A stretch of DNA of 64,000 nucleotides, taken from the IMG/VR virus record IMGVR_UViG_3300030329_005488, positions 5,696 to 69,695 of that record; one strand, written 5' to 3'. The notes below the pieces were generated by a model. It searched no databases, was not told the origin of the DNA, and saw only the letters and a program-made list of their open reading frames with translations. Source of the stretch: a virus. This document shows, piece by piece, positions 1 through 64,000 of this stretch (its first letter is position 1; each line of letters starts with the position of its first letter). The position numbers were made by a program, and so were the translations under genes.

Positions 1-80
1 CAAGATGTGAACTGTGTGGATGCTTCATGAATTTCAAAGCAAGACTGCGCAATAGCACATGTCCTATCAATAAATGGTCG

Positions 81-320
81 TTAAGCAGCGCGAGAGAGAC
101 TTCTATAGACCACTCCAACCATGGAGAATGACACGAATGCTGATAGCAGCATCCACGTCAACTCTTGAGGGGTTAGAGTATTCATACTGAATAATAGAAT
201 GACTAAGGAGCCAAGAGCGAGACTAATGACTTGCACCATTATCATATCAATAATGACAGAATGATTAGTGTCAGACATATCACTGACTGCTATACTGAGT
301 GAGGTGAAAGGACTACGCAT
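81..320 (-). CDS. small membrane protein (2 predicted TM helices)
   Basis: 79 aa with two hydrophobic stretches (VIIDMIMVQVISLALGSLVILLF; WMLLSAFVSFSMVGVVY); start overlaps the stop of the upstream ORF. Confidence 0.7.
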   Translation of the reverse strand: MRSPFTSLSIAVSDMSDTNHSVIIDMIMVQVISLALGSLVILLFSMNTLTPQELTWMLLSAFVSFSMVGVVYRSLSRAA

Positions 321-1003
321 TATGCCACCCTACCCCCTTGTGGTAATCCGACAACTCCACGCATAAGTCCACCGAGGGCACCTCCGGCCTTCTCAAGAGC
401 ACCGGGGTTATCCATTGCTGCAGCGAGAGCACCTTGCATAGCAGTAGATTGCATCATACTGGCAATCTGTTGTTGCTTCATCATGCTTTCTTGGACTGCG
501 GCACTGGCACTATTCTGTAATTGTTGACTGTTCATTGTGACTGAATCTGCTGAAGGTAATGGGGAGACAGCACTGAAATCGAATTTCATACTCCCATCCT
601 CTGCTTCTTTCAAAGAAGAATTACTCAATATATGGTGTACTGAGAGACTTACAATATTAGCGATAAGTCCAGACAGGGCTTGTAAATTACCACCGGGGGT
701 AGAAACAGGCCCCGCCAACCAACGGTCAAATGGTACACTGGTCTGAATAAGAGCAGAGATAAGTTCCATTTCACTGGGTGGGGGAGCATACCCATAGGGT
801 TGCGCACCAAACCCTTGCTGAGTTTGCGCGAATTGAGTTTGTTGAGGACCCATACCCATACCCATCCCCATGCCCATAGGTTGACCCATCCCCATAGGTT
901 GACCCATCCCCATAGGTTGACCCATGCCCATATTATTACTACCAAGGGGTAGAGCACCTGTTGCTTGCTGATTCTGAGAATTGTTTCCGAAAGGCCATAC
1001 CAT
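320..1003 (-). CDS. Gln/Met/Gly-rich low-complexity protein
   Basis: 227 aa ORF with GMGQPM repeats near the N-terminus and an amphipathic C-terminal segment; GAGGAGTGA SD upstream. Confidence 0.75.
   Translation of the reverse strand: MVWPFGNNSQNQQATGALPLGSNNMGMGQPMGMGQPMGMGQPMGMGMGMGMGPQQTQFAQTQQGFGAQPYGYAPPPSEMELISALIQTSVPFDRWLAGPVSTPGGNLQALSGLIANIVSLSVHHILSNSSLKEAEDGSMKFDFSAVSPLPSADSVTMNSQQLQNSASAAVQESMMKQQQIASMMQSTAMQGALAAAMDNPGALEKAGGALGGLMRGVVGLPQGGRVA
849..932 (-). repeat. coding tandem repeat: 3 x 18 nt (cccataggttgacccat[c/g]) plus cccatN hexamers, encoding (GMGQPM)3-(GM)n
   Basis: units read directly at 873-890, 891-908, 909-926; hexamers at 849-872. Confidence 0.9.
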
Positions 1004-1009
1004 ATTCTA

Positions 1010-1996
1010 TCACTCCTCTGTTGGGATGTCGGGCAGTTGTGCCGCTGGTGGTGCCGAAGAGGCCAACAGTGATTGAAGTGTCGGTCCTGAAGCGGCAAGT
1101 TGAGTGGATGTTTGGGGAGGCATCTCATTAGATGTTGAAAGGATGCGTGCATTCGTCCCACTTTGGAATTGTCTCATATCGAAAACTACCATTACAATAT
1201 CATTCTGTCCAGTTATGTGATTCTGCATATGTACAATAGGTAAATTGTCTCTTTTGGCCTGTTTGAAAAACTCCTCATAATGAGCGAGTTGCATAGGAGT
1301 GTTGTCCTTCTTTCTCCCGAATGAGGCAGCAGCAACGACTGGTACAGAGACAGTAGTAACTCCCTTCTTCAGTTTAGCGCGTAATGTGCCTGTGCTGGCC
1401 TCTGTTTCTCGCTCTTCCTCACGTTCCCACTTATTCAATAAATGATACAGATGGAGATGCTCAGGGCAATATGTCCCCCTCATCTTACGTCCACTTGTGA
1501 CATTTTCTCGCGCAATGAACGCTTCACTTTCACCAGTGACTGGATTATGGAAATACATTTCCCATAACGACTTACCTGTTTCTTCATCACGAATATCGTC
1601 ATAGAGATTACCAGCAGCCCGAATCAAGGCATCGACGTCACACCCATCAATACAACAATGTGTCGTGCTGGAATTATAACGAAACTTCCCACCTATAATT
1701 CTCAACGGTGATAAGAATGTCCTCTTAGTGGGCTTCAGCAACCTATAGGCTTGCTTGATATCTTTCCTACGTGCCTTTTTGGGGTCATGGTGTCGAGATG
1801 GGAAGAAATTCACTTTAGGTACTTCGATATGATGCATGGTGGATGCTTCTTCTAATTGGCCCTGAGTGTCAGCCATAGCCTGTAAATCATGAAGAGGTAC
1901 TTGTGACATAGCGGCTATTCTCCGCATATCTGAAGGGGTCTGTTGACCAAGAGGGGTGTGTTGCTGCGAAGGCCAGAATGTCGACATACCTACCAT
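1010..1996 (-). CDS. hypothetical protein, probable Zn-binding (CCIDGC ... CPEH)
   Basis: 328 aa ORF overlapping the GTPase stop; Cys/His clusters. Confidence 0.75.
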   Translation of the reverse strand: MVGMSTFWPSQQHTPLGQQTPSDMRRIAAMSQVPLHDLQAMADTQGQLEEASTMHHIEVPKVNFFPSRHHDPKKARRKDIKQAYRLLKPTKRTFLSPLRIIGGKFRYNSSTTHCCIDGCDVDALIRAAGNLYDDIRDEETGKSLWEMYFHNPVTGESEAFIARENVTSGRKMRGTYCPEHLHLYHLLNKWEREEERETEASTGTLRAKLKKGVTTVSVPVVAAASFGRKKDNTPMQLAHYEEFFKQAKRDNLPIVHMQNHITGQNDIVMVVFDMRQFQSGTNARILSTSNEMPPQTSTQLAASGPTLQSLLASSAPPAAQLPDIPTEE

Positions 1997-2715
1997 TTCA
2001 ACATCTCCATCAATGATTTTTCAACATTCCATCCTATTTTAGTAGCCATCATATTCACACGACAGGGTATCCCCGCTTTCTGGAGCCTGACCATCGCAGG
2101 ACGATGGGCGTTAAATATGTGATGTTCTCGTAAACGCTGAGACTGCCATAACAAATTTGCTTTATCATCCCACCAAACATCTGCTTTGTTAGCGATGACC
2201 CATATCTGCTTGGGCGCGTATCTCTTCCCTCGCAAGCGAGAGGCGATACTTCGATATGCCCATCTTCTCTCAATAACGGCATCAGTGAGGAATTCCAAAC
2301 CACCGACGACATCCACATACCCTTTATTCTCCTTACCTAACGCCCTATCATCAGTTAAGAAGATGACAATCTCCACTCTTCTTTCCACCATGTCGTTGAG
2401 CCATAAGTTCCAGAAACGCTGCTGTCCCCCCAAATCGGTAGAGTGGACCACTCTGCGCTCATTTTCCCAGCGGACACGTTTTCTGGATGCACGTGGTAAT
2501 ACATGACCGTGCCCGATGAGTCTCTTGGGATGGAGGGTCCTGTCTTCGACATCTTCCATCTCACCCGGTGTTGTCATGAATCGGTCCAGTGTTGTTTTCC
2601 CCACCATTGTAGGGCCATACACTCCTACTCTGCGGGGTTTGAGAAAATGATAGAGTTCCCGACCATACATCAGAGCCCCCATCATAATGGAGCCACCCAT
2701 TGTCACGGCTGTCAT
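1990..2715 (-). CDS. small Ras-superfamily (Arf/Sar-like) GTPase
   Basis: G1 GPTMVGKT, G2 Thr (DRTL), G3 DLGGQ followed by Arf-like RFWNLW, G4 NKAD, G5-like MATK..G.NV; hydrophobic/amphipathic N-terminal extension. Confidence 0.85.
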   Translation of the reverse strand: MTAVTMGGSIMMGALMYGRELYHFLKPRRVGVYGPTMVGKTTLDRFMTTPGEMEDVEDRTLHPKRLIGHGHVLPRASRKRVRWENERRVVHSTDLGGQQRFWNLWLNDMVERRVEIVIFLTDDRALGKENKGYVDVVGGLEFLTDAVIERRWAYRSIASRLRGKRYAPKQIWVIANKADVWWDDKANLLWQSQRLREHHIFNAHRPAMVRLQKAGIPCRVNMMATKIGWNVEKSLMEMLKW

Positions 2716-2961
2716 TCACAGGCCCACCCATCCAGCAATCTTGTCCTTCCACCAGATAACGAAATTATCCCATACACTGTAATCCATCCTCACTTCGATA
2801 TATGATGTCAGTAAAACGGCGATTACCACAGCGATTATGGTGCGAATCCAAGAAAAGCCTCGATAATAGTATTCATCTAATTTATTCTGAGTATGTAAAG
2901 CCCGCAATGTCGACTCGGTAGCATCATCTCCCGGGGTTTTGAATAACCAGCCCACATTCAT
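2716..2961 (-). CDS. small single-TM membrane protein
   Basis: 81 aa with hydrophobic segment WIRTIIAVVIAVLLTSYI; abuts neighbours on both sides. Confidence 0.75.
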   Translation of the reverse strand: MNVGWLFKTPGDDATESTLRALHTQNKLDEYYYRGFSWIRTIIAVVIAVLLTSYIEVRMDYSVWDNFVIWWKDKIAGWVGL

Positions 2962-3485
2962 TCCTCGTCTTTGACGAATCTCCCATCAGGCCCTCTCTTC
3001 TTTGTTGCCCCAAGGTCAAGAGACTCCTTTTTCGAGGCAGAGTGTTGAGGTATCTCCATTGCCGCTTTCGCTCTGCGCACCATCTCTTCTTGAAGAGCCA
3101 TGTATTGCACGACTTCAGGGTCGTCTTCTAACATTTTCAGTTGTTGCTCAAATTCAATCTGCTGCCTGCGCATCTCCATTTCCATCTGCTTCTGACTAAA
3201 TTGCATCTGTTGATGTTGCATTTGCTCTTTCTGGTCTCTTTGCATACGCGCAATCTTAGCATTTGATTCCAATGATTCTTGAGCAAGCAACTTGTAGAAG
3301 AAAAAGCCCATCCCTTGTAATGTGAATGTGGCCATTCCATAAGTCAATGCGTTCGTGTAAACCGAGTCTTCTTTGAGCCATAAGTCTGCATCAAACACTG
3401 CTATGACTGCACCTACCCATATCGCTACGAATGAGATAAGTCCCACTGTTTGTATGACATCTGCCCCTTCTCTCCTTTGTGACAT
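2958..3485 (-). CDS. membrane protein, 2 TM helices plus Gln/Glu-rich coiled coil
   Basis: likely start ATG at 3485 after GGAGGT SD (ORF track starts at 3533); two TM segments then QKEQMQHQQMQFSQKQMEMEMRRQQ. Confidence 0.75.
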   Translation of the reverse strand: MSQRREGADVIQTVGLISFVAIWVGAVIAVFDADLWLKEDSVYTNALTYGMATFTLQGMGFFFYKLLAQESLESNAKIARMQRDQKEQMQHQQMQFSQKQMEMEMRRQQIEFEQQLKMLEDDPEVVQYMALQEEMVRRAKAAMEIPQHSASKKESLDLGATKKRGPDGRFVKDEE

Positions 3486-3544
3486 CGTACCTCCGAGAGC
3501 AAGACACTTCATCAACCCTGCGGCGTTGACCAAGTTATTGAGTT

Positions 3545-3595
3545 TCTTATATTATTGTAATAGAATAATATTAATTTATTTTATCATAATAATGA
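3545..3595. repeat. AT-rich element, copy 1 (related copy at 9995-10046)
   Basis: shares tctt..., atagaataata.taa and ataataatga with the second copy. Confidence 0.5.
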
Positions 3596-6500
3596 GAGAG
3601 ACTTGAGAATATTACCTGCTTCCAATATACTCCATGCTATATCGAATGGAGACATCGCTAACTTATTCTGCCAAGCATCCGTCGCCATTTGCTCATCCCA
3701 GTGAGGGTGATGATGTTGAATGAGTTCTCTGACAGCATCTATGTTAATATCAGCCCACTCATTATCATGGATATGCTCCCATAGAGCATTGGGTGTGTAA
3801 AGCGCTTGCTCATTTATCATATCTACCATATGTGACTTGTGATTAATCCTTGACGCCATGCTATCTAATCCCTGAATATTTATTCCACTCTCAGGGTCTT
3901 TACTATCAACCATAGGGGGCAAACTACCTCCAAATTCATGCGCTTCGAGATATTCACCCGCCTGCTCAGGAGTCATTTCCACTGGTTCCCTGTTGAGCGA
4001 CACTTTGCTATTCTTACCCGCCTCTTCTACCATCGAGTGACCGGGATTAGACTGTGAGGATATACCAAATGAAGGGTGGAAGAAACTCACCGGTCCCTCC
4101 ATTCTTTCATCCCCTGTGTCCTCATCTGTGTATGTAGTAGACACGCGTGATAATAACCATGTTGATGGGTCATCAGGGTCAAACCCATAGTCTTCACCAC
4201 CAAGTGCGATGTTTTCTAAACGCGCACTGATATCATTTTGAGCATTATATATTTCCTCACCCTTTCTGTATTTATCACGGTTTATACCTTGAGGTTCATG
4301 ACCGAATCCCCAACCATCTTGTTTTCTATGTTGATAGATACTTCTCTCATCATTACCTTTACCCTTCGTATCTATTTTACCGTAATCAGCCATCCCTTTA
4401 ATTTCATAAGGGGTCATATTGTTGATGAGAGGGAGTATAACACCTCTGTCATGAGCATGGGATGGGTACATACTATGCCCAGTTACTGGCCCTTCACCCA
4501 TCCCATGTGAGGCCCAACTCCCATCAGGGTCACTAAGAGCATGTGTGTGTATATCTTCACGGTATTTACTCCCTCCCTCTGGGGAGGGGAGTTGAGGCCA
4601 GTCGGGAGTAAGGATGGCTGGGTCCATCTGAGAATAAGGTGTGGCTATCCCGTAAGGGTCCATTTCCGGGCCCTCTGTTTCTTGCTGAACAGGCTGTTGA
4701 GTAGGTTGCCCTGACAATTCATCAAGTCGGTCACCAAGAGTAGGTTGTTGAGAGCCCCCTGTTAAGACATCTTCTAATTGAGGGCCTCCACCACTATCTG
4801 TAGGTAATGAAGCCCTCGCCTGTTCAAATTGACGTGCTGGGTCAACATATGCCGGGGGCTTGAGAGGTTCTCCAGCCAGCCTTTGTAATCTTGCTTGGGT
4901 CATCAAATTAGATGACATTGAAGGTGATACAGAGAGACTTTGTAACAAACTACCAAGTCGGTCGCTCTCATCTGGTAATGGGTGTTTCACCTGTTTCAAT
5001 GGGGCTTCTTCTGGGTCAACCACAGGCGCATGATGCCCTCCCCCGTCACAAGTAGGGCATACACCTAATCCTGCACAATGTAGACACTCATATCTCATGC
5101 CGGGAATATCACCCAATCTTGCATCCGCCGCGTCATCTTCAGTGAATTCTCCTTCACCTATTGCACTACGAGCGAATGCAACACGCCCGTCTGCCCCTTC
5201 CCCATGGTCCCGAGAACCATACACATTAGTCATACCAAGCACTCTTTGTGCCCTCGACATAGGAGATTCAGCACCTACGTCTTCCCCTTCGGGGGAATCC
5301 CCGTGGACATCATGATACATTGCTTTCGAAACGTGACCAAGACCTGCACATTCAGGACACGCTGTCGGCCCACCAGTCACATTGTATTGGTCCCCATGAC
5401 CATGTATCCCTTGCTGGGCCTCACGTCGCGCTTGCCAAGTTTCAGGAGCGTGTTTCCTTAAATCATATTCTTCCTCTATAGATATGAGTAAATCTCTCAG
5501 TTTTTTACCAGACTGACCACTGAACAACGACCCGTTTTTACTTTTAGGATGAGTTACACTGTACACTTTACGCCCGTAAGGGTCTGAATTCATGTAACCG
5601 GTAATAATACGGAATATATTAGCGCAGAATTCCTTTTTATCATCGGCTCTTCCTTTGTATTGGTCGAAAGTACCTTGTAAAGGTAAGTCGATAAGGTCAC
5701 CACTCAAACCGTCCCTATATCTCTCCATATCATCACTACCGCCGAATCGAGTGTTCAGCATGTGACCGATTGCAGTCTGTATAGGGAAATGCTGATTGGG
5801 CCAAATGAACCCACCACCTTCTACTGCAGGATTCCTTAAATCGATAGAGTTACGCTCCTCTAAATTATCAATCTCCCTATCAATCATCCTGAGTAGTTTG
5901 TCACCCGATAATTTCTGGTCGGGGTTATCACGGTCCCTCCCCAGAAGAAAATGTGCAGCGTCTTGCCCTGCCTCGAACCGTGCACTATCTTCTTTGGCGG
6001 TTTTGGCCTTGATAGGAGCAGTGAGTGCTTCCTTGATTGCATATAAGTCATTGATTTTTTGGAGGCCCTCATTATTTTCGCGCACATGCCCCCTCGACTG
6101 GGCTGCTATTTTATGATTAGACGCCTCAATCCCTACAGGTAATCTACATACAGGCCTTACCAGCCCTGCATATCTCATGCCTCCTTCTTTCATGGCTTCA
6201 GCGACGCGTTGCACCTTCCCGTCTCTTTCACTGTCCGCAGATTCTATTTCAGAGTTAATCTCACTTCGATGAAGGTCATGTTCAGCAAGGTCTTCTACTA
6301 ATTCCATTATCTCCCTGTCTGGATTTTCTTGGTCTTCAAATCGTTGCCGTGCCTCCTCCAAAACCGCATGCATGTCTGCACCTGTAGGGCAGTAGCGCTT
6401 TGGAGATTTACCTTCTCCCGGCATCAACATGTCACGTATGGTATGCAGTACTTCTGGTCCGCGCATGCCTGTTGATACCATATGAGTACATGTCGGGCAC

Positions 6501-8347
6501 GGCATATCTAATGGGTCATCCATGAGTTCAGGAGTCGAAGCAGGCTTCTTCTCACTAACATCTTCCTCTACCCCTTCATCTTCTCGCTCCGCAAGGAATG
6601 GTGATTCGGGTTCTTCAGGCTCACCTGAGACTATATCTCTTATTTGGGGGTTAGCAGCAAAGAATTCATCTCTGACTGTGCTGAGTATATCTAATCGCGC
6701 TATCTCATTCTCCCTATGTCCCTTCAAGGTCTTTATCTCTTTTCTGTATCTTTCGATATTCCTATCAATAACACCTTCACGCTTGGGGGCTTTACCCTCT
6801 TTCTTTTGCTCAAGATTGAATTGTAATAGCCTCTCTTTCTCTTGAATGTCACTTTCGAAACCTGCTATTCTACCTTCCTGTCTTCCTACCCTGTTGTTAA
6901 CTATTGAGCCTTGACGTATCAGATATTCAATCTGTCTTTGTTCATCAGTGAAGCCATCATCGACTGGTACTGTTCTCCGAGCACCTGCATTAGGTTGCTC
7001 AATAGCATTCTTAGTCGCTTGAGCGCCACCATGGTAAACATTCTTTACGAAATTCTTGAAGTCGTCGTCACCCATATTGAGACTTCTGGAGTCATCTGTA
7101 GGGTGACGATGAGCGTTTTCATGATGACCATTCTTACACCCGGGACATTCTTGATATTCACCATCGTCGGACTCACGCCACTCCCCGCTTCTATGAGAAT
7201 TATCTTCTCTCATTTCTGCCATTCGCCTTACTGCTTTCGATTGGTCAATGTGCTCTCTCACTGCTTTACCAAGTGATTGTAAAGCGGCAGGGTTTGTACC
7301 ATCGTACAATACTTGGGGAGAAACCAAATTGACAATCTTCTCTAATTGCTCTGGCTCTATATCGAGTTTTCTTGATATGTTATCGAATGCTGGAAGAATT
7401 GCGCTCTTGAAATCCCCATACAGTTTCGTGAGATTATATATCGCATTCCCCTGAAGAGTAGGTGCTATCACTTCCCAATCTTCGTCTGACAACTTAGCCT
7501 TCTCTTCATTTATTTGCTCCTCAGACATATTGTCGAATTCCTCTACCCCCAGTTTTTCTCTAAGCACATCACGTAATCTTTCTGCAATGACATTGTCTCT
7601 TTCAGGCCCAGCCTCTTCAGGTCGCTCTCTCCCTATCATGTAATGTTCTAAGTCTGGCATGTCCCCACCGACCACTTTCTTCAAATCTCTCAAGGCTCTA
7701 TATTGGTGCATGAAGGCCTTCCCGCTTTCACTACCTTCTATTGCACGACCTGACTCATCAGGTCGTTGTACCAGATTACCTTCTATGTCGCTATTGAATA
7801 ACTGATGTTGTAAATGGAGAAAATTTTTCACTTGGGGGGTGCCTAAGAAAGCCAATGCGCCTTTCAATCGTGTCACTGCAGTTGGACCATCAGCGTGGGC
7901 AGAGCCATCGATAGCGTGACCTAATTCATTAGTAGTGTTTTGCTTTTGTCTATCATCACGCAATTTGTCAGTGACTCTCTTTCTCTTATCTTGCAGCGTT
8001 TCCTCATCTTCTTCCCTTTCCGGGCCAAACATTTCTTCCGCCCATTTTCCCCAATCCCCCCTCCGGGTTATCTGTGGGGGGTTTGTGTAGACAGGCATCT
8101 CTGCTGCAACTCTACGTCGCGCGCGAGTCAGCAAATCTCGTTGATTGTTTTTCGTCAATTTTTCGAATTTTTCCTTCCCACCGGCTGCTTCTATTGCGCG
8201 CTCTTTAATGGCGCCTTCGTCATCCAAAACGGCCAACAGATGCTGAAATCTATCTTCGTGTCTCTCCATCCAATCTTTACTTTCCAACCTCTCAGGGTCA
8301 GGACTGGGCGCCTTCAGGAAAATACCCATAACGTCCCGTAGGTCCAC
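3584..8347 (-). CDS. very large acidic protein with CxxC/CxxCxGxG Zn-finger motifs and coiled coils (possible virion/internal protein)
   Basis: 1587 aa ORF; CPGCKNG, CPTC, CPECAGLG, CLHCAGLG, CPTCDGGG; C-terminal SPFDIAWSIL motif. Confidence 0.8.
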   Translation of the reverse strand: MDLRDVMGIFLKAPSPDPERLESKDWMERHEDRFQHLLAVLDDEGAIKERAIEAAGGKEKFEKLTKNNQRDLLTRARRRVAAEMPVYTNPPQITRRGDWGKWAEEMFGPEREEDEETLQDKRKRVTDKLRDDRQKQNTTNELGHAIDGSAHADGPTAVTRLKGALAFLGTPQVKNFLHLQHQLFNSDIEGNLVQRPDESGRAIEGSESGKAFMHQYRALRDLKKVVGGDMPDLEHYMIGRERPEEAGPERDNVIAERLRDVLREKLGVEEFDNMSEEQINEEKAKLSDEDWEVIAPTLQGNAIYNLTKLYGDFKSAILPAFDNISRKLDIEPEQLEKIVNLVSPQVLYDGTNPAALQSLGKAVREHIDQSKAVRRMAEMREDNSHRSGEWRESDDGEYQECPGCKNGHHENAHRHPTDDSRSLNMGDDDFKNFVKNVYHGGAQATKNAIEQPNAGARRTVPVDDGFTDEQRQIEYLIRQGSIVNNRVGRQEGRIAGFESDIQEKERLLQFNLEQKKEGKAPKREGVIDRNIERYRKEIKTLKGHRENEIARLDILSTVRDEFFAANPQIRDIVSGEPEEPESPFLAEREDEGVEEDVSEKKPASTPELMDDPLDMPCPTCTHMVSTGMRGPEVLHTIRDMLMPGEGKSPKRYCPTGADMHAVLEEARQRFEDQENPDREIMELVEDLAEHDLHRSEINSEIESADSERDGKVQRVAEAMKEGGMRYAGLVRPVCRLPVGIEASNHKIAAQSRGHVRENNEGLQKINDLYAIKEALTAPIKAKTAKEDSARFEAGQDAAHFLLGRDRDNPDQKLSGDKLLRMIDREIDNLEERNSIDLRNPAVEGGGFIWPNQHFPIQTAIGHMLNTRFGGSDDMERYRDGLSGDLIDLPLQGTFDQYKGRADDKKEFCANIFRIITGYMNSDPYGRKVYSVTHPKSKNGSLFSGQSGKKLRDLLISIEEEYDLRKHAPETWQARREAQQGIHGHGDQYNVTGGPTACPECAGLGHVSKAMYHDVHGDSPEGEDVGAESPMSRAQRVLGMTNVYGSRDHGEGADGRVAFARSAIGEGEFTEDDAADARLGDIPGMRYECLHCAGLGVCPTCDGGGHHAPVVDPEEAPLKQVKHPLPDESDRLGSLLQSLSVSPSMSSNLMTQARLQRLAGEPLKPPAYVDPARQFEQARASLPTDSGGGPQLEDVLTGGSQQPTLGDRLDELSGQPTQQPVQQETEGPEMDPYGIATPYSQMDPAILTPDWPQLPSPEGGSKYREDIHTHALSDPDGSWASHGMGEGPVTGHSMYPSHAHDRGVILPLINNMTPYEIKGMADYGKIDTKGKGNDERSIYQHRKQDGWGFGHEPQGINRDKYRKGEEIYNAQNDISARLENIALGGEDYGFDPDDPSTWLLSRVSTTYTDEDTGDERMEGPVSFFHPSFGISSQSNPGHSMVEEAGKNSKVSLNREPVEMTPEQAGEYLEAHEFGGSLPPMVDSKDPESGINIQGLDSMASRINHKSHMVDMINEQALYTPNALWEHIHDNEWADINIDAVRELIQHHHPHWDEQMATDAWQNKLAMSPFDIAWSILEAGNILKSLSLL

Positions 8348-8416
8348 ACGTGAGGCAAGAAGGGTATAGACATCAATCTTGTGATGTGTGAAAACGATTG
8401 GATGATTGAATATGTG

Positions 8417-8590
8417 GTTTTGCGCGAAAACAAGCCTCGCGAGGAAAAATATTTTTTTTCCGCACGCTGCTAAGCAGTGCGGAAAGCACTGCGGAAAGCG
8501 CCCCTCCGGCTAAGCCTTTCCGCACCTGTATCCTTTCCGCACTTCCTTTCCGCAGCATATACTACCATCATACAATGTATGATGATAGTA
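8417..8590. promoter_or_regulatory. divergent intergenic control region (candidate origin or packaging/terminus site) with six TTTCCGCA boxes, short palindromes and a hairpin
   Basis: TTTCCGCA at 8457, 8517, 8534, 8547; TGCGGAAA at 8478, 8490; palindromes cctcgcgagg and aaaaatattttt; inverted repeat tactaccatcatac-aat-gtatgatgatagta at 8560-8590; lies at the strand switch. Confidence 0.55.
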
Positions 8591-8850
8591 GTGCCTCAGT
8601 GCAGAGCAGCACAGCATTCAGAGCAGTTTAGCGCAGAACCACATGGTCCACCAAGTAGCAGAGCCGCTCTGTATTGCTGCTATACAGTGCTGCGCTGTAT
8701 AGTGCTGCTATGCTTGACGGGGTTGTCGTCCTCTTCATATCACCATTCATCGTCCTCCAACCATACGGTTAGGCATTCAACCGTAGCATGATACATATTG
8801 GCGGCTGCGCCGCCCGACCCCGATTGTAGAGACCGACAGCGTTTCCCCAG

Positions 8851-8876
8851 AACGGTATATAAACGGGGAGGTTCCC
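8851..8876 (+). promoter_or_regulatory. TATA-box promoter, copy 1: AACGGTATATAAACGGGGAGGTTCCC
   Basis: TATATAA about 55 nt upstream of the first plus-strand gene; 25/26 identical to 30457-30482. Confidence 0.75.
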
Positions 8877-8910
8877 GCAAGCCGGTTGTCCCAGAGCGGG
8901 ACAGGAGCCA

Positions 8911-9654
8911 GTGAATATGGCGACAGAACAGGAACGCAAGAAAGCGGAAACAGTGGCGGCTGATGTAGCCGCTGCGGAAAGAAACGGCACGTTGAGTGCA
9001 GAGCACGCAGAAAGGGTGCAGCAGGAGATAGAGAACAACCCCGTCTTCGCTGAAGCCATGATGAATGCAAGAGCAGCGGGGTCCGGTCTGGACTCGTTGC
9101 AGAATGACCTTGGTGGCATCACGTCCATCACTGAAGAGAACATGAACGAAAGCGGTAACTGGGTAGCAGCCCCTAATGATGTGGGTGGCTTTGCCTTCAA
9201 GGACCATGATGTTGTGCAGTTAGTCGTCCTGATTGGCTGGAGAGGCAAGGGCAGCAGAGGCAGCCCAGTGCTGGAGGGACACGGTGTGTCTGTCAAGACA
9301 GCAACACGGAATCAAGCCTTGCTTAGTCTGACCTTCGATGCATTGGCCCGACAAGGTCAGCGCATCAACTGGAGCGACCCTCGACTGAAGAACGTCGCAG
9401 CAGGTCTTGAACACAACATCGACCTTGAGTCCATCTCCGTCATGGAGAAAGAGAAGCGAGAGTTCAATGACCGAGTCGAAGCGATGGTCAAGAAGGTGAA
9501 GCAAAAGGGACATCAGTCCAACCTCGCTGAGATTGGTACTGAACTCGACAGCATCGCCGAGCAGTTGATTGAGGCCGGTGTGACAGGTCCCTTTAATGGG
9601 TCCAAGAACACAAAGGTGCCGAAGTCAGCGAGCAAAGCCGCCTTCACTTGGTGA
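8911..9654 (+). CDS. hypothetical protein (first gene of the plus-strand arm)
   Basis: 247 aa ORF (start possibly ATG 8917) between a promoter and a hairpin. Confidence 0.75.
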   Translation: MNMATEQERKKAETVAADVAAAERNGTLSAEHAERVQQEIENNPVFAEAMMNARAAGSGLDSLQNDLGGITSITEENMNESGNWVAAPNDVGGFAFKDHDVVQLVVLIGWRGKGSRGSPVLEGHGVSVKTATRNQALLSLTFDALARQGQRINWSDPRLKNVAAGLEHNIDLESISVMEKEKREFNDRVEAMVKKVKQKGHQSNLAEIGTELDSIAEQLIEAGVTGPFNGSKNTKVPKSASKAAFTW

Positions 9655-9719
9655 GTCTCTCTCATGGCCGTTGAAAGAACCGGAAGGGGAGCCGGTGACA
9701 TCTCCCCGACTACAATCTT

Positions 9720-9755
9720 GGGGCCGGTGCAGTCGCACCGGTCCCTCCCCCTTTT
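9720..9755 (+). terminator. GC-rich hairpin followed by a pyrimidine/T tract
   Basis: ggggccggtgc-agtc-gcaccggtccc (11-bp stem with one G-U) then tccccctttt, downstream of the 8911-9654 gene. Confidence 0.45.
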
Positions 9756-9994
9756 GCCTCAGTGCCCAATGCACTTCGGCCACAAGGGCTCAGAACCAGT
9801 GCTCCTTCCCGACCATATGGATGGGGACGTCGTACAAACACGCAACATCAGAACGTCCACACATACCCCCCTACCTCACTACATCCCACTCTCAGGCTTG
9901 ACCACAAGCCATCACAGCGGACCACTACCACAGTCAGCCTACATGCTGATTGAGTATGTGATTCTGCGCCGTTCCAATACGGAACTCTTGATTC

Positions 9995-10046
9995 TCTTGT
10001 ACTATTATGATAGAATAATAGTAAATATATTGTATTATAATAATGA
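9995..10046. repeat. AT-rich element, copy 2
   Basis: similar to 3545-3595; upstream of the small early gene cluster. Confidence 0.5.
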
Positions 10047-10204
10047 AATAATATCAATAACAATACTTCAGCCAAGCGCTGAACCACTCACTCTCACTAT
10101 GTCTGTCGGCGCATCCCATCCCTTAGCCGACCACAGTGAGGGGCAGCACTGTGCCGCTAACTCTGCCCCACTTCCCACTCCCAATGTATATGGAGAGATG
10201 AACA

Positions 10205-10438
10205 ATGAATAGATGGATAGCATCAGAAGAAAGAGTACGACGAATAGCCGTTAGAATGGCGTGTCATGGACACACATCGACGTGTGATGAATGCCCAGCG
10301 ATAGCGTACAATCCTAACTGCGCTGTCTCAAGAGAGGCATACACAGAACGAAACTTCCCAGCACTCCACCAGATGGAGACTGAGGCAGAGAAGCAAGGAA
10401 CGATTGACCACGAAGCACTGAACGGAGTGATGGCATGA
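10205..10438 (+). CDS. hypothetical protein (Cys/His-rich)
   Basis: 77 aa, GGAGAG SD, ATGA overlap with the next gene. Confidence 0.6.
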   Translation: MNRWIASEERVRRIAVRMACHGHTSTCDECPAIAYNPNCAVSREAYTERNFPALHQMETEAEKQGTIDHEALNGVMA

Positions 10439-10626
10439 AGAAATATGTGACATGGGTAGAGGTGAAACCTCGCAGTCCACCTAAGTCGAAGAGGTTCAAG
10501 CAAGGACGCACTGGATACCACCGAGCAATCAGAGCACAGCAAAGAGCCGAAGAGATTCGAAAGGAAACAGAGAGCATTCGATTGTCTCTCTTGAACAAAT
10601 CGACACAAGGAGAGGAAGAGGAATGA
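10435..10626 (+). CDS. small basic hypothetical protein
   Basis: 63 aa, translationally coupled on both sides. Confidence 0.55.
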   Translation: MKKYVTWVEVKPRSPPKSKRFKQGRTGYHRAIRAQQRAEEIRKETESIRLSLLNKSTQGEEEE

Positions 10627-10970
10627 ACGAGACAGTTACTGAGCATCGCCGGACCACATTCACCGCAATTGACATCGGTAAATGGCCGAACTTCATGAAT
10701 TACGCTTGGGGACTTGCTACTAACCAAAGGCGTCATCTCCCAGAGCCTCAGACAATAGAGCAGGCTGTGGTGTACATGACGGACTTCACTACCTTCCCAA
10801 AGGGAACTCAGTGGGGACTGAACGATGAGGGAATCACTGGACTCTGGATTCATGACCTTGACTTATTCTTAGAGGAGAACAAAGCAGAGATACAATCCTG
10901 CATCGAAGAGGGTGAGCATGTTCTATCCATGGATGAGATAAGGAAGTGTACGATTAAGGAGAGTGAATGA
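10623..10970 (+). CDS. hypothetical protein
   Basis: 115 aa, SD and ATGA overlap. Confidence 0.65.
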   Translation: MNETVTEHRRTTFTAIDIGKWPNFMNYAWGLATNQRRHLPEPQTIEQAVVYMTDFTTFPKGTQWGLNDEGITGLWIHDLDLFLEENKAEIQSCIEEGEHVLSMDEIRKCTIKESE

Positions 10971-11053
10971 ATGAATGCTTTGTCTAAGAAGTATGGCATC
11001 GATTTTGTCTACCACATCAACCGTCGATACATAGGGAATGTTTGGGTGGCAGT

Positions 11054-11227
11054 ATGAATAGCGATAAAAGAACCTGCACATGCGGCTTTGACTTTAGATG
11101 GTTAGACAATGAATTGTTCGTTGGTCACACCTACGTGACTGAATTAAAATTCAGGACATATTCAAACAAAGACGTCGTGAACCACTTGTTGAGGAACGAA
11201 ATAGGGAGGCATAAACAATGGGAATGA
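11054..11227 (+). CDS. small hypothetical protein
   Basis: MNSDKRTCTCG...; in the coupled gene chain. Confidence 0.45.
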   Translation: MNSDKRTCTCGFDFRWLDNELFVGHTYVTELKFRTYSNKDVVNHLLRNEIGRHKQWE

Positions 11228-11454
11228 ATGAAACAGATGACAATGAGGGCACGGCATACCACACGTGGGTATTTGCATGGCCACTGGACAAGAATGGAAC
11301 CCTACTGCTTAGCGGTTGGGATAGGCGGATGAATGTAAGAGAGTCACTGAAGAGACTTCGTGCAGAGCACCCTCTGTATGAATGGCGCAGTCGTAAAGAG
11401 ATTGTAGATAATCAGAAGATTCACTCCATCGAGATGAGGAAGGTGATTGGATGA
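11224..11454 (+). CDS. hypothetical protein
   Basis: ATGA overlap with the previous ORF; ends in GGTGA SD for the next gene. Confidence 0.55.
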   Translation: MNETDDNEGTAYHTWVFAWPLDKNGTLLLSGWDRRMNVRESLKRLRAEHPLYEWRSRKEIVDNQKIHSIEMRKVIG

Positions 11455-11684
11455 GTAAGGAATTCAAGTTGCCAATCCATACCCCAGAGATACAGAAGGA
11501 TATGGCTACTGTATCTCTGCGTGGAGAAATATGTGCCCGTTGTGGTCACCCCATCACTGAAGAGCACGAAGCGCACACTGACTTCGATGGTAGAGACATA
11601 CATGAGGAATGCTGTGAGAAACATGGCCCTTGCATGTACGAAGGCAAGGAGTATGAAATACGCAGCAAGGAGGAATCAGCATGA
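11451..11684 (+). CDS. small Zn-finger protein
   Basis: CARC ... HEECC; coupled. Confidence 0.6.
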   Translation: MSKEFKLPIHTPEIQKDMATVSLRGEICARCGHPITEEHEAHTDFDGRDIHEECCEKHGPCMYEGKEYEIRSKEESA

Positions 11685-12406
11685 AGTTACACGCAAGATG
11701 CAATAACTGTGGAGTTGTCACAGCGACAGCGAACCTCGATGAGAAAGAATCAGAATGGGGTGGATGGCCTTTCACTATTCAACCATGCTGCGGTCCATCA
11801 TCGAACCCTTGCATCTCGATTCACAAAGGCGCAGCACCAGCAGACGCTTGCTATGCTAACCACGTCACTGCTCCACTGTGGACAGTAGGAATGAGCCTTG
11901 CGCATGTCTCTATTGAGATGCAAGTAATGGAGCGGAAGGACGACCCCTACCTGCGAGACTACCGACCACCTCTTGAGAATGTAACTCTCTGGGACATAAA
12001 CCAAGTAGTTCTGAGTATGCTCCCCGCAAATGTGTATTCTTGGTTCGGTTTCCATGACAAGGAGAAGTCAGATGGGCAGAAGTTCATCAACATGATTGAT
12101 GCTCTCAATGATTCCACACGAACCCCAGCAGGAACGCAGTGGGTAGGGGGAATCGGTGGAGGAAGATGGAATATTATGTTGATTCCCGACGAACACTATG
12201 GTCTCAAAGATGTGGGACCTTCCGCAGAGAGTCCTGTACGACTCGCTCTAAGATGGGGATTGCAAGACGAAGAGGCCACTGAAGAAGAGGCACTTGATTA
12301 CCTCAACAAATGGACAGACAGGGCTTACAATACTCAATGGGGATTCAAGGAAGAGAGTGGATTCGGATTGTACCTCTATCGAGATGGTAAACTGGAGTGT
12401 GTTTGA
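11681..12406 (+). CDS. hypothetical protein with N-terminal CxxC
   Basis: 241 aa, GGAGGA SD, coupled. Confidence 0.7.
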   Translation: MKLHARCNNCGVVTATANLDEKESEWGGWPFTIQPCCGPSSNPCISIHKGAAPADACYANHVTAPLWTVGMSLAHVSIEMQVMERKDDPYLRDYRPPLENVTLWDINQVVLSMLPANVYSWFGFHDKEKSDGQKFINMIDALNDSTRTPAGTQWVGGIGGGRWNIMLIPDEHYGLKDVGPSAESPVRLALRWGLQDEEATEEEALDYLNKWTDRAYNTQWGFKEESGFGLYLYRDGKLECV

Positions 12407-12408
12407 AC

Positions 12409-12855
12409 ATGAGTAGCATACCAGCAGCCTGCGCTAAATGTCAGACTCCAACAAGGAGGTTCTCTACTACACAGAGAGCACATCAAATCTTATGCCCTGA
12501 TTGTCAAGGTAAGTTGAGTGGGAAGAATGTATATTCCCGCAAGACTATGTCGATACAAGAATTAGAGAACAGACTCTCAGGTATTGAAAGAGACCTTCAG
12601 AGTATGAAGGATGCGCAAGAGATAGCAATCAGTGGACTCAAGTACGAGATGCTACAATTACTTGAGGGCTATATTGAGAAGGCTGACTTGAAGATAGTCA
12701 AGCCTCTACTCGACGAAGTAGACTCACGATTCATGAGTAGATTCGTGACTGTGAATAACAGAACCAAGGTCAACACTCAACTCATCCACATGTTGGTTGA
12801 GGATTTACAAGATAACATTCCTGTACAAAGGAGGAAAAAATATGACGAGCAATGA
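12409..12855 (+). CDS. Zn-finger plus coiled-coil protein
   Basis: CAKC...CPDC followed by heptad-like IQELENRLSGIERDLQ. Confidence 0.65.
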   Translation: MSSIPAACAKCQTPTRRFSTTQRAHQILCPDCQGKLSGKNVYSRKTMSIQELENRLSGIERDLQSMKDAQEIAISGLKYEMLQLLEGYIEKADLKIVKPLLDEVDSRFMSRFVTVNNRTKVNTQLIHMLVEDLQDNIPVQRRKKYDEQ

Positions 12856-13444
12856 ACTGAAAAGAAAGACGAAAGCAGAACTGTTGGAACACATTGAATG
12901 GTTAGAGGAGAGAATGACTGAATGGCGAGAAAAGGAAAGCAGCCTAAGAATTAGCATGGGGAATGAAGAAGAGAAGCGCAATAACGCATTACAAACTCTG
13001 GACATCGTATCATACGAAGGACTTGATAGTGCGCTTCAGCAGTATGACTTCATATCAGTGCATGATTTTGAGGAGAATCTCAGGGAACATGAGTACGAAC
13101 TTCAAGACTTAGTCGCTGGCTCAATCAGTGACGAGGTGGAGTCGCAGATTGAAGACATCGATTGGTCATATCATGGTCTAATCACAGAGGACAACTTACA
13201 AGATGAGATGGAGAGGTATTCTATGGACCCATCAAGTCTCCTCTCTGAAGCATTGGATAATGTATGTGAGGATGGTAAGACGAAAGTTGCTGACCTCATC
13301 ATCCAACTTCAGAACGATGGACTTCTCACTACCCCGATGGAGGAATTGAAGTCTATACTGGCTGGGTTCGCATCACAGTTGAATGATTGTGCCTCGATGA
13401 TGATGACAGTCCTGAACGGAGGTGACGACAATGGCGCAGAATGA
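12842..13444 (+). CDS. acidic coiled-coil hypothetical protein
   Basis: start ATG 12842 after GGAGGA; strongly D/E-rich. Confidence 0.7.
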   Translation: MTSNELKRKTKAELLEHIEWLEERMTEWREKESSLRISMGNEEEKRNNALQTLDIVSYEGLDSALQQYDFISVHDFEENLREHEYELQDLVAGSISDEVESQIEDIDWSYHGLITEDNLQDEMERYSMDPSSLLSEALDNVCEDGKTKVADLIIQLQNDGLLTTPMEELKSILAGFASQLNDCASMMMTVLNGGDDNGAE

Positions 13445-14399
13445 AACGGAAGCATTGGTATCACACTTGACTTCCTTAACGGGAGACGAGCAGGAGAAAT
13501 TGATTGACTGGTGTAAGGGAGGAGATGGTCATGGCCTCATGAGGTCAGACTTCTATTCCTTCTTGCCTGATGAGTTGGTCGATGGTATGAGTGAACGGAC
13601 ATGGAGTGACATGAATGTGATAGGATTCAGGGGCACTGATGAGGCATCTGTCGAACTCAGGAAATGGCTTAGGTATAATGGGAAGTTAGATTGTGAACCC
13701 ATGCTTCGCTTCCTTATACATCAGCGTCGCCAATTGGAGGACGAGTCACTCTCTGATGAAGAGATGAGAGAATGGGGGGATGGATTGAGCAATGTAGTCT
13801 TGTTCGCATTCACACATCACGAAGATGAAATCACAGACTGGGTGAATCTCAATCGTGTTCGATGGTTGAAGACTTATTTCTCAGAGTCGAAGTCTGAATT
13901 GACGACAGGTGAGAAGAACAGGATAGAGGAGACGGTCAGCAAACTCAAGGAGGGTCGCCACATGTTGACTTCAGATGGTGATTACGAAGGAGCAGATGAT
14001 GCAGAGCGCTATCGAATTGATGCGACTGAATCTGAGTTGAGTTTCCATCAAGCCATGCATGAGAAGCATCTTGAGTATGAGGAGCGAGGCTTCACTGAGC
14101 AAGATGCTCCTGATGGTTGGATTGTCGTGCCTGTTGTTATGGGGAGCCCCATGGGAATCGTCTACGGTGCTCCTCACTTTGATAACAGTGCATACATGCG
14201 TCGCCCTCTCGGTACTCACTACTGCGCCAAACCATATGTCGATGGTGTGCAGAACGGTCACATGCTTGGACGAGTGGCTCGTGTTGTCAACCCTAAACAC
14301 AAGAACACAATGATGGGGCGTGGTTCAGGCGCAAGAGTAGATGGCGAGGCCATCCTCTCTGCACTTGGATTTGATGATGCATTGGAAGTGACAGCATGA
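13432..14399 (+). CDS. hypothetical protein
   Basis: about 320 aa; GGAGGTGA SD before MAQNETE (start approximate; ORF track 13422). Confidence 0.7.
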
Positions 14400-14548
14400 T
14401 GTTCGACATTGAATTGGAGAGAAGGATAGGTGATGAGTTCTATTTCACACTCACACGTGAGGACGGAGTGAGAGGTAGGGTACAACTCAACATGAGGCTC
14501 ATCGTTGAGACAGACTTTGATGACCACATTGAATGGGAGGATGATTGA
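14396..14548 (+). CDS. small hypothetical protein (50 aa, below ORF-track cutoff)
   Basis: MMFDIELERR...EWEDD; fills the gap exactly with an ATGA overlap. Confidence 0.55.
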   Translation: MMFDIELERRIGDEFYFTLTREDGVRGRVQLNMRLIVETDFDDHIEWEDD

Positions 14549-15103
14549 ATGCAAGAAGTATTACATCACGGACAAAGAGTAGCACTTGGATGCTTGTCCT
14601 GTTACAACGAAGGGCGATTGATATACAAGTGGCTGAACGCTGATGAACTGGAGGAAGCACATGAGTCAGGCAACCTTGCCAAAGCAGTATGCAGCAGAGC
14701 AGATACCATCTACCACAAGAGGGACGAGTGGCACGTACAGGACTACGATGGTGAGATAGGCAGACTGCGCTTAGGTGAGAACCCCGACATCGAGAACCTC
14801 ATTCAGATGATGAGACTCATAGATAATGACCCTGACAAATACGCAGTGGCATGCATAGCAGCCTACGATGCATACGAGTCACCCACTGCTGACGAAGTAG
14901 AAGAGATTGCAGACATGATGCTTTATGTTGGAGACCAATTACTTGAGGACTACTTCATGGAGATGGCTTACGATTGTGGATACATCAAGAACGGAGACTA
15001 TTGGGAATCATACATTGATTGGGAACACTATGCAAGAAACTGCATGTTTGATTACACCGAATACAAATATCGTGGCGACACATACTTGTTGCCACACCAC
15101 TGA
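14549..15103 (+). CDS. ardA: ArdA-family antirestriction protein (DNA mimic)
   Basis: family-typical segments LSCYNEGRLIYKW, EWHVQDYDG, LGEN..I, YIDWEHYARN; acidic, 184 aa. Confidence 0.8.
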   Translation: MQEVLHHGQRVALGCLSCYNEGRLIYKWLNADELEEAHESGNLAKAVCSRADTIYHKRDEWHVQDYDGEIGRLRLGENPDIENLIQMMRLIDNDPDKYAVACIAAYDAYESPTADEVEEIADMMLYVGDQLLEDYFMEMAYDCGYIKNGDYWESYIDWEHYARNCMFDYTEYKYRGDTYLLPHH

Positions 15104-15116
15104 GGAGGAATGAAGA

Positions 15117-15440
15117 ATGGGAGAATACACAAAGGAAGACATAGGATGCTACTTCGATGGTGCGTTTGGCTATGACCATAATGCACTACGAGTATTGGAC
15201 TTGGCTAAACAACATGGCTTCAATGAATGGTCGTCACGCCTTGAGCAACAGGCTTACTCACCCAATGGTGTGAAGGAAGAACACTATGAAGAGTGGATGG
15301 AAACAATAGATAGGGCAGAGGACTACCTCAACGAACACACTACCCGACCCGACAACACATACTGGTCGTGGGAGGATGGAGACTTCGGACTATGGCAGTA
15401 TGATGAGGATGGTGAATTAACATGCGAAATGCGAGAGTGA
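15117..15440 (+). CDS. acidic hypothetical protein
   Basis: 107 aa, GGAGGA SD. Confidence 0.7.
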   Translation: MGEYTKEDIGCYFDGAFGYDHNALRVLDLAKQHGFNEWSSRLEQQAYSPNGVKEEHYEEWMETIDRAEDYLNEHTTRPDNTYWSWEDGDFGLWQYDEDGELTCEMRE

Positions 15441-15652
15441 GTAAAGGGACATCGAGAAGCAAGCGAGAAATTATCAGAGACGTCGTGATTGAACATGGGC
15501 CTCTTACAGCGAGAGAGATAGAAGAGTTGATGGTGGACCAGAAGATTAGGAATACACCTTCCACGACTTCAATCAGAGGACTCATCAAAGGTATTCCAGA
15601 TATACGTGCAGTGAGTGTAGGCTCGCCTGCACTGTACGGGGTGTGTGAGTGA
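15437..15652 (+). CDS. small winged-helix DNA-binding protein
   Basis: IIRDVVIEHGPLTAREIEELM...TPSTTSIRGLI; GTGA overlap. Confidence 0.6.
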   Translation: MSKGTSRSKREIIRDVVIEHGPLTAREIEELMVDQKIRNTPSTTSIRGLIKGIPDIRAVSVGSPALYGVCE

Positions 15653-16977
15653 GCGATACTCTATACACATGGCAGTCGAAGGCTATCCAAGCATGGGAAG
15701 ATGCAGACCAGCGTGGCACAGTGATGGCACCGACTGGTTCTGGGAAGACCAGAGTAGCCACCACCATCATCTCAGACTGGCGCAGGAATGCGTTAGAGAA
15801 GCAGGAAGGATATGGTATAGTCGTCGTCGTTCCCACTGTACGTTTGATGAAACAGTGGTACGACGTGATGACGAATGAACTCATGATGGATAGAGTTGGA
15901 CGATATGGTGGTGGCCACCTCGACAGGCATCTAAGTGTCCTTGTCGCTGTTGTGAACAGTGCGAGGAAACTATACTTCAGTAGCCCGAACACATTACTCA
16001 TCTGTGACGAGGCTCATAGGATGGCCACCGAGAGGAATCGTGTCATCTTCGGCAACATGACTCACGATGCTGTGCTTGGGCTCAGTGCTACACCTGACCG
16101 TGCTGATGGTAAGGATGTCACACATCTGACTGGGGACGTGGTGTATCGACTTGGTTATACTCAAGCAGTCGAGGATGGTGTGATACCAGAGTTCACTGTC
16201 AACATTGTTCAGACCAAACTCAATGGCTTTGAGCGAGGGAAGTATAAGAAGATGACACGGACGATTGGAATGTTTGCCAGTAAGATTGCTGAGGTGTGGG
16301 GTAACCGTAGCCCCATGACTATCCCTGAAGACCAAGATGAGAACGTCACCTTCTGGCGTAATGCTTGCATGGAGAGAAAACGTATGGTGAATGATAGTAA
16401 GGAGCGAGAGGATGTGCTCGACCATTTACTCTTACGTAATCGAGGAAAGAAGATTGCAGTCTTCCATGAGTCAGTCGATTCTATTGAGAGGATGGCGCAT
16501 AAGTATAGACAGGATGATGTCGAAGTCGATGTCTTCCACAGTGAAACGAAGGATGGTGACACTCAGTTCAACCGATGGTGCAACAGCGTACCCGACGAAG
16601 GGCGAGTGCTGTTCTCTTGTAAGGCACTCAAGGAGGGAATCAATGTACCTTCGATGGAGGTAGTCATCATGTTATCAGGTAGTAATGATGCTCGCTCTCG
16701 CATTCAAACTCTTGGCCGTGCTCTTCGTGGCACAGCAGCCGATGTCTATCTGCTCTACGCAGTAGGTACGACGGACAAGCGTGGCTGGCAAGAGATGGTT
16801 CAGGTCGGACAGATACCTCATCGGTTTCTACAACACACTATGTGGGACGGTTCTCGGATAGTCCCATTGGGAGTGACGCATGATGTGGGAGTCAAACCTC
16901 AAGGTGATTCATTAATGGATTTATTAGAATCATTATCAAAACTGCGCGAAAGTAATATTAACCACGCGCAGAAGTAA
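15649..16977 (+). CDS. superfamily 2 (XPB/Rad25-like) DNA helicase
   Basis: Q motif YTWQ, APTGSGKT, DEAH, LSAT, EGINVP, QTLGRALR. Confidence 0.85.
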   Translation: MSDTLYTWQSKAIQAWEDADQRGTVMAPTGSGKTRVATTIISDWRRNALEKQEGYGIVVVVPTVRLMKQWYDVMTNELMMDRVGRYGGGHLDRHLSVLVAVVNSARKLYFSSPNTLLICDEAHRMATERNRVIFGNMTHDAVLGLSATPDRADGKDVTHLTGDVVYRLGYTQAVEDGVIPEFTVNIVQTKLNGFERGKYKKMTRTIGMFASKIAEVWGNRSPMTIPEDQDENVTFWRNACMERKRMVNDSKEREDVLDHLLLRNRGKKIAVFHESVDSIERMAHKYRQDDVEVDVFHSETKDGDTQFNRWCNSVPDEGRVLFSCKALKEGINVPSMEVVIMLSGSNDARSRIQTLGRALRGTAADVYLLYAVGTTDKRGWQEMVQVGQIPHRFLQHTMWDGSRIVPLGVTHDVGVKPQGDSLMDLLESLSKLRESNINHAQK

Positions 16978-16981
16978 TATT
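16944..16981 (+). promoter_or_regulatory. 16-bp direct repeat at 22-bp spacing upstream of the 16999 gene
   Basis: gcgcgaaagtaatatt / gcgcagaagtaatatt (14/16 identical) in an AT-rich patch. Confidence 0.35.
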
Positions 16982-16998
16982 CCAAAGAACGTGATACA

Positions 16999-18927
16999 AT
17001 GAGTGAACAAATGGAAATGGAAAGACGCACAGCAGTTTTCGCAACTACTGTGCTTGAAACAACGAATGACTTGGTGCGGTTCGTCTACCGCTCCCAAGTG
17101 TCAGATGAACAGAGAACAGCAGCACCGAGAGATGCTATCGAAGGACGTAAGGGAATCAATCTCCCTGATGGTACCACTCTCTATGTGTTGAAAGATACCT
17201 CAATCGGGAATCAATCGTATCGAGTGGACATAGCATTCAGTGGGGACAGGGAACCTGTCTCCCCCACTGAGCCGATGCACATTGAGATTGTCGACATGGT
17301 AGAACAAGGTGCTGCTATTGAGAACATACGTGAATACGTGAAACAAGAAAAAGAAGGAGGAAACGAAATGAAACAAGAAGAGGAAAAAGTGGACTTGGGA
17401 GGCTTATTGGATAGTCTGTCTGCCATGAATGAACGAACGGAAGAGGAGCAGGTTACGACTGACAAAGTTGAACAGGCACTCTTGAATGATGAACCACAAG
17501 AGGAAGAGGACTGGGATGACACCGTCCCTAATTTCTCTGTGAGTGAAGAACAAGTGAACGAAACTATGGGAGATGCTGAAGTTGTCATCGAGACACCTAA
17601 GCCTAACCTCAAAGAGACAGCATGGGACGGCGCTCTTTTGTCTGGCGGTCGTGATGATGACTCAGTCATATGGAGATTCGACCCACGCATGGCTCCTTGC
17701 TTCGTCCTCGTCAACGAGGATGCTGTGAACCGAGGAGAAGCCGCACCAGAGTTTGCCCGTGTGAACAACAAGAAAGGAGAGGCTGCGCTGTATGCGCTAC
17801 TCAATCCTACCCTCGCTGACGAGAAGCGACCGGCGGGAGCATCATTAGCAAGTGCTGGAGTGAGTTCCAAGTATGGATTGCTTGCTCACCCTGATTGGGT
17901 TGACCCGATACTGCGTGCTACCGCAGAAGTGGGTGGGGCACAAGCCAAAGTCACCTCATGGAAAGAGGGCGCGAAATGTAGAGTGGACCTCGATGTGAGT
18001 CAGGCTACTCAGAGTCGCAAAGAAGCAGCAACCAGAAGGAAGGAAGCGGGCGCATCTTTCCTCTCCCTCGATGCCTTTGGTGAGATGAACCAGATGCTCG
18101 ATGGAATGTACAAGTTTGGATTCGCTATTGAGAACAGCATTGATGGTAAGGGAGCATTCCACGCAGCCGCTATGGCTCTGCGTGTTTATTGTGGCAACCT
18201 TGCTTCGATGGGTGGCATTCAGGCTCTTTGGTCAGCGAGGCATACCAAGAATGTCATTGCCTCTATCAACTATGATGAGTTCGCATCGAACATCGTTGAT
18301 GCCACAATGGAACTGGAGAACTGGCTGATTAAGACTGAGATGTTGTCTTGGCTCCCAATGGATGTCCAACTCATGTCTCGTCTCATGTCAACTGCTGAGT
18401 CACATGGTCTGTTGACTCTCCCCAGAGTCAAGTGGGAAGAGAAGGGAGGAGAACCAAAGGTCAGTGGAGGTCATCTCTGGCGTGTCATCGGAGATGGCTT
18501 CGTCAACAATGAGCGACCTCACGTTGCTGTCTCTTCAGGAGATAAGAACACTTACTACCATGCTCTGAATGCGTTCACTGGTGCTTTCACTCACAAGCCT
18601 GAGTGGACAAGTAAGGACGGGAAGACTGTGATGAAGGGGAATGTTATCGGCATCGATGCACTCTCTAAGAAACTTCAGCGAACCAATGACATCTTCATGT
18701 CAGCAGCGACCAGTGGACTCGTAGCAGCGAAGAAGAAATGTGGTACAGGGGAGAACGGAACCCTCACTATGAATGACAAGGATGATGTGAAATCATACAT
18801 CGCCGCTCATCCTGAAGTCATCTTCGTCCCTCATGTGACAAAGGACTCTCGTAACAAGAATCGCTCGACATTGAAATCAATCGTCGAGGTACCAACCATC
18901 GAGGAGGCATTGAACTTAGTAGGTTGA
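16999..18927 (+). CDS. DUF932/DUF945-like domain protein with acidic N-terminal extension
   Basis: ENSIDGKG...LRVYCGN...RHT pattern typical of DUF932-like mobile-element proteins. Confidence 0.65.
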   Translation: MSEQMEMERRTAVFATTVLETTNDLVRFVYRSQVSDEQRTAAPRDAIEGRKGINLPDGTTLYVLKDTSIGNQSYRVDIAFSGDREPVSPTEPMHIEIVDMVEQGAAIENIREYVKQEKEGGNEMKQEEEKVDLGGLLDSLSAMNERTEEEQVTTDKVEQALLNDEPQEEEDWDDTVPNFSVSEEQVNETMGDAEVVIETPKPNLKETAWDGALLSGGRDDDSVIWRFDPRMAPCFVLVNEDAVNRGEAAPEFARVNNKKGEAALYALLNPTLADEKRPAGASLASAGVSSKYGLLAHPDWVDPILRATAEVGGAQAKVTSWKEGAKCRVDLDVSQATQSRKEAATRRKEAGASFLSLDAFGEMNQMLDGMYKFGFAIENSIDGKGAFHAAAMALRVYCGNLASMGGIQALWSARHTKNVIASINYDEFASNIVDATMELENWLIKTEMLSWLPMDVQLMSRLMSTAESHGLLTLPRVKWEEKGGEPKVSGGHLWRVIGDGFVNNERPHVAVSSGDKNTYYHALNAFTGAFTHKPEWTSKDGKTVMKGNVIGIDALSKKLQRTNDIFMSAATSGLVAAKKKCGTGENGTLTMNDKDDVKSYIAAHPEVIFVPHVTKDSRNKNRSTLKSIVEVPTIEEALNLVG

Positions 18928-18939
18928 ATACAACTTTCA

Positions 18940-19116
18940 CCCTCCAAACGGAGGGTCAGGGGTAGTTTGGAGGGCCGTGCTTGTCCGTCTTGCATCTGTT
19001 CATCCCCTGACCCTCACCCATAACCCTGTGACCCCTCGCATGGGTCCGTGCTGATTACTACCATCTGAGATGGTCCAGTGCGAACCATGCAGGACAGGCC
19101 ATCAGGGCCACAAGGA
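18940..19116 (+). ncRNA. structured intergenic RNA (pseudoknot or switch, plus a multi-stem element)
   Basis: 18940-18949 pairs perfectly with 18965-18974; 18951-18962 pairs perfectly with 19004-19015; further stems gcatgg/ccatgc and accatc/gatggt downstream. Confidence 0.5.
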
Positions 19117-19125
19117 GAAATAACA

Positions 19126-19584
19126 ATGAAGAAAGTGAATAGACAAAAGAACGAGAAGAACGTAGAATATATTCTGCGCATAATAGAGAGCATGTCTGAT
19201 GGTGGAACCATCAAAGATATACGTGCTCTCATGAATTCTGATAAGAAGAACGCAGCCATCAAGAGCCCATCAAGTGGCTCACTGAGTGTGACACTGAATC
19301 AAATGGTGAAGGAAGGATTGATTGAGAAGCAGAAAGGAGAGAGGGGATTGCCCACTTATCATCTCCCTCGACAGGAAGAAGTGATAGAGCAAGTAGAAAG
19401 ACTCAACCCTTCGGTCGCCATAGTGCCTCTTCAGTCATTGATTTCTCAAACTGTGAGAGACATGGAGTACATCGCCATCCGCATTCAGGCATTCATGGAT
19501 GGGCATGGAACACTGAGAACATTACAAGATGCATTAGGACGATGTATCACTGTGATGCAAGAAAGCCAGAAAGGTAGTGAGTGA
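19126..19584 (+). CDS. winged-helix DNA-binding protein
   Basis: start ATG 19126 after GGAG; GTIKDIRALM...SPSSGSLSVTLNQMVKEGLIEK...TYHL. Confidence 0.65.
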   Translation: MKKVNRQKNEKNVEYILRIIESMSDGGTIKDIRALMNSDKKNAAIKSPSSGSLSVTLNQMVKEGLIEKQKGERGLPTYHLPRQEEVIEQVERLNPSVAIVPLQSLISQTVRDMEYIAIRIQAFMDGHGTLRTLQDALGRCITVMQESQKGSE

Positions 19585-19887
19585 ATGGTACAAGGAGATT
19601 GTAGTTGTAATGGAACTGTGTGTAAGGAAGGCTTCGGCTGGATATGGAAGACCGCAGACCTTGCACTCAATGCTCATCGTGGAGACATGTGGGCAGAGCC
19701 ATGTGAACATTACCCTCCTGAGAATATGGTGGAGATAGAAGGGGTGGGGAAAATACCTCCTGCTCCTGAAGGGCTACCGATGAAACATCTTCTGACTTAT
19801 CTCAAGGACAGGAAGGGCGCAAGGAAAGCGCAAAGTGGCTGGCATAGTAGTGAATTAGCAATGGAAGGTAAAAGGTGGAATCAATGA
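19585..19887 (+). CDS. hypothetical protein
   Basis: 100 aa, Cys-containing N-terminus. Confidence 0.6.
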   Translation: MVQGDCSCNGTVCKEGFGWIWKTADLALNAHRGDMWAEPCEHYPPENMVEIEGVGKIPPAPEGLPMKHLLTYLKDRKGARKAQSGWHSSELAMEGKRWNQ

Positions 19888-20108
19888 GCGCAGAACAAAG
19901 ATTGGAAGAACTGAAAGATGAATTGATGGAACTGAAAAGGTCAGAAGAGATTCTGTATCGCGCTCTATCTTATGCTGAAGAAGCAGAGGATGCTTGCAGA
20001 GATGTGGGGATTCAACCTTCACATCATGCAGTGATGGAATTAGAGGATTGCCGTGCAGAAATACAGGGCCGCATCGAAGAGATAGAACTCAAGGTGGGAG
20101 ATATATGA
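19884..20108 (+). CDS. small coiled-coil protein
   Basis: helical hairpin-like and acidic; coupled. Confidence 0.6.
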   Translation: MSAEQRLEELKDELMELKRSEEILYRALSYAEEAEDACRDVGIQPSHHAVMELEDCRAEIQGRIEEIELKVGDI

Positions 20109-20326
20109 TGAAGATTCAATGCCCTGATTGTAAAACCACATCGCCTGCGGATTTGACTTGGTGGATGAGAGGGACTTTTGGTTACACAGTTAATGGCGTC
20201 GTGGGCCGGACTCAGTTGGATGTCGATAGAGATTGTCCCGTCCATGAAGACGCAGGTTTCGATGCAGTCTCTTGTCAGTGTGGATATGAAAGTACTGATG
20301 AGAAGGATTTCATAGTGGAGGAATGA
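20105..20326 (+). CDS. small Zn-ribbon protein
   Basis: MMKIQCPDC...CQCG; ATGA overlap (ORF track extends to 19994). Confidence 0.6.
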   Translation: MMKIQCPDCKTTSPADLTWWMRGTFGYTVNGVVGRTQLDVDRDCPVHEDAGFDAVSCQCGYESTDEKDFIVEE

Positions 20327-20409
20327 ATGATGAAAGAAAAGATATACCTACAAGGGCCAATAGATGAAGAGACTGGATTACCCATTTGGGAATACTGGGA
20401 GATGATTGA

Positions 20410-20649
20410 ATGAGTGACACAGACAAATACGAAGGATTGATTGATGCAGAAGGTTACATTGACTACGATGGAATAGACATCCTCCTGTCAGAAGTCAAAC
20501 AGTTGCGTGAGATATTGGGCGACATCATAGCCATAGATGAATGGGGCGGTGATGGTAAAGATGTTGGTATCACCATCACATTTAGTGAAGGTGATTCCTT
20601 CATGGGTTGGTTAAGCAAGTGTGACGATGAGGTGAAGAGGAATGATTGA
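20410..20649 (+). CDS. paralog-array protein 1
   Basis: MSDTDKYEG...LLSEVKQLRE. Confidence 0.7.
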   Translation: MSDTDKYEGLIDAEGYIDYDGIDILLSEVKQLREILGDIIAIDEWGGDGKDVGITITFSEGDSFMGWLSKCDDEVKRND

Positions 20650-20839
20650 CACAGACGATTTAGACAACATGAGCCGAAGAGATTTAGTGGAACTACTTGA
20701 AGCATACAATGAATCGCTCGCAGAAGTCGAGCGGTTGCAAGAACTACTCGATGCTATACATTGGGATGCTTTTGCAGAAGATGATACCACACTTGAGATT
20801 GACCGTGAGGTAGCGGAGCGAATTAGGAGAGGTGATTGA
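20642..20839 (+). CDS. paralog-array protein 2
   Basis: MIDTDD...LAEVERLQE. Confidence 0.7.
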   Translation: MIDTDDLDNMSRRDLVELLEAYNESLAEVERLQELLDAIHWDAFAEDDTTLEIDREVAERIRRGD

Positions 20840-21121
20840 ATGATTGACACAGAAGAACAGATTGAGTTTGATGATGTATTGAAAGGGATTGAAGTCGGTG
20901 TGGATATATCCGAAGGCGACTACGACATACTACGATACTACCGAGACGAATACAAATACTACCGAGACGAATACAAAGACCTGCACACAGAAGTCAAGCG
21001 GCTGCGTGAAGGGCGACTTGACCTCATCAATGAGGTTGTTCGCATCATCAATAACAAGACAGGTGAGCGAGTGGATGCTGACTTGCATGACTACATCATA
21101 GACAGGTTGGTGAACGAATGA
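20840..21121 (+). CDS. paralog-array protein 3 (contains an internal 21-nt duplication)
   Basis: MIDTEE...TEVKRLRE; tactaccgagacgaatacaaa x2 at 20936-20977. Confidence 0.7.
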   Translation: MIDTEEQIEFDDVLKGIEVGVDISEGDYDILRYYRDEYKYYRDEYKDLHTEVKRLREGRLDLINEVVRIINNKTGERVDADLHDYIIDRLVNE

Positions 21122-21462
21122 TTGACACAGACAAATACGAAGGACACACACCTGCACCGTGGAAGGCGTTGTTCAACCACCCTCAAGTGGAAGGGTCATG
21201 TGTAGTGAATGATGAAGATGAAAGTAATTTTGGATATACACATGGTGAGCGAATACTTGGGCCATTGTGGGTTGGTGAATTGACTGCTGATATGCCTGAT
21301 ACTAAACTCATAGCAGACGCACCACTTCTCTTAGCAGAAGTCAAGCGGTTGCGTGAAGCAATGAAAACTATGCTTGATGATATGAATAATGCAAGTCCCG
21401 AAGAGGACATCGAGTATTGGCTCGATACATGGAAGCATTGGTTGAAGGAGATGATTGAATAA
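21118..21462 (+). CDS. paralog-array protein 4 (Ead/Ea22-like HTP.PW...AP.LL motif)
   Basis: MIDTDKYEGHTPAPW...LIADAPLLLAEVKRLRE. Confidence 0.7.
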   Translation: MIDTDKYEGHTPAPWKALFNHPQVEGSCVVNDEDESNFGYTHGERILGPLWVGELTADMPDTKLIADAPLLLAEVKRLREAMKTMLDDMNNASPEEDIEYWLDTWKHWLKEMIE

Positions 21463-21983
21463 TGGGTAAGTACTACTACTTGGGCGACCCCTGCTATATC
21501 ATTCATGATGATGAGTGGATTGATTTCTGTAACGCTATGGCAAAGGCAGAAGTGAAACGCGAAGTCGGTACTCCATACTACTCCAAATGGAAAGGTCGAG
21601 AGATACATTTCATCAACACAGGTGGAGATGGGAGATGGGATGGTCTGTGTGTCGATGCAGGGGTTCTTTCTTGTATCCCTGTTGAAGTGTGCGACCCTGA
21701 GAAACTCAAGGGGGAATCAAGTGGTTGGAGAGTCATTGACCACTTCGTTGAATTGAGTATGGAGCAAGGTGATATTCTCATGATTGAGGGTGAGCCTACC
21801 GACGGCGCACAACGCTGCCAGTGTAGCGATTCTAATTGTTCTGAATTGCTGTCAAAGAACAACTTTGATTGGTGTGCGATGTGCGGTGATGGGCCGTACT
21901 GTGGCTACACTTGTCTTGAGGTTCACAATGGAGAATACTATTGTGACTGTTGCTATGATGAAGTGACTGAGGACGAGGAATAG
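21462..21983 (+). CDS. hypothetical protein with C-terminal Cys-rich Zn-binding domain
   Basis: YYLGDPCY...VDAG; many CxxC/CxC motifs at the C-terminus. Confidence 0.7.
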   Translation: MGKYYYLGDPCYIIHDDEWIDFCNAMAKAEVKREVGTPYYSKWKGREIHFINTGGDGRWDGLCVDAGVLSCIPVEVCDPEKLKGESSGWRVIDHFVELSMEQGDILMIEGEPTDGAQRCQCSDSNCSELLSKNNFDWCAMCGDGPYCGYTCLEVHNGEYYCDCCYDEVTEDEE

Positions 21984-21985
21984 AA

Positions 21986-23935
21986 ATGTCTTGGGTAAGA
22001 TATGAAGACGATTACGGTTCTCGTGTCACTCTCCGCTTCGCTTGGAATGAAGAGGCCAAAGATATGCTCAAGGCTTATCTTCAGTTTCCAGCCCTGAAGT
22101 GGGACAATGAACGCAAAGGGTGGTCGGTGAGAGATAATCCTCAAGACTTATCCCTCGCTCTCTCTGTCCTTAGTGACTATGGGATTCACTATGATGGTCT
22201 TTCAGTAGACGATTGTGTTCCACCTAAAGCGAATGTTTCAGTAGAACATAAGCGCGATGGTCTCATCCTAAAGTGGGGATTCCAGCCTAACTATCGTGAC
22301 ATCAATACAGCACTAAAGTCGTCAGCGAAAGCGCGTTGGAATCCTAAAGATAAATCATGGAGGATTCCTTTCGTCGCTGGGCCAGCCGCTGCCGATGCAG
22401 TCGAGCCTCACTTCGCTCCACTCGCTGATGCCATACGTGCGGTGCCGGGAATAGCAGAAGCGAGCGAAGCAATAGCGCAGCGAATCGAATACTCAAGTGC
22501 TGTTGAAGCAGATAGTATTGCATTGAAACATCTTTCACCATCGAGGATTGATGATGTGCGTTCTTACCAATGGGTAGCACCTCACATGTTCAGTGCAGGT
22601 GGACAGAATAGAATCCTGATTGCTGACGGTATGGGATTAGGGAAATCGTTACAGGCTATCCTTTGTGTTCTCAATGGAGGATTCAGTAGAACTCTCATTG
22701 TGTGCCCTTCAGTAGTGAAGGTGAACTGGTCTAATGAGATAGAGAAATGGACAGACAAGACATGGAGTATCATTAATGGACAGAGTGGTGAGTATGAGGT
22801 GGAGGATTTCACCATCATCAATTACGACATTCTATACCACCGCTCATCACAGTTGGTACAAGACAGATACGATTGCATCATCTTCGACGAATGCCATGCG
22901 TTGAAGAATCCGAAAAGCAAGAGAAGCATTGCGGCAGAACAGATAGCCGCAGAAGCATGTGTAGGAGGATTGATTCATCTATCAGGGACACCTATACTCA
23001 ACCGGCCTATCGAAGCCTATCCTATATTGAAAATGTTGAAACCTGAGACTTTCGCTAACAAGTTCTTGTTCGGTAAGAAATACTGCGCGGCTGTGAATAA
23101 TGGATACGGTTGGGATTTCAATGGGGCGAGTAACATCGAGCACAGTAGCGACGGGCAGACTCTCCCTCTTATGAAACTCCTGATGGATGTCATGCTTCGC
23201 AGGACGATGGATGACGAACGACTGAGTGAGCAGATGCCTTCTCTTATCCAGAACATCATACAGATAGAACTCGACTCTGTTGAGCGCACGAAATATGATT
23301 CACTATTCAATTCATTGATGGACGAATGGGACCATTATCGTGTGAATGAAGGCACAATGCCACAAGGTTTTGTGCTTAATATGATGACCGAACTACGTCA
23401 CATGGCAGGTCGTTGTAAAGTCCGTGCTGCCCTTGAATGGGCAAGGGACTATCACGCTATCACCGGCAAGTCTCTCATCATCTTCGCCCATCATATCGAT
23501 GTGCTTCAAGCACTTAGTCAAGGCATCGGGGCAGAGCATGGTTATATCGATGGGCAGACGACGGACAAGCATCGACAACGCATCATCAAAGAGTTCCAAA
23601 ATGGTGACTATCCTTTCCTCATAGCGTCAACCACTGCAATGAAGGAAGGAGTGAATCTCGACAAAGCAGATACTACATTGTTCGTCGAACGTCAATGGGT
23701 ACCCGCTTGGGAACAGCAAGCAGCGGCGCGTGTTCGTAGAATGACTCAGCAATCAGAGATATGTCAGCAGGTAATTATCAGCGCGCAGAACACCATAGAC
23801 GGCCACTTCGACAAAGTGGTCGCTGGGAAAGCAGCAATAGTTGAAGCGGCATTAGATGGTAGTGAACAAATCAAACATGAAATAGCAGAGGCTCTTGCGG
23901 AGTCTTTGCGCTCAGGGGAGGTAGTGATACAATGA
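21986..23935 (+). CDS. SNF2-family helicase with two N-terminal HARP-like domains (SMARCAL1-like annealing helicase)
   Basis: DGMGLGKS, DECH, LSGTPILN, EGVNL, QAAARVRR; duplicated N-terminal KWD..RKGW / RWN..KDKSW. Confidence 0.85.
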   Translation: MSWVRYEDDYGSRVTLRFAWNEEAKDMLKAYLQFPALKWDNERKGWSVRDNPQDLSLALSVLSDYGIHYDGLSVDDCVPPKANVSVEHKRDGLILKWGFQPNYRDINTALKSSAKARWNPKDKSWRIPFVAGPAAADAVEPHFAPLADAIRAVPGIAEASEAIAQRIEYSSAVEADSIALKHLSPSRIDDVRSYQWVAPHMFSAGGQNRILIADGMGLGKSLQAILCVLNGGFSRTLIVCPSVVKVNWSNEIEKWTDKTWSIINGQSGEYEVEDFTIINYDILYHRSSQLVQDRYDCIIFDECHALKNPKSKRSIAAEQIAAEACVGGLIHLSGTPILNRPIEAYPILKMLKPETFANKFLFGKKYCAAVNNGYGWDFNGASNIEHSSDGQTLPLMKLLMDVMLRRTMDDERLSEQMPSLIQNIIQIELDSVERTKYDSLFNSLMDEWDHYRVNEGTMPQGFVLNMMTELRHMAGRCKVRAALEWARDYHAITGKSLIIFAHHIDVLQALSQGIGAEHGYIDGQTTDKHRQRIIKEFQNGDYPFLIASTTAMKEGVNLDKADTTLFVERQWVPAWEQQAAARVRRMTQQSEICQQVIISAQNTIDGHFDKVVAGKAAIVEAALDGSEQIKHEIAEALAESLRSGEVVIQ

Positions 23936-24531
23936 AGATAGAAGGAGAATGGACAATAGGAGATGCACGGCTGTTGAAAGAAATATCGAAGGCCGTGAAG
24001 AAGAGAGAGGAGATAGGTGTAGACCTTAGTATAGACAACAAAGGCTTACCTGACCTCTTAGTAATGAATATGAACACTGGGCATTCAGTGAGGGTGAAAG
24101 GTGATGTTTTACGAAAGGCTGACCACACTCAACGAATTCGCCATAAGCGACCACCAAAGGTAGTAGAAGCATTACTCATGGAGGTATTAGAGTATTCACT
24201 GGAGGGTAAAGATGCCGCAGTGAAGCAGAAGTTCTGGAAAGACCTACGAGAATGGCTTGCGCAAGCCAAGGTGGGTGAAATCTGGAAGAAGTGGGAAAGG
24301 AAACACGAACAACGAATCAAAGCGATTGAGTCAATGCTCGACGAACATCTCGAACAGACTCTTACGAAGTGCACTGGTCAGACTTTCATCAAGTCTGAAA
24401 TAGTGTCACAAGAACAGCGCGCTGTTTTAGAGCGTGCACCCAACCTCTTCGCAGAGGTTGAAGGCTGGGACGAGCCTGAAATCGTCGAACAAATGGAGGA
24501 AGAATATGAACCCGACCAAACGATTGAATGA
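23932..24531 (+). CDS. hypothetical protein
   Basis: 199 aa, coupled. Confidence 0.7.
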   Translation: MKIEGEWTIGDARLLKEISKAVKKREEIGVDLSIDNKGLPDLLVMNMNTGHSVRVKGDVLRKADHTQRIRHKRPPKVVEALLMEVLEYSLEGKDAAVKQKFWKDLREWLAQAKVGEIWKKWERKHEQRIKAIESMLDEHLEQTLTKCTGQTFIKSEIVSQEQRAVLERAPNLFAEVEGWDEPEIVEQMEEEYEPDQTIE

Positions 24532-24793
24532 ACTGGAGAAAGAAGTCATGGATATTACTATCCGTGCACATGAACTGGAAACTGAACGAAATGGACTATT
24601 GAAAATGCAAGACTGTTGGGGCGGTGGGCACTACTGGGAGATACTTGATGTAGTTGCCGACTTCACAACGACATCAGAGGTAGCAATTACATGTCAAATA
24701 TGTGGTTGTGAGTCTCGATTGATACAAACTGCGCAGAATGTCTTCGGCCCGCAAAGTATCCCTTTGGGGGAAATGGTGAGTGAGGAAGAATGA
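24506..24793 (+). CDS. small coiled-coil/Zn-binding protein
   Basis: start ATG 24506 after GGAGGA; C..GGH...CQIC. Confidence 0.6.
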   Translation: MNPTKRLNELEKEVMDITIRAHELETERNGLLKMQDCWGGGHYWEILDVVADFTTTSEVAITCQICGCESRLIQTAQNVFGPQSIPLGEMVSEEE

Positions 24794-24927
24794 GCGGGTG
24801 TATCTTATGTGGTGGCACTGGTGGTAGTCATCCAGCGATTATCAATACGATTAGTACCCCTTCAGGTACTGTGTGTATGAAATGTGTGTATAGTGTTGTA
24901 CAACAAGCAGCGGAGGTGACAGCGTGA
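24790..24927 (+). CDS. micro Zn-finger protein (45 aa)
   Basis: MSGCILCGG...CMKC...EVTA; manual translation, coupled on both sides. Confidence 0.6.
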   Translation: MSGCILCGGTGGSHPAIINTISTPSGTVCMKCVYSVVQQAAEVTA

Positions 24928-25091
24928 GTGAACCAGACATAACTGTTTATCGTTCAGAGATAGATGGTCATTGGGTGGTCGAGATAGACACACCTGAGAT
25001 ACCTGAAACCAATGAAGGACCAGTCATGCGTATTTACCTAAACGGTGGGCAGGTCTACAATGTTGGAGAAGATGTGGAGGTGACAGAGTGA
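24924..25091 (+). CDS. microprotein (55 aa)
   Basis: MSEPDITVYRSEIDGHWVVEIDTP...EVTE; GGAGGTGA SD. Confidence 0.6.
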   Translation: MSEPDITVYRSEIDGHWVVEIDTPEIPETNEGPVMRIYLNGGQVYNVGEDVEVTE

Positions 25092-25180
25092 TTGAGGCGA
25101 CAATATGGGTTTGTCCCAAATGTGATGACTTTCGCTTCCGTCTTTGGGAATGCGATTGTGTGGAGGTGGCCGTAGCATGA
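25088..25180 (+). CDS. micro Zn-finger protein (30 aa)
   Basis: MIEATIWVCPKCDDFRFRLWECDCVEVAVA; GGAGGTGA SD. Confidence 0.5.
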   Translation: MIEATIWVCPKCDDFRFRLWECDCVEVAVA

Positions 25181-25296
25181 GGGAATGTGAATGTGATGGA
25201 AAGCAATATCCATTGAAAGAAACAGGGTACTGGTTATGCATCGAATGTGGTGCACAGTCCCCAATGGAGGGGGAGCATGAACATCTTCGTACTTGA
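25177..25296 (+). CDS. micro Zn-ribbon protein (39 aa)
   Basis: MRECECDG...WLCIECG; GGAGGTGG SD. Confidence 0.5.
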   Translation: MRECECDGKQYPLKETGYWLCIECGAQSPMEGEHEHLRT

Positions 25297-25801
25297 TACC
25301 GACCCTCATGCTGCTGCACGAATGATGTGTGACAAACACATCCCGAAGATGCTTATTGAATCTGCACAGATGATGGCATCAGCACTACGACGTCATGGTT
25401 TAGGTGATGAGCATCTCCCTCTCACAAGGAGAGGTACACCATACAAAGGAGGATTCCCTCATCATCCTTGTACAATATGGGCAGGTGATTCATATGAGAA
25501 CTTCATGTGGCTGTATCAACACGCAGAATCATTAGCACGAGAGTACACCAAAAGATTCGGTAAAAGGCACCGTACACGTCGAGCCATTCGTGAGATGCAT
25601 CAGGCCTTCGACAAGCACTTTACCACTTTTGATTTCCCTGAAGATGGCCTTACACCATTCGCACTGGCTATGCCTGACGAGTACCAGAATCAAGACCCTG
25701 TGAAGGCATACCGTGATTACTACAAGGCTGACAAATCCTACTTCGCTAAGTGGGACAAGGGGACACCTGCTCCCAACTGGTGGCAGGGGGTGACAGCGTG
25801 A
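25277..25801 (+). CDS. pyrimidine-dimer DNA glycosylase (DenV/endonuclease V-related family)
   Basis: MNIFVLDTDP..AA..CDKHIPKMLIESAQM, HHPCTIW, AMPDEY...AYRDYY; start ATG 25277. Confidence 0.75.
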   Translation: MNIFVLDTDPHAAARMMCDKHIPKMLIESAQMMASALRRHGLGDEHLPLTRRGTPYKGGFPHHPCTIWAGDSYENFMWLYQHAESLAREYTKRFGKRHRTRRAIREMHQAFDKHFTTFDFPEDGLTPFALAMPDEYQNQDPVKAYRDYYKADKSYFAKWDKGTPAPNWWQGVTA

Positions 25802-25905
25802 AGGCTAATACAGGAGCAGTATGTTACGAATGTCAAGAGAATAAACCTGTGAAAATGGTTGAAGGTTTTCCTATGTGTGATGATTGTGTGGAGGTGACAG
25901 CGTGA
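25798..25905 (+). CDS. micro Zn-finger protein (35 aa)
   Basis: MKANTGAVCYEC...MCDDCVEVTA. Confidence 0.55.
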   Translation: MKANTGAVCYECQENKPVKMVEGFPMCDDCVEVTA

Positions 25906-26159
25906 AAGTGGAAATGGTACCAATAGATGGAATGATGATTAGAGCATTAGTTGTTGATGGGAATGATGAGTATCAGAACTGTGAGAATTGCGGCAATCGC
26001 TGTTATAATCACCCTGACCTCGCCAAAGAGGATAAGGACTGGTGCCTCAATTGTAATGATGCTGAACTACAATCCAAGATGAGTGATACAGAGGTGGCCT
26101 TGTGGACTATTCAACAAATGGACGCTGGGAAGATTGTAATTGTGGTGAGAGAATCATGA
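25902..26159 (+). CDS. small Zn-finger protein
   Basis: CENC...CLNC; GTG start after GAGGTGA. Confidence 0.6.
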   Translation: MKVEMVPIDGMMIRALVVDGNDEYQNCENCGNRCYNHPDLAKEDKDWCLNCNDAELQSKMSDTEVALWTIQQMDAGKIVIVVRES

Positions 26160-26245
26160 GTTGTACACACTCAACTACATCCTATCTTCGTGGTATGACA
26201 TGGTGCTCTGATTGTGGATTGACGTTGGGGGGTGAAGAGGAATGA
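26156..26245 (+). CDS. micro Zn-binding protein (29 aa)
   Basis: MSCTH...WCSDCG...EEE; ATGA overlaps on both sides. Confidence 0.5.
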   Translation: MSCTHSTTSYLRGMTWCSDCGLTLGGEEE

Positions 26246-26487
26246 GTCTCATGTACCATCGTGTCACTATCCCATTCGAAGATATAGACCACGCACTTGG
26301 TCTATATAAGAATCTACAAAAAAGAGGAGTGAGTTTCGATATAGGTTTCGGCCCAGAAGGTATGGATTGGGAACTTGATTGGTCCATTAAGGGATATTAT
26401 ACCGCGCAAGATATCCTCCTCGAACTTGAGGACTTAGGTATAGACTACACTGTCACACTTGAACGGGAGAGGAAGGAGGATGAATAA
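26242..26487 (+). CDS. hypothetical protein
   Basis: 81 aa, coupled. Confidence 0.6.
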   Translation: MSLMYHRVTIPFEDIDHALGLYKNLQKRGVSFDIGFGPEGMDWELDWSIKGYYTAQDILLELEDLGIDYTVTLERERKEDE

Positions 26488-26574
26488 TTCAGTATATGTC
26501 TTTCTTCTCTGCGCTGCTACTTATGGTGGTGTTTTATTCTGGGCATGGAAAAAAGGCAGGGATGGGTTGTATAA

Positions 26575-26886
26575 ATGACAGGTAATTACAAACCGTATGA
26601 GCGTAGAGCCACCAAAAGAAAAAGAACGAGTGAATTGGCAAGAAAGCGCATTGATAAAATAATGTCTGATGGAAAAAAGAGGACAGTGGACGAAATTATA
26701 TCTGCAATGTGGAATGAGCAGGACCGGAGGACTGGTCAACATATTCCTACAAGAAACGAATTGCGGCATCACATGGGTCGCTACTCATCCCAAAAATACG
26801 AGAGTGGTGAATTCGATATCATTACTGGGAGTAGGCGTGCCAATCGAGGTATCTACAGCGAGAAGAAATATTGGTGTAAGACATGA
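26575..26886 (+). CDS. basic winged-helix-like DNA-binding protein
   Basis: IDKIMSDGKKRTVDEIISAMW...IPTRNELRHHM. Confidence 0.6.
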   Translation: MTGNYKPYERRATKRKRTSELARKRIDKIMSDGKKRTVDEIISAMWNEQDRRTGQHIPTRNELRHHMGRYSSQKYESGEFDIITGSRRANRGIYSEKKYWCKT

Positions 26887-27004
26887 GGAAAAAGATTAGA
26901 GGTTGTTGGTGTCACGGCAGCGCTGTGACATGCTGGGAGTGCATGAAATATTGCACCTGCTACCAGCCAAATGATAGAGAGGGGCACTTACTGGAGGGTG
27001 TGAA

Positions 27005-27205
27005 ATGAAATATGAAGTAATAAGCAACCCTTCCACAGATGAAGAGGCACTGAAGTGGAGCGATGGTGAGGCTATAGAGATTGGTTTTACTTGCCCACAC
27101 TGCAACAAGAAATTATCTACTCAGTGGCTTTTCCCTGATGCAGATATGTATCTTGACTGTATGATTTGCCATGGTGCATTACATTTTGAGCCAAGGGGGG
27201 ACTGA
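27005..27205 (+). CDS. small Zn-ribbon protein
   Basis: CPHC...CMIC; GGAGGGTG SD. Confidence 0.6.
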   Translation: MKYEVISNPSTDEEALKWSDGEAIEIGFTCPHCNKKLSTQWLFPDADMYLDCMICHGALHFEPRGD

Positions 27206-27206
27206 A

Positions 27207-27425
27207 ATGAGGACAGAAGAAGAAATCATCAACAAGATGTTTGAGGCTGAGAAGGTCATGACACATTGGGAAAAGGAACTACGAATGATTACTGCTACGC
27301 ATGGATTAGATAGAGCGAGGAATCGTAAAGATTTCATGGAAGCCGTGAGAAACTACAACGCTTTACGTGGAGTTGTGAAGACATGTCATTACATGTTAGG
27401 GAATCAGGAGTGTCCGTTGATATGA
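27207..27425 (+). CDS. hypothetical protein
   Basis: MRTEEEIINKM...; helical. Confidence 0.55.
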   Translation: MRTEEEIINKMFEAEKVMTHWEKELRMITATHGLDRARNRKDFMEAVRNYNALRGVVKTCHYMLGNQECPLI

Positions 27426-27455
27426 CAGTGATAATATACATGAGCCGTTGGAGGA

Positions 27456-27767
27456 GTGGATGATACTATGGGAGAGGAAGAAGAAACGGTAACTTGCCAC
27501 GTGAAAGACTTGAAAGATGGCTATTGGGATAGCCCTGATGGGATATTGGAGATAGGTGTACTGACTGATATGAAAGGCGAACAACACAAAGTTGTTCATT
27601 ATGATTATTTAGGACAGACTGATTTCAGCCCTCTGGTCTGTAAGATGTGCGATGGTGAAGTCGACGACAGTCAAATCATATTGAAAACAGAATCTGGATG
27701 GTGGGTAGTGCCTCACAGGAGTTGTGATTATTTCGTGTGGTACAAAGAGGAGGTGTCTCTCGAATGA
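27456..27767 (+). CDS. hypothetical protein
   Basis: about 100 aa, CKMC...H.SC; start uncertain. Confidence 0.55.
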   Translation: MDDTMGEEEETVTCHVKDLKDGYWDSPDGILEIGVLTDMKGEQHKVVHYDYLGQTDFSPLVCKMCDGEVDDSQIILKTESGWWVVPHRSCDYFVWYKEEVSLE

Positions 27768-28438
27768 GTTGGGAACCAAGCGATGTAGATATTGAGTGGA
27801 CTGAGGCAGTGCTGGATACATTAGAGCCGGGGAAGTCATGGGTAGAGGGAGAGATGACCTTTCTCTGCACAGGGGAAAAGGAACTCTCTCTTGTCTCAAG
27901 AACAGAGAGGTCCGAAGAACCTGCGCAGCGTGTAGGTATTGTCCTCCAACATCTTGGCTGGAACTATGATGATACCCAAACCAGTATCATACCAGATGAC
28001 CCGTTAGAAGCAATGCGTACAATGCAAGAGGTAGCACAGGCTTGGACGTGTTATGCCTGTGAGGGAGTTTCTCTCACTGATTGTGATTTAGATAAAGCCC
28101 AATGGGTAAATGACGGAAATCATACTGCGTTCACTGAAGAGGGACTACAAGAATTCCCTCGCTGGGTTGTCCGTGTTTCGTGCATTGGATGTGGTGAAGA
28201 GTTGAACATGTCCCCTATGGACTACAGTCTTCTTGCAGGGGAGGATATTTTCTATACATGGGTTACACCATTAGGTGATACGCTCCACGCTTTAGATAGG
28301 CAGACGTTGATTGAAATGGCAGACTTAGGTGACTATAGTGAAACCAGCATTGTCGGTACAATATGGGAGGGTCATCATGTACCCCCTCACATGCAGGGAA
28401 CTTATTGCTCAGTCACGCGCTCTTCTGAAGAGGAGTGA
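27764..28438 (+). CDS. acidic hypothetical protein with CxxC pairs
   Basis: MSWEPSDVD start after GGAGGTG; CYAC, CIGC. Confidence 0.7.
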   Translation: MSWEPSDVDIEWTEAVLDTLEPGKSWVEGEMTFLCTGEKELSLVSRTERSEEPAQRVGIVLQHLGWNYDDTQTSIIPDDPLEAMRTMQEVAQAWTCYACEGVSLTDCDLDKAQWVNDGNHTAFTEEGLQEFPRWVVRVSCIGCGEELNMSPMDYSLLAGEDIFYTWVTPLGDTLHALDRQTLIEMADLGDYSETSIVGTIWEGHHVPPHMQGTYCSVTRSSEEE

Positions 28439-28716
28439 GAGTGGCATCAGCACCAGCCCCTACTTGTCGAGAATGTGATGCGACACTTTCAATGAAAGGT
28501 AGGCAGAATCATAGCATCTGTTATGTTTGTTGGAACAACCCCCCTTTAGAGAAGAGATGTACTGCTACTAATAAAATAACAAAGAAGCGATGTAAGAATA
28601 GAGCCACCAACAACGGTCTATGTGGAACTCACAGTCGCCCAGTAGGTCCAAGATTATCAAAAAATGGGGACTGGGAAGATAGAAAGAAGTGGAAGGAAAG
28701 CCTCAAGGGAGGATAG
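28435..28716 (+). CDS. double Zn-finger protein
   Basis: CREC...CYVC and CTA...RCKN...GLCGTH. Confidence 0.65.
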   Translation: MRVASAPAPTCRECDATLSMKGRQNHSICYVCWNNPPLEKRCTATNKITKKRCKNRATNNGLCGTHSRPVGPRLSKNGDWEDRKKWKESLKGG

Positions 28717-28730
28717 TTTCTGGTCAATCT

Positions 28731-30071
28731 GTGAGGTTGGATGAGGCAGCGAGTACAATACTTGCCGCTATCACTGCTGACTCTGCACGAGAAACAGAAA
28801 AGATTCTTTTTGATTTTCTTTCTGAGAACATCGACGAAGTAAGTGAATTCGTATCGCTTCTTTATGGTAAGTATATTTTGAGACCTGAGCACATCATGTC
28901 TGCGTTACATCGCAGCATAGGTATGTTCCCTGAAGAGTTCGAGTTGGTAGATGGTGAGCCATTAGTTCCTTCCCTTGCATCAGAATCTCCACCGGAAGTG
29001 GAGGGGTCGATGTCTATACCAGAGGCGTTGGATTTAGTTGCTGCACTGAAAGATATGCAGAGCCCACCAGATATTCGTGCCGTGTTCAAGAAGATGGGGA
29101 GGCCAGACGCGCTCGTGTTATGGAACCGTGCTTTGGGTGAGAAGCCCCTCATCCCTAAGTATCGTATGACCAGAGCGTTTGCCCATCATCTTGAGGACTA
29201 TACACCACAGAGACTTCGTTTGGCATGCGCAGTAGAAGACATGGGGACGGTTCTCCGGCGCGCGTATCACGGTATTCTACCTCATAAGTTTCACATAGAG
29301 CCGGGGTATGCTTTCAAAGGCCCATCATACAAACAATGGAGATACTGGTCCGTCCCTTTTGAGAACACACATTATGATATTGTGTCAGGCCCTCGTCATT
29401 TCGCTCACTCTGTTCAAGGTAGAGTGTTAGTATTTGATAGGGCAGGGGAGCCTGTGAAAGGAGTGACTTCATCATTCGATACATCTGCTGACTGTGTTGT
29501 TGAGATAGACCATTCGGGGGAAGTGATTGAATGGTTACATACCGCTGACGACCCAGATATGTGGATGAGGGAGAGAGAGGAGAGAGCAGTCAATCCTACA
29601 ACCATCAAAGATGGGGACCATCTTAGAGCCCTTGCTCAATCTTTACAAGAAGGAGAACAGATGCGTCTCATCGATGGGGACAGAGCATACTTTCATAGTC
29701 AACATGTTGGAGGTTTCATCATGCCGAGGAGAGTATTCGAAATGCCTCTTCTGATAACAGCAACAAGGTTACAGAAGAACCGAGAAGAAGACTGGGTTGA
29801 TTTGAGGATAGAAGCCTTAGATGGTTTCGACCCTGTGAAAGTAGGTATTGCTAATGTTCAGCGTAGTAGACTGCCTGTTGTGGAGGCATTCCATCATCTG
29901 GCACATTCATGGGTAGATGTGGACCCACCCATCATAGGTCAGTTTCACGCCCTTAATATCGAAGAGGGTACGCTGAAAGGTGCTTACCTTGTACGTATCG
30001 ACACATCACTTGGGTTCAGTGATGCTATGCAATATTCAGATATTCTGGAGAGAGACCATGGACCTGAGTGA
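28731..30071 (+). CDS. ATP-dependent DNA ligase-like protein, apparently lacking the catalytic lysine
   Basis: YDIVSGPRHFAH..GRVLVFDRAGE aligns by eye to motif I ExKxDGxR..H...V..fsR.G; C-terminal YLVRIDTS...DA resembles motif VI; start uncertain (28689 or 28731). Confidence 0.55.
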   Translation: MRLDEAASTILAAITADSARETEKILFDFLSENIDEVSEFVSLLYGKYILRPEHIMSALHRSIGMFPEEFELVDGEPLVPSLASESPPEVEGSMSIPEALDLVAALKDMQSPPDIRAVFKKMGRPDALVLWNRALGEKPLIPKYRMTRAFAHHLEDYTPQRLRLACAVEDMGTVLRRAYHGILPHKFHIEPGYAFKGPSYKQWRYWSVPFENTHYDIVSGPRHFAHSVQGRVLVFDRAGEPVKGVTSSFDTSADCVVEIDHSGEVIEWLHTADDPDMWMREREERAVNPTTIKDGDHLRALAQSLQEGEQMRLIDGDRAYFHSQHVGGFIMPRRVFEMPLLITATRLQKNREEDWVDLRIEALDGFDPVKVGIANVQRSRLPVVEAFHHLAHSWVDVDPPIIGQFHALNIEEGTLKGAYLVRIDTSLGFSDAMQYSDILERDHGPE

Positions 30072-30414
30072 TGACTTCTTCATGGGCTGGTTAGCCAGAG
30101 ACGCGCGTTTCCAAGCAAGCGTTCATTTCGCACCTAAATGTAGGTTAGGCTATACAGTACATAGGAAGGTCTACGCCAGCATGGATGAAGCCCCACGTCT
30201 CACAATGTGGTTAAGAGAGAAAGGTATCAATGGGAGAGTCCTAAGAGACCGAGATGAAATCAGCAGGCTGTTGTCCCTGCTTGGCCCAGTCTGGGAGGTC
30301 GTCAAAGACCGAGACAACCTTGAGCGTCTAATGCTCACCATGGACGCTACAAGTATGAGGAAGATGAAACACGATGAGATGTGTGAGTTGATTCAAACTC
30401 TCGATTCTCTTTGA
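30058..30414 (+). CDS. LAGLIDADG-like (degenerate homing endonuclease fold) protein
   Basis: FFMGWLARDARFQASV....RLGYTV resembles a single-motif LAGLIDADG N-terminus. Confidence 0.45.
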   Translation: MDLSDDFFMGWLARDARFQASVHFAPKCRLGYTVHRKVYASMDEAPRLTMWLREKGINGRVLRDRDEISRLLSLLGPVWEVVKDRDNLERLMLTMDATSMRKMKHDEMCELIQTLDSL

Positions 30415-30456
30415 TATTATCGTATGATAATAAAGCGATAATATTGACATTTTCAA

Positions 30457-30482
30457 AACGGTATATAAGCGGGGAGGTTCCC
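30457..30482 (+). promoter_or_regulatory. TATA-box promoter, copy 2: AACGGTATATAAGCGGGGAGGTTCCC
   Basis: 25/26 identical to 8851-8876; directly upstream of the replication operon. Confidence 0.75.
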
Positions 30483-30507
30483 ACTATACTGGTGAGGAGG
30501 AAAGAAC

Positions 30508-31395
30508 ATGAAAATAGAACAAATGATTGGAATAGACGACCCAACCCATGCGGTTGGACATGTGAAAAGAATACTTGAAGAATCAGAGGAGATTCCTGAC
30601 CTTCTCTTTGTTGGGCCTCCGGGCCTTGGTAAAACGACCTTGGCTCACGCCATTGCTGACTATGTGAATGCTGAACTACATGAGTTCAATGCGAGCGATG
30701 AGCGTGGTATTGATATGGTCCGTACACGAATAAAGGAACTCTCCACCCAGCGTGGATGGGGAGAGAATCGCATCATCCTTCTTGATGAGGCTGATGGATT
30801 AACTAAGCAGGCACAGGATGCGCTGCGCAGAATCATAGAGACTGGGCAAGCGTGGTTTATCCTAACTGCTAACGTAGAGAGTAATCTCATACCTGCTCTT
30901 CGTAGCAGATGTAACACAATAACATTCACACCGTATAATGAAGAGCACATTCAACAATTCATTGGGATGCTCGACCCTTCCTATGATGTCGATGAGGAGA
31001 CGGCTTGTCGTATCCAGACAGCAACAGGAGGAGACCTGCGCAGAGTGCGCAACCTCATCATGTCTTCCTCAGTGAGGGAAGACCTTGACCGCGCTATCGG
31101 TAATGAGATGAATACTATATCTCAAGCAGCCCTGTCTTTGATAGGTGGTGCTTGGGAAGATTTGAGATTGGAGATGCAGAAACTGTCATGGGAAGGACAT
31201 GATAGATTTACCATTCTGCGCAGACTCCACGACATCGTCAGAGAGATGGTACCTGATGCCATGACTGCTGATGATTTCTATGCATATTCCAGTGTATGGG
31301 GCGACGCCGTCCTATCTGCACATCTATGGCCCTTGGGTGACTCAGGGTTCATTGATTGGTTTGTAGGTAAAGTGGCTGTCACAGCACGGGACTGA
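30508..31395 (+). CDS. rfcS: replication factor C small subunit-like clamp loader
   Basis: GPPGLGKTT, FNASDERGID, LDEAD, AQDALRR, LRSRC, GGDLR. Confidence 0.9.
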   Translation: MKIEQMIGIDDPTHAVGHVKRILEESEEIPDLLFVGPPGLGKTTLAHAIADYVNAELHEFNASDERGIDMVRTRIKELSTQRGWGENRIILLDEADGLTKQAQDALRRIIETGQAWFILTANVESNLIPALRSRCNTITFTPYNEEHIQQFIGMLDPSYDVDEETACRIQTATGGDLRRVRNLIMSSSVREDLDRAIGNEMNTISQAALSLIGGAWEDLRLEMQKLSWEGHDRFTILRRLHDIVREMVPDAMTADDFYAYSSVWGDAVLSAHLWPLGDSGFIDWFVGKVAVTARD

Positions 31396-31423
31396 AACAA
31401 ACAAGGAAAGAAAAAAAAGAGGA

Positions 31424-32767
31424 ATGAAAATGACTGGATTGAAAAGAAAGAAAACGAATGGAGAATTGCCTGAAGAGGCATTGGAGCGCCTACGTTGGTG
31501 GGCTGAACTACACGGGAAGACCGAGGAAGAAGCCATTGAAGGCTTCTCGGAATATTGTGCTGAATCATTCGGCATGATGGACTTCAGTGAAGAAGACGAC
31601 GGATTCATTGTTGAGGCTTCTGAGACCTTCGTGGTTGAAAGGCGCGTCAGCAGTGGTGGTGGAAGTGCAGGTGAAAGTGAAGAGTTTGTGGGAATGTTCG
31701 TCGGTATAGAGCCGAAGGTTCGTGACCGTAGAGAAAGAGACAGGGCAGCGGCTCTCCGCATTGTGAGGGAACAAGGCCTGACTGATGCACTTGAGAGTGG
31801 AAGAGTGGCTCGCGCCTTCGTAGAGGGCGGAGTCTGGATGTTGGAGAAAGCGAATGGAATTGTCGCAAGTACACAAGAACGATATGAAGAGGGTGTAGCC
31901 CCATGGTTCCTTGTAGAGGATGGTGGGATGCAACTTGCTCTTCTGCAGAACAATCCTGAATGGGGACGACACGGGGAGCCTATCGCTCCTTACATGTGGA
32001 CGAGAACTTTCCGATTCGAGGGTAACTCAGCCGATAAACTGGATGATGAGATTCGCTCACTGCGTATCACTGTGAGTGCTTCTGACCTCAATGAATGTTC
32101 AAAGCCTGTTCGAATGTTTGAGTCGTGTAAAATACGTGTGCGTGTGAGGAAGAATGTGAATCCCGGCTGGGAGGACACATACTCAGGAGTGAATCGCTTC
32201 TTCGATAATATCACATACACTGATGACTTTGTGCCTGAAGATGAGAGAGCACTCCTACAAGGAGAGAATTTCGTCAAGGCCTTGGGTTCTTGGGTAGATG
32301 ACCTGACTGACCTGACTGACCTCTATGAGGACAAGTCTGAGAAAATTGCAGGAATCGACAACCCGGTTGGTCCATTAGTGGCAATCAAAGCAAGGGTCAT
32401 GCACATGAACAAGGAAGGATACGACAGCGAATTCGACCCTACTGGGAAGGATTACATCATGCGCGTTTCCTCCTTCGCTCTTCAGAGGGCATACCCAACG
32501 AACATGATGATGCAAGAGTTGAGCGTCCGCATTCACGGGCACCTTGCTCAGGAAAACCACGCATTCGATTATCACAGTGAAGATGGTTGGAAGCCTTACG
32601 CTGTGAAGTCTACTGTTATCGTCTTCGGACGCCTTGGTGTTCGCAGAACTGATGATGGTGATGTACCGAAAATCAACGCTATGGGTGTGTACGCCGTACC
32701 TCGTCTCGCTATACCTGCAGGTGAGGGTGGCAACACGAACCTGAGCCAGTTCAGCGGTGATGAATGA
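31424..32767 (+). CDS. putative ssDNA-binding (RPA/OB-fold-like) protein
   Basis: beta-rich 447 aa protein between the clamp loader and a recombinase-like ATPase; acidic C-terminal tail; function inferred from context. Confidence 0.45.
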   Translation: MKMTGLKRKKTNGELPEEALERLRWWAELHGKTEEEAIEGFSEYCAESFGMMDFSEEDDGFIVEASETFVVERRVSSGGGSAGESEEFVGMFVGIEPKVRDRRERDRAAALRIVREQGLTDALESGRVARAFVEGGVWMLEKANGIVASTQERYEEGVAPWFLVEDGGMQLALLQNNPEWGRHGEPIAPYMWTRTFRFEGNSADKLDDEIRSLRITVSASDLNECSKPVRMFESCKIRVRVRKNVNPGWEDTYSGVNRFFDNITYTDDFVPEDERALLQGENFVKALGSWVDDLTDLTDLYEDKSEKIAGIDNPVGPLVAIKARVMHMNKEGYDSEFDPTGKDYIMRVSSFALQRAYPTNMMMQELSVRIHGHLAQENHAFDYHSEDGWKPYAVKSTVIVFGRLGVRRTDDGDVPKINAMGVYAVPRLAIPAGEGGNTNLSQFSGDE

Positions 32768-33765
32768 TGGGTGGTTTCAAGAAACTCGTTGAGGAGAAGG
32801 ACACCCCTGAAGAGGAGGTGAGTATCGAGATGGATGAGGTCCCCGGCCTCGTCCCCTCGACTCCCTCCCACACTGCCCCTCCCCCTGCTCCTACATCTAT
32901 GTGGGAAGAGATAGAGAACGCTGCTGAAGATGTAGTGGAGTCTCTGATGTTCTGTGGTGTTATCGGACATGAAGGAACCTGCAAGACTGGTATAGTTCTC
33001 GACAGTCTGATGAAAGAAGAACTGGATAAAGGGGATTGTATCCTCATTGTTGATTTCGATGGCGGTGGTAAAACACTACGTTCCTCTTATCACAAAGAGA
33101 GGATGAGGAATATCCGAACATTGAACCCTTGGGTCATGCAGAAGAACAGTCGAGACGCTTTCGACTACCCTGCTACCCACAACCGAACAATGGCTATCCT
33201 GCAAGAAGCAGTCGATTGGGCAGAGAGACAACAAGCCAAAGATTACCAAGGCCCACGTCTTCATACCTTGCTCGTCACCGCACTCGATTTGTGGGACACT
33301 GTCGCTAAGAACTGCATGTTGATTGAAGACCTTGGTACTGCACCTGATGGAATAGGAGCGCAAATCAAACCTCATGAGAAAGTAGGGCTGCGATTCAATT
33401 GGCAGATTCGTGCCACGAGATTCCATATGCTCACTGCTCAATGCAGAGAACTCATGCGATTAGGTGTGCGCTGTTTCGTAGAGACTCACCTGAAAGAAGA
33501 GTATGATGGCCACAACCCGTCAGGTCAATACAAACCTGATTGGGAGAAGCAGACCGGGAACTACCTGAATCAGATTATCCGCATGCATAAAACGCCTGTG
33601 AGAGATGAGGCAGGCGCGAGAACTGGAGAGGTCCGATACGAGGCTGAGTTCGTTAAGTGGAAAACCGACTCTGATTTGGTAGACCAGCGCAGAACCGTGA
33701 TGGTCACCAATGAAGGACAGCCTGCTAAGTGGTTCGGTTTACCAGAACTACGTGGTGGAGAGTAA
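32764..33765 (+). CDS. RecA-fold ATPase (Sak4/AAA_24- or RadB-like recombination protein)
   Basis: Walker A GHEGTCKT, IVDFDGG, ETH; acidic/Pro-rich N-terminus. Confidence 0.65.
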   Translation: MMGGFKKLVEEKDTPEEEVSIEMDEVPGLVPSTPSHTAPPPAPTSMWEEIENAAEDVVESLMFCGVIGHEGTCKTGIVLDSLMKEELDKGDCILIVDFDGGGKTLRSSYHKERMRNIRTLNPWVMQKNSRDAFDYPATHNRTMAILQEAVDWAERQQAKDYQGPRLHTLLVTALDLWDTVAKNCMLIEDLGTAPDGIGAQIKPHEKVGLRFNWQIRATRFHMLTAQCRELMRLGVRCFVETHLKEEYDGHNPSGQYKPDWEKQTGNYLNQIIRMHKTPVRDEAGARTGEVRYEAEFVKWKTDSDLVDQRRTVMVTNEGQPAKWFGLPELRGGE

Positions 33766-33992
33766 TGGCATGCAGTGTGTGTGGGGAGACAGGGCATAAG
33801 GCTCCGAGTTGTAAATACAACGAGCCGCCCGTCCTCCACTTTGTAGTGCAGAGTGAACGCCTATGTTCTGAGGAAATCGATACTGGTGTGCCTGAGATGT
33901 GGCAAATCGGTGACCGTGTGAAAGAAAGACCGCTCTGTGCACTATGCTCGACTGAATATCTTGTTCGTTTTGGTAGGATGTTCACATGGTGA
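33765..33992 (+). CDS. Zn-knuckle protein
   Basis: CSVCGETGHKAPSC (CCHC) plus CALC. Confidence 0.65.
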   Translation: MACSVCGETGHKAPSCKYNEPPVLHFVVQSERLCSEEIDTGVPEMWQIGDRVKERPLCALCSTEYLVRFGRMFTW

Positions 33993-34741
33993 GATTGAAT
34001 ATCGATAAGGCCCTCCTCAAGGGGTTCTTGACAGGCTTCGGCCCGGGGGTCGGTGACCTTCGGGCTGAGGCCAAAGCAGGGAGATTGGAGGGTATAGTTG
34101 CCCTCCCCACTCATCTCTTGAGGACTCAGATGCCTGCCGATGTGGAGGACGCAGGAGAGGTTGTCTTCAGTGACATTCCAAAGGTTCTCTCTTTCCTCAA
34201 GGCCTTACCTAAAAGCGCCAACATCATCAACATATGGCAACCAAAAGGGCGCCCACTCAAGATGTCCTGTGGGATGACCAGTGTAGAGATGCCTGCTTCT
34301 GACTACATCCGCTCTTATGTGAATGTACCTCGCGCGCTTCTCTTGGTTGATGAGGCAGAGAATGACCTCTGGAAGAGTTGGGCTGGTCAACCATTGACCT
34401 CTCATATGCTACTGAAGACACAGTGGTTAGGTGAAGTCAGTGACATGCAAAAGGTCGTTGGGAAGGACATGACATATTCTACCATCTTCGACCCTCAACA
34501 AGCGCAGTTCAGTGTATCAGCAGGGCGCGCAGGTGGTGTGAAGATGAAGGTGGGTAATGAACTGGAGACCTTCGATGGTCCTGAAGCATCTTCGATATTC
34601 GGACCTTGGTTCCCTACATTGATGCAGTGCATCCCTACTGGGGTAGTGGATGTCTTCACTGCTGACGACTACATCTTGGTACTCCGACATGTTGAGAAAG
34701 AACATCTACTCATTATTCTCGACCAGCAAGGGGGGAATTGA
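33986..34741 (+). CDS. divergent PCNA-like sliding clamp
   Basis: 251 aa with a two-domain alpha/beta pattern; lies between the RFC and PolB genes. Confidence 0.55.
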   Translation: MVRLNIDKALLKGFLTGFGPGVGDLRAEAKAGRLEGIVALPTHLLRTQMPADVEDAGEVVFSDIPKVLSFLKALPKSANIINIWQPKGRPLKMSCGMTSVEMPASDYIRSYVNVPRALLLVDEAENDLWKSWAGQPLTSHMLLKTQWLGEVSDMQKVVGKDMTYSTIFDPQQAQFSVSAGRAGGVKMKVGNELETFDGPEASSIFGPWFPTLMQCIPTGVVDVFTADDYILVLRHVEKEHLLIILDQQGGN

Positions 34742-34840
34742 ATGGACAAGTACGAGGAAGAGAAAGAGAAGCGTCGTTTGAGTGCTCTCAAAGGTTGGGT
34801 CACACGTCGCAAGAAACTCAAGGAGGGTGAAGAGGAATGA
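34742..34840 (+). CDS. basic microprotein (32 aa)
   Basis: MDKYEEEKEKRRLSALKGWVTRRKKLKEGEEE; fills the gap. Confidence 0.45.
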   Translation: MDKYEEEKEKRRLSALKGWVTRRKKLKEGEEE

Positions 34841-35610
34841 TAGTAACGGAGAAATTCACCAACTCCCATGGGGACGAATGGGTATTTGAATATGATTCTG
34901 AGGTAGGCGAAGGTATTCTGAAAGGCTCAGATATCGACTGGGAAAGTTACCCATGTAGAGAAAGGTCTAACCTCGGCCTTATTCTCAATAGTGAGGAAAG
35001 GGAATGGCTTGAAGAAGTATGGACGGATGTGCATGTGCATGCTCGCTCATGGTCAAATGAGGGAGTGGTGTCTCGACGAGAAAAGACAAGAGTTCGAGAT
35101 TATTGGCGAGATAAACCTGAAACTCAATATTTCAACCCTGATTGGGATGAAACGAATTGGTCTTGTTTTGCGTGCGGAATAGAATGTGGTGGTTACATTG
35201 ACAGTGCCCATATTAGGCCAAGAAAAAGAGGAGAAGTAAAGGGGGTAAAGCCCGGAACAGAAAACAATATCCATCTTCTTTGTAGAGTATGTCATACTGA
35301 AAGCGAAGGTCTGTTAGAACGAGCATATTGGCATTGGCTTCACCTCAAATCTATGATATATAATAAAGGGAATTTAGAGAACATTCTTTTGCGGGACCCT
35401 TATTTACCATCAATTTCGATTGATGATGTAACGTATGATTGTTATGCCGTTCAACAAATATCAACACTCATAAAAACATCAAGAGAACATATTCATGGCG
35501 CTTCTAATAAAGTAGAGCGCTATTATACTACAGCACTCAAAGACCGTGAGGGTAATCCTATTGGCCCAGAAATGACTTCTATTATGATTGGGGATGAAGA
35601 TGAATGTTGA
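34837..35610 (+). CDS. HNH endonuclease
   Basis: CFACG...SAHIRP...NNIHLLCRVCH; visibly more AT-rich than its neighbours. Confidence 0.75.
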   Translation: MIVTEKFTNSHGDEWVFEYDSEVGEGILKGSDIDWESYPCRERSNLGLILNSEEREWLEEVWTDVHVHARSWSNEGVVSRREKTRVRDYWRDKPETQYFNPDWDETNWSCFACGIECGGYIDSAHIRPRKRGEVKGVKPGTENNIHLLCRVCHTESEGLLERAYWHWLHLKSMIYNKGNLENILLRDPYLPSISIDDVTYDCYAVQQISTLIKTSREHIHGASNKVERYYTTALKDREGNPIGPEMTSIMIGDEDEC

Positions 35611-37973
35611 TTGATAATATATTCAGAGACGATGATACTCCTATTATCTACACTCGGTCAAGAGATGAGAGTGGTAATCTTATTGAGCGTAGACAGTTCG
35701 ATTTCAAACCTTATTTCTGGGTACCGGCAAGCACACCTGAGTTTCGTCTCAGTAGACTCAAGCGCTCCTTCCCTACGGCACGTGTGTGTCAAGATGAGAC
35801 AGCCACAGGTTTGGACGGGGCACCTCTGTTCAAGATAGAAGCACACAGTCCTTATGATGTCACAAAGATGCGCGAGATGTTTGAGCGCACCTATGAAGCG
35901 GATGTTCGATTTACTGACCGATGGCTCATTGATAATGTTCAGGAGATGCCAACATGGAAACCGCGTAAGTGGTGGTATGACATAGAATGTGACACTGGAG
36001 ACGATTCATTCACTACCGTCATCGCTGTCATTGATAGTGACCTTGACACCCCTGTGGTGTTCGCTTGGGCCGATGACCGAACCAATTGTCCTTACTCACT
36101 TACAGGACGAAGTAGAGAATTGATTCATAGAAAAGTGCGCGATGTAGAATATGAATTACATCTCTGTTTCAGTGAGAGGCAGTTGTATGAGAATTTCATT
36201 GACTTCCTCCATGAGCGGGACCCTGATATGATGATTGCTCACGCAGGAACTTTCTTCGACATACCTCACATGGTTGAGCGCCTTGACCATATCTATGGGC
36301 ATGGTGGCGCTTCTCGATTGAGCCCTCTTGGTATCATTCGTAGACCGAGAAGAGGGGAAGACTCCTACGATTTCACAGACCAACCTATCGCTGGTCGCTG
36401 GCAGTTCGACACTGCTTCCCCTGCTCAGAGCGGTACGGGTTTCGAAAGGGTGTGGAAGGATAGTGGTGGCGGCCAACTACCAGACAGGAAGTTGAATACC
36501 ATCGCTGAGATTCTGGGCCTTGGCTCTAAACTCACAGAGGAGATTGAAGGGATGGATGTACACAATGGTTGGTATGAATACTGGGAAGAATTCATCGACT
36601 ATTGTCTGTTAGATACTGTTCTCCTTCGTGGTATTGACGAGGCGCGAAACGTGACAGACTTCTATGTAGAGATGGTTCGTCTCTGTGGGGTCAGTCTACA
36701 GTCAGCCTGTAACGTCACGAACTTTGCACGCGGGCTTCTATCACGTAGAACACAACGTAAGGCAGCATCGCGTTTCCGTGCATCTGATGACCAGAAATTG
36801 AAAGGCGCAGAAGTAGGGTTGAATTGTGTGACTGGTCTCCATGAGGGAGTTGCCATTATCGATTACAAGGGACTATACCCTTCTCTCATCGTTGGGCATA
36901 ATTTATCCTATGAAACAAAACGTGATGGGCCCGGGGAAGGTATTACTCAATTGGAGAATGGGTCTTACTGGGACCAGAGAGAGAAAGGACTTCTACCTAA
37001 AGTGGTCGACTATCTTTTCGAGTATCGCGCAATCTGTAAAGAGAACATGAAGCATGCTAAGAGTGTCGAAGAAAGAGATGCTTGGAACACAACCCAGTCT
37101 GCTGTAAAGAGAGTCATGGCTTCCCTTTATGGTATGACTGCGCACATTGGATATGGTTGGGCTGACGCAGACATCGCTCATACCATCACAAGTGAGGGTA
37201 GAAGATGCATACGATTATTAGACAAGGTCTCTTCTCAGCGTGGATACGAATGTTTGTACGGTCACACTGACAGCGCCTTTGTCAAAGTACCATTAGATGA
37301 CGCTCACAATCTTGCAGAAGCCATCACAGAAGTTGTTCAGAAAGCGACTGGTAATGAAAGGCTTGTGGCGGAATTAGAAGCATGGATGCCTTACTGGCTA
37401 TTAGCGAAAAAGAATCGCTATGTTGGTCGCATCGAATGGCCTGTTGAAGAAGAAGGGAAGATGAAAGTAGCAGGGTTCGGCCTAAAGGCGAGCAATACTG
37501 CACCCCTCTCTAAAGAAGTACAGAGGCTGGTATTTGAAATGGTCTTGAATGGGGCGTCAGAAGGCGAAGTATCTGAAGTCCTTCTCCCCCTTTCTAAGGA
37601 CTTACGTGAAGGTGTCATTGACATCAAACGTGTATCTCTCTCTACACGTTTAGGAATGAATCTGAGAGATTACAAAACATTGAGCGGTGGTAGTAAAGCC
37701 GCCGATTACTACAACAGAAACATGGGAGATGACCCCTTCAAGAAGGGGGACTCTGTCAAATGGACTTACGTGTCATCAACACCTTCAGGTATGGAGGTGA
37801 CTGACATTGTCGGGTTCCGTGAGCCTTCTGATATAGAAGGTTTCGAACTCGATGCTGAAACCATCCTTCAGAAGATGGTGAAAGCGAAACTGAAGAGTGT
37901 GTACGACACACTCGAATGGGACCTTGAGGGAGCACTCGGGGCACCAAGACCGAAGAACTACGGATGGTGGTGA
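35604..37973 (+). CDS. polB: family B DNA polymerase
   Basis: ExoI DIECD, ExoII FFD, ExoIII YCLLD, motif A DYKGLYPS, motif B KRVMASLYG, motif C YGHTDS, KKNRY. Confidence 0.95.
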   Translation: MLIDNIFRDDDTPIIYTRSRDESGNLIERRQFDFKPYFWVPASTPEFRLSRLKRSFPTARVCQDETATGLDGAPLFKIEAHSPYDVTKMREMFERTYEADVRFTDRWLIDNVQEMPTWKPRKWWYDIECDTGDDSFTTVIAVIDSDLDTPVVFAWADDRTNCPYSLTGRSRELIHRKVRDVEYELHLCFSERQLYENFIDFLHERDPDMMIAHAGTFFDIPHMVERLDHIYGHGGASRLSPLGIIRRPRRGEDSYDFTDQPIAGRWQFDTASPAQSGTGFERVWKDSGGGQLPDRKLNTIAEILGLGSKLTEEIEGMDVHNGWYEYWEEFIDYCLLDTVLLRGIDEARNVTDFYVEMVRLCGVSLQSACNVTNFARGLLSRRTQRKAASRFRASDDQKLKGAEVGLNCVTGLHEGVAIIDYKGLYPSLIVGHNLSYETKRDGPGEGITQLENGSYWDQREKGLLPKVVDYLFEYRAICKENMKHAKSVEERDAWNTTQSAVKRVMASLYGMTAHIGYGWADADIAHTITSEGRRCIRLLDKVSSQRGYECLYGHTDSAFVKVPLDDAHNLAEAITEVVQKATGNERLVAELEAWMPYWLLAKKNRYVGRIEWPVEEEGKMKVAGFGLKASNTAPLSKEVQRLVFEMVLNGASEGEVSEVLLPLSKDLREGVIDIKRVSLSTRLGMNLRDYKTLSGGSKAADYYNRNMGDDPFKKGDSVKWTYVSSTPSGMEVTDIVGFREPSDIEGFELDAETILQKMVKAKLKSVYDTLEWDLEGALGAPRPKNYGWW

Positions 37974-37978
37974 AAAAA

Positions 37979-38071
37979 ATGCAAAGAAAACTGACAGAAT
38001 GGAATATGGAAATAGAGAACGGGACGACACAAACGACGCTGACTGAATGGGGTTTGACTTTCGATGTCTAA
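37979..38071 (+). CDS. 30-aa microprotein with two PIP-box-like motifs
   Basis: MQRKLTEWNMEIENGTTQTTLTEWGLTFDV; GGTGGTGA SD; overlaps the next start. Confidence 0.55.
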   Translation: MQRKLTEWNMEIENGTTQTTLTEWGLTFDV

Positions 38072-38279
38072 ATTTGAAAAGCGTGTTGTTGACCGCATTG
38101 AAAAGCGCGCAGAGAAAGGACTGGACACATACGGGGTGAGTATGGAAAGAGGTGACCTCTCTTTACAAGAGTGGTTACAACATCTACAAGACGAACTCCT
38201 TGATGCGGCAGTCTATGTCGAGAAACTCAAAGAGGAGGTAGAAGAACTTGAGCGATACAGGGCCGAGAATATACAGTGA
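38064..38279 (+). CDS. small all-helical protein, possibly MazG-like nucleotide pyrophosphohydrolase
   Basis: RAEKGLDTYG...WLQHLQDELLDAAVY pattern. Confidence 0.5.
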   Translation: MSKFEKRVVDRIEKRAEKGLDTYGVSMERGDLSLQEWLQHLQDELLDAAVYVEKLKEEVEELERYRAENIQ

Positions 38280-39171
38280 TGGCTCATCATATGGTTGGAC
38301 TCCTGAAATGGATGATACTATCATCCGTATCAGTAAGTCTACATTGGTGAGTACTAAATGGTGTGCTCAGCAAATGTGGCTCAATAAGAACCACCCAGAG
38401 GTGGAGACTGAACTCAACTCATGGCTCGTCATTGGAAACGATGTGCACTATGCTCTGGAATACTTTTACGACAACGCGAAACCAGATGAACTACCAGAAC
38501 TACAAGCAAGAGCGAAGAACGGAGATATGCGTTTAGTCAAAGGGGCCCTGAAGAATTGGTTACCTTCCACAGAGCAGATTATGGACAATAGAGATGAGCG
38601 TAGCCGGGCAGAGCCATTGTATGAAAGAGACTACAACCATAATATACAATGGCTCTTAGCGCATGAAGCCTCCCGACTTACCCACACCACAGTTGAGAAT
38701 TTCCTACCTGTGGCAAATGAAGTAATCTTGACACCGAGAATAGAGGTAGAAGGAGTACCTGTACAATTAGTCGGTATCATTGACCGCGTCTTCCTCGATG
38801 ATGATGGGGGGCTGGCTTTGATGGAACTGAAGACAGGGAAATGGGATGAGAGATACAAATTATCCGAGATGAGAATGGAGATGTCATTCTATAAGATGCT
38901 CATTGAGAATAGTGACCTTCAGGAATTACAGGAAAAGAATCTGGACCGTGCAGTGACTCACTGGGGTTGGAGGTATAGTGCCGCTGACCATGTATCATAT
39001 GAGAAATGCAAGCGTGTGAGTGAGCGGGCTATGATGAAACGTCTGGGAGACCTTGTGAAGATGTATTTGGAAGAGTCTTTCAAGATGGCTGACCCTAACC
39101 GTGAAGGCTTCAAATGCGCACGCTGTGAATATATGCAATGGTGTCCTCAATACAGGAGTGGTGACGAATGA
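38248..39171 (+). CDS. Cas4-like PD-(D/E)XK exonuclease
   Basis: N-terminal Cys (KWC), G..VH, GIIDRV, ELKTG, C-terminal CARC..WC (Fe-S ligands). Confidence 0.8.
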   Translation: MSDTGPRIYSDGSSYGWTPEMDDTIIRISKSTLVSTKWCAQQMWLNKNHPEVETELNSWLVIGNDVHYALEYFYDNAKPDELPELQARAKNGDMRLVKGALKNWLPSTEQIMDNRDERSRAEPLYERDYNHNIQWLLAHEASRLTHTTVENFLPVANEVILTPRIEVEGVPVQLVGIIDRVFLDDDGGLALMELKTGKWDERYKLSEMRMEMSFYKMLIENSDLQELQEKNLDRAVTHWGWRYSAADHVSYEKCKRVSERAMMKRLGDLVKMYLEESFKMADPNREGFKCARCEYMQWCPQYRSGDE

Positions 39172-39506
39172 AAAGAAACGCGATAACATATCTACTACAA
39201 GAGGCTCTACAGGAAAGAATCAATGGCGCTAAAATCTATGTTGAATGGGGAGGTAAATCCCCAGAGCGTGGCTTTGTGATAGAGAAGTCAGGTAGGAGGG
39301 GTATTGATATCCGCCTCGATAATTCATGGTTCGTTAATGAGATAGATATCATTGAGTTGTGGAGAAACCTGAAGAAGTGGGTAGATTGGTGGAATGCTGA
39401 AGAAGCGGAGTCTCCCAGTAGACAAGCGAGGCTTGATGAATTCTTTGATGTGAACACAGGTAATGATATCACAGGGAAGCAGACTACATTGGATGAGTGG
39501 TTCTGA
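39168..39506 (+). CDS. hypothetical protein with two C-terminal PIP-box-like motifs
   Basis: QARLDEFF and QTTLDEWF. Confidence 0.65.
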   Translation: MKRNAITYLLQEALQERINGAKIYVEWGGKSPERGFVIEKSGRRGIDIRLDNSWFVNEIDIIELWRNLKKWVDWWNAEEAESPSRQARLDEFFDVNTGNDITGKQTTLDEWF

Positions 39507-40585
39507 TGGGAGAAAGGCTTCTCGATTTTGATTTCCCAAGAGAAGTAGGATTATTCAGGAAGGTGGTTCATAATAGTAGGGACTTGGAAAAATACTGGTC
39601 TAACCTGAAGAACTCTCAATGTGCTTACACTTCAGTTTATGGTTTCCGGGCAGTGAAGCCAAGTGGTAAAAGAGGAGAATATAACACTGCCATCGTGCGC
39701 CATTTCATTCTGGATTTCGACCGGAAGGAAAGAGTGCGCGGTAATGTTATGGACGCTCCGGGAGATAAAGTTCTGGAGCAAGTCAGAAGACTCCACAAGA
39801 TGCTGATGTCCAAAGATATCCATCACGGAATATGGTTCAGTGGGAATGGTTTTCATGTTTGGATTCGACTCTCTAAAATACATAGACCGGCGACGGGGAG
39901 TGAAGTTTCGCTCATAAAAACAGCCGGTAAGAAAGTCATCAATGAATGGAAAGCCGACCTTGATTTGACTTGCATGGACCCAACTGTGCCTTTCGATATG
40001 GCCCGCCTTATACGAATCCCTAACTCTTACAATGCTAAACGTCACGTTCTCAGATGGAGTATTCCCCTCCGTAGTCATGAACTCTTAGAATGGACATGGG
40101 ATAATGTATGCGAGCAGGCAGAAGATTCCCGAGAAGGGCTCTTCCAATATGGGAATAACGGTGTAGACCTCCCTATTGAGCAGGTCAAAAAGGCGCGATT
40201 CAACAAAGTACCCGGTGAAACTATTCATTTCGATACTGTGAATATGGAAGGTGTGAAGATTCTACCATGCTTGGTAGAGGCAGCCTGCCAAGTAGGTAGC
40301 AACCCTCCTCATAATGCGAGAAAGTCTCTCGCTATATATCTCGGTAGTCGACTTCGTAATTTCTTACCGGTGGAACGAACAACACAAGAGATGAGAGATG
40401 AACATATAGCGCGGATTGTTTCCTTTGTTAAGACTCTGAGATGGGCAGATTTTGATGAGGGGTTGACGAACTATCATGTCTCTTCAATTGTGAATAGAGG
40501 CTATCATCAACATTGTTCTTCCCTTGAAGGGGACGGCCTTTGTTTAGGTAGGTGCCAGTTATGGGATGGGACTGGTGATTTGTGA
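39506..40585 (+). CDS. archaeo-eukaryotic primase, PriS catalytic domain fused to a PriL-like Fe-S domain
   Basis: LDFD, FSGNGFHVW, RLIRIPNSYN; C-terminal LPC...HCSSL..GLCLGRC. Confidence 0.85.
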   Translation: MGERLLDFDFPREVGLFRKVVHNSRDLEKYWSNLKNSQCAYTSVYGFRAVKPSGKRGEYNTAIVRHFILDFDRKERVRGNVMDAPGDKVLEQVRRLHKMLMSKDIHHGIWFSGNGFHVWIRLSKIHRPATGSEVSLIKTAGKKVINEWKADLDLTCMDPTVPFDMARLIRIPNSYNAKRHVLRWSIPLRSHELLEWTWDNVCEQAEDSREGLFQYGNNGVDLPIEQVKKARFNKVPGETIHFDTVNMEGVKILPCLVEAACQVGSNPPHNARKSLAIYLGSRLRNFLPVERTTQEMRDEHIARIVSFVKTLRWADFDEGLTNYHVSSIVNRGYHQHCSSLEGDGLCLGRCQLWDGTGDL

Positions 40586-40806
40586 TGGGGAGATACGGAG
40601 TGAGTAGGAAGAGAGATATGATTTCTCAAGTGGTTTCTGAAATGGAGGTGGGTGAAGAATTCACATCCAGACAAATTGTTGAGATTCTAACAGAGAGAGA
40701 AACCAAACATTACATTCCCAGCACACATTTTGTTGGGCATATATTGAGTCGAATGGATAATGTCAAGAAGAGAGGAAGACACAATACTATCTGGGTGAGG
40801 ATATGA
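40582..40806 (+). CDS. small winged-helix protein
   Basis: GEEFTSRQIVEIL...IPSTHFVGHIL...W. Confidence 0.6.
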   Translation: MMGRYGVSRKRDMISQVVSEMEVGEEFTSRQIVEILTERETKHYIPSTHFVGHILSRMDNVKKRGRHNTIWVRI

Positions 40807-41492
40807 AGAACCCTCTCATTATAGATAGTAATGAAAGAGGCTCATTACCAGAAGCCATTGAGAGAAGGGCTCAAAATCGCAAACCAATCATTCCATTCAA
40901 GAAAGAGCGTTTGATTGTAGGCGATTACAAATGTGGTGAATGGTACATTGAGGCGAAGACAGTTGGTGATTTCCTTGAGTCCCTAAGAAGTGGACATCTC
41001 ATGAGACAATTGGATAATCTCGACGCTAATGCTGACCTGTTTGGTATTATGGTGTGGGGGGAAATAGGCCCTTACATTAAACAATTACAAGCGAGAGGTG
41101 GGAAGACCACTTTCAGTGCAGCCACTAAACAAGTTGCTGGAGGACTTGCGCGCGTAGTCGCCGACTTTGGCTGTTTAGTGTATAGAGCCCCTAATGTCAT
41201 GGAGGCTTCACATTTCCTTGTGGGGCTACATGAAAAGACCTACAAGTCTGCGAGTCGTCATGGTGCGCAGGCTGTTAAGAGAGTCTCAAGCAATGATGTG
41301 AGATTCGATATTCTCCGAACCATACCGGGCATTGGTCCTGATATGGTTGATGCTATACTCAACGCATGTGGTTCCGTTGAGGAAGTAGCGTGCGGGACAT
41401 GTCTTCGTGATGTGCCCCGCATGGGGAAGGTTCTTCGGAACCGAGTAATCGAAGCCTTGACCAGCGAAGAACCGGTCAGGGTGGAGCGCTGA
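40803..41492 (+). CDS. ERCC4/XPF-family (Hef-like) structure-specific nuclease with HhH
   Basis: IDSNE, GDY, EAKT..DF..S...G.L..Q, C-terminal IPGIG / VPRMG. Confidence 0.85.
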   Translation: MKNPLIIDSNERGSLPEAIERRAQNRKPIIPFKKERLIVGDYKCGEWYIEAKTVGDFLESLRSGHLMRQLDNLDANADLFGIMVWGEIGPYIKQLQARGGKTTFSAATKQVAGGLARVVADFGCLVYRAPNVMEASHFLVGLHEKTYKSASRHGAQAVKRVSSNDVRFDILRTIPGIGPDMVDAILNACGSVEEVACGTCLRDVPRMGKVLRNRVIEALTSEEPVRVER

Positions 41493-41581
41493 ACCACACC
41501 CTCCGCCATCTGGGGTCACCGAGAAGTTCATAGACTTCTTTTATGTGAGAAAGATGGCAAGAAAGTAAGAAAGGTGATAAG

Positions 41582-43045
41582 ATGAGAAAATGGAAAGAGT
41601 ACACGGCAATGGAACGATACCCGATATTGAAGGAATATGTTGAGCGATTTAGACAAACGTCATTCTTTAACGAGATGGCAGGTCTTCTTTCGTTCTTCTA
41701 TCTACAAGGACAGATGTTGGTTGATTATGTGAGAATCCCTGTTTGGGCTTCATATCTCGACCCTCGGGTACATGTGTTCTGGATACAGCCAACACGAACT
41801 GGAAAATCGATAGCGTGGGAATTCACTGGTGAAGTAGCACGACATGCTGGAATAGATGCTGACATCTTTACTTCTGGCACAGATGCTGGACTGATTGGTT
41901 CCTTCAAACAATACAAGGACGAAGATGGGAATTACGTGAGTGAAGAACAACCGGGCTTGCTGAATGGAAAGAAACTTCTGAACTTCGATGAAGGGAGCAT
42001 TCTACTACAGCCGAACCCGAAGCAATTCTTCCAAGAAGTGATTCTATACCTGCAGCAAGCAATGAACCCTGTAGGGAGTCACAGTAACACATTGACTAAG
42101 CACATGAAAGACGGTAAGATTGAGACTGAGTCGCGCGTCTCATTTTGGATAACTACCTTCCCACCATCTGGTGTGAAAGAATATGTGCTCACTAAAGGGC
42201 TGTTCCAAAGAGTCCTGTTATTCTACAGCCCTTGGACTAACGATATGAGGATGGAGACTTCCAAGCGTCGTATGAGAGGACTATGGCAAGACACTATGCA
42301 AGGCGTATCTACAACAGAAGAACTTGCTGAACATTTCATCAGTGTTGAATCAATGGTGAGGGAACATCTCTTTGCTTGCTCACCTACTTTGAATGCGACA
42401 ATGTGGTCAGAGTTCGATGAGGATATCAAAGAAGAGCGTGAAGAAAGGGAACGTCTTGTGAGAGAATCCGCTCTTTACCTTTTCAATAAATCTCGCGACT
42501 TCGACCCTACTGTAGAAGCGGCTGTTGAGGAATTCTACCATCTCGTCGCTGGCATGGATAACAAGTTAGGAGACGTGGTTCTCTCCTTCATGCCCAATAT
42601 CGAGAACTATCTCAATATCATGGCTACTCATCTTCTCATCGTTGAGAAATTGAATGAGCGCGAAGATGATGACTATAATCCTGCAGAGCCATGGGTCATC
42701 ACTGGTGAGCATATCGAGATGTCAATGGAAATATTGTATGATATCTACGAGAGACTCATCATCTGGCTTGAGAGCGACCTTGAATTGGGTGCGGCTAAGG
42801 CAGAGAAGATAGCGCAGGCTGATGCTTGGAGGAAGGCCGTTGACGCTTGTAAGAGTGTGGACCTTGGTGAGAACAAAGGTGATGGATGGGTCATGAAGAA
42901 AGAACTTCTGAAGGTCTATGCAAGACAGCAAGATAGAAGTGAGCCAGTAGTGTACAATCACTACAGAAAGGCAAAGAACCTCTTCAAAGAGACGAAGGTA
43001 GCCGGACGCCCCCACGTGAGGTGGGTTCAGGAGGGTACGAATTGA
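41582..43045 (+). CDS. MCM-like AAA+ ATPase/helicase (no recognisable MCM N-terminal domain)
   Basis: Walker A PTRTGKS, TDAGLIG, PGLL, Walker B FDEG, LQQAM, LFQR. Confidence 0.65.
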   Translation: MRKWKEYTAMERYPILKEYVERFRQTSFFNEMAGLLSFFYLQGQMLVDYVRIPVWASYLDPRVHVFWIQPTRTGKSIAWEFTGEVARHAGIDADIFTSGTDAGLIGSFKQYKDEDGNYVSEEQPGLLNGKKLLNFDEGSILLQPNPKQFFQEVILYLQQAMNPVGSHSNTLTKHMKDGKIETESRVSFWITTFPPSGVKEYVLTKGLFQRVLLFYSPWTNDMRMETSKRRMRGLWQDTMQGVSTTEELAEHFISVESMVREHLFACSPTLNATMWSEFDEDIKEEREERERLVRESALYLFNKSRDFDPTVEAAVEEFYHLVAGMDNKLGDVVLSFMPNIENYLNIMATHLLIVEKLNEREDDDYNPAEPWVITGEHIEMSMEILYDIYERLIIWLESDLELGAAKAEKIAQADAWRKAVDACKSVDLGENKGDGWVMKKELLKVYARQQDRSEPVVYNHYRKAKNLFKETKVAGRPHVRWVQEGTN

Positions 43046-43644
43046 GCGACATCATGGTATTAGATATTGAGACATCGAATTTCTCTTATGAGATAGGTGG
43101 ATGGGATAAGACCCATCTTTTCGACCCAGTCATCGTGGCTACTTGGGATGGTGAGGAAGGGCATCTTTTCTCTAAACAGGAGATAGATATCGCTGATAGT
43201 ACATGGCACCCATTACATCCTAAAGTTCTCGGAGAACATCTTGAGAATCACATAAAGAAAGGCGGGAAAATCATAGGTCACAACATCTGTGGTTTCGACC
43301 TCCCTATTTTGCGCGATGCATTAGACTGCCATTATGCAGGTGTCCTTTTGGGTAAATCGAAGGAACTCCTGATTGACACAGCGAGAGTACTTCGTCAATT
43401 GACAGGATACGGTGTGCCCTTGGATGATGTATGTAAAGCGACTCTGGGTGAAGGTAAGGAGTCCATGGGCTCCGCCGATGCGCCTGTCGCGTGGAGAGAA
43501 GGAAGGCATGCTGAGGTAGCCAAATATTGTCTTGAAGATTGTAAGATGAATCTTGAACTATTCAACCATGGTAGAGAACATGGTATGATAAAGTCACGTA
43601 ACGTATCCACTGGCATCATCGATGATATCGAGGTACTTTGGTAA
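43042..43644 (+). CDS. DEDD (RNase H-like) 3'-5' exonuclease
   Basis: LDIET, GHNICGFD, YCLED; TTG start overlapping the previous stop. Confidence 0.8.
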   Translation: MSDIMVLDIETSNFSYEIGGWDKTHLFDPVIVATWDGEEGHLFSKQEIDIADSTWHPLHPKVLGEHLENHIKKGGKIIGHNICGFDLPILRDALDCHYAGVLLGKSKELLIDTARVLRQLTGYGVPLDDVCKATLGEGKESMGSADAPVAWREGRHAEVAKYCLEDCKMNLELFNHGREHGMIKSRNVSTGIIDDIEVLW

Positions 43645-43658
43645 ATGGAGGAAAAAAA

Positions 43659-45161
43659 ATGACAGAAGAAAGAAAAACTGGAAGAGAAGCCCAATTGAGT
43701 AACATACGAGCAGCGGTGAATGTCGCTGAAACAGTGAGGTCTACATTAGGACCTGCGGGAATGGATAAATGTCTCGTGAATGAAACAGGGGACACCATTA
43801 TCACAAATGATGGTGTCACTATTCTGCGAGAATTAGATGCTGTACATCCCGGCGCGAAAATGATGGTTGAAGCAAGTAAGACGCAAGAAGCGGAATGTAA
43901 AGACGGCACGACAAGTGTAGTGGTTCTTGCAGGGCAGTTGTTGGCTCTTAGTGAAGGGTTACTGATGAGGGGGATTCATCCCAGAACGATTGTGCGTGCT
44001 TTCAATGAGGCGTGTACAATCGCCTTAGATAATTTACCTGAAGGGGACTCTGAGATAGACCCTCATGATGTGGCGAGAACAGCACTGAGAGGTAAGGCTG
44101 CCGAAAGCCATTTGGAAAAGGCGTCATCTTTGTGCCAAGAAGTTGTTTATTCTGTGAGGGGGGACCTTGACAACATCCGTGTCCTTTCACAGTCTGGTGG
44201 TTCGATAGATGATTCTTACATCCATAGTGGTCTGGTATTAAGTAAAGGATTCTCGACTGATGTGAAACATGATACTGAGGGCCGTATTCTGATGCTTGAT
44301 GGTGGCTTAGATGGATTCAATATGCAAGATGTGCAGATGCAATTCACTGACCCTACTCAAATACAAGCCATACAACAACAAGAATTGACCATGCTAAGTG
44401 CGGCAGCACAACGTATCGTGGACCTTGGAGTCGGCATTCTGTTTGTCAGAGACGGTGTCCATGAAGCCATTGTTAAATATCTATCATCTCAGAAAATTGC
44501 TGTAGTATCAAGACTGCAAGATTCAGATATGACTGCACTCTCTCACATTACCGGCCATCCAGTATATCACCGGCTTATTGATGTCACAGATGCATACCAG
44601 AACACCGAACATAAGTCAGTGGTGGATAGCCAACGTATTGGTGACCTCGATTATGTCACTGTGAGTGTACCATCATCAACTGTAGTCACACTGGTTGTGA
44701 GAGGAGCAACACGACAGACTCTTGATGAATATGAGCGCGCTTTTGATGACGCCATTGGTGTCACTGCCTTATATCACAATAATATGGCAGCGTTGCCGGG
44801 CGGGGGAGCCTCTCTATCGAAATCTGCCATAGGTGTGAGGAATTACGCCACTGGTGAAAGCGGTCTTAGTGCCCGGGAGCGAATGTGCTTGGAGGCCTAT
44901 GCTGATTCACTGGAAATTATCCCTGCCGCCATTGCTGCTAATGCAGGTATGGACCCACTTGATGTAGTGATGGAACTTCGTTCATGCCCAGATAGTTACG
45001 GGCTCTACATCGATGATAATGGAATAGGTTCTGTATGTGATACTGGCGAGCGTGCAATCTGGGAGCCTCGTGAACTCGTAAAGCAGGTCATTACATCAGC
45101 CACAGAGGTTGCTACGGCTGTTCTACGCATTGATGATATCATTGCGAGGAAGGGACAATGA
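43659..45161 (+). CDS. ths: group II chaperonin (thermosome subunit)
   Basis: STLGPAGMDK, ITNDGVTIL, DGTTS, GGGA, AVLRIDD. Confidence 0.95.
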   Translation: MTEERKTGREAQLSNIRAAVNVAETVRSTLGPAGMDKCLVNETGDTIITNDGVTILRELDAVHPGAKMMVEASKTQEAECKDGTTSVVVLAGQLLALSEGLLMRGIHPRTIVRAFNEACTIALDNLPEGDSEIDPHDVARTALRGKAAESHLEKASSLCQEVVYSVRGDLDNIRVLSQSGGSIDDSYIHSGLVLSKGFSTDVKHDTEGRILMLDGGLDGFNMQDVQMQFTDPTQIQAIQQQELTMLSAAAQRIVDLGVGILFVRDGVHEAIVKYLSSQKIAVVSRLQDSDMTALSHITGHPVYHRLIDVTDAYQNTEHKSVVDSQRIGDLDYVTVSVPSSTVVTLVVRGATRQTLDEYERAFDDAIGVTALYHNNMAALPGGGASLSKSAIGVRNYATGESGLSARERMCLEAYADSLEIIPAAIAANAGMDPLDVVMELRSCPDSYGLYIDDNGIGSVCDTGERAIWEPRELVKQVITSATEVATAVLRIDDIIARKGQ

Positions 45162-45277
45162 GTGTATGGGATGTAGTCGTCTTCCTTGTCATACTCGATG
45201 TTGGATTATGGAGTCTTCAGTTCTTCACTTCGTGGTTCACGAATCTTTCTTCTGGGGAGTATGACGAGGAGGAATGA
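45158..45277 (+). CDS. single-TM micropeptide (39 aa)
   Basis: MSVWDVVVFLVILDVGLWSLQFF...EEE; ATGA overlap with the chaperonin stop. Confidence 0.4.
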   Translation: MSVWDVVVFLVILDVGLWSLQFFTSWFTNLSSGEYDEEE

Positions 45278-45944
45278 CCTTCTTGACATCGCGTCGAAGT
45301 GCCTTCACTTCTCTAAGAGTTTCGCGCTCAATCGGCTCCTCTGCCTTTAGAGTGCCACGCTCTTTGAAGTGACGAGCGCGGTTAGAATGAGGGTCCTCTG
45401 GGACTATGGTGTGCTGCCGTGTGTGACTCATGTCAGCACCACCGTGTCCCATGACCCCTTTCTTTCGGCGCTCTCTGGCTAACTCTGCGCGATATTTATG
45501 ACGGGACGGGCTGGATTCATACTTGGTATCATATTCTTTCTTATGTCTAAACGCTTCAGGCGACTTGCGGTCTTTGAGCAACCGCCAAGAGAGGTCCATT
45601 GGTTCGCCTGTCCAGAGGTTTTGAAATTTAGGGCTAAACTCGGGAACGACTTCTGCATTCTCGTCATCCGCCATTCTCATCTGAATCTTCTTCCACCATT
45701 CCTCATCAGTATGTTCAGTTACATCAGGGACAGCAACAGGTGGGTTATCGAGTATTTCTTCATTTGTAGGTATAGGTTCACCTTGAAAGCCGTGTGTTGT
45801 TCTCGCCTTCGGGGGGCGAGGCATTCTCTTCCATGGCTTCACCTCCGTAATAGGTTTCCCTTTAGGGAATCGTTGCTTGAGATGCCATTCAGGCACATAT
45901 TGTTTTTTGAACAAACGCCAAGCGAGGTCCATTGGGAGCATCAA
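45237..45944 (-). CDS. basic late protein with two PMDL(A/S)WRLxK tags and an HNH-like C-terminal segment
   Basis: PMDLAWRLFK, PMDLSWRLLK; ..RAELARERR..DMSH...SNRARH. Confidence 0.7.
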   Translation of the reverse strand: MMLPMDLAWRLFKKQYVPEWHLKQRFPKGKPITEVKPWKRMPRPPKARTTHGFQGEPIPTNEEILDNPPVAVPDVTEHTDEEWWKKIQMRMADDENAEVVPEFSPKFQNLWTGEPMDLSWRLLKDRKSPEAFRHKKEYDTKYESSPSRHKYRAELARERRKKGVMGHGGADMSHTRQHTIVPEDPHSNRARHFKERGTLKAEEPIERETLREVKALRRDVKKVIPPRHTPQKKDS

Positions 45945-46129
45945 TAGCGCCTCCCAACAGGGTCAATAGCACACTTCCTATCATGCGCATAACCGCCTCT
46001 ACCGTCAGGCACTATATCTGCACCAACAGGAAACAATTGGCCACATTTAGTACAGTTACCTGCAAATTTTGCAGGGAACCCTTTGAGGAATAGAAAGGCG
46101 AGGTCCACAGGGCTATGGCGCGCGCTCAC
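45941..46129 (-). CDS. small Zn-finger protein with N-terminal PVDLAFLFLK tag
   Basis: AKFAGNCTKCG...GADI...AH..C. Confidence 0.65.
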   Translation of the reverse strand: MSARHSPVDLAFLFLKGFPAKFAGNCTKCGQLFPVGADIVPDGRGGYAHDRKCAIDPVGRRY

Positions 46130-46167
46130 ACTATGGCGAGACGCAAATAGAAAATGAAACTTGGGGT

Positions 46168-46326
46168 CTAAGCAAGCACCTGCACAGTGATTTCATGCGG
46201 TGCGACTACTTTGAGAACCTCGTCAGGGACGTCTTCCACAATTAGGCGCAAGGCTTTCTTATTATTGAATGTTAAGAATACAAGTTTATTGATAATATTG
46301 TGGAATAATTGCCTCGATAATGCCAC
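46168..46326 (-). CDS. possible small ORF (52 aa)
   Basis: open frame MALSRQLF...VQVLA across an AT-rich patch; manual translation. Confidence 0.3.
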   Translation of the reverse strand: MALSRQLFHNIINKLVFLTFNNKKALRLIVEDVPDEVLKVVAPHEITVQVLA

Positions 46327-46328
46327 AC

Positions 46329-46472
46329 TCACACTTTATTCCACATAGGGCAAGAAGAATTCACTGACATATTCTTATGCATGCCACACCCTCTACTATC
46401 ACCCTCATATCTATTACAATAAGCACACCTATCACCGTAGGCTTTCACAAGGACTTTTCTACGAGAAGACAT
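46329..46472 (-). CDS. micro Cys-rich protein (47 aa)
   Basis: MSSRRKVLVKAYGDRCAYC...CGMH...CPMW. Confidence 0.55.
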   Translation of the reverse strand: MSSRRKVLVKAYGDRCAYCNRYEGDSRGCGMHKNMSVNSSCPMWNKV

Positions 46473-46476
46473 GTAC

Positions 46477-46611
46477 TCACTTCAGTACATTGAAGGCGAT
46501 ATTCATAGCCTCGCCTTTCTTCGTGTCCGCAGTTTTCTCAGGCTTCTTCGGGGGCTTACCACCTACTGAGATGACCATTACCACTCCGGTCTTCTTCGAT
46601 TTGCCTTTCAT
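46477..46611 (-). CDS. Lys-rich microprotein (44 aa) ending in GEAMNIAFNVLK
   Basis: MKGKSKKTGVVMVISVGGKPPKKPEKTADTKKGEAMNIAFNVLK; ATGA overlap. Confidence 0.6.
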   Translation of the reverse strand: MKGKSKKTGVVMVISVGGKPPKKPEKTADTKKGEAMNIAFNVLK

Positions 46612-46817
46612 AATCCCCACGCTTCATTAGCCGCAAGAGGCTTCTCTTTCTCAATCTTCCTACGCGCTTTTTGCCATAATGTTCCACAATCAATACATTC
46701 CCAAATGAGAATACGTGTATTTCTCTCATTTACATATCGTCCCTCGATACGGCGCGCAAGCACTCGCTCTTCACAAGAAGGGCAGTGTTGCTTGAGTCGG
46801 TCGAGGATTTCACCCAT
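46608..46817 (-). CDS. Zn-ribbon protein (TFS/TFIIS C-terminal-like)
   Basis: CPSC-x24-CIDCGTLW. Confidence 0.6.
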   Translation of the reverse strand: MGEILDRLKQHCPSCEERVLARRIEGRYVNERNTRILIWECIDCGTLWQKARRKIEKEKPLAANEAWGL

Positions 46818-46821
46818 ATCC

Positions 46822-46989
46822 TCACTTCTTATTGTGGAGACGGGTCCAAGCCATGTCTTGAATCTCGCCTTTGGAAAGGCCTACATTCTGGAAAACATTG
46901 TCTAACCATCGCTCAATGTGCCACATTAGAGCCACGTACAACACACACATTACTAAAGCAATCATCACCAGAACTTGAAGGAACTCCAT
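46822..46989 (-). CDS. single-TM microprotein (55 aa)
   Basis: MEFLQVLVMIALVMCVLYVALMW...GEIQDMAWTRLHNKK. Confidence 0.55.
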   Translation of the reverse strand: MEFLQVLVMIALVMCVLYVALMWHIERWLDNVFQNVGLSKGEIQDMAWTRLHNKK

Positions 46990-47117
46990 CAATTTCCCTC
47001 ACGATATGCTTCTTCAATAATCCTATCGAATTTGCGTGCAAGATAGAAGTAAAAGAACATCATAACCAAAGGTAAGAAGAAGAACATGAAAGCGAGCACA
47101 GCACGTGTATCGCTCAT
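46989..47117 (-). CDS. single-TM microprotein (42 aa)
   Basis: MSDTRAVLAFMFFFLPLVMMFFYFYLARK...; overlaps the tail fibre stop. Confidence 0.55.
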   Translation of the reverse strand: MSDTRAVLAFMFFFLPLVMMFFYFYLARKFDRIIEEAYREGN

Positions 47118-50100
47118 ACGGCAATCAAACCTAATTCTTTGAGTTTGTGTACAATGTCACCAAATGTATAGGCGTTCGACCCCGTACCTCCTGTATGAGT
47201 ACTATCTGCGGCGTATCCACCAAAACCAGCACCAGAATTAGCACTAAACCCAGTTCCTGTAATGTTACCACTTGCAGAAGTTGGTTGAATAACAGGGGTA
47301 ACATCATAAAAACCAAGTTTCTGACTTGTTGCTGTTCCAATTTTTGTACCATTACTTGTATCGAGGTTAATGTTTTTTCCATCAGATATAGTGATGTTAC
47401 CTGCAAAAGTCGCCATATTATCACTATCTAATCTAAATGCTTCACTTTGACTTGCGTTGCCATCAGTTGTGTACATAACTAAAGCAGCACCATTCTCACT
47501 TGCTGACCAACCAGCATCACAGATAGCCTCAATTCTTGCGCCCACAGTCATTGTCGCAGAAGCATCTTCAGCACCTGCGAATTCAATAACACCAAGTCGA
47601 TGGTCATCAGCCATTGCTGCCCCATCATTAGAAGATAAGCGCAGATTACCACCTTGGGTAGCGCTACTCGTAGTAGTATCAAGAATTTCCAAATCTACTG
47701 CAGGGGCACCTGTTCCAATACCAACAAAGCCAGCATCACTGATTCTCATGGCTTCTGCAAGTGAGTTAAGACTACTACCTGAACCACCTGCGTTTGCTAC
47801 TTGGAAAATAATTTCTCCACCAGCACCTGACCCTTTACCTTGCCCACCAGCAAGTGTTAAGTTACCACCAGCAATATTGTTGGTAGTTCCAGCAGTTGTA
47901 GTCCCGGCCTTTACCAAGACTGCTGTACCTGCTGCGTTATGAGCAGTGTCAGAAGGTTTCAGTGTATCAAGACTGGTGATAGTCAAATCGCCACTTGAGT
48001 AAGATACATCAGAAAGGTCGTTGAGCGCAGAAGCACCTCCACCACCACCAGCAATGGATGTTCCTGAAGTTAATTGTATGTCGTCACCAGCATCTGTGGT
48101 AAAGTAGAGTTCGTTCGGTGTAGCGGTGTTGACCCAAATCTGCCCATACCCACCAGTATCGGCGTTAGCGTCTGCTTGTTCTTTGAGACTTATTGTTCCT
48201 TCAACTGTGAGTTTTTGATTTGGGGCATCTGTGCCAATACCAACTGCATCTGCTGTTCCATCAGTAAATAATAGATTTGGGTCACTATTGCCTTCCACAC
48301 GGAAATCGAAATCAGAAGTTGCGCCTTCGTTGAATACAATATCTTGTGTAGTACCATTTACTTTGAGATAGGTAGTCTCTGTACCATTTCTTAAAACATC
48401 AAATCTCACCGACCCATCTCCTTGATAATGCTCTATTTCTGAGGCAATGGAAGCCCAAATCTTTGTTTGGTCATAGTCGGCACCATCGAAAAGGTGCCCC
48501 TTGAATTCAACTCTACCAATCAAATCTCCACTGGTTGTGGCACTATCTGATGGGTTCCTATACAATTGTAAAATTGGACCAGCATTAGTATCAGTGTGAG
48601 TATTTTCAAGAATTACACTCGCACTATTAGAAACTGAAGTAGTAACATGTAACGCAGCATCTGGTGACGCCTCAGCAATACCAACCTTACCATCAGTATG
48701 AATTCTCATTCTTTCTGCTACAGCATCAGTTCCACTTACTTTGGTATTGAACGTCATTATAGACGTCCCAGTACCATCGCCACCACCTGCTTTTAGGATT
48801 AAATCTCCACCATCAATATTAGCACTACCAGTTGCAGATGACCCTGCTTCAATTGTTAAATCTCTACCAGCAGTTGTCGAAGTTGTAGCCGCTACAGATA
48901 TAGTTGCATCTTGTGCATTTCCAAAACCAACATCTCCACCTGTAACTGTTAAATCAGTACCAACAGTTGCAGTAGTTGTAGTTGTTAGTGCACCTGTAAC
49001 TGCTAATGTGCTTCCATCAAAACTTAAATTAGATTCAGAAGTAACAGTGCCATCCCCATCATCTGTAAGTAACTGGTTATCGGCACCACTGACACCGACA
49101 GGGTGCAGGTCTGAAACAACCAATGTAGCCCCAGACCTATCTAAACCAGTAGTAGCAACTGTTCCTGCTATCGTGTCAAGTAAGTCTGACAAGGATTCTC
49201 TCTTAGCAGCGCTACTGTCATCATTATCAAGGAAGATGAATTCATCTGCCTCTGCCATAACAGCAGCGGCTGCCTCACTCAAATCCACATCTACTTGATT
49301 GGCTTGTACGTCTATCAGAGTGCCAGCACCCACTGCCATAACAGCAGAAGAGGCAGTTAGACCAGCACCTGCAAATAGTGTAGCGATGTCATCTATACTT
49401 TCCCTTCTGGTAGGGTCGTCAGTAGTGCCTTCATCAGAAAAGGCGATATAATCACCAGATGCTATCGCCTCTTCTGTGAGACCATGAACGTCTAATGTGA
49501 ATGTCATATCATATGGGTCAGAGTCACTTCCATCCGATGTGTCTGTCCAATTGATATCTACACCACCACCTTCAACGAATTTTACTTCTTTACCGTCGTT
49601 GATTGTGACTTCAGTGCCATCACCATCCTCTAATTGGAACGAGGTCATCAAAGCAGAGATGGCTGCTTGGTAGTCACAGCGAACCCATACGCTCCCTTCA
49701 TAGATGAAAGTCGCGCGCTTCCCAGCAGTGACAAGTTCACCCATACCCCCACCACCAGTGAAATTAGTTTTGGAGAAACCAGCCGCTCCAATTTCTGTTA
49801 TTGTAATAGTTGTATTACCAGAACTCCCGGGGTTGACCTGTGTAACTGTGATGACATTACTGGAATTGGTAGCAGTGAATTCTGTATGGTGATTGATAGC
49901 AGTCGCAATCTCCACTGCTTGTGCTGTGGCATGAAGCGCAGAGGTAGCATAACTACCAGAGGCCAGTGTTTTCGCATCAAGAGTGGTCCCACTCGTGGTG
50001 GCTGAAGTGGTAGAGTCTGCCTGACCCCCCATTGTTAGAGTGACAGTAGTGCCTCCGGTAGAGATTAATTGAATGGTGTCCCCTTGGCCAATATACTGGA

Positions 50101-51328
50101 CACCCGGAGGGGGCGCTCCAGTATTATCTACTGTTATAGTGGCCGATGCTGTCCCATAATCATCGAACTCAATGGTACCATCACCATCATTACATACTTC
50201 GACAATATGCCCTTCTGGGAAAAGGTAGTTACTCCCGCTCTTCTCAGGGTTGAGTGTCACAGTTACTCCAGCGTTCGGGCTTAACATGTAGAAAGCGTCA
50301 CCGTAAGAAGTGATTGTGTAAGAAGCATCTGACGATATAGCAGAACTCGGGGCAGACACTCCCATACCGAAAAGACGCCTACTCACTGTTCCTGTAGCGC
50401 TGTTTTCCTGACCCGCATAAAATAATTCATCACCCATTCTATTACCGGCTCTATCTAAACCGTCTCCGGGTCCAAACCCGAGACTGGTCCCGCTTTTACC
50501 AGTAGAAGACCAAAGAGCAGAAACGTCAAGCAATGTGGCTGAACCACTGGCCGTCACTGTGCCAATATCTCCTGTTTCACTACTGGCCATAAGAGCGCGT
50601 AAATCAGCAGCGGATTGAACACCATCTGTAGCATTTCGCCGTACTTGACTTGTCACACCACCATCATCTGTGGTAAGTGCTCCACTTGTAAGTGGGGTCA
50701 TGTAAAGAGGGTTATTACGAATGAAAGTGCGCTTGTCATTTATCTCAATCACATCTACCTTATGATTGCCCCCACCACTGCTTTTGTATTCGCAACGCAC
50801 TGTGGCGAGCACCACAACTTGCGCATTCACTTGTGATGTACCAGTGTCATAATCTACCAGATATTGGGAAGGAAGACTTGGGTACAATCCTTGACCTGTG
50901 GCTACAGCGGCCCCACCTGCATGATAAGTTCTTGATTGACCTCCTTGGGAGCCCACGTAGATAGTATAGAGGGATTGCTCACCAGATGCCGCTAAAGCGG
51001 TTCCTGAACCATGAGAAGAATTACCTATTGTCATTGTGACTGTGTTACCCGGACCATTTGCGAACTCGTATATTTGACCATCCAGAACAACATATCCTCC
51101 TTGTATTGTAAGTGTATATGCACTTGCCCTACTCACTGCCCCGGGTTGACTATTCACTGCATTTCTGGTAGAGCCAAGAACAGTATCTTCTAATCGAAGG
51201 ATACCATTCCCATGCACCCCTTGAAGGAGATTGGTCATTGTTGGTGATGAAAGAGCGTCACCATCACGAAGCCCATCGGCTCCAAGTGTATTCTGCGCTG
51301 CTGTGTGTCCGCTTAGTGGGTCAGTCAT
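47114..51328 (-). CDS. tail fibre / receptor-binding protein
   Basis: 1404 aa, G/T/S/A/D-rich; repeated (M)RI..G.VGIG..P fibre motifs; follows baseplate-like genes. Confidence 0.75.
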   Translation of the reverse strand: MTDPLSGHTAAQNTLGADGLRDGDALSSPTMTNLLQGVHGNGILRLEDTVLGSTRNAVNSQPGAVSRASAYTLTIQGGYVVLDGQIYEFANGPGNTVTMTIGNSSHGSGTALAASGEQSLYTIYVGSQGGQSRTYHAGGAAVATGQGLYPSLPSQYLVDYDTGTSQVNAQVVVLATVRCEYKSSGGGNHKVDVIEINDKRTFIRNNPLYMTPLTSGALTTDDGGVTSQVRRNATDGVQSAADLRALMASSETGDIGTVTASGSATLLDVSALWSSTGKSGTSLGFGPGDGLDRAGNRMGDELFYAGQENSATGTVSRRLFGMGVSAPSSAISSDASYTITSYGDAFYMLSPNAGVTVTLNPEKSGSNYLFPEGHIVEVCNDGDGTIEFDDYGTASATITVDNTGAPPPGVQYIGQGDTIQLISTGGTTVTLTMGGQADSTTSATTSGTTLDAKTLASGSYATSALHATAQAVEIATAINHHTEFTATNSSNVITVTQVNPGSSGNTTITITEIGAAGFSKTNFTGGGGMGELVTAGKRATFIYEGSVWVRCDYQAAISALMTSFQLEDGDGTEVTINDGKEVKFVEGGGVDINWTDTSDGSDSDPYDMTFTLDVHGLTEEAIASGDYIAFSDEGTTDDPTRRESIDDIATLFAGAGLTASSAVMAVGAGTLIDVQANQVDVDLSEAAAAVMAEADEFIFLDNDDSSAAKRESLSDLLDTIAGTVATTGLDRSGATLVVSDLHPVGVSGADNQLLTDDGDGTVTSESNLSFDGSTLAVTGALTTTTTATVGTDLTVTGGDVGFGNAQDATISVAATTSTTAGRDLTIEAGSSATGSANIDGGDLILKAGGGDGTGTSIMTFNTKVSGTDAVAERMRIHTDGKVGIAEASPDAALHVTTSVSNSASVILENTHTDTNAGPILQLYRNPSDSATTSGDLIGRVEFKGHLFDGADYDQTKIWASIASEIEHYQGDGSVRFDVLRNGTETTYLKVNGTTQDIVFNEGATSDFDFRVEGNSDPNLLFTDGTADAVGIGTDAPNQKLTVEGTISLKEQADANADTGGYGQIWVNTATPNELYFTTDAGDDIQLTSGTSIAGGGGGASALNDLSDVSYSSGDLTITSLDTLKPSDTAHNAAGTAVLVKAGTTTAGTTNNIAGGNLTLAGGQGKGSGAGGEIIFQVANAGGSGSSLNSLAEAMRISDAGFVGIGTGAPAVDLEILDTTTSSATQGGNLRLSSNDGAAMADDHRLGVIEFAGAEDASATMTVGARIEAICDAGWSASENGAALVMYTTDGNASQSEAFRLDSDNMATFAGNITISDGKNINLDTSNGTKIGTATSQKLGFYDVTPVIQPTSASGNITGTGFSANSGAGFGGYAADSTHTGGTGSNAYTFGDIVHKLKELGLIAV

Positions 51329-51675
51329 TATTCAACCTCCAATACAAATGAGAAGATGACTTCATTTTGCGCGTCTTTAGTGAAAGGCTGGATGTCTGCG
51401 CGATATACAGGAATGAATTCACCAGTGCTCGGGTCTTTATACTGAAGATAGACCTCTTGCACATTATCATTAAACACATGGCTTGTACTGAAAGAACCTT
51501 CGACGAGAATACTTGTGTCGTCAATAATACGAACAGTAGGGGTCACGGACGCTATTGTCCTCGCACCTCCATCATCAGCAGATGCAGCAGTGCCATCTGT
51601 ACCAATATGTAATTCATTCACTAACGAGGCAAGATGTTCTACAAGTCTTCTCTTTATGGCATTTAACATCGGCAT
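51328..51675 (-). CDS. small tail/baseplate protein
   Basis: 115 aa beta-rich (IGTDGT...EV.L...FTK...F) in the tail operon. Confidence 0.55.
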   Translation of the reverse strand: MPMLNAIKRRLVEHLASLVNELHIGTDGTAASADDGGARTIASVTPTVRIIDDTSILVEGSFSTSHVFNDNVQEVYLQYKDPSTGEFIPVYRADIQPFTKDAQNEVIFSFVLEVE

Positions 51676-53456
51676 TAGATTCTCCTCCTACGAAGTCCAC
51701 CTTTCACTTTACGCATTTCATGAGAGCGGGGGCGAAGAAGGCGAATAGATAATCCGCTTGAGCCGATAGTGGCACCATTCGGCGCTCTCACAGTAACTCC
51801 TGTGAAAGTAGTGGATGTAGTTCCTGTATATGAGGCGTGTATAGATTCATTGATTAGTAAATGACCAGTACTTGGGAATCCTGTAGTTGAAGACACAGTG
51901 ATAGTTGTAGACGAGAAAGACCCTCCTGTCAATCGGGGAGTCAATCCAGTACCTACAGAACTACGTGCTGAGGAATCACCTGCGTTATACCCCCTATGTC
52001 CCAAAAGGAGACCAGCGTGGATATCATTACCACTGTTTGTCATGGTTATACCTGTCACGGCACTATTGTTTCTTGAAAGAGTAACTAATACATTTCTTCG
52101 TATAACCTCACCAAATACACGGATATTTGCTCTCCCCACTCCTGACTTCTCTAACGTGATTCTTTGCTGAGTGTTATCAGAAGCGTCCATTTCTGAGTTG
52201 AATGCGTTCGCATCTTCGAATGCCATAAGGACTCCTTCTATGCCCTTCTCATATGATAGTAACATGAGATTACTTCTACCATCTCTCAATCTATGATTTA
52301 CTTCTACTACTGCTCGTCTTGTTTGGTTCCCAGTAGTAGGATTCTCATAGTCAACTACATCCCCCGGGCCTATATCCCATACCTGAGCATGGTCTTCGCT
52401 CTTGATTGCTTCTTGCGCTTTTCTATTCAGGCGTAGAAGTTGAGCGGCTGTTTTTCTCGCACCTGCTTTCGTACCCGCTGTGGGGTCAGATACCGTGGTA
52501 GATTTTACAGCACCGTGTTTCTTTTGTAATTCAGCATCGTCGACAATAGCCTCAATGATATCATTTATTGCTACACTACGCCCTCTTACAACTATTCGAT
52601 TCGCCACATCCACAACTGGGTCTACTTCTACTGAACCTTCACCTCTATTTGGCCCTGTTTTCCTATCTGTCGCATAGAAGATATCAGGAGCATAGATGAA
52701 ATTACCGAATTTATCAAAGAAGATTGCATAATGGTCGTGGCGTGCCACGAATCGAATTGCGCTGGGGACTGCGACTGATTTGAAATCTTGAGCAAGGAAA
52801 TTCATTGAGTGGCGGGAAACATCAACGCCTTTATGAGAACTGATTGTGCCTGCTCTGGGACCTGAGAAGGGCAAACCTACACTCACGCTGTTGAAATTAT
52901 GCAAGTGGTCTTTCAAGATTCGAGGGACAAGGTCAGTGGTTCGAAGACCTACGCTTGTTAATTGACCTGTGTAAACATGCTCCGCCTCGAATCCTTTCTC
53001 AACAAGGGTTTTACCTTGCATGTTCTGGAAAATGAATCTATTTCCAAAATTGGCAGCCCCTACACGGTCAGGGCGAATACGTACAGAGGGGTCGTCGTCA
53101 GCAAAAAGTAACATGGGTGGTGTAGAATCTGCACTCAGTACACCATCTCTGAAAAATACACTTGTGTCGTCTTTAATTCCGGCGCGGTCAGGATATGTGA
53201 CGCGGCCAGCGCTTTCTTCCTCAATTAATCGGTATCTCCCTCCCCTTGTTGTTTGGAAGTCACTCGTTGAAAAGCGCGACAAAGATAGGTATCTCCCAGA
53301 AGTGTGACTCTCTCTATCATATACTGCGTGGTGGACAGCATTATCTACAAATTTTGGCGCCTCTGTGATGCTTCCTACTGCACTTCTGATATTGTCATCC
53401 CTACCCGTGCCGGGCTCGATAATGGTCCTCGCTGTCTCTGCTATACTATACGTCAT
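51675..53456 (-). CDS. putative baseplate hub / distal tail protein
   Basis: 593 aa; NRIVVRG...D..LQKKHG...A..AA.LL...PGDVV pattern resembling hub proteins. Confidence 0.5.
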   Translation of the reverse strand: MTYSIAETARTIIEPGTGRDDNIRSAVGSITEAPKFVDNAVHHAVYDRESHTSGRYLSLSRFSTSDFQTTRGGRYRLIEEESAGRVTYPDRAGIKDDTSVFFRDGVLSADSTPPMLLFADDDPSVRIRPDRVGAANFGNRFIFQNMQGKTLVEKGFEAEHVYTGQLTSVGLRTTDLVPRILKDHLHNFNSVSVGLPFSGPRAGTISSHKGVDVSRHSMNFLAQDFKSVAVPSAIRFVARHDHYAIFFDKFGNFIYAPDIFYATDRKTGPNRGEGSVEVDPVVDVANRIVVRGRSVAINDIIEAIVDDAELQKKHGAVKSTTVSDPTAGTKAGARKTAAQLLRLNRKAQEAIKSEDHAQVWDIGPGDVVDYENPTTGNQTRRAVVEVNHRLRDGRSNLMLLSYEKGIEGVLMAFEDANAFNSEMDASDNTQQRITLEKSGVGRANIRVFGEVIRRNVLVTLSRNNSAVTGITMTNSGNDIHAGLLLGHRGYNAGDSSARSSVGTGLTPRLTGGSFSSTTITVSSTTGFPSTGHLLINESIHASYTGTTSTTFTGVTVRAPNGATIGSSGLSIRLLRPRSHEMRKVKGGLRRRRI

Positions 53457-56400
53457 GATGACACCTGATTATCGCTATGGGATGACTCATTTGTGTGAGT
53501 CGATGTATTCTGATAAGAGCCGGGATAGACACTTTGTGTGAATCGTGGCTGTACTGAGTAATCATTTCGGATAACATCCTCATCTCCTGACCTTCTTGAT
53601 TGTCTCCGAGCAGCATCTGCTCTGAAATGTTGTAGAGTATTGGAGGAAACAATAATTCTCGCAACTGTTTGTTTAAGGCTTTCAGAGAAACCACTTGCCT
53701 CAGTACCGGGAATAACAGGCCCACTACTTGTAGGGGTTGTATAATCTGAAGTTGCGAATAAATAGGTAGGAGCATAAGGTGGATTATCAGGAGCAGGATT
53801 AGTGCTTCTCACAAATCTACCACTGGACGCTCTTGCGTTCGGCGCACTATATGTGAATACACCATATCTACCAGCAGCAGTGCCTGATAATGCATGACTT
53901 GTATCTCTGAATATCTCAATATGGCGATGGTCTAAAACACGCACGGGCTTCACAAGCAGACGGAGCAGTTTGTCAGTGGTATTCGTTCTGGTGCCACTGC
54001 TCGCAAGAGGGTTGTGACTACTGGTCTGATATGGATTAGCACTCCCCCCAGATGAAGAACCCCACCCAGCGTCACTGATAGGTTCCATGTAATTCAACAA
54101 GTCCAGTATCAGAGTTCCCCCCATTGGCCATAATCCATGAGTCATATTCAGTCTCATAACTTGTTTGAATGAAGAAGTGAAATCTAATGACGTTAAATCA
54201 TAATCGGCAACTGCACGAGTATCTGTTTTGATTCCCGCAGCCATGATGTACCTTCTACCTATTGCTCTGTCAGTGTGAAGACTGTGGGCCTCTGTAGCCA
54301 TAGCCACGTATTCAGAAGACAGACCATCATTGAATTCACTCACGGTCATAGTATCTAATCCGATACGAGGGGATAGTCTTGAAATCGGCTCTTGGATGAA
54401 TTCATTAGCAGGGACAAAAGTATCTTTTGCGCGCTCTATGTTAGAGCCCGCCATACCTTCAGGTTTGAGTAATCCGTCATCTGAAGACACTCCTAATTTG
54501 TTACTGATGCCTCTCTTCAATTCATCTGAGGCGAGGTCTGAATTACTCGGTCTTATGAGGCCTTTACCGAATACTGGTTCTGATGTATGATGTGAAAGAA
54601 CGTGCCCTGTTGGATTCATTACAGTATCAACACTTTGTAGAACATCTTCGTTGAAAACTGTAGGCCAGCGTACACCTCTACCATCACCTCTATCACCTAT
54701 ACGTTTGGCGGTGGCAGGGTCAAAGAAATCTAATTCTGCCCGTGATGGTTTATGCCTTGCAGGGTCGTCAAATGTTTGGGCTGACTTCGTCCTATCTGTA
54801 GCACGATACGCGTCTTCTGGGTCCCAAGCAGGTCTTATACCGAACCCTCTCAACGGGAATCTTCTCACATCCTCACCTGTTGTATTACCCCACCAATCTA
54901 TCACATAGTGGCTGATAGCCAAAGCCAGATTTCTGCGCTGTTTAGAAACAGTGCTCATTATACCTGCTATCCTATCTCCTTGGTGATGTCTCAAGACTGT
55001 ATCAGTATTGACGAAGTTTCTGACAGCACAGCCATAAGGTCTTGTCATCCTACGCCCTTGACTATAACGCACTTGTTGTATTTTAAGGTCTGAGCCCACC
55101 ATAGCACTTGCGTTGGTGATACGCTCAAGGACACCCACATAAGACGTAGAAGTGGTCGCAGTGGATGTAGAGTGAATACCTGAATTACTACTACTACTAC
55201 CTTCTATGAAAGTGGATGTAGTCTGGCTATCATTCTGCACGAATGGGCCGGGCTTATACCCAGCATGTATGTTGGAGTAAGGGTCAACTAAAGATGTCGT
55301 AGACCAGATAGCCCAACGTGGTCGATTGAATGGTTGACGTATCCCGAATCTATAACCAAAGCCTCTATTTCTACTGATATTATCACTACCAGTGACTGGG
55401 TCACTCAATGTTTCACTATCGACCGTACCCATGGAAGTGCCATTAGAACCAGTATCTCTGTAGATGCTTCTATTATCCCAATATTTACCCCATCCCGGAG
55501 CAGCGGTGCCCCACAACGTAAGAGTAGACATCTGAGCACCGAATCTTGAACCACCGGGCCAGAATGCCCCAAAGTGATATTTCTTCGCTGATGATTGTGT
55601 GTCATTTCGCGCCTGTGGAGGATATGAGACATTGAATGAATCAGGGTCAACTATCGTACCACCTGCTTGAGACCAGTGGCGGGCTCGGAAATCGAATGGT
55701 CCATCACTCATCGTGTAAACGAATTCGTGATAATGAACAGTCTCGAAATGTTCAGGTAAGTGATTGTAAGGGCTTTTATCAACTGCTGCATCACCAATAT
55801 TGGTACGTGAGTCTGAATAATATGTCATTGGTCGTCCAAGATTATAGTGCCACGCGCAAAGATAAGCATCTGGTGAATGTAGACTGTTCGTGTCTCTTGT
55901 CCCTGCTAATAATTGGGGTAAGTTACGTGTGGCTATACTCCTATCTGACTTTGTATAGACTTCACCGGGTGACAATGTACCATAGGCGCCACTCAATCGA
56001 ATTGTTGTCCCATCACTAAGTGCAGACCAGAAAGCAGCATTACCTGAGACTCCTGTGAATCGTGAGGTATTAGTCAACGCTGTTCCACTACTATATCCTC
56101 TATTCGTATATGTAGCAGTGTGCTCACGACCGGAACTATCTGTAATGACTAATTTATGGTTCCAATAATCTCTCCCTACAAGAGGGAAGAGGTCATTGTT
56201 GTCTACAGCGATAACCCCGTCTGCTGATGAACCTGCTGAGGTTTCAGCAGTTGTGGTCTTCTTGAAAGTACATGTGGGGGTAAGACTACTGTAAGTATGG
56301 ATATACGGGTCAATGTAATATGTAGGATATCCTGCAAGTGTTATTTGGCTACCTACAGCACCAAGCGTGCTTCTACAGAAATGATAGTAGTCATCAGGGA

Positions 56401-59400
56401 GATAATGTTCTAATTTTCTCCATGGGTTGGTAGCGTAAACTGTAGATGATTTGATGGCTGGTGCCCACCATGGGACTGTTAATGTGTAACCCGGTGTTGC
56501 TTTCCTGAACATATTCGGACGGTAAGGTAGAGACCTACGAGTGAAAGCGCCAGATGTTCCCTCGTTGACACCAAATGCATTATACAATCCTAATGTAGGT
56601 ACTGAGGTGAATTGTTGACCGGGTGCTGGGTCAATATCAAGCATGACCTCATTGATGATTATCTCACAGCCTCGTATATCAGCCATAGTGGCTTCAGCCA
56701 AAATGAGGTCGAATCCAGTAGCACCGTCTGCCTGTAAAGCAATTACAGTGTTGACTTGTTGGTCTGTGAGAGTAGGATATACAGTACCTGTGGGTTTCCC
56801 TGTGGCGCCGAATGACTCATTCGCATTATTACCCATAAATTGTTGAGCGAAAAGATTAGGCTGGATGACTATTTGATATGCTCCTGCCTCTAATGGGTCA
56901 GGGAAATTCCAATGCAGCGCGTAATTAGTGCCTTTCTCAAGACGGATTCTATGACCACCTGTTGAATTGACTGTATCCGTACTTGCTATACCATATCCAT
57001 CAAACCTCATTTTCGTTTCAGTCAAGAGAGTGAAAGCACCCCCATGTATATCTGATGGTTTATGTGCCGATGTAAGAGAAGAGAACCACATTAAAGGATT
57101 AATGCCCACTCCTTTCTTGTTATTCATCAATCCGTCTGTACCGTCAGCATGGAATGTTCTACTATTATCTAAAGTAGTATATCCTTCATCTTGCTCGACA
57201 CTGTCTATACTGGTAGTTGCACATCCAAATGCTGACGAGTAAATCCTTTGATAGAGAGGATGAGCAAGATGCCCCGGCATCATCGCCATAGTCGGCGTGA
57301 CATAATGGTGTCCCATTCTCGGGATAGGCATAGGTGTTAAACGGTCTGAGCGAATAACAGTAGAAGGACAAGTAGTATTACCTACACTACTCCATGTAAT
57401 GGGCTTCTTATCGGGACTTTCCCCACTCACTTCAGCATGGTCTCTCAATCTTCGCGCTGCGAAGTGCCGAGTAGAACCTGCTGGGACATAGAATGATAAT
57501 TTGATAGTGTCTCCTGAAGAAGCAGAAAAGTCGGGTGGGAAAACACAACCTGTGAATGTAGAGCCACTTACGTTAGTGTAAGATACAACATGGCCATTCA
57601 CAACTAAGAAGTATCTCCCGTCGGGAGTAGCGTCTTGTTTCCACACAGTGCTATCCACAGCACTGTCTGCTGTCAATACAGTCCCAGAATAAGATACGAA
57701 AGTGTGCTCGTCGTGAGTGATGACACCAAGACTACTGATATACAACGGCTCTCTTTCTGTGTAAGTATATCCCTGTCTAACTACATGGAAGTATAGAGCA
57801 CGGTCATGAGGCTCATAGGAAGTAGCAAGCGGGTTCTCATTATCCATATCTCCTACGCGCCCATCTGGGAAATTATTTGGTCTTGGGTCAATTCTTTCCC
57901 ATCCCTCATTTTCCCAGAAGGGACCAGTACTGGGATTAGTATTCGTGCTATCGAAATTAGATTGAACGACGCTGTCTGGTAATGATGGTCGTTGTAGGCC
58001 TCCTGTCCCCATAGTCTCGTGCTGATACGCTTGAAGTCTGTCGAACCCAGAACGTACCAGTATATCTCCCGGAATACTATCAGCATCAGGGAGTTGAATT
58101 TTGAGATTAGGGGAGTCCCCGCTACCAGATAAAGCCGGTGCGAGCCCTCCTACATCACGATTAGATGTGAGTTCATAATCTCTAATGACGGTACCGAAAG
58201 GTGAACCTCCCTCTAATGTGTGTATTTGACCGGTATCGTCTATAACTTCAATCTCTTCAAACTGAGACTCCTCATTTGGTATATCTAAGGCGTTCTTTAT
58301 TTCATGTGGGAATCTTTCTGCGAATTGTGGATGGGATAATTCCTGCGCTTGTATAATTGGATACATTGCTTTATTCGTAGACTCGAAAGAGAATCTCACA
58401 TTCCCATAAACTGTTTCACCGAATTTCACATACGAGGAAGATACTTTCCGATAAACCCAAGGCACGGCACCTAAACCTCGTGCGTTCTGTGCTGGTAAGC
58501 AAACATTACCACCATCCATCCTTTTCCATACAACGTGTTGTGAGAAGAAATTACGTGCAGCACTCTTGCTTCTCCAATAATCGAATGCGTTATCATGCGC
58601 ATCTAAATTGAGTGCTATATTATTATCAGTGCTACAGAGAACCTTGGTTGTATCTGCACCAGCGAACCCAGTGATTGTAACGACATCGTCACCCATGAAT
58701 CCACTGGCGAATCCACTTACTGTTGTATTTGAAAGAGATGAGGAGATTGTATTATTACCTGCACTCCCCGCAGTCGCTTGTGTTAATGTCAATATATTAC
58801 TTGAGCGCGATACGAGTATCTTCCCATTATGTCCATTAGCGTGTTCTATTGCCGCCTCTAAGGAAGCAGCCACATCATCATTGTTATTATCTATACTGAA
58901 TTGATTTAATCCAGCATCTGCTGTACCTGAGACAGCGGTGTATGTTACGCTTGTATCATCTGTAGAAACCATTACGATGGTTTGAGTAGCGCTGGGCTTA
59001 CCTGCTGCTATATTTACAGTGGCTGTTGCCCCACCACCGCTTTTTGTGATTGTTTGGTTCCCTGCAGTACCTGCAGTTGATTGAGAGAGAACTAAGGTTC
59101 CTCCTAATTGTGATACACCGACAGTGCCATTATGACCATCTGAATGTTCAATTGCCGCTTTGAGACGGCCAGCAATCAGAGTACCTGTAGTGTCTCCTTG
59201 TATTCTTACATCTCGCACTGTTCCTGAACCCACAACCGCAGTATCTGTAGGGGCAGCATCATCATCCCATGTGTAAGTTCTGACTGTGCCTGCAGAATCT
59301 GTGATGACAATAGCGCCACCATCATAATTAGCAGGAGTTCCACTTACACATACAATCTTGGCTGACGCCTTCCCTTCACTCAATGAGAAAAGGGCATCAT

Positions 59401-62400
59401 CGGGATAGTGAGACACTCCCGGATTCATACCTTTATCGAAGAACAAATCCCCAGTGGGGAATAGACATGATTCCATCGGGGCAGTCCCAGCAGCAGCGCT
59501 TGAAGTCCATGCTGCGTTGTTTGTCCCACCAGTGAAATTACTCACTGTAGTATTTGACAATGTGGAAGAGATTGTAGTATTACCCGCGGTACCTGCATAC
59601 GCTTGTGTGAGCGTTAATACATTTGAGATACGAGAGACAAGAATTGCGCCATTATGTCCATTCGCATGTTCAATTGCTGTCTCTAAAGAATTAGCAACAT
59701 CGTCATTATTATTATCGACACTGAATTGATTCAATGCCGCGTTTGCTGTTCCTGACACTGCTGTATATTGTATCGATACACCTTGGGTAGATATAATAGT
59801 AATAGTTTGAGTGGCGCTGGGTTTACCTGCTGCGATTGTTACAGACCCAGCGCCCGAAGCATATCCATCATAAGCATTTATTGGTGGAGAGAATACTGTG
59901 TCAAACCCAAGACTCTCATTGGTATTTGCATAGGCAACTTGTGCATCTACGTGGGGCCCACCATTGGCCTCGGCAACAAAACGGTCATTGTTGTGTCGAG
60001 AATTATGAGATACTACAATGGTACCACCAGTACCCCCTCCCCACTTTTTATCCAGCATATCTCCAGCCAGAACTATACCTTCACGGTCAGCCTTTGCTAT
60101 AATAGGGAGTTCTCCTTCATAAGACACAGCAACATAATGACGTGCATGTAAACCAGTAGGGCAAGATGAACCATTCTGAGCGTAAGTATATCTTTCAATA
60201 ACAGGGTCGGAACCCGTAGTTGATTTAGTGAGAACATAGAAAGGAGAATTGAGAGAATGGCATTGCGCTGAAGGCCCGTAAGGATTGAAACCAAGTCCGG
60301 GATGCCATGCGCCCAGCCCGGCTGCTACACCATGTTCACCATCCGCTCTGTCTACTTTCAGACTGTTCAGATAGGAATATCTTTCACCATGCCAACCTAT
60401 TGAACCTACAGGGCGTGTCCTATCTACAGCGTCTACATATCCACTGAAATGGACTTGGGTACCAGCAAGTGCATCCAATATTGTATTGCGAGGGGGTGTA
60501 GCGGTAGATGCTGAATAATTGCCTTCTCCAGAAATAGTTTCAGGCGCCCCATTCGACCAACGGTGATTCCCCGTTTGGGTCCATACATAGACATCATAAG
60601 GGTCAGTATTGTTGGCTGAAAGTGCACCCGTCCCACTACCAGTAGGGTCTTCCAGATATCTCACAGCCGAGCCAGATAATGTACTTCTGAAATTATTAGA
60701 GAGATAGATTTCATTTTCGCTTGCATTATATCCGTAATAGAACCCATACAGACTAACTGGGTCAGTGCTACCACTTGTTCTCACAAGTCTTACCCAACCG
60801 AAAGCGGGCAGGCTTTCAGGTAATTTACCCGGGGAACCATCACCACTTGGTGTTATCCCGAGATAAGAATGACCATTAGTAGAATTCCCGTGTATCTTGT
60901 AATTGTCCGAGGCCACACTACCTACTTTAGTCCAAGAATATCGGTCTTGGCGTGTAGCGTCTTGGAAAGAGGGTAAGAAAGTACCTCCAATGGCTTTTAG
61001 ATTACCTTCTCCCGGCCAATTATTGATAGCCGCAGATATGATAGTAGCCAACTCTTCACTGTTCTGGCAACGTGAAGCATCAACCACGAAAACATCTCTT
61101 GGAGTATTTGACTCACTTAAATCGTAATCATACTCTGTGAGTGCCAAAGAACCTATACGGAACATTGTAGCATTAGTCCCTAATTGTATAGAGTGAGTAG
61201 CAGCACTGGAGGCTATATTCGTTGTTCTCTGCCCTGTAATGGTATTACTATTCGTAGGATGCGGGGGATTTTTACGTACAGCATTATCGAACCAATTCCC
61301 TCCCGGGGGTGACCCACCATCCATATGGAACATGACCCTCCAACTAAGAGCATCATCTGTATCACCATGCATTGATATCTGAGTAAAATCATAGAATGAG
61401 AAAGGATGACTGTAAACGCTACCGGCTGTTGCTCCATTAGAACCGAAATGATTAGTGATGAGAGACCCTTGGACGGCAGATGTGAGATTGAAATTACTGT
61501 TAGGGGCACCATAAGCAGGTTCCCAATGACGTAAGACATTGAAAGGATATACATTCGCTACTTGATATGCATGTGATTTTGGTAACCAAGCATCTGCTCC
61601 ACCAAGAGAAGAATTCCCATTGCTCATTTCGTTTGGGAGATATTTCCCTGAAGGAGTTCCTCGATAAAATGCACCACCATCACCACCAGATGCTGCATAT
61701 GCAAAAGTGTACAATACTTCATTCACATTCCACTTCGCTGATGGCTCTGTAGATGCAGCAGCGTTTGCTGCATTCTCACCACTCCAATGCTTTGGGACAG
61801 ATTGCCCGGGACCAAAGATAACATATGCTACTTCATTTGAAGAATCATCATATCGAGCATAAGGATGCGCGAAACGTAATACGACAGGTATAGGTTTAGT
61901 TACTTTCACATTACCATAAACACTGGCCTTAGTAAGAGTATCACTGGGGTCATGAGTATCGGTATCAGAGGAGATATCTGTTGGTAGAATGGCATCTACA
62001 TTAGCGAATGGAGGGCCTCCTTCACCCCGATGTTGGTCAAGTACATGAGTACCGGGGAACATTGCCATGATAGCAGTAGTATCAATCAAAGCATAGGAAC
62101 CCATATTCTCTCCTACATTTTGGAGACCAGCGCAGCCTGTAGGCCCACTTGAATAAGGATGGCTCATCACACTTGTGTAATCATTAGGTGTGCCGTCATT
62201 GATGTCAAGTACAACTCCACTGAAACCTCCACCAAAATATAGTGGTACACTGTGGTCTGGGCTGTCTTTAGCCCCACGGAAATAAGTGATGGGTTCACCG
62301 TATGTATTACCAGCGATTCTTACACCGTCGAAGATACGCGCCTCTTCCCCTCTACCCCAATACCATACATAATCATCTGCGGCTACACTCAGACTGTCTT

Positions 62401-64000
62401 TCGCTTCAGTGTTTATGATACCGAAATAATGGTCATCTACTGCATTATAATCCGATAAAGGCTGCGCTAAAGCCCACCTTTCATCATCGAACCAGATGAC
62501 TCTCTTCTCCACAAATGAGAGGTCGACGGAATTATTGAAATCTGCAGCGGTCTCGCTAAGTTGATTTTTCCTCCATGCTTCATATCTACCTAATGGTCCA
62601 AATGTGAACATGGTGTAATCAGTATATATTTTGACTGTTTTATAGCCACTTACACTGGTATCTATACTATGGACTCGTGTAATAGGCCCATCAATCGAAG
62701 GGAGTATATGGTCCCCAGCATATCTTGTGAAGAGTTCTCCTCTAAGATGCCTCTTCCAATCTGAGACATCAACTGCATTATTATTAGAGTCAACCAATAG
62801 AGGAGTGGCTGTATTAGCGTTCGTTCCACTATATTTAGTACGTATATTGAGAATATTCCTTGGGAGATATCCTACATCAAGACGCATGCCTCCATCGATT
62901 TCAGCACGACTGAGTCCTCCTAAATGATTATTATCAGCAGGAGCAGTGCCTCCCCCGTCAGATGCTGCTGAAGTAATACACCCAGCATATAATCCCCAAT
63001 CTGTCAATCTCTCTACTTCGAAAAGGGTATCTAATGGCATCACTTTTGTTTTATCATTCAGTGTCTTGACACGAATAGCAGTTTTTGCACCATCGCCCAT
63101 GATGTCTTTGAACTTCTTACGATTACTTGCATACATTTCACTACAATCGAAAGACTGTGCTTTACCACCCGGAGTGATACTCATAGCAAATTCTACAGCG
63201 GCAGCAATGACTTCATCAGTGAGGATAGTGGTTTGATTGAGAGCAGGGCTGAGAAGCACTGGTGAAATACTATCTCCTCTACTTGTCGGCCCTTTCTTAG
63301 ATGCGGCATCGAAGATAGTTGAAAGAGTCCCACCAGTTATACCATGAAATTCATGTGTACCACTTGCTCGATTATGAGTTCTTCCAGTATAATGTAGAAC
63401 GTGAGTACTACTGGTACCCGAACCGCTATCAGATGGGCTAATGAGAAGAGTACCACTATCTGGGAAACCTAACCACCCTAATGCATCCAGACTACTGGAT
63501 GTAGGTACATCATTCCAGAGATTACTTATTGTGAGTACATCACTGGAAGATACAGAGACAGATACTGCGTATGCATTTTCTTCAGCACGCACACCTCTCC
63601 ATAAGTTCCCTTTCCATGATGGTGCGTCTATACCATTAGCATAGGGCCCGATAGGATAGGCGCTCCCTCTCATATGTTTACCGAGAGTAAAACCACCTTG
63701 CGCTATATCACGGTCATCGAAGAAAATGATAATCTCATTTTCTAAACTGGGTGGTAAAATAGTTCTATCATTAGAGAATGATTCTCCTTCCTGACGATAA
63801 ATAAGTCGAATGGTGTGACTTTTTCCATTATGGTCCACGAAACGTATTCCATATAATGAAGAGTCGCCTATCGCTGTTGTTTTCACATCATCACTGGGCA
63901 CATAAGCAGAATACTCGGTAGGTCCGGCCACTGAATATATTTTAGCGAAACGCCCCTCGTTATTTTCAGGACCGAATCCCCATTTACCAGCATCAGGGGC
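53453..64000 (-). CDS. giant virion (tail/adsorption) protein, 5' end outside the window
   Basis: frame stays open from 63931 to the window edge (>3515 aa); S/T/G/N/D-rich; internal repeated module. Confidence 0.8.
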   Translation of the reverse strand, partial: APDAGKWGFGPENNEGRFAKIYSVAGPTEYSAYVPSDDVKTTAIGDSSLYGIRFVDHNGKSHTIRLIYRQEGESFSNDRTILPPSLENEIIIFFDDRDIAQGGFTLGKHMRGSAYPIGPYANGIDAPSWKGNLWRGVRAEENAYAVSVSVSSSDVLTISNLWNDVPTSSSLDALGWLGFPDSGTLLISPSDSGSGTSSTHVLHYTGRTHNRASGTHEFHGITGGTLSTIFDAASKKGPTSRGDSISPVLLSPALNQTTILTDEVIAAAVEFAMSITPGGKAQSFDCSEMYASNRKKFKDIMGDGAKTAIRVKTLNDKTKVMPLDTLFEVERLTDWGLYAGCITSAASDGGGTAPADNNHLGGLSRAEIDGGMRLDVGYLPRNILNIRTKYSGTNANTATPLLVDSNNNAVDVSDWKRHLRGELFTRYAGDHILPSIDGPITRVHSIDTSVSGYKTVKIYTDYTMFTFGPLGRYEAWRKNQLSETAADFNNSVDLSFVEKRVIWFDDERWALAQPLSDYNAVDDHYFGIINTEAKDSLSVAADDYVWYWGRGEEARIFDGVRIAGNTYGEPITYFRGAKDSPDHSVPLYFGGGFSGVVLDINDGTPNDYTSVMSHPYSSGPTGCAGLQNVGENMGSYALIDTTAIMAMFPGTHVLDQHRGEGGPPFANVDAILPTDISSDTDTHDPSDTLTKASVYGNVKVTKPIPVVLRFAHPYARYDDSSNEVAYVIFGPGQSVPKHWSGENAANAAASTEPSAKWNVNEVLYTFAYAASGGDGGAFYRGTPSGKYLPNEMSNGNSSLGGADAWLPKSHAYQVANVYPFNVLRHWEPAYGAPNSNFNLTSAVQGSLITNHFGSNGATAGSVYSHPFSFYDFTQISMHGDTDDALSWRVMFHMDGGSPPGGNWFDNAVRKNPPHPTNSNTITGQRTTNIASSAATHSIQLGTNATMFRIGSLALTEYDYDLSESNTPRDVFVVDASRCQNSEELATIISAAINNWPGEGNLKAIGGTFLPSFQDATRQDRYSWTKVGSVASDNYKIHGNSTNGHSYLGITPSGDGSPGKLPESLPAFGWVRLVRTSGSTDPVSLYGFYYGYNASENEIYLSNNFRSTLSGSAVRYLEDPTGSGTGALSANNTDPYDVYVWTQTGNHRWSNGAPETISGEGNYSASTATPPRNTILDALAGTQVHFSGYVDAVDRTRPVGSIGWHGERYSYLNSLKVDRADGEHGVAAGLGAWHPGLGFNPYGPSAQCHSLNSPFYVLTKSTTGSDPVIERYTYAQNGSSCPTGLHARHYVAVSYEGELPIIAKADREGIVLAGDMLDKKWGGGTGGTIVVSHNSRHNNDRFVAEANGGPHVDAQVAYANTNESLGFDTVFSPPINAYDGYASGAGSVTIAAGKPSATQTITIISTQGVSIQYTAVSGTANAALNQFSVDNNNDDVANSLETAIEHANGHNGAILVSRISNVLTLTQAYAGTAGNTTISSTLSNTTVSNFTGGTNNAAWTSSAAAGTAPMESCLFPTGDLFFDKGMNPGVSHYPDDALFSLSEGKASAKIVCVSGTPANYDGGAIVITDSAGTVRTYTWDDDAAPTDTAVVGSGTVRDVRIQGDTTGTLIAGRLKAAIEHSDGHNGTVGVSQLGGTLVLSQSTAGTAGNQTITKSGGGATATVNIAAGKPSATQTIVMVSTDDTSVTYTAVSGTADAGLNQFSIDNNNDDVAASLEAAIEHANGHNGKILVSRSSNILTLTQATAGSAGNNTISSSLSNTTVSGFASGFMGDDVVTITGFAGADTTKVLCSTDNNIALNLDAHDNAFDYWRSKSAARNFFSQHVVWKRMDGGNVCLPAQNARGLGAVPWVYRKVSSSYVKFGETVYGNVRFSFESTNKAMYPIIQAQELSHPQFAERFPHEIKNALDIPNEESQFEEIEVIDDTGQIHTLEGGSPFGTVIRDYELTSNRDVGGLAPALSGSGDSPNLKIQLPDADSIPGDILVRSGFDRLQAYQHETMGTGGLQRPSLPDSVVQSNFDSTNTNPSTGPFWENEGWERIDPRPNNFPDGRVGDMDNENPLATSYEPHDRALYFHVVRQGYTYTEREPLYISSLGVITHDEHTFVSYSGTVLTADSAVDSTVWKQDATPDGRYFLVVNGHVVSYTNVSGSTFTGCVFPPDFSASSGDTIKLSFYVPAGSTRHFAARRLRDHAEVSGESPDKKPITWSSVGNTTCPSTVIRSDRLTPMPIPRMGHHYVTPTMAMMPGHLAHPLYQRIYSSAFGCATTSIDSVEQDEGYTTLDNSRTFHADGTDGLMNNKKGVGINPLMWFSSLTSAHKPSDIHGGAFTLLTETKMRFDGYGIASTDTVNSTGGHRIRLEKGTNYALHWNFPDPLEAGAYQIVIQPNLFAQQFMGNNANESFGATGKPTGTVYPTLTDQQVNTVIALQADGATGFDLILAEATMADIRGCEIIINEVMLDIDPAPGQQFTSVPTLGLYNAFGVNEGTSGAFTRRSLPYRPNMFRKATPGYTLTVPWWAPAIKSSTVYATNPWRKLEHYLPDDYYHFCRSTLGAVGSQITLAGYPTYYIDPYIHTYSSLTPTCTFKKTTTAETSAGSSADGVIAVDNNDLFPLVGRDYWNHKLVITDSSGREHTATYTNRGYSSGTALTNTSRFTGVSGNAAFWSALSDGTTIRLSGAYGTLSPGEVYTKSDRSIATRNLPQLLAGTRDTNSLHSPDAYLCAWHYNLGRPMTYYSDSRTNIGDAAVDKSPYNHLPEHFETVHYHEFVYTMSDGPFDFRARHWSQAGGTIVDPDSFNVSYPPQARNDTQSSAKKYHFGAFWPGGSRFGAQMSTLTLWGTAAPGWGKYWDNRSIYRDTGSNGTSMGTVDSETLSDPVTGSDNISRNRGFGYRFGIRQPFNRPRWAIWSTTSLVDPYSNIHAGYKPGPFVQNDSQTTSTFIEGSSSSNSGIHSTSTATTSTSYVGVLERITNASAMVGSDLKIQQVRYSQGRRMTRPYGCAVRNFVNTDTVLRHHQGDRIAGIMSTVSKQRRNLALAISHYVIDWWGNTTGEDVRRFPLRGFGIRPAWDPEDAYRATDRTKSAQTFDDPARHKPSRAELDFFDPATAKRIGDRGDGRGVRWPTVFNEDVLQSVDTVMNPTGHVLSHHTSEPVFGKGLIRPSNSDLASDELKRGISNKLGVSSDDGLLKPEGMAGSNIERAKDTFVPANEFIQEPISRLSPRIGLDTMTVSEFNDGLSSEYVAMATEAHSLHTDRAIGRRYIMAAGIKTDTRAVADYDLTSLDFTSSFKQVMRLNMTHGLWPMGGTLILDLLNYMEPISDAGWGSSSGGSANPYQTSSHNPLASSGTRTNTTDKLLRLLVKPVRVLDHRHIEIFRDTSHALSGTAAGRYGVFTYSAPNARASSGRFVRSTNPAPDNPPYAPTYLFATSDYTTPTSSGPVIPGTEASGFSESLKQTVARIIVSSNTLQHFRADAARRQSRRSGDEDVIRNDYSVQPRFTQSVYPGSYQNTSTHTNESSHSDNQVSS
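58652..59860 (-). repeat. three copies of a ~110-aa beta module in the giant protein (one nested inside another); fourth copy in the tail fibre at about 49750-50149
   Basis: shared A.A...I...IST....YT ... L.AAIEH..GHNG ... LTLTQ..AG.AGN.TI ... F.G. Confidence 0.8.

What the first reader, a model, noticed from the sequence alone, without database searches (positions are those of the whole stretch)
81..3485. Virus-encoded Arf-like small GTPase in a six-gene membrane operon
Seen in sequence: ORF 1990-2715 has all Ras-superfamily G boxes (GPTMVGKT; T; DLGGQ; NKAD; MATK). It also has the DxGGQ-x3-W-x2-W switch II segment resembling Arf/Sar (DVGGQDKIRPLW) and a hydrophobic/amphipathic N-terminal extension. 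It is tightly coupled to a 2-TM coiled-coil protein, a 1-TM protein, a Zn-binding protein, a Q/M/G low-complexity protein and another 2-TM protein. Established: Arf/Sar GTPases insert an N-terminal helix into membranes and recruit coats, and they are best known from eukaryotes and Asgard archaea. Inference: this may be a GTP-switched membrane-remodelling system (egress/lysis, vesicle budding or a viral assembly compartment) in a tailed archaeal virus. No holin or endolysin was recognised in this window.
Basis: partly seen in the sequence, partly recalled or inferred. Interest (0 to 1): 0.88.

Follow-up and report, generated by a model that had tools for sequence, protein, structure and literature searches.

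The report
Arf-like GTPase cassette, marine archaeal virus
A magrovirus-type tailed virus of ocean archaea encodes its own very divergent Arf-like small GTPase, always beside the same two orphan proteins and small membrane proteins at the head of its late genes; this makes it an untested candidate for how such viruses act on, or leave through, the host membrane.

Summary
Six tightly packed minus-strand genes lie at 81-3485. The fourth (1990-2715, 241 aa) is a real Ras-superfamily GTPase: G1, G3, G4 and G5 are all present, and its AlphaFold model matches solved small GTPases at Z 14-15.

No Pfam model reaches it at E<=1, so it is not a curated Arf member. Its nearest solved relatives, by fold and by family profile, are Arf/Arl proteins and Asgard ArfR1. 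It also has an N-terminal hydrophobic helix and the Arf/Sar-type switch II tryptophan.

The family is virus-only in my searches. All six genes recur in the same order in 77-80 of 80 related viral contigs. The GTPase and the Cys/His orphan protein g3 recur in two deeper viral lineages; for the Gln/Met-rich protein g2 homology is shown in only one of them. The membrane proteins are homologous only in part.

The cassette shares strand and gene block with the capsid gene, so it is probably late. Membrane remodelling or egress is an inference; nothing here shows it.

This scan had already reported the same cassette on other DNA (32 notes, at least 31 genomes). No paper in the searched library describes it.

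The parts
3486..3583 (-). AT-rich spacer between the 1587-aa gene and g6. It is a candidate promoter/operator, with GGAGG 4 nt before the g6 ATG.
   Evidence: Sequence read. Aligned upstream regions of relatives share AT-rich, GGTGAATC-like and TTAT-containing blocks and a GGAGG. The promoter function is inferred.
2958..3485 (-). g6: membrane protein of 175 aa from the ATG. It has one clear TM, a second weak hydrophobic stretch, a long Gln/Glu/Met-rich helical region and a basic tail.
   Evidence: Found in 77 of 80 related loci by tblastn. Homologous in lineage B (hhalign 98.2%). Only a positional analogue in lineage C.
2716..2961 (-). g5: 81-aa single-TM protein with a Trp-rich C-terminal segment. 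Its start overlaps the g6 stop (ATGA).
   Evidence: Found in 79 of 80 loci. Weak profile match to lineage B (26.5%) and none to lineage C (2.8%).
1990..2715 (-). g4: divergent Arf-like small GTPase, 241 aa.
2641..2709 (-). N-terminal hydrophobic helix of the GTPase (residues 3-25), with invariant G8 and G13.
   Evidence: AlphaFold2 secondary structure, invariant columns, hydrophobicity across three lineages.
2593..2616 (-). G1 / P-loop, GPTMVGKT.
   Evidence: The GxxxxGK[ST] pattern was found in 164 of 165 family sequences.
2401..2436 (-). G3 and switch II, DLGGQQRFWNLW. Trp lies 11 residues after the Asp.
   Evidence: Residue 98 varies in the family (Q, E, D or H).
2113..2190 (-). G4 (NKAD) followed by a family-specific, highly conserved helical insert (WWD..A..LW...R..EH..F).
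   Evidence: Invariant columns N176-D179, D183, A186, L189, W190, R194, E197, H198 and F201. Extra helix 184-191 in the model.
2038..2049 (-). G5, MATK. Deeper relatives have the classical SAK/SAT form.
1010..1996 (-). g3: 328-aa Cys/His orphan protein, always directly downstream of the GTPase with a 7-nt overlap.
   Evidence: Found in 80 of 80, 4 of 4 and 74 of 80 loci in lineages A, B and C. The model (pLDDT 75) has no fold match.
320..1003 (-). g2: 227-aa Gln/Met/Gly-rich protein with a conserved N-terminal Phe motif, a helical middle part and a Gly-rich C-terminus.
   Evidence: Found in 80 of 80 (A) and 73 of 80 (C) loci by HMM. Weak profile match to the positional gene in B (23.1% against controls of 0.2-0.3%).
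81..320 (-). g1: 79-aa protein with two TM segments. It is holin-shaped by size and topology only.
   Evidence: Found in 78 of 80 loci by tblastn and 80 of 80 by HMM. Not found in lineages B or C.

Best explanation
The cassette is a late-expressed viral module built around a GTP switch of the Arf type.

Shown:
- g4 is a small GTPase with intact nucleotide-binding motifs, an Arf/Arl-like fold and a hydrophobic N-terminal helix.
- It is translationally packed with g3 and g2, and with three small membrane proteins.
- The block lies on the same strand as, and inside, the structural gene block.

Inferred:
- In the GTP state the N-terminal helix holds the GTPase on the cytoplasmic face of the host membrane.
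- There it gathers or controls g6, g5 and g1.
- g3 and/or g2 act as its effector or regulator. The variable residue at the catalytic Gln position suggests that hydrolysis needs help in trans.
- The output is a timed change in the host membrane late in infection, most likely the step that lets virions out.

The host type is reported to lack a murein wall, and no lytic enzyme was recognised here.
For: GTPase identity:
- Motifs are present.
- 385 homologues.
- Fold Z 14.5 in an unbiased scan of 48,161 chains; the top rows are Arl2-complex chain G, LokiRagO, Arf6, SR-beta, G-alpha and Sar1.
- Best Z 15.4, rmsd 2.6 A over 162 residues, to Arl6-GTP. 18 of the top 24 rows name Arf, Arl or ArfR, and the first Rab appears at rank 42 with Z 13.0.
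- Family profile against PDB sequences: GerdArfR1 8OUN E 3.5e-6, Arl8A 1.1e-4, Rab33B 2.7e-3, KRas 0.12. The alignment runs through the N-terminal helix and switch II.
- The nearest non-viral clusters by language-model features carry Arf annotations (scores 0.94-0.95).

N-terminal helix:
- Predicted at residues 3-25.
- Uncharged hydrophobic runs have medians of 17, 11 and 12 residues in three lineages.

Linkage:
- Same order in 77-80 of 80 loci.
- GTPase+g3 in 4 of 4 (B) and 74 of 80 (C) loci; g2 in 73 of 80 (C).
- A 2-TM gene and a ~75-aa hydrophobic gene sit just upstream of the GTPase in the three lineage C loci I read.
- Overlapping or abutting stops and starts.

Late position:
- In a 98%-complete relative the major capsid gene lies 23 kb downstream on the same strand.
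- In a 100%-complete lineage C genome it lies 2 kb upstream on the same strand.

Context: a review states that the egress machinery of tailed archaeal viruses is uncharacterised (passages read, PMC10791045). A cellular small GTPase drives vesicle formation in Haloferax (sections 10 and 12 read, PMC10927574).
Against: - Nothing here shows membrane binding, GTP binding or any lysis phenotype.
- No expression data were obtained.
- The membrane proteins of lineage C are not detectably homologous to g5 and g6 (hhalign 2.8% and 0.2%, no better than controls at 0.2-3.7%), and g1 is confined to lineage A. The invariant core (GTPase, g3, g2) is therefore soluble.
- The N-terminal segment fails a standard TM threshold and has a low hydrophobic moment over its first 18 residues (0.14).
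- A position inside the morphogenesis block fits an assembly role equally well.
- No lytic enzyme, coat, GAP or GEF domain was found in any neighbour.
Confidence: 0.4

Rival explanations
1. Assembly platform. The GTPase and its partners organise head assembly, maturation or DNA packaging at the membrane, or act as an assembly checkpoint. They do not break or remodel the membrane for release.
For: In lineage C the cassette follows the major head protein gene after only two small genes. In lineage A it heads the block that leads to the capsid gene. The invariant core (GTPase, g3, g2) is soluble. g2 is low-complexity and Gln/Met-rich.
Against: No known tailed-virus assembly pathway uses a small GTPase (recalled). 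None of the proteins matches a head, scaffold or packaging family in PHROGs or Pfam. Small TM proteins accompany the GTPase in all three lineages by position.
Confidence: 0.2
2. Host takeover or exclusion. The module changes the host envelope for another purpose: superinfection exclusion, receptor masking, blocking host vesicle formation or division, or building a replication compartment.
For: The module has membrane proteins plus a switch. A cellular GTPase (ArvA) controls vesicle formation in Euryarchaeota. The window carries other host-directed genes, such as an ArdA-like antirestriction protein.
Against: The cassette is co-oriented with structural genes, not with the early/replication block on the other strand. 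It is conserved about as well as PolB (55-74% against 56-71% identity), which is unusual for accessory exclusion genes.
Confidence: 0.15
3. Soluble regulatory GTPase with no membrane role. It might act on translation, the viral chaperonin or nucleic acid, and the TM neighbours are unrelated genes that happen to sit beside it.
For: The GTPase lacks a TM by hydropathy. Weak sub-threshold Pfam hits of relatives include MMR_HSR1 and GTP_EFTU. The TM genes are not homologous across all lineages.
Against: The start/stop overlaps with g5 and g6. A small TM gene lies directly upstream in all three lineages. The hydrophobic N-terminal helix with invariant Gly residues is conserved. The nearest structures are membrane-cycling Arf/Arl proteins.
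Confidence: 0.1

Closest known systems
Arf family small GTPases (Arf, Arl, Sar1), including the Asgard ArfR proteins GerdArfR1 (PDB 8OUN, 8OUM) and HodArfR1 (8OUK, 8OUL)
   Same: Both have the small-GTPase fold, with the highest Z-scores to Arl6, Arl1, Arl2, Arf1, Arf6 and ArfR1. The best sequence-profile hit is GerdArfR1, then Arl8. A helix precedes the G domain, and in the model it superposes from residue 11-14 on the N-terminal helices of the Arl2-complex chain and ARL10B. Switch II has DxGG followed by Trp at +11. As in ArfR and Arl8, there is no myristoylation signal (bioRxiv 10.1101/2024.02.28.582541, passages read).
   Different: It is below Pfam's Arf threshold and about 14-19% identical to solved Arf proteins. 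There are roughly 15 extra residues between the likely G2 Thr60 and strand 2. It carries a conserved Rho-insert-like helix after G4. The catalytic Gln is replaced by Glu, Asp or His in many members. The N-terminal helix is more hydrophobic than amphipathic. It is encoded by tailed viruses linked to Poseidoniales, whereas ArfR is described as almost exclusive to Asgard archaea. No tree was built.
ArvA-ArvB-ArvC (OapABC), the vesicle-forming GTPase operon of Haloferax volcanii and other Euryarchaeota and DPANN (PMC10927574)
   Same: Both are archaeal-world small GTPases with an N-terminal hydrophobic or amphipathic helix. In both, weak Pfam affinities are split between MMR_HSR1 and Arf. Both sit in a fixed operon, here with a Cys/His protein directly downstream and there with a Zn-ribbon protein. 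ArvA has a demonstrated membrane-deforming role.
   Different: None of the six viral proteins hits any Pfam family at threshold, so the ArvB and ArvC families named in the paper (DUF2073, DUF2072) are not among the hits at E<=1. The viral cassette adds three TM proteins and a Gln/Met-rich protein. I could not reach an ArvA sequence, so homology of the GTPases was not tested.
SR-beta and Sar1 (membrane-anchored members of the Arf-related clade)
   Same: Both have a hydrophobic N-terminal anchor followed by an Arf-like G domain. SR-beta scores Z 14.1 and Sar1 Z 13.3. Lineage B has His at the catalytic position, as I recall for Sar1.
   Different: No SRX, longin or coat partner was detected. The context is viral, not the secretory pathway.
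Small GTPases of giant eukaryotic viruses (Rab, Ran, Ras-like; for example the mimivirus Rab, PDB 5XC5)
   Same: These are also virus-encoded Ras-superfamily GTPases. They are the best matches in the viral structure library (E from 8e-6). The mimivirus Rab scores Z 13.0.
   Different: Those are recent captures from eukaryotic hosts with clear family membership. This family has no cellular counterpart in my searches and belongs to a tailed virus of archaea. No prokaryotic virus appears in the 50 rows listed.
Phage holin-endolysin lysis cassettes (functional comparison only)
   Same: Both are compact clusters of small membrane proteins next to the late or structural genes. g1 has the size and two-TM shape of a class II holin (the holin classes are recalled).
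   Different: No muralytic enzyme was recognised in the ORFs scanned. A GTPase and two large soluble orphan proteins are present. There is no sequence match to any holin family.

Membership tests
Ras-superfamily (TRAFAC) small GTPase | G1 P-loop GxxxxGK[ST] | tested here: met
   GPTMVGKT at residues 34-41. The pattern was found in 164 of 165 family sequences.
Ras-superfamily (TRAFAC) small GTPase | G3 DxxG, G4 NKxD and G5 SA-type motif, in order | tested here: met
   DLGGQ, NKAD and MATK in the window. Lineage C has NK[YHF]D and IVSAK; lineage B has AISAT.
Ras-superfamily (TRAFAC) small GTPase | Six-stranded G-domain fold | tested here: met
   AlphaFold2 pLDDT 74, pTM 0.75. Foldseek gave at least 500 PDB matches at E<=1e-3, all small GTPases in the listed rows. 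VIA Z up to 15.4.
Ras-superfamily (TRAFAC) small GTPase | Binds and hydrolyses GTP | not testable with these tools
   This needs biochemistry. The residue at the catalytic Gln position varies: lineage A Q 56, E 21, D 4 of 81; lineage B H 4 of 4; lineage C Q 42, E 38 of 80.
Arf family (Pfam PF00025; Arf, Arl, Sar, ArfR) | Scores above the curated family threshold | tested here: not met
   The window protein has no Pfam family at E<=1. The best Arf score among 10 distant relatives is 16.8 bits against a cut-off of 22.3. PF00025 does not ring in the record in a six-frame search.
Arf family (Pfam PF00025; Arf, Arl, Sar, ArfR) | N-terminal helix ahead of the G domain that mediates membrane binding | tested here: inconclusive
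   The helix is predicted at residues 3-25 and conserved in three lineages. It aligns to the N-terminal helix region of GerdArfR1. It is hydrophobic rather than clearly amphipathic. Membrane binding was not tested.
Arf family (Pfam PF00025; Arf, Arl, Sar, ArfR) | Switch II DxGGQ with conserved Trp 11 residues after the Asp | tested here: met
   The Trp stands at +11 in every common G3/switch II motif listed for lineages A, B and C, and W105 is nearly invariant across the 15 diverse sequences. The Gln itself is not conserved. I recall that this Trp is shared with Sar1 and G-alpha, so it marks the wider clade.
Arf family (Pfam PF00025; Arf, Arl, Sar, ArfR) | Interswitch two-residue register shift coupled to helix release | not testable with these tools
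   This needs GDP- and GTP-state structures. The model resembles the GTP forms.
Arf family (Pfam PF00025; Arf, Arl, Sar, ArfR) | Falls inside the Arf/ArfR clade in a Ras-superfamily tree | not tested
   No reference sequence set could be obtained. Only similarity rankings are available.
ArvABC vesiculation operon | ArvB (DUF2073) and ArvC (DUF2072) encoded next to the GTPase | tested here: not met
   The Pfam scan of all six proteins at E<=1 lists neither family. The family names are from PMC10927574, section 10.
ArvABC vesiculation operon | GTPase orthologous to ArvA (HVO_3014) | not testable with these tools
   No ArvA sequence or structure was reachable.
MglA/MglB-type prokaryotic GTPase module | GTPase closest to MglA, with a Roadblock/LC7 partner alongside | tested here: inconclusive
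   No row naming MglA appears in the 60 best PDB profile hits or the 50-row fold lists. No Roadblock family hit in the neighbours. Absence from capped lists does not exclude it.
Holin-endolysin lysis cassette | Small TM holin next to a wall-degrading enzyme | tested here: not met
   g1 has a holin-like size and two TMs. There is no holin family hit and no lytic enzyme in the 43 ORFs scanned with Pfam.

The most novel reading that the evidence does not exclude
The cassette is the missing egress machine of tailed archaeal viruses. A virus-encoded, Arf-like GTP switch, anchored by its N-terminal helix, times and nucleates small membrane proteins that open or bud the host membrane, with g3 and g2 as a new kind of regulator or effector. 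If so, GTPase-driven membrane remodelling of the Arf type operates in Thermoplasmatota-infecting viruses, outside Asgard archaea and eukaryotes.
Probability: 0.25. Interest if true: 0.85.

Novelty: new variant of a known kind. Interest (0 to 1): 0.62.

Why it matters
Magroviruses are described as among the most abundant ocean viruses, and their hosts are uncultured (PMC5434244, passages read). How any tailed archaeal virus gets out of its cell is called completely uncharacterised (PMC10791045, passages read).

This is a strongly conserved, virus-only GTPase whose closest solved relatives are the membrane-trafficking Arf/Arl/ArfR switches. It is locked to membrane proteins and to two proteins whose models match no solved fold in the searches run. 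That gives a concrete, clonable set of genes with which to test that step.

It also widens the known range of Arf-like proteins beyond eukaryotes and Asgard archaea. This bears only loosely on the origin of Arf, because the family is too divergent to place without a proper tree.

Tried and rejected
- **Single-sequence and narrow-profile searches.** Searches of PDB sequences with the window protein and with the close-family alignment A1 gave nothing significant. Only the broader alignment A2 reached ArfR and Arl8.
- **Foldseek ranking.** Foldseek's E-value order put Rac and Rho first. I attribute this to the helix inserted after G4, and I prefer the Z-score rankings. Rows within 1 Z of each other are ties.
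- **g3.** No PDB sequence hit, best VIA Z 4.3 on short helical pieces, best Foldseek E 2.3, no usable Atlas hit. I could not name its fold, and I reject the small homeodomain-like matches as chance.
- **Complex prediction.** The job with the GTPase, g3 residues 55-290, GTP and Mg gave 'no answer' (score 0.00). This is no evidence either way.
- **RNA runs.** No RNA holder was listed for window 1-8400.
- **INPHARED phage collection.** No match by tblastn.
- **Genome collection.** 38 pattern matches, of which 2 are relatives. Both lie on short contigs (8.8 and 16.4 kb) binned with alphaproteobacterial MAGs, and both carry the whole cassette. I read them as mis-binned viral contigs, not bacterial genes.
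- **Second homologue search.** The search with A2 listed only family members among its best 120 of 475 hits, so any cellular tail stayed out of view.
- **PolB-bearing fragments.** Four records 43-74% complete showed no GTPase (0 of 4). This is uninformative, because by comparison with full-length relatives the cassette lies beyond their ends. One handle (L187) was not held.
- **Neighbouring genes.** The genes downstream of g1 (237, 142, 420, 592 and 450+ aa) and the upstream 1587-aa protein gave no family assignment. The 1587-aa protein matched only 2 of 80 loci, so I left it out of the cassette.
- **Literature.** 'magrovirus' + 'GTPase': 0 papers. 'Poseidoniales' + 'virus' + 'GTPase': 3 papers, none on this by title or abstract start. 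'archaeal virus' + 'small GTPase': 16 papers, none describing it in the listing. 'GTPase' occurs 0 times in the main texts of PMC5434244, PMC11706807 and PMC10160649. Some JGI records already name family members 'GTPase SAR1 family protein'.

Full report
**What is there.** The window's left end carries six minus-strand ORFs:
- g6: 2958-3485 from its ATG
- g5: 2716-2961
- g4: 1990-2715
- g3: 1010-1996
- g2: 320-1003
- g1: 81-320

They are packed with overlaps of 4, 0, 7 and 1 nt and one 6-nt spacer. An AT-rich spacer of about 100 nt separates g6 from the upstream 1587-aa gene. Relatives share blocks in this spacer, so an own promoter is plausible but inferred.

**Which virus.** The record is an IMG/VR virus contig of 69,695 bases, 68% complete. 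It carries family B DNA polymerase, a thermosome subunit, SNF2 and DEAD helicases, an RFC-like ATPase and several nucleases. A thermosome plus an SNF2 helicase is the combination reported for group A magroviruses (PMC5434244, passages read).

**The GTPase is real.**
- The protein has 385 homologues at E<=1e-3 among 692 candidates. None of the 120 listed has a precomputed Pfam domain, and many sit on contigs of about 100 kb.
- An exhaustive scan of 1.84 billion representatives found only 76 clusters.
- The AlphaFold2 model from 27 sequences (pLDDT 74, pTM 0.75) has an N-terminal helix at 3-25, then the canonical strand and helix order. Confidence is low in the switch I region (38-58). There are two extra helices, at 157-165 and 184-191.
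- The conserved columns include family-specific blocks beside the G motifs: TPGEM (49-53), T60/H62, L73-P74, K79-R80, and the insert after G4.

**Which kind of GTPase.**
- Pfam gives nothing at E<=1 for the window protein. Ten distant relatives give only sub-threshold hits, spread over Arf (5 of 10), MMR_HSR1 (6), Roc (4), GTP_EFTU (4), Gtr1_RagA (1) and Ras (1).
- A profile of 15 diverse members hits PDB sequences in this order: 8OUN E 3.5e-6, Arl8A 1.1e-4 and 1.6e-4, two further Arl8-type entries, Arl8B 2.7e-3, Rab33B 2.7e-3, 8OUM 7.3e-3, KRas from 0.12. Interspersed RecA P-loop repeat hits I disregard.
- 8OUN is full-length GerdArfR1-GDP (bioRxiv 10.1101/2024.02.28.582541, passages read).
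- A Foldseek-independent scan of 48,161 chains puts these on top: a tubulin-cofactor complex chain that I recall is Arl2 (Z 14.5), LokiRagO (14.5), Arf6 (14.2, 14.1), SR-beta (14.1), G-alpha (13.5, 13.3) and Sar1 (13.3).
- Re-ranking Foldseek's 1000 best chains gives Arl6-GTP Z 15.4 (rmsd 2.6 A, 162 residues). 18 of the top 24 rows name Arf, Arl or ArfR, and the first Rab appears at rank 42 with Z 13.0.
- Foldseek's own E-values favour Rac and Rho. I attribute this to the insert after G4.
- Language-model features place bacterial clusters with partial Arf annotation next after the viral clusters.

Together these make 'Arf-like' a fair description. The Pfam threshold is not met and no tree was built, so I do not file it as an Arf family member.

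**Details that qualify the picture.**
- The residue at the catalytic Gln position is Q in the window. Across the family it is Q 56, E 21, D 4 of 81 in lineage A; H 4 of 4 in B; and Q 42, E 38 of 80 in C.
- The Trp 11 residues after the G3 Asp is kept in the common motifs of all three lineages.
- The N-terminal segment has uncharged runs with medians of 17, 11 and 12 residues. It fails the TM threshold. That fits a shallow membrane anchor better than a spanning helix, but this is inference.

**The neighbours.**
- In 80 loci kept from 229 viral contigs that encode a relative, tblastn finds g2, g3 and g4 in 80, g5 in 79, g1 in 78 and g6 in 77, always in the same order. The upstream giant protein appears in only 2. 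Several of the misses lie at contig ends.
- Two deeper lineages were reached through distant GTPase relatives: B (4 loci) and C (80 of 140 contigs).
- Iterated HMMs find g3 in 4 of 4 and 74 of 80, g2 in 0 of 4 and 73 of 80, g6 in 4 of 4 and 0 of 80, and g5 and g1 in none.
- Profile-profile comparison supports g6 homology between A and B (98.2%). It is weak for g5 A-B (26.5%) and g2 A-B (23.1% against 0.2-0.3% controls). It shows nothing between A and C for the membrane genes.
- By position, however, the three lineage C loci I read have a two-TM gene and a hydrophobic gene of about 75 aa directly before the GTPase.
- So the invariant core is GTPase-g3-g2, accompanied in each lineage by small membrane proteins that are only partly homologous.

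**g3 and g2.** g3 has invariant C114, C177, H180 and H182. Its fairly confident model has no match in PDB. g2 is low-complexity with a conserved N-terminal Phe. No neighbour hits a GAP, GEF, coat, Roadblock, longin, holin or lytic family.

**Timing and place.** In a 98%-complete lineage A relative the capsid gene lies about 23 kb downstream of the cassette on the same strand. In a 100%-complete lineage C genome it lies about 2 kb upstream on the same strand. In the window the cassette is the second to seventh gene of the leftward block, which starts at the divergent region near 8.4-8.9 kb. This points to late expression. No RNA data could be obtained.

**Distribution.**
- The phage collection gave no match.
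- 185,579 species genomes gave two hits, both short contigs carrying the whole cassette and binned with alphaproteobacteria. I read these as viral contigs.
- The nearest viral structures in BFVD are Rab, Ran and Ras proteins of giant viruses.
- Arf-type GTPases on a mobile-element-like region have been reported for Asgard Atabeyarchaeia (PMC11529989, passages read), but not for tailed viruses.
- Some JGI records label family members 'GTPase SAR1 family protein', so automated annotation has seen the G domain.
- I found no paper on the cassette (main texts). Supplements were closed.

**Mechanism.** I commit, at about 0.4, to a late, membrane-acting GTP switch whose most likely output is virion release. 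The steps shown and inferred are listed under Best explanation. The main rival is a role in assembly at the membrane (0.2). Comparison with ArvABC, the Haloferax vesicle-forming GTPase operon (PMC10927574, sections 10 and 12 read), is attractive. It stays untested for the GTPase and negative for the partner families.

**Earlier findings.** The scan's index holds 32 earlier notes on this cassette in at least 31 other genomes. They supplied the ArfR and ArvABC leads. I re-derived the ArfR similarity, the synteny and the position in the structural block here. One earlier report judged the protein no closer to Arf than to Ras-like GTPases. My Z-score and profile rankings lean towards Arf, by margins of about 2 Z units and two to four orders of magnitude in E-value.

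Noticed in passing
window 3584-8347 (-): A 1587-aa protein sits directly upstream of the cassette. A similarly sized ORF holds the same place in a relative (L004, 1673-1690 aa), but tblastn finds it in only 2 of 80 loci, so it diverges very fast. It has CxxC-rich stretches and only weak family hits.
   Followed up: partly
window 14549-15103 (+): ArdA-type antirestriction protein (PF07275, E 9.6e-14) in an archaeal virus genome.
   Followed up: no
window 25247-25801 (+): Pyrimidine-dimer DNA glycosylase domain (PF03013, E 7.8e-9). This is a UV-repair gene in a surface-ocean virus.
   Followed up: no
window 1-131 (+), complete in L081 5482-5826: Cys-rich 114-aa protein on the opposite strand, convergent with g1 and overlapping its end. 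It matches DUF6171 (E 4.5e-8) and phrog_13558 (E 1.4e-15).
   Followed up: no
L166 and L167 (genome collection): Two contigs (8.8 and 16.4 kb) binned into Maricaulis and Parvibaculum MAGs carry the whole GTPase cassette in order. They are probably viral contigs mis-binned into bacterial genomes.
   Followed up: partly
L082 3250-4785: In lineage B a 511-aa chaperonin-like gene lies just upstream of the cassette (judged from the N-terminal sequence seen). The cassette's neighbours therefore differ between lineages while its core stays fixed.
   Followed up: no
window 3486-3583 and the matching spacers of L001-L080: Upstream of g6 many relatives share an AT-rich run, a GGTGAATC-like block, a TTAT-containing block and a GGAGG before the ATG. 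This could be a late promoter or operator. I did not compare it with other late genes.
   Followed up: partly
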